Numbered from the stretch's first letter, positions 1 to 5,503 are shown. The stretch is DNA of 5,503 nucleotides from Candidatus Woesearchaeota archaeon (GCA_964468425.1 CAYXSZ010000038.1:1-5503), one strand, 5' to 3'. Notes: a model not told the origin generated them from the letters alone. Numbers and translations: made by a program.

Positions 1-453
1 GGTGAACAAAATATCACCTTTCGGGGCGGTGTAATTGACAAGACAAATAATAACATCTTTATTGGGTGGTACACTCTATTAGACTTCGGAACAAATGGCA
101 CCATCGACGAAGTCCGCATCTATAATAGGGCTTTATCTCCAGAAGAGATAAAGAACTTATTTTATCGTATCCATCTAACACTCTACAACCCCTCAACAAA
201 ACCAATCCAACTAAACAACGCCCACATCTCCATAGGAGACTGCATACTTCCCTTAATATATAACCGCACTTTCATAACAAGTACAGGTAAATCGATCATC
301 TACCCCAATGAGCAGATAACATTAAAGGTAAGTCTGATTGATCCTAAGGATAATAAATACTGTCACGTAGATCCCGGAAAGCGCTATCAAATTTGTTTGA
401 TAGCTCAGGGGAATAAAGTTTGCGGGGAGCTGAGGGTTCCAAGCGTTACATAA
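1..453 (+). CDS. C-terminal part of a LamG / concanavalin-A-like lectin domain surface protein (5' end outside the window)
   Basis: Frame 1 is open from nt 1 to TAA at 451-453. It is absent from the ORF track because no start lies in the window. The translation contains GTIDEVRIYNRALSPEEIKNLF (nt 97-162), the signature C-terminal motif of LamG_3/ConA-like lectin-glucanase domains. A beta-rich tail of about 95 aa follows, with 4 Cys. There are 3 N-X-S/T sequons (NIT, NGT, NRT), consistent with an extracellular protein. Confidence 0.8.
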   Translation, partial: GEQNITFRGGVIDKTNNNIFIGWYTLLDFGTNGTIDEVRIYNRALSPEEIKNLFYRIHLTLYNPSTKPIQLNNAHISIGDCILPLIYNRTFITSTGKSIIYPNEQITLKVSLIDPKDNKYCHVDPGKRYQICLIAQGNKVCGELRVPSVT

Positions 454-462
454 AAAATTTAG
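452..462 (+). promoter_or_regulatory. Putative archaeal TATA-like element (AAAAAATTTAG) for the C/D sRNA transcript
   Basis: This A/T block is centred about 27-30 nt upstream of box C at 487, which fits archaeal TATA-to-start spacing of about 26 nt. It overlaps the stop codon of the LamG gene. On the minus strand it reads as a T6 run 19 nt past the stop of ORF 476-1069, so it could also be a terminator. Confidence 0.35.
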
Positions 463-475
463 AAGCTAAGCCAAA

Positions 476-1069
476 CTAGTTAGAATATGATGATGGCGAT
501 CCAGTCCGAGCTGTGAAGACTCCTTTAAGTGCTGATGATGATGGACGAAAACTCAGATTACATGAAGAGGGACCAAAACTCTGATCTAATTTAATCCTCA
601 ACGCCAGGTATATAGATTTTAATATAATTCTCATTCTATAGCGTACATTTTCTCTAGAAGACCCATCGTAAAGTTGGATTGTAGCGTTGTTAGTGTATAC
701 TTTAGTTTTTGTTGCATAGCCGAATTTCAATTTGTCAACAATCGTATTCACACTTAGTTCGCACGAGGATGGATAGTATTTACCTAAAACCCATAATATT
801 CTGTCTTCGTACTTTAACGAAATCGCGACCTTCCACTCGTATCCGCTTCGATTAAGAACGTGTAATTCCAAGGAATTTCCTTGCAAGTGATCTAGAATGC
901 TTTCTAGAATACCTACACACCTTCTAGTGTTTTCGAGTTTATAGCAATCTCCGTCCAGAATTCTTTCCAGGCACCTTCTCGCGATGTGCGTTACGTTGAC
1001 ACTAATAGAATTCACGACGAGGTAATCGTTCATAGGTTCTTTCTCTCCTCCTTGCTGGAGCTGCTGCAT
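476..1069 (-). CDS. Hypothetical protein, 197 aa (possibly 185 aa from the ATG at 1033)
   Basis: This is the only long ORF in the region. It starts 28 nt downstream of the primase stop on the same strand, so it is probably co-transcribed. I recognise no family motif. An internal ATG at 1031-1033 is preceded by AGGAGG (1047-1052), but with a long 13-nt spacer, so the start is ambiguous. The last ~36 codons (Ser/Pro-rich tail SFGPSSCNLSFRPSSSALKGVFTARTGSPSSYSN) are antisense to the two C/D sRNA units and may not be genuinely coding. Confidence 0.55.
   Translation of the reverse strand: MQQLQQGGEKEPMNDYLVVNSISVNVTHIARRCLERILDGDCYKLENTRRCVGILESILDHLQGNSLELHVLNRSGYEWKVAISLKYEDRILWVLGKYYPSSCELSVNTIVDKLKFGYATKTKVYTNNATIQLYDGSSRENVRYRMRIILKSIYLALRIKLDQSFGPSSCNLSFRPSSSALKGVFTARTGSPSSYSN
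487..535 (+). ncRNA. C/D box sRNA, unit 1 (2'-O-methylation guide)
   Basis: Box C ATGATGA (487-493), 12-nt guide TGGCGATCCAGT, box D' CCGA (506-509), 4-nt loop GCTG, box C' TGAAGA (514-519), 12-nt guide CTCCTTTAAGTG, box D CTGA (532-535). This is the canonical archaeal layout with both spacers exactly 12 nt. The D guide is complementary to the conserved 16S ACUUAAAGGA segment. Confidence 0.75.
535..584 (+). ncRNA. C/D box sRNA, unit 2 (directly abuts unit 1)
   Basis: Box C ATGATGA (535-541, sharing A535 with the D box of unit 1), 12-nt guide TGGACGAAAACT, box D' CAGA (554-557), 5-nt loop TTACA, box C' TGAAGA (563-568), 12-nt guide GGGACCAAAACT, box D CTGA (581-584). Confidence 0.7.
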
Positions 1070-1097
1070 AATAAGAGTGATTACGCTTGCAAAAGAT

Positions 1098-2468
1098 TTA
1101 AGCTTTACTGTCCTCTTTGCTTTTGTATAGTTTCAACTTCTTTATCGGGTATGAGATAGGGTTTTTAACAAGTTTGCAAATTTCGTCCGGCTGGCAAACT
1201 CCCATGTCCTTGTAATATCCCTCGTTTGAGCAGTTTGGTGGGAGATACTTCAATCCTTTATTGTATTTATCTTTATGCCAGCTTATTTGATACTCGATGT
1301 ATCTTTCCCTCAATGGATCTGGGTTATTTTCGTTCCAGTTATTTAATTCTCTTTCAATTTCATCCCATCCCCATCCAAGATTGTACAGGAAATTTATTAA
1401 GATGAATACAGCCCTCTTTCGCCCATCCTCCACTCCTTCCAAAATGTTTTTTATGCAAGGAGGAAAATACTCTTTGGGAACTTTTCCTTTAAATTTAGCT
1501 TTGGATCTTTTGATATCTTTTTCGATCTCCTGCTCTAAACTCGCCTTGATTTGAGTAGTTTTTATTCTTTCTTGTTCCAAGGAGTTCCTAACACTCCATA
1601 TGATTGCTTTTCTAAAGAGCTTGGCAACGTTTTTGTCTTCTTCCAAGTTGTCTGGAAGAAATTCGATCCCCTCGTATGTGTAATAGCCCAGATCAGCGAC
1701 TTCTGGATTGAAGCTTAAAACACTTTCTTTTCGAATTGGAACTGATAACCTCTCTGTTTTCTCATTGATCGAATAGGGCATTCTGATTAAATGTCTAGAT
1801 GAAATTAGAATGGTGTCTATTTCGATTATGTGAAAAGGCGAGAACTTTTCAGGGAGAATATCTAAGTTGTTTTCTCTGATTAGTTCTTCAATTCCAAAAT
1901 TTATTTCGATATATCTTCTTAGATCTTTTTCGATTTGAGAGGCTATGTAAGAAGCGACGATCCTTGCAAGCTCTGGAAATAAATTTTTAGTTTCTTCTTC
2001 AGCTATTTCTTCTTTTTTAAAGATTTTTACTTTTTTCGGTAAAGTTTCCCATGGAATGAAGATGTGAAATCCCTTACCACCGGAGTATTTAATATAAACG
2101 TTTTTAATTTCGTTATTTTCTAGGAACTTGAGGATTAAATAAGCTGTATATTTAGAAATGTCGAAGTTCTTTGAATCCAGGTCGATTACGAAGTCCCATC
2201 CAATGCGTAGATCATTCAGCTCTCTTTTTTTTAATTTAGTTGAGAGTTGTAGCGGGTTTATCCAGCGTTCAACGGACATATGAAATGAGATAGCTCCTTT
2301 TTTAACTAGTTCGAGGATATCTCCTTCGTTTTCGAGAGTATAAGGTCTCTTTCCGAAGCCTCCATTTTCAAACATGTATCCTACCTCTCGATTGATCGAG
2401 ATTCGAACCATTTCTTCGAGAATTTCGGGATTTTTTTTGTAAAATGCGAGAAGCTTTGTTTTTAGCAT
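1098..2468 (-). CDS. priS: DNA primase, single-chain fusion of a PriS (AEP catalytic) domain and a PriL-type Fe-S C-terminal domain
   Basis: AEP motif I is GWDFVIDLD (D96/D98, nt 2175-2183). Motif II is SGGKGFHIF (aa 129-137). Motif III is IEID(218)...SSRHLIRMPYSINEKT. After a charged linker (aa ~296-330) comes a PriL-CTD-like region: FPPC(338)IKNIL...YQISW...YLPPNC(413)...GVC(425)QPDEIC(431). These four Cys are the only cysteines in the protein. Confidence 0.9.
   Translation of the reverse strand: MLKTKLLAFYKKNPEILEEMVRISINREVGYMFENGGFGKRPYTLENEGDILELVKKGAISFHMSVERWINPLQLSTKLKKRELNDLRIGWDFVIDLDSKNFDISKYTAYLILKFLENNEIKNVYIKYSGGKGFHIFIPWETLPKKVKIFKKEEIAEEETKNLFPELARIVASYIASQIEKDLRRYIEINFGIEELIRENNLDILPEKFSPFHIIEIDTILISSRHLIRMPYSINEKTERLSVPIRKESVLSFNPEVADLGYYTYEGIEFLPDNLEEDKNVAKLFRKAIIWSVRNSLEQERIKTTQIKASLEQEIEKDIKRSKAKFKGKVPKEYFPPCIKNILEGVEDGRKRAVFILINFLYNLGWGWDEIERELNNWNENNPDPLRERYIEYQISWHKDKYNKGLKYLPPNCSNEGYYKDMGVCQPDEICKLVKNPISYPIKKLKLYKSKEDSKA
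1134..1481 (-). other. PriL C-terminal (4Fe-4S cluster) domain-like segment inside the primase CDS
   Basis: Covers aa ~330-445. It has the PPC motif plus three further Cys (C338, C413, C425, C431; codons span nt 1176-1457), with spacing and context typical of the PriL-CTD iron-sulfur domain. Confidence 0.75.
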
Positions 2469-2512
2469 GGAAATATAGTTTGCTAAAAAGTTAAGAAGTG
2501 AAGGAGCTAAGC

Positions 2513-2520
2513 TTTAAATC
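2513..2520 (+). promoter_or_regulatory. Archaeal TATA box (TTTAAATC) for tRNA-Gly
   Basis: This is a consensus-like TTTAAAT element centred about 27 nt upstream of G2544, the first nucleotide of the mature tRNA. Its core TTTAAA is palindromic and sits in the 75-bp divergent spacer shared with the primase gene. Confidence 0.6.
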
Positions 2521-2543
2521 TTTTGAAGGTATTAATAGAAATC

Positions 2544-2615
2544 GCGCCGGTCGTCTAGCGGCTAGGATACGGGCCTTCCAAGCCCGTGACCCGGATTCGA
2601 ATCCCGGCCGGCGCA
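2544..2615 (+). tRNA. tRNA-Gly, anticodon UCC
   Basis: Hand-folded cloverleaf of 72 nt. Acceptor stem GCGCCGG/CCGGCGC with discriminator A2615. D arm GUCU/AGGAU with loop AGCGGCUA. Anticodon stem CGGGC/GCCCG with loop CUUCCAA (anticodon TCC at 2577-2579). Variable loop of 4 nt (TGAC). T arm CCGGA-TTCGAAT-CCCGG. No CCA is encoded and there is no intron. Confidence 0.95.
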
Positions 2616-2616
2616 G

Positions 2617-2642
2617 TTTTAGAGAATTTTACTACTTTTTTT
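2617..2642 (+). terminator. Oligo-T termination region after the tRNA
   Basis: TTTT sits right after the discriminator base (2617-2620), followed by TTTT (2627-2630) and a T7 run (2636-2642). Archaeal RNA polymerase terminates at oligo-T tracts. Confidence 0.5.
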
Positions 2643-2655
2643 AGATTAAGAAGCG

Positions 2656-2662
2656 TTAAAAA
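2656..2662 (+). promoter_or_regulatory. Putative TATA-like element (TTAAAAA) for the ATPase operon
   Basis: Centred about 27-28 nt upstream of the ATG at 2687, with no Shine-Dalgarno sequence in between. This implies a leaderless mRNA. Confidence 0.4.
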
Positions 2663-2686
2663 CTGCGAAGATTATTAACTAAAATA

Positions 2687-4000
2687 ATGGTAGATATCGT
2701 TGTTGGGAGAGATATGGATGATTTGGAAAAATTCGGACTTTTTGGGACAATTTTTATTGGAAAGGAATATATTAAAATGGAAAACATTCTTTCTCTTGCG
2801 AATAGAGTGTACTTAGATGTTAATAAGCCTCATCTCATTTTGATTTGCGGGAAGCGAGGACAAGGAAAATCGTATACGCTAGCTTCTGTTGCTGAAAGCA
2901 TTGCAATGCTTCCAAAAGATCTTGCAAACAACGTTTCTATCTTGATTTTTGATACTATGGGTATTTTTTGGACTATGAAGTTTCCCAACTATAGAGACGC
3001 CGAACTCCTAGAACGCTGGGGACTTAAACCCCAAGGGCTAAAAAACACACGAGTCCTGGTCCCAGAAGGGCTCGTGGACCTTTATAAGGATATCGATATT
3101 CCTCTGGATGACGTTTTTACGTTAAATCCTTCAGATCTTTCTGGATTCGAGTGGAGCTTAGTTTTTAACCTGGATCCGACCTCACCCATAGCCATTTATA
3201 TTCAAAAACTGGTAAGGAATTTTAAGCAGAGAGAAAGTTTGTTTTCTCTTGAAGAGTTCATTAGATATGTTGAGACTAAAAATCTTGATCCAAAAATCAG
3301 GGACGCTATCGTTAATTACTTTGAGAGCGCAATTGATTGGGGGTTGTTCTCCGAAAATGCTCCGAGAATCAAAAGTCTTGCTAGACCGGGATTCGTTAAC
3401 ATTCTAGATGTCTCAATGTACACAGCTCTAACCGGTGGATGGTCTGTAAAGAACTTAGTCATTGGTCTAGTTTCCAAAAAACTTTTCTATGAGAGAATGT
3501 TATTTAGAAAGAAGGAAGAGCTGGAGGAAGCTCATCTAGGTTATGAAGTAAGGGAGAGGGAATTTCCCTTGATTTGGATTATGATTGATGAAGCTCACGA
3601 GTGTCTTCCTCTAAAGGAAGTTACGCCAGCAACAGAACCCCTGATTCAAATTATTAGAGAAGGACGCCAACCTGGTATAACGTTGGTTTTAGCTACTCAA
3701 CAACCGGGAAAAATTCATACAGATGTTATAACCCAGTCGGATATAGTGATAGCTCATAGAGTTACAGCTCAGCGAGACTTAAAAGCTCTGAATGAGATCA
3801 TGAAAAACTTTTCAGCTCAAGATATCGAGGTTTACATGAACGAAAACCTTCCAAAGAGAAAAGGAGCTGCGCTGATTTTGGATGATAAATCTGAAAGAAT
3901 TTATCCTGTTCAAATGAAGCCAAGAGTCTCTTGGCACGGTGGACAAGATCCTACACTAATTAGGAAGCGAATATGGCTCGAGGAGTTGCGAAGCAGGTAG
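2687..4000 (+). CDS. HerA/FtsK-superfamily P-loop ATPase (HerA/DUF87-like), with a short N-terminal domain
   Basis: Walker A is GKRGQGKS (aa 55-62, nt 2849-2872). Walker B is IWIMIDEAH (aa 296-304, nt 3572-3598). The LVLATQQPGKIHTDVITQSDIVIAHRVT block matches the ATQRP...Q(S/C)(D/N)...R signature of HerA-clade ATPases. A C-terminal KPRVSWHGG motif is present. No TM segments are seen. Confidence 0.85.
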   Translation: MVDIVVGRDMDDLEKFGLFGTIFIGKEYIKMENILSLANRVYLDVNKPHLILICGKRGQGKSYTLASVAESIAMLPKDLANNVSILIFDTMGIFWTMKFPNYRDAELLERWGLKPQGLKNTRVLVPEGLVDLYKDIDIPLDDVFTLNPSDLSGFEWSLVFNLDPTSPIAIYIQKLVRNFKQRESLFSLEEFIRYVETKNLDPKIRDAIVNYFESAIDWGLFSENAPRIKSLARPGFVNILDVSMYTALTGGWSVKNLVIGLVSKKLFYERMLFRKKEELEEAHLGYEVREREFPLIWIMIDEAHECLPLKEVTPATEPLIQIIREGRQPGITLVLATQQPGKIHTDVITQSDIVIAHRVTAQRDLKALNEIMKNFSAQDIEVYMNENLPKRKGAALILDDKSERIYPVQMKPRVSWHGGQDPTLIRKRIWLEELRSR

Positions 4001-5503
4001 AGGGCGCTCTCGCCATTGCGATCTACGTGATGTTTTTGCTATTCTTCCTAGCAGCTGTGAAAATAAAAGTAATTGACGTTGTGAACGAAAACCAAAAGTA
4101 CGAGAACAAGGTTTACCTGGTTGATTACGCGCTTTCAAGAATCGAAGAGCCTTATTATGTTATTACCCTTAGCGCGAGCATTCCAAAAGCTACTAGAAAT
4201 TATATGTGTAATTTATCAGATCCCGACCTCAAAAGGGATTTCTGCACAAAGTTTCCAATCTACTTTCCTTTGAATTTATCTTCTCTCGTGTCGAATAGCG
4301 GGGTCGTAAACGGAACTCCGGATTCTTACTATGATCCAAAGGATGGATTGTTTTTTTACGCAAACTTTTCAACCTTCACCAGTTGCAAGGAGGGAGACAA
4401 GGTAATTGTTCAAATATACAATCCTAACTCATATAGATTACAAGATTATCAGGTTTTCATATCCTCTCCAACAATAAAAGAGTGGTTATCGGCGGGAAAT
4501 CACTTATACATCGTCGACGAAAATGGAAGAACGCATAGCTTTTGCTATCATCACAGCAACTTCGTTTGCAACGCTACTCCGAAGGGTGCATATGGGATTT
4601 GGGTTAAATTAAGCATCAATCCATTTTCCTCCCTGAATTTAACAATTGAAAAAGTATCGAACTCAAATGAAGAGGAAGTTGACGGTTCAAGAATCTTTGA
4701 TTTTTATGACCATTTTACTTACGAGAATGTTAACGATCTTCTAAAAGTGTGGTCTGCGCAATCCTTATCCTGCCAGAGAATATCGGATACGGAGTGGAGA
4801 TGTAAAAGTATTGGTGTTATAAAGAGAAGGAGAAATTCGATATTATACACAAAATCATCCTACGTAAATAAAGATCAGGGTTATACCATTTATTTTAAGT
4901 TGAGAAACAATGCATATTATGATGAAGGATACGGATTAAACGATTACATTGGTGTGGGGGCCTTAAAAGGTAGCATTTTAACTATTTTAGCTAAGGCAAA
5001 GTTCTACGATAACAATTTTTTACTCTTTAATGTGAATGTCGATGAAAATAGCAAGATTCTCGTATACGACAAAGATTATAGGTTCCTTGACAACTACTTG
5101 AATTTTACGATAGATTATGTAATCGTTAAAAAACAAGCGGATTTGGAACCAGTTGTAACGATCGTCCAGGATGGGGAAGAATGCAAAAGAAACTATGAGG
5201 TTGTTGTTGGAAGGCATATCAAGTGGGTTCATCTAGGAAGCTTCCTTGTTTACGATGAAGATAATTTATTACTTAAATACAAAGGATTTTCGAATAGATT
5301 CCTAAGATTTTACTTATACCATTGTACGTGGTGGGGTTGTAACTATAACATTTTGAAAGATTCTTTAAGAAATTTCGATTACTTTTCCTCTCTTTTTTTC
5401 ATAAACAGAAAGAACTCTCCCAATAGCTATGACGGAACAATAAAGAGAAACAACGTATCCATTTACTACGAGGACAGAGACTCCTACACAGAGAGGTATA
5501 TGC
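3973..5503 (+). CDS. Large N-terminally membrane-anchored, Cys-rich, probably glycosylated surface protein (3' end outside the window; at least 510 aa)
   Basis: I checked this frame codon by codon and found no stop from ATG 3973 to the window end. TAG at 3961-3963 closes the frame just upstream, so 3973 is the first possible start. It is absent from the ORF track because it has no stop. The N-terminus is MARGVAKQVEG followed by the hydrophobic stretch ALAIAIYVMFLLFFLAAV. The rest is hydrophilic and beta-rich, with 10 Cys and 8 N-X-S/T sequons. It overlaps the ATPase gene by 28 nt. Confidence 0.8.
   Translation, partial: MARGVAKQVEGALAIAIYVMFLLFFLAAVKIKVIDVVNENQKYENKVYLVDYALSRIEEPYYVITLSASIPKATRNYMCNLSDPDLKRDFCTKFPIYFPLNLSSLVSNSGVVNGTPDSYYDPKDGLFFYANFSTFTSCKEGDKVIVQIYNPNSYRLQDYQVFISSPTIKEWLSAGNHLYIVDENGRTHSFCYHHSNFVCNATPKGAYGIWVKLSINPFSSLNLTIEKVSNSNEEEVDGSRIFDFYDHFTYENVNDLLKVWSAQSLSCQRISDTEWRCKSIGVIKRRRNSILYTKSSYVNKDQGYTIYFKLRNNAYYDEGYGLNDYIGVGALKGSILTILAKAKFYDNNFLLFNVNVDENSKILVYDKDYRFLDNYLNFTIDYVIVKKQADLEPVVTIVQDGEECKRNYEVVVGRHIKWVHLGSFLVYDEDNLLLKYKGFSNRFLRFYLYHCTWWGCNYNILKDSLRNFDYFSSLFFINRKNSPNSYDGTIKRNNVSIYYEDRDSYTERYM
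4006..4059 (+). other. Predicted single transmembrane anchor / uncleaved signal of the surface protein
   Basis: An 18-residue uninterrupted hydrophobic stretch (aa 12-29), preceded by R3/K7 and followed by K30/K32. No other comparably hydrophobic segment occurs in the remaining 480 aa visible. Confidence 0.7.

Follow-up and report, generated by a model that had tools for sequence, protein, structure and literature searches.

The window, a 5,503-bp stretch of DNA that forms one whole contig, very probably carries the cellular replicative primase of its host, encoded as a single-chain archaeo-eukaryotic primase (AEP) in which a PriS-type catalytic domain is followed by a PriL-type Fe-S domain. 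The contig belongs to a 475-kb genome in 96 contigs that is ~70% complete, and the names attached to the closest homologs suggest that the host is an uncultivated nanoarchaeon of the family Nanopusillaceae. The assignment draws on the identity of the domains, the conservation of individual residues, the predicted fold, the single copy of the gene and the lack of a separate priL. Script translation of the minus strand gives an intact reading frame of 456 codons without interruption. The initial annotation described the primase exactly in every detail but left the strand unstated; it is the minus strand (Table 1).

Table 1. Coordinates of the fused primase gene and its predicted functional elements within the window.
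Feature	Coordinates	Strand	Details
Fused PriS-PriL primase CDS	1098..2468	-	ATG at 2468, TAA at 1098-1100; 456 aa
AEP catalytic (PriS-type) domain, aa 1-275, Cys-free	1644..2468	-	Pfam PF01896, model pLDDT >90, VIA-align
AEP motif I FVIDLD, aa 93-98	2175..2192	-	D96 and D98, predicted metal ligands; equivalent to NEQ395 D87/D89, essential there
AEP motif II SGGKGFH, aa 129-135	2064..2084	-	S129 and H135, equivalent to NEQ395 S119 and H125
AEP motif III and nucleotide-binding stretch IEIDTILISSRHLIR, aa 215-229	1782..1826	-	D218, R225, H226, R229
Long helical linker, aa 279-325	1494..1634	-	DSSP helices 279-294 and 296-325
PriL C-terminal (Fe-S) domain, aa 330-456	1101..1481	-	Includes R350/R352/F355 at 1404-1421
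Cys338 codon, predicted [4Fe-4S] ligand	1455..1457	-	Equivalent to NEQ395 C289; invariant
Cys413 codon, predicted [4Fe-4S] ligand	1230..1232	-	Equivalent to NEQ395 C364; invariant
Cys425 codon, predicted [4Fe-4S] ligand	1194..1196	-	Equivalent to NEQ395 C376; 60/61 sequences
Cys431 codon, predicted [4Fe-4S] ligand	1176..1178	-	Equivalent to NEQ395 C384; invariant

Profile searches identify both halves of the protein. Pfam PF01896 (PriS) matches aa 103-245 with 35.4 bits against a cut-off of 26.8 (E 1.8e-8), and Pfam PF04104 (PriL) matches aa 297-415 with 48 bits against a cut-off of 22.4 (E 1.4e-12). NCBIfam PriL models align aa 281-444 with profile positions 179-341 of 348 (E 1.3e-16), and the C-terminal segment is thereby placed in the PriL C-terminal domain (PriL-CTD), as first proposed. 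A search of a large protein collection retrieved more than 1400 homologs of similar length, with named members from Nanopusillaceae, Nanopusillus, Nanoclepta, Nanobdella, Woesearchaeota, Nanoarchaeota and Aenigmarchaeota. The primase match is not due to chance, because the Pfam and NCBIfam scores stand above noise, homologs are this numerous, and a set of residues is invariant among them. The layout of PriS domain, helical linker and PriL-CTD recurs in 61 aligned homologs, and the fused primase is the type carried by all nanoarchaea and by related tiny-celled archaea.

The catalytic signature of the N-terminal domain is complete. The AEP motifs annotated there are found at the residues given, namely DLD at 96-98, SGGKGFH at 129-135, D218, and RH at 225-226 together with R229. 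In terms of the general three-motif AEP pattern (hhhDhD/E, sxH and hD/E), the protein presents FVIDLD at 93-98, GFH at 133-135 and ID at 217-218. Six residues (D96, D98, H135, R225, H226 and R229) are invariant in the 61-sequence alignment, and D218 is kept in 60 of the 61 homologs. The region of motif III was also aligned with residues 313-366 of human PriS in a sequence search of solved structures.

Structural modeling leads to the same domain. An AlphaFold2 model built from the 61 homologs (mean pLDDT 92.4) shows an alpha/beta domain to residue ~275, followed by helices and a small helical domain. In VIA-align comparisons the catalytic domain adopts the AEP (prim) fold, with Z 16.2, rmsd 3.5 and 230 aligned residues to P. 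horikoshii PriS (1v33_A), Z 15.2 to S. solfataricus PriS (1zt2_A) and Z 15.7 to human PriS. Between 201 and 230 of the ~330-346 residues of canonical PriS proteins superpose on the window domain, so that PriS-specific elements such as a helical insert and a C-terminal domain probably have no counterpart here.

The top structural matches among 48,161 representative PDB chains are, however, Prim-PolC (Z 20.1) and LigD polymerase domains (Z 17-18); PriS follows at Z 15-16, and Foldseek ranks the N-terminal domain in the same order, with LigD-type chains before PriS. This ranking could mean that the domain is a repair polymerase of the LigD/Prim-PolC type that serves in end joining or gap filling, and Pfam LigD_Prim-Pol (PF21686) matches 36 of the 61 family members, with a score for the window protein of 26.8 bits that falls just under the cut-off of 27.4. 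We nevertheless consider a repair polymerase highly improbable. The PriS profile passes its cut-off here and matches 57 of the 61 members; the domain is fused to the PriL Fe-S domain, on which PriS depends to initiate; and the homolog NEQ395 of Nanoarchaeum equitans makes RNA primers de novo (PMC10250227), which speaks against a role in repair only. LigD polymerase domains and Prim-PolC, NHEJ-type AEPs of bacteria and archaea, consist like the window domain of a compact AEP core that has neither zinc nor helical inserts and give the highest Z (17-20), but they lack a PriL-type domain and are repair rather than replicative polymerases. The resemblance, which persists in structure despite the sub-threshold LigD profile score, probably stems from a bare AEP core devoid of the zinc and helical inserts of canonical PriS.

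The zinc element of PriS is missing from the window protein, as initially annotated. A residue count over the whole protein finds no cysteine in aa 1-337, and only four histidines occur in the same segment: H63, H135 and H226 occupy positions that are essential in NEQ395, and H213 is scattered. In the AlphaFold model the DxD strand (93-99) runs directly into a helix (102-118). A structural zinc motif near the active site is typical of canonical PriS, although it does not define all AEPs (Boudet 2015, PMC4434180). No cysteine is conserved in the PriS part of the 61 aligned homologs; 60 of them contain zero to four scattered, non-conserved cysteines in this part, the remaining one (P0048) has eight, and N. 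equitans has none. The missing zinc motif thus characterizes the entire family rather than the window protein alone. The argument uses cysteine and histidine content together with the model, because the PDB search with the family profile reached only P. abyssi PriL and fragments of eukaryotic PriS and yielded no alignment at residue level over the zinc-motif region.

The segment that connects the two domains, annotated as a Lys/Glu-rich helical linker, contains 20 Lys or Glu among its 64 residues (271-334) and is modeled as two consecutive helices. When residues 279-456 were modeled alone (mean pLDDT 95.3), the linker appeared as a single helix spanning positions 2-48. At the profile level, it aligns weakly with the PriL segment immediately upstream of the Fe-S domain.

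Beyond the linker, the hallmarks of PriL-CTD were all recovered as annotated: FPPC at 335-338, YQISW at 393-397, PPNC at 410-413, GVC at 423-425 and DEIC at 428-431. The protein has four cysteines in total (338, 413, 425 and 431), all within this C-terminal segment. The closest solved structure by sequence is P. abyssi PriL (9f26_B, E 3.8e-8), and the match extends through FPPC and PPNC...C...C...NP. Only the C-terminal half of the full-length PriL profiles aligns. Profile positions 1 to ~178, which cover the N-terminal docking domain, remain unaligned, in keeping with the annotated lack of a PriL N-terminal domain, and the full-length model NF002589 and its relatives score 61 bits, far under the equivalog cut-off of 339.

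Fold comparison of the C-terminal domain points in the same direction. With the model of residues 279-456 as query, VIA-align ranks S. solfataricus PriX (5of3_C) first of 48,161 chains, with Z 7.8 over 97 aligned residues, then yeast PriL-CTD (6di2_A), with Z 7.5 over 121, and third human PRIM2C (Z 6.4); the ranks below these match the linker helix alone. For this model Foldseek returned a list dominated by PriL chains at non-significant E values of 0.4-1. The fold evidence for this domain is moderate, and the modeled similarity backs up the strong sequence evidence rather than standing alone. Modeling and structural comparison, envisaged earlier as a check, yield an AEP domain, a helical linker and a PriX/PriL-CTD-like domain (pLDDT 92-95).

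Whether four conserved cysteines signify an iron-sulfur cluster deserves separate consideration. A metal is not visible from sequence, and the residues could instead bind zinc or form disulfides, with the C-terminal domain acting as a structural helix bundle only. The fold itself can exist without a cluster, as in PriX (PMC5700102), and Cys-to-alanine mutants of NEQ395 are still active in vitro, so the cluster is not needed for catalysis. Yet the four cysteines align one-to-one with C289, C364, C376 and C384 of NEQ395, where a single Cys mutation abolishes the brown color and the absorbance at 410 nm (PMC10250227), and three of them are invariant, with the fourth lacking from just one of the 61 homologs. 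A domain with no [4Fe-4S] cluster is accordingly very unlikely, and the four residues are best read as putative cluster ligands.

The window primase is the ortholog of NEQ395 (L015:1027-2208, minus strand; 393 aa), with 39% identity over 439 alignment columns (E 4e-93). Fifteen of the 16 positions that were mutated in NEQ395 (Table 2 of Schneider 2023, PMC10250227) are identical in the window protein; the sixteenth, K122, which the authors call less conserved, was left out of scoring. The correspondence covers H58, S119, H125, D194, H202 and R205 of NEQ395, which equal H63, S129, H135, D218, H226 and R229 here and include the motif III residues D218, H226 and R229. It also covers D87/D89 (D96/D98), R301/R303/F306 (R350/R352/F355) and the four cysteines listed in Table 1. 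In both proteins a PriS-type domain devoid of cysteine is joined through a long linker helix to a PriL Fe-S domain that contains four cysteines, and both are encoded by a single-copy gene in a tiny genome.

NEQ395 is well characterized. Schneider, Bergsch and Lipps (2023, PMC10250227) purified it as a brown monomer with a [4Fe-4S] cluster that synthesizes ~9-nt RNA primers at triplets with a central T, and they proposed it as a minimal AEP model. AlphaFold and RoseTTAFold models in that study show the long linker helix; 16 positions were mutated and the linker length was varied. The separated domains do not complement each other in trans, a shortened linker leads to aborted primers of 4-5 nt, and lengthening of the linker lowers activity (PMC10250227). 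By homology to this 39%-identical enzyme, primase activity, [4Fe-4S] binding and a comparable primer length may be expected of the window protein.

A working mechanism can be outlined on the same basis. The N-terminal AEP domain would hold the template and the elongating NTP, with H63, S129, H226 and R229 binding the nucleotide. D96, D98 and D218, as predicted metal ligands, would support phosphodiester formation together with H135. The C-terminal PriL-type domain, tethered by the long helix, would bind the initiating nucleotide and the 5'-primer end through R350, R352 and F355, and this second site would enable de novo dinucleotide synthesis. The geometry of the tether may help to keep the product to a short RNA primer, and Cys338, Cys413, Cys425 and Cys431 would hold the [4Fe-4S] cluster. 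The covalent link between the domains would replace the PriL N-terminal domain, which docks PriL onto PriS in two-subunit primases.

Comparison with canonical primases places these features in context. PriS-PriL heterodimers of P. abyssi (9f26), S. solfataricus (1zt2) and human (4rr2) display the same AEP motifs and fold and the same four cysteines in PriL-CTD. In contrast, the window protein is one chain, without the PriL N-terminal domain and without the Cys/His zinc motif that follows the DxD strand.

Genome searches found no second source of either subunit. The genome of the window contains one PriS match and one PriL match, both inside the fused gene. PF04104 matches exactly once, in the fused gene, in all 19 family genomes, of which three are single-contig and closed. 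The search for a stand-alone priL found none in the genome of the window (~70% complete) or in 18 relatives from the family, including the three closed ones. Absence of a priL gene or another AEP from the genome itself rests partly on these relatives, given its ~70% completeness. The full-length PriL profile, applied to the genome of the window, the three closed relatives and N. equitans, reached only the C-terminal half of the fused gene, apart from one weak extra match (G000:C47, E 0.01, profile positions 63-170). A PriL N-terminal domain at that locus was considered and rejected, and the hit was attributed to chance; the ORF starts with a GIDEAGRG motif, which we take to indicate RNase HII, and the closed relatives yielded no such second N-terminal match.

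An archaeal DnaG homolog is also encoded in this genome (396 aa; G000:C35:3594-3773; locus L016:1009-2199, minus strand), identified by NF003108 with 432 bits against a cut-off of 300. DnaG is present in most archaea, where it is usually tied to the exosome. The fused AEP primase thus coexists with a TOPRIM-type protein, and the fused enzyme cannot be asserted to be the sole primase from sequence alone.

The surroundings of the gene show little that is stable across relatives. An ORF of 197 aa (476-1069, minus strand) lies 28 bp downstream of the primase stop and matches nothing in Pfam, NCBIfam or PHROG. Conservation does not extend to a same-genus relative, in which only the last ~24 codons match and the stretch overlapped by this matching end is located at a distance of ~65 nt from the stop codon of the primase. 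The reading frame may have been inserted in this lineage only, or it may be spurious; its candidacy as a conserved partner gene of the primase was rejected on account of its lack of conservation in that relative. On the other side, a tRNA-Gly (TCC) gene (2544-2615, plus strand) is divergently oriented at a distance of 75 bp from the start codon of the primase. In 11 relatives and in N. equitans, no tRNA-Gly neighbor occurs up to 1.5 kb away from the primase gene. Since neither the ORF nor the tRNA-Gly gene is kept in the relatives compared, the primase has no conserved operon partner.

Further along the window, a HerA/FtsK-type P-loop ATPase of 437 aa (2687-4000, plus strand) is recognized by the Pfam DUF87/HerA central domain (E 2.8e-9). 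The next long ORF (3973-5502), which is open at the contig end, starts before the ATPase gene ends. Weak profile matches of the ATPase include Zot, the large subunit of phage terminase and the DNA-translocation ATPases CedB and CedD.

The Zot-like and terminase matches of this neighbor, on a contig of only 5.5 kb, raise the question of whether the primase could belong to a plasmid, a virus or an integrated element rather than to the chromosome. Fusions of PriS-like and PriL-like domains do occur on mobile elements. PolpTN2 of the Thermococcus nautilus plasmid pTN2 (Gill 2014, PMC3973330) likewise joins, within a single chain, a PriS-like domain at the N-terminus to a PriL-like one at the C-terminus. 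Unlike the window primase, it is plasmid-borne and of independent origin, and its authors call it a DNA primase/polymerase. Raymann 2014 raised spread through integrative elements as one possible origin of the fused form, but detected no sequence resemblance of PolpTN2 to the fused primases of nanoarchaea (PMC3914693). The neighbor of the window gene is a tRNA-Gly gene and no integrase was seen. A full-length homolog is present in all 41 genomes sampled from the class, with alternative PriS and PriL genes absent. A mobile origin is largely refuted, because the primase is single-copy and universal in the class, and we regard the probability of a plasmid- or virus-type primase-polymerase as close to negligible. 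A chromosomal replicative primase remains the preferred interpretation.

The window protein was initially presented as a minimal primase, a description that does not hold, as NEQ395 with its 393 aa is 63 residues shorter. The differences lie in three places: the linker from F270 to F335 comprises 64 residues here and 41 in NEQ395; between motifs II and III, the insert comprises 73 against 59; and the C-terminal helix after the last conserved NP motif has ~19 residues against 3. In sequence alignment the helix coincides with the C-terminus of P. abyssi PriL. Linkers measure 64-70 residues in the closest, Nanopusillaceae-type homologs and 42-60 in the remaining ones, compared with 41 in NEQ395, so that the Nanopusillaceae type exceeds other fused primases by ~15-25 residues.

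Some homologs from other orders depart further from a compact form. P0048 carries a 140-residue insert with eight cysteines between motifs II and III, and C-terminal tails of 58-91 residues extend beyond the Fe-S domain in P0060, P0065, P0084 and P0086. Some lineages have thus elaborated on the 'minimal' architecture of the fused primase.

A longer linker might change primer length, because shortening in NEQ395 alters it and lengthening lowers activity. It is conceivable, though rather unlikely, that the linker variation of the Nanopusillaceae type and the retained PriL-like C-terminal helix set another primer length or dock a replisome partner.

The fused primase type has been known since 2005. 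A passage of Raymann 2014 (PMC3914693) credits Iyer 2005 with noting the fusion of a PriS catalytic domain with a PriL Fe-S domain in N. equitans, and the same paper extends it to other nanosized archaea. Dombrowski 2020 (PMC7414124) treats the fused primase as a synapomorphy of Undinarchaeota and DPANN cluster 2. The initial annotation was right to point to N. equitans, but the novelty it implied is not sustained in view of that published synapomorphy. Fe-S content, priming, a structural model and use as a minimal model have all been published for NEQ395, and the fused primase in the window opens no new question on its own. Its presence places the metagenome-assembled genome among the lineages marked by the fused primase and adds one more natural variant of a studied model enzyme. 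That priming can proceed without the PriS zinc motif already follows from the activity of NEQ395, and the Cys-free, zinc-less catalytic domain found across the family is a useful reminder of this.

Follow-up and report, generated by a model that had tools for sequence, protein, structure and literature searches.

Overlapping genes for a HerA-like ATPase and a pilin-like cluster in Nanopusillaceae suggest close gene packing more than a new machine of two parts

The window analysed here, i.e., the whole stretch of 5,503 nucleotides, carries a P-loop ATPase gene whose 3' end overlaps the start of a gene for a surface protein, which we call BIG. The features of the region are the following (arrows mark predicted processing sites).

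2544..2615, plus strand: tRNA-Gly (TCC), upstream edge of the transcription unit (ARAGORN; Rfam tRNA 59.1 bits), followed by a T7 run at 2636-2642
2656..2662, plus strand: TATA-like box TTAAAAA, 25-31 nt before the ATPase ATG, a putative archaeal promoter judged from sequence
2687..4000, plus strand: gene of a soluble HerA-clade P-loop ATPase of 437 aa without full HAS barrel, with orthologues throughout Nanobdellota (ORF, Pfam DUF87, alignment, AlphaFold2, Foldseek)
2849..2872, plus strand: Walker A/P-loop codons, GKRGQGKS, residues 55-62 (G55, K56, R57, G58, G60, K61 and S62 invariant in the alignment)
3587..3676, plus strand: Walker B (D301, E302) to the arginine-finger region REGRQPG (residues 324-330), with invariant alignment columns
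3973..4000, plus strand: 28-nt overlap of the ATPase 3' end and the downstream gene start (sequence, ORFs)
3973..5503, plus strand: BIG, first 510 codons of a secreted/surface protein of ~731 aa with pilin-like N-terminus (ORF; full length from P0121/L090)
3973..4062, plus strand: class III (type IV prepilin-like) signal region, MARG↓VAKQVEG↓ALAIAIYVMFLLFFLAAV, predicted by our rule-based scan
4582..4755, plus strand: weak DUF2341-like segment of BIG, residues 204-261 (Pfam E 2.8e-4; 21.7 bits, below the cutoff of 23.4)

With regard to transcription, the box at 2656-2662 fits a candidate promoter of a leaderless or near-leaderless mRNA. An A/T-rich 'tttattaa' box is found at the same distance in 5/8 other Nanopusillaceae loci compared (L004, L006, L010, L011, L012), and in L010 the 3' end of a tRNA also lies directly 5' of the ATPase gene. 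An earlier reading of the sequence alone (hereafter the sequence-only reading) had in addition stated that there is no internal terminator. This cannot be asserted for an archaeon, since T5-T7 runs occur inside both the ATPase gene and BIG.

The ATPase is a member of the HerA clade of the FtsK-HerA superfamily, by its motif set as well as by its overall fold. The full set of clade motifs claimed by the sequence-only reading is present, i.e., Walker A, Walker B and the arginine-finger/sensor region, and GKRGxGKS, DE(A)HE, REGRQPG and ATQQPG are all invariant among 22 aligned homologues. Pfam (DUF87, the HerA central domain, E 2.8e-9), NCBIfam, a PDB sequence search, the AlphaFold2 model (pLDDT 87.5) and Foldseek agree on this placement; in the PDB sequence search, the segment that matches solved HerA structures is the Walker B-arginine finger stretch. 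When the model is compared with the PDB using Foldseek, the best match is HerA of T. kodakarensis (9x1m, E 2.4e-20), that of S. solfataricus (4d2i) is also found, and the top 50 are mostly HerA-type ATPases, including DndH and TdpA, with TM values of about 0.6. The alignment shows no membrane segment and, in Nanopusillaceae, no extra domain. Viral packaging ATPases and Zot match at the superfamily level only, such that these identities were rejected.

The relation to HerA itself is less close. Shared are the RecA-like core, Walker A/B, the arginine-finger region and an inserted helical bundle, here the helices at residues 153-217. The N-terminus, in contrast, comprises 44 residues compared to a HAS barrel of about 100. 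Walker A indeed occupies residues 55-62, and the model shows nothing but a short strand, a helix and a beta-hairpin (residues 4-44) ahead of the RecA core, so a complete HAS barrel is missing, as had been proposed. The short N-terminus is common to all 22 aligned sequences. In canonical HerA, the HAS barrel is the domain that contacts NurA, as seen in HerA-NurA structures. It had also been noted that a NurA-type partner is not adjacent, and this holds more widely: nurA, mre11 and rad50 are all absent from the window and from the 10 kb around the three Nanopusillaceae loci whose genes were called, and in every locus with called genes the respective Pfam families are missing.

These observations bear on the reading that the ATPase is canonical HerA, acting in DNA end resection with NurA, Mre11 and Rad50 encoded elsewhere and next to an unrelated pilin cluster. 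The best solved-structure matches are archaeal HerA proteins, and the Nanobdella aerobiophila orthologue is annotated as 'DNA double-strand break repair helicase HerA'. Inteins and winged-helix fusions (see below) fit a role in DNA metabolism as well. On the other hand, the identity to solved HerA proteins is just 17-19%, the NCBIfam HerA equivalogs, with cutoffs of 800 and 970, score only 34.2 and 33.6 bits, and both the complete HAS barrel and the NurA/Mre11/Rad50 neighbourhood are missing. We thus regard a canonical HerA as unlikely.

The ATPase is a single-copy orthologue of about 430 aa across Nanobdellota, with relatives also in Asgard archaea. It is carried by at least 596 GTDB species genomes, and 5493 homologues were found, with 45-50% identity across orders. 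At E<=1e-30, its relatives fall into 233 cluster representatives, which include Aenigmarchaeota, Diapherotrites, Thermoplasmatota and Promethearchaeota. Many orthologues contain inteins in the P-loop and near Walker B; the P-loop site follows the lysine, i.e., Intein_splicing and LAGLIDADG matches come after 'GKRGSGK↓C' (P0124, P0131 and others). Some relatives (36-37% identity) end in ArsR/MarR-type winged-helix domains. Both the inteins and the winged-helix fusions hint at a nucleic-acid role of the ATPase.

The strongest profile match of the ATPase in any library is the PADLOC mad8 profile (PDLC04140), which aligns over its whole 314 positions to residues 38-425 with E 7.8e-26; several anti-phage HerA profiles match as well. 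MADS itself is a bacterial defence operon of eight genes (bioRxiv 10.1101/2023.03.30.534895). The ATPase could accordingly be read as a defence component related to mad8 or to anti-phage HerA proteins, with mad8 giving the best full-length match, though to a short profile. The context speaks against it: the gene is a core gene of the phylum, single-copy and in housekeeping synteny, its orthologues contain inteins, none of the loci with called genes has another mad gene or a Sir2 or DUF4297 gene next to it, and a PADLOC scan of the two neighbouring window proteins gave no mad or other match. Despite the mad8 match we therefore reject the defence reading on context and consider it very improbable.

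The 28-nt overlap at 3973-4000, from which the sequence-only reading derived a coupled two-gene module, is real. The downstream ATG at 3973 aligns with the starts of eight homologues and sits within Ile-Trp codons of the ATPase (ATA TGG), with Leu-Trp (TTA TGG) in most homologues. The same junction recurs in 9 Nanopusillaceae loci with overlaps of 4-28 nt. The overlap carries little weight for a functional link, though, because about half of the same-strand neighbours overlap in these compact genomes anyway (8/16 pairs in the Nanobdella locus and 9/17 in the YN1 locus), among them the unrelated genes of ribosomal protein S19e and of the pilin-like p156 described below.

BIG is open from the ATG at 3973 to the window end at 5503. 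In accordance with the single N-terminal helix and short cytoplasmic-type tail ascribed to it before, its charged N-terminus MARGVAKQVEG leads into some 19 hydrophobic residues. The protein had been called giant, which it is not; the 98.5%-identical contig L090 (P0121) extends it to about 731 aa, after which the next gene overlaps by 4 nt. Homologues of 531-737 aa are found in L002, L004, L006, L010, L011, L015 and L016. The visible 510 residues contain 8 N-x-S/T sequons, and the cysteines C79, C91, C191 and C199 are kept in all or most of nine aligned homologues.

For the description as 'lectin-like', the sole basis is the sub-threshold match to DUF2341 (PF10102; 21.7 bits, gathering cutoff 23.4, E 2.8e-4), which 2/10 homologues show, while the clear LamG match of the window belongs to another, partial ORF at 1-453. 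An hhalign comparison of BIG with a bona fide DUF2341 protein (L014, 461 aa) aligned residues 141-227, which overlap this segment, with E 0.046 and with boundary columns inside the DUF2341 domain of the latter. The AlphaFold2 model of BIG, made from a two-sequence alignment, has pLDDT 32, and only the long N-terminal helix 2-41 exceeds pLDDT 50. BIG homologues share 24-40% identity, with just the N-terminal 260 aa being alignable, compared to 67-79% for the ATPase. We count this fast evolution of BIG in favour of its being part of a pilin-like cluster. Searches for further homologues, with the single sequence and with a 10-sequence profile, returned one near-identical fragment only, as Asn-rich low-complexity words swamped the candidates.

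Furthermore, BIG does not stand alone as the surface protein of a two-gene module, as had been assumed, but opens a row of four proteins whose N-termini are pilin-like. In the Nanopusillaceae set, the ATPase is followed by BIG (~731 aa), p106 (106 aa), p146 (146 aa) and the convergent p156 (156 aa). All four start with class III-like N-termini, i.e., a charged residue at -2 and G, A or S at -1 ahead of a long hydrophobic domain (signal rule from PMC4371748). We called these with our own script and not with FlaFind, at the motif level and with a hydrophobic domain of about 20 residues. The predicted sites are RG↓V or EG↓A for BIG (with a charged -2 position and a G at -1, immediately before or near the hydrophobic domain), MRS↓W and MKRA↓W for p106, MKS↓QY for p146 and MKG↓ISLWVEF for p156, whose KG↓IS site is the same as in UpsB. 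About 4-5% of other ORFs meet this loose rule; here four do so in a row. The four proteins thus resemble type IV pilins by their N-terminal motif, with cleavage and incorporation into a filament being predicted.

Pfam and NCBIfam scans as well as PDB profile searches gave no family match for any of the four. When we compared the four families and an ArlF-like protein by hhalign, likeness was restricted to the hydrophobic helix with probabilities <12%; that the four proteins are paralogues is hence not demonstrable, and we dropped this idea.

A close known counterpart of the cluster is the archaeal pilus adhesin/minor-pilin set predicted by Makarova et al. 2016 (PMC4858521), in which large DUF2341 proteins are accompanied by several class III minor pilins. 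Alike are the single large protein, with its pilin-type N-terminus and weak DUF2341 similarity, and the several small proteins behind it, which have conserved cysteines besides their class III-like N-termini. The cluster differs from such sets in that its DUF2341 match is sub-threshold, its four proteins have no detectable family and it follows a HerA-like and not a secretion ATPase. In addition, there is no PilB/TadC or prepilin peptidase gene nearby (no T2SSE, T2SSF or Peptidase_A24 within 10 kb of L002, L004 and L006). Pilin genes are often unlinked to their assembly genes (PMC4858521), so the missing PilB/ArlI and TadC/ArlJ neighbours do not disqualify the cluster.

Whether the pairing recurs in related genomes had been set as a test of the proposed module, and the outcome depends on the clade. 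Within Nanopusillaceae, the ATPase-BIG pair is kept in 9/9 loci with readable downstream sequence and in at least 3 different flanking contexts; outside this family, about 140 loci lack such a partner. No BIG homologue was found in about 70 other Nanobdellota species genomes, and no large N-terminally anchored protein beside the ATPase in about 80 further metagenomic loci. In the nearest outgroup (ATPase identity 58%), the ATPase gene shares a 4-nt overlap with a radical-SAM MiaB-like gene. ATPase neighbourhoods are clade-specific (HtpX-ATPase-Trm5-FEN1; DnaG-PPIase/ATPase-100-aa protein; ATPase-BIG-p106-p146-p156 in Nanopusillaceae), and no universal partner gene was found, PPIase, HtpX, Trm5, the 100-aa protein and DnaG all being syntenic in single clades. 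Given a four-gene pilin-like set and a pairing confined to one family, this is not a two-gene unit, nor is it evidently a new machine.

Nevertheless, the ATPase and the pilin-like proteins might form a real functional module for DNA uptake or host attachment/contact. The HerA-like motor would be placed on the cytoplasmic side of a pilus-like structure made of BIG, p106, p146 and p156, either pumping DNA or another macromolecule or driving assembly, loosely as in Ced or in competence pseudopili with their DNA translocase. The overlapping junction is kept in all 9 loci although their flanks are rearranged, e.g., tRNA and primase 5' in the window compared to HtpX 5' and a THEP1-like gene 3' in L016, where no 106-, 146- or 156-aa homologue adjoins BIG. 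This favours a real link, since plain drift might have broken the junction. In at least 3 other lineages (L030; L095; L108/L113/L115), pilin-like genes on the same strand also occur less than 1.6 kb from the ATPase. In L095 (Aenigmarchaeota), such a gene (MKG↓VSTIIATL) lies 55-73 nt 3' of the ATPase according to our own ORF call, and in L108/L113/L115 three KGQ..E pilins end about 550 nt 5' of it. The density of pilin-like ORFs is mildly enriched, i.e., about 3.7x higher within 1.5 kb of the ATPase than beyond 3 kb, uncorrected for relatedness. Moreover, a DUF2341 protein and pilins of the M. maripaludis epd locus are needed for natural transformation (PMC10133366). Both N. aerobiophila and YN1, which carry the cluster, have an attachment organelle, and N. 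aerobiophila also has a 15-nm second appendage (PMC11104419, PMC11420986).

Against such a module, the about 140 other loci without such neighbours include close relatives of L095 with up to 86% identity (L126), and the ATPase itself has neither a membrane segment nor, in Nanopusillaceae, an extra domain. Known pilin assembly relies on PilB/ArlI-type ATPases (PMC4858521). The comparison with Ced/Ted, where the HerA/VirB4-like ATPase CedB goes with CedA/A1/A2 and works with Ups pili, is mixed. Common to both is an archaeal FtsK-HerA-superfamily ATPase genetically tied to small membrane or pilus proteins. Here, however, the NCBIfam profiles fall far short (CedB, 14.6 bits where 700 are required; CedD, 18.2 bits where 600 are), the cluster contains no polytopic CedA-like membrane gene, and the small proteins have one N-terminal helix. 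VirB2-like pilins are two-helix hairpins. Our literature search on a HerA-pilin link in DPANN found nothing relevant. Taken as a whole, we consider the functional module rather unlikely. Its more specific form is an undescribed Nanopusillaceae apparatus in which the HAS-less ATPase is a cytoplasmic hexameric pump on a pilus- or tube-like structure built from the four proteins, with the 15-nm appendage or a part of the attachment organelle as candidates. It would take DNA or other macromolecules from the host, and in other DPANN the ATPase would cooperate with unlinked pilins. This form we deem unlikely.

To us, the ATPase-BIG pairing resembles close gene packing more than it does a new machine of two parts. 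We lean, with somewhat better than even confidence, towards a housekeeping, DNA-directed HerA-like ATPase that is co-transcribed with a lineage-specific pilin/adhesin cluster, i.e., one transcription unit encoding two different things. The ATPase would be soluble, presumably hexameric and HAS-less, with a core role independent of any surface protein; its most likely substrate is nucleic acid, on which it would work as a housekeeping DNA translocase or as a repair or segregation motor. BIG would be a glycosylated DUF2341-like adhesin or large minor pilin that opens the Nanopusillaceae-specific four-gene cluster. The cluster proteins may enter the membrane via Sec, be trimmed by a prepilin peptidase immediately in front of the hydrophobic helix or a few residues earlier, and be assembled into a surface filament or tip by PilB/ArlI-type machinery encoded elsewhere. 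In packed genomes of ~0.6-0.8 Mb with routine overlaps, the cluster could have come to sit directly behind the ATPase gene. Transcription together with the ATPase gene from the putative leaderless promoter at ~2656 is probable, as is translational coupling to it, and neither requires a shared function.

If the packing reading holds, the phylum-wide DPANN ATPase that is labelled 'HerA' or 'ATP-binding protein' would be a distinct, HAS-less and intein-rich subfamily with a probably DNA-related role. If the link is functional instead, a HerA-type pump and pilin-like proteins would be a new pairing and a concrete handle on how host-dependent archaea obtain material from their hosts; such a link can be tested, given that two of the carriers are cultivated. 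For one nanoarchaeal pilus ATPase clade, it was not possible to identify the cognate pilins (Makarova et al. 2016, PMC4858521). On the packing reading, four 'hypothetical' genes of the cultivated N. aerobiophila and YN1 become candidate pilus adhesin/minor-pilin genes, and these cells also bear appendages and an attachment organelle.

The window (G+C ~38% over 5503 bp) holds the following features, given as coordinates, strand and content:

1-453, +, partial protein (C-terminal 150 residues) ending in LamG/Laminin_G_3, by domain match
476-1069, -, ORF of 197 aa (a gene call on the JGI contig as well)
1098-2468, -, fused PriS-PriL primase of 456 aa, with DNA_primase_S and DNA_primase_lrg in a single polypeptide
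2544-2615, +, tRNA-Gly(TCC)
2687-4000, +, gene of the HerA-clade ATPase (ORF)
3973 onward, +, BIG, the downstream protein (ORF), running past the window end

The reading we find most probable, at slightly better than even confidence, is that the ATPase would be a phylum-wide, probably DNA-directed HerA-family protein without a HAS barrel, and that in one family only its gene would be co-transcribed and overlapping with a cluster of genes for type IV pilin-like surface proteins that is specific to the lineage. Past the T7 run that trails the tRNA comes a TTAAAAA box, 25-31 nt 5' of the ATPase ATG; a similar box is found at equal distance in five other loci. The leaderless promoter suggested by the sequence-only reading is a plausible, putative element. 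The 197-aa ORF matched nothing in the Pfam, NCBIfam, PADLOC and PHROGs libraries. In the Nanobdella, YN1 and ENA loci, too, the PriS-PriL fusion is found, at ~8 kb from the ATPase.

By sequence, the ATPase is nearest to a Candidatus Nanopusillus-labelled protein (79% identity) and to that of Nanobdella aerobiophila (68%), which places the source in Nanopusillaceae; identity between orders is 45-50%. Its HerA-clade motif set stands as first described, i.e., Walker A (GKRGQGKS) occupies residues 55-62, and Walker B, REGRQPG and ATQQPG are unchanged in an alignment of 22 homologues. In the AlphaFold2 model (pLDDT 87.5), all that precedes the RecA-like core is one strand, one helix and one hairpin within residues 4-44, which bears out the absence of a full HAS barrel. 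In a Foldseek search against the PDB, the top 50 matches are HerA-type ATPases, DndH and TdpA included, the best being HerA of T. kodakarensis and S. solfataricus (TM ~0.6, identity 17-19%). HerA-type proteins also outrank EssC, CedB/CedD, FtsK and viral packaging ATPases in the PDB sequence search, Pfam and NCBIfam. Within the HerA clade, the ATPase forms a subfamily of its own that is well conserved.

That it is a canonical HerA could not be demonstrated: beside the missing barrel, its NCBIfam equivalog scores reach 34 bits against cutoffs of 800-970, and no nurA, mre11 or rad50 gene lies nearby in the Nanopusillaceae and other loci with called genes, in agreement with the earlier remark that a NurA-type partner is not adjacent. 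(Where the collection supplied no gene calls for a fetched locus, simple ORF calls of our own were used.) The strongest profile match in any library is PADLOC mad8 (E 7.8e-26, whole profile covered); we rejected a defence role, the ATPase being a core gene in housekeeping synteny.

At least 596 GTDB genomes carry the ATPase, and a search of 1.84 billion entries yields 233 cluster representatives at E<=1e-30. Inteins lengthen many of these to 580-1490 aa. Intein_splicing (Pfam), with or without LAGLIDADG, immediately follows the P-loop lysine (window residue 61; GKRGSGK↓C...), and a second insertion site is close to Walker B, at about residues 300-340. Intein-bearing orthologues include P0124, P0125, P0128, P0131, P0133 and P0137, and some proteins have two inteins. 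Inteins cluster at conserved sites in replication/repair proteins and ATPases. Relatives at 31-38% identity from Diapherotrites, Thermoplasmatota and Promethearchaeota have added domains (P0178, P0183, P0184, P0239, P0240, P0260, P0176), e.g., a C-terminal ArsR/MarR-type winged helix in P0178 and P0183 (the latter from Diapherotrites). Joined to a motor of HerA/FtsK type, a winged helix is reminiscent of the gamma domain of FtsK. One Thermoplasmatota relative has a DUF835 domain, and those of Promethearchaeota show long N- or C-terminal extensions without domain assignment. The inteins and winged helices hint at a nucleic-acid-directed housekeeping role. In L050, a tandem paralogue of 445 aa (MLDLKTPIVIGRGEHDLKKYGKLG...) follows 23 nt downstream of the ATPase.

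At the junction with BIG, the ATG at 3973 falls within the ATPase's Ile-Trp codons (ATA TGG; Leu-Trp, TTA TGG, in most homologues). This gives the 28-nt overlap seen at the outset, and the junction recurs in eight other loci with overlaps of 4-28 nt. We assessed synteny in 80 species-representative GTDB loci, several long contigs and 80 metagenomic loci retrieved with distant relatives as seeds. Within the DPANN family Nanopusillaceae (ATPase identity >=67%), a BIG homologue overlaps the ATPase stop in every locus with downstream sequence. Six of these loci continue with genes for 106-aa and 146-aa proteins (p106 and p146; 4-nt overlap each) and a convergent gene for a 156-aa one (p156). The flanks vary, with the tRNA upstream in the window and L010 and other content in each of L002, L004 and L006. 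L016 keeps the ATPase-BIG pair between an upstream HtpX and a downstream THEP1-like gene, and no 106-, 146- or 156-aa homologue adjoins BIG there.

Outside Nanopusillaceae, the pairing is absent from the fetched GTDB and metagenomic loci. Gene contexts follow clades in a neighbour-joining tree of the ATPase: one clade shows HtpX-ATPase-Trm5-FEN1, another DnaG, a divergently transcribed PPIase with a membrane anchor, the ATPase and a soluble protein of ~100 aa, and in the outgroup nearest to the family (58% identity) the ATPase stop is overlapped, by 4 nt, by a radical-SAM MiaB-like gene. The observation itself is confirmed; the proposed undescribed two-gene module is partly supported at best, the pairing being kept in every Nanopusillaceae locus with downstream sequence but absent from the loci sampled beyond the family. 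The overlap itself is weak evidence of a functional link because 8/16 and 9/17 same-strand neighbour pairs overlap in the Nanobdella and YN1 loci, among them S19e/156-aa gene and the run L37ae / 46 aa / 66 aa / ZPR1.

On a contig 98.5% identical to the window, BIG is ~731 aa long and hence not the giant it was taken for; its end is overlapped by 4 nt by the next gene (MKRAWLALLEVGLSILFL...). Its N-terminal 260 residues show 24-40% identity among homologues, with Cys 79, 91, 191 and 199 kept in all or most of nine aligned homologues, while the C-terminal half is unrecognisable between species. Eight N-glycosylation sequons occur in the visible 510 residues. A weak DUF2341 signature was found at residues 204-261 (Pfam, sub-threshold) and, overlapping this, at 141-227 (hhalign to a true DUF2341 protein); of the former description as lectin-like, this match slightly below threshold is the sole basis.

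Each of the four cluster proteins opens with a charged stretch of very few residues, then G/A/S and a long hydrophobic segment: MARG↓VAKQVEG↓ALAIAIYV... (BIG), MRS↓WIILVELAFS... or MKRA↓WLALLEV... (p106), MKS↓QYILLATI... (p146) and MKG↓ISLWVEFLIY... (p156). In the archaeal prepilin rule, position -1 is G/A/S, position -2 is charged and the processing site comes before the hydrophobic domain, e.g., KG↓IS in UpsB (PMC4371748). Applied loosely with our own script, such that the class assignment is at motif level, the rule holds for four consecutive genes here versus 4-5% of the other ORFs in the loci. Pfam and NCBIfam gave no curated family match for the four, and hhalign detected no relatedness among them beyond the helix. 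BIG and its small proteins match the description of archaeal type IV pilus sets in which large DUF2341 proteins and at least five small class III signal proteins are the predicted tip adhesin and minor pilins; the same study could not find the pilins of one nanoarchaeal pilus ATPase clade (Makarova et al., PMC4858521).

Further pilin-type genes were seen. L014 5299-7139 (-) and L015 2031-3871 have a second pair just 5' of the ATPase, past an NMNAT-like gene: a 152-aa ArlF/archaellin-like protein (MKG↓IATVISY...) and a protein of 461 aa whose N-terminus is pilin-like and whose DUF2341 domain is strong (E 1.2e-19), seemingly fragmented in L015. The LamG/Laminin_G_3 domain of the window's first ORF (...IDEVRIYNRALSPEEIKNLF) is followed by ~100 more residues; a nearly identical motif occurs in the LamG domain that L095 11920-12863 (Aenigmarchaeota) joins to a pilin-type N-terminus, so the window's partial gene may encode a pilin-like adhesin, too. 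A conserved ~98-aa protein beside FtsZ and GatD has a short charged N-terminus (MKS↓E...) and then a hydrophobic stretch:

L002, 3966-4262
L004, 2178-2474
L006, 3968-4261
L010, 2202-2498

That ATPase and cluster form a real ATPase-pilus apparatus is possible, but we consider it unlikely. The junction does outlast flank rearrangement inside Nanopusillaceae, and same-strand pilin-like genes occur near the ATPase orthologue in three further lineages. L030 has three, 0.5-1.6 kb downstream; a canonical pilin (MKG↓VSTIIATLMILVIV) lies 55-73 nt downstream of the ATPase match in an Aenigmarchaeota locus, by our own ORF call, but close relatives of that locus (up to 86% identity) are without it. KGQ..E-type genes lie upstream in L108, L113 and L115, the last of three in L108 ending ~550 nt before the ATPase. 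Outside Nanopusillaceae, pilin-like ORFs have a density of 0.37 per 10 kb at up to 1.5 kb from the ATPase versus 0.10 beyond 3 kb, yet these are small counts (15 vs 7 ORFs), related loci are counted separately with phylogeny uncorrected, and several of the ORFs are ordinary signal anchors. We treat all this as a lead, not a finding. N. aerobiophila and YN1, both cultivated and both carrying the cluster, have an elaborate attachment organelle, the former also a second, 15-nm appendage (PMC11104419; PMC11420986), and natural transformation of M. maripaludis needs pilus genes, a DUF2341 protein among them (PMC10133366). The lead gains some interest from both.

The pilin genes may be an insertion into an older housekeeping neighbourhood. 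L095 (1484-3750) and L002 (14580-16952) both have a string of S19e, L37ae, prefoldin beta and SepF at a distance of a few kb from the ATPase, and its orientation differs between Aenigmarchaeota and Nanopusillaceae. Other clades have neighbours of their own. Downstream of the ATPase and co-directional with it, 16 Woesearchaeales-type loci encode the conserved soluble ~100-aa protein (M.FSK.FPK...YP.WEE..L..EEE...). A membrane-anchored SurA_N-like protein with thioredoxin-like tail is the divergent neighbour in 20 loci and at most three genes away in two more; longer SurA_N-like members are PPIase-like by sequence. Loci with the ~100-aa protein just downstream of the ATPase include L008, L022, L027, L031, L033, L038, L041, L078 and L080. 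In a single case, L009 3697-8004 (+) of Nanoarchaeia, a 1435-aa Big_9/cadherin-like surface protein overlaps the ATPase start by 4 nt.
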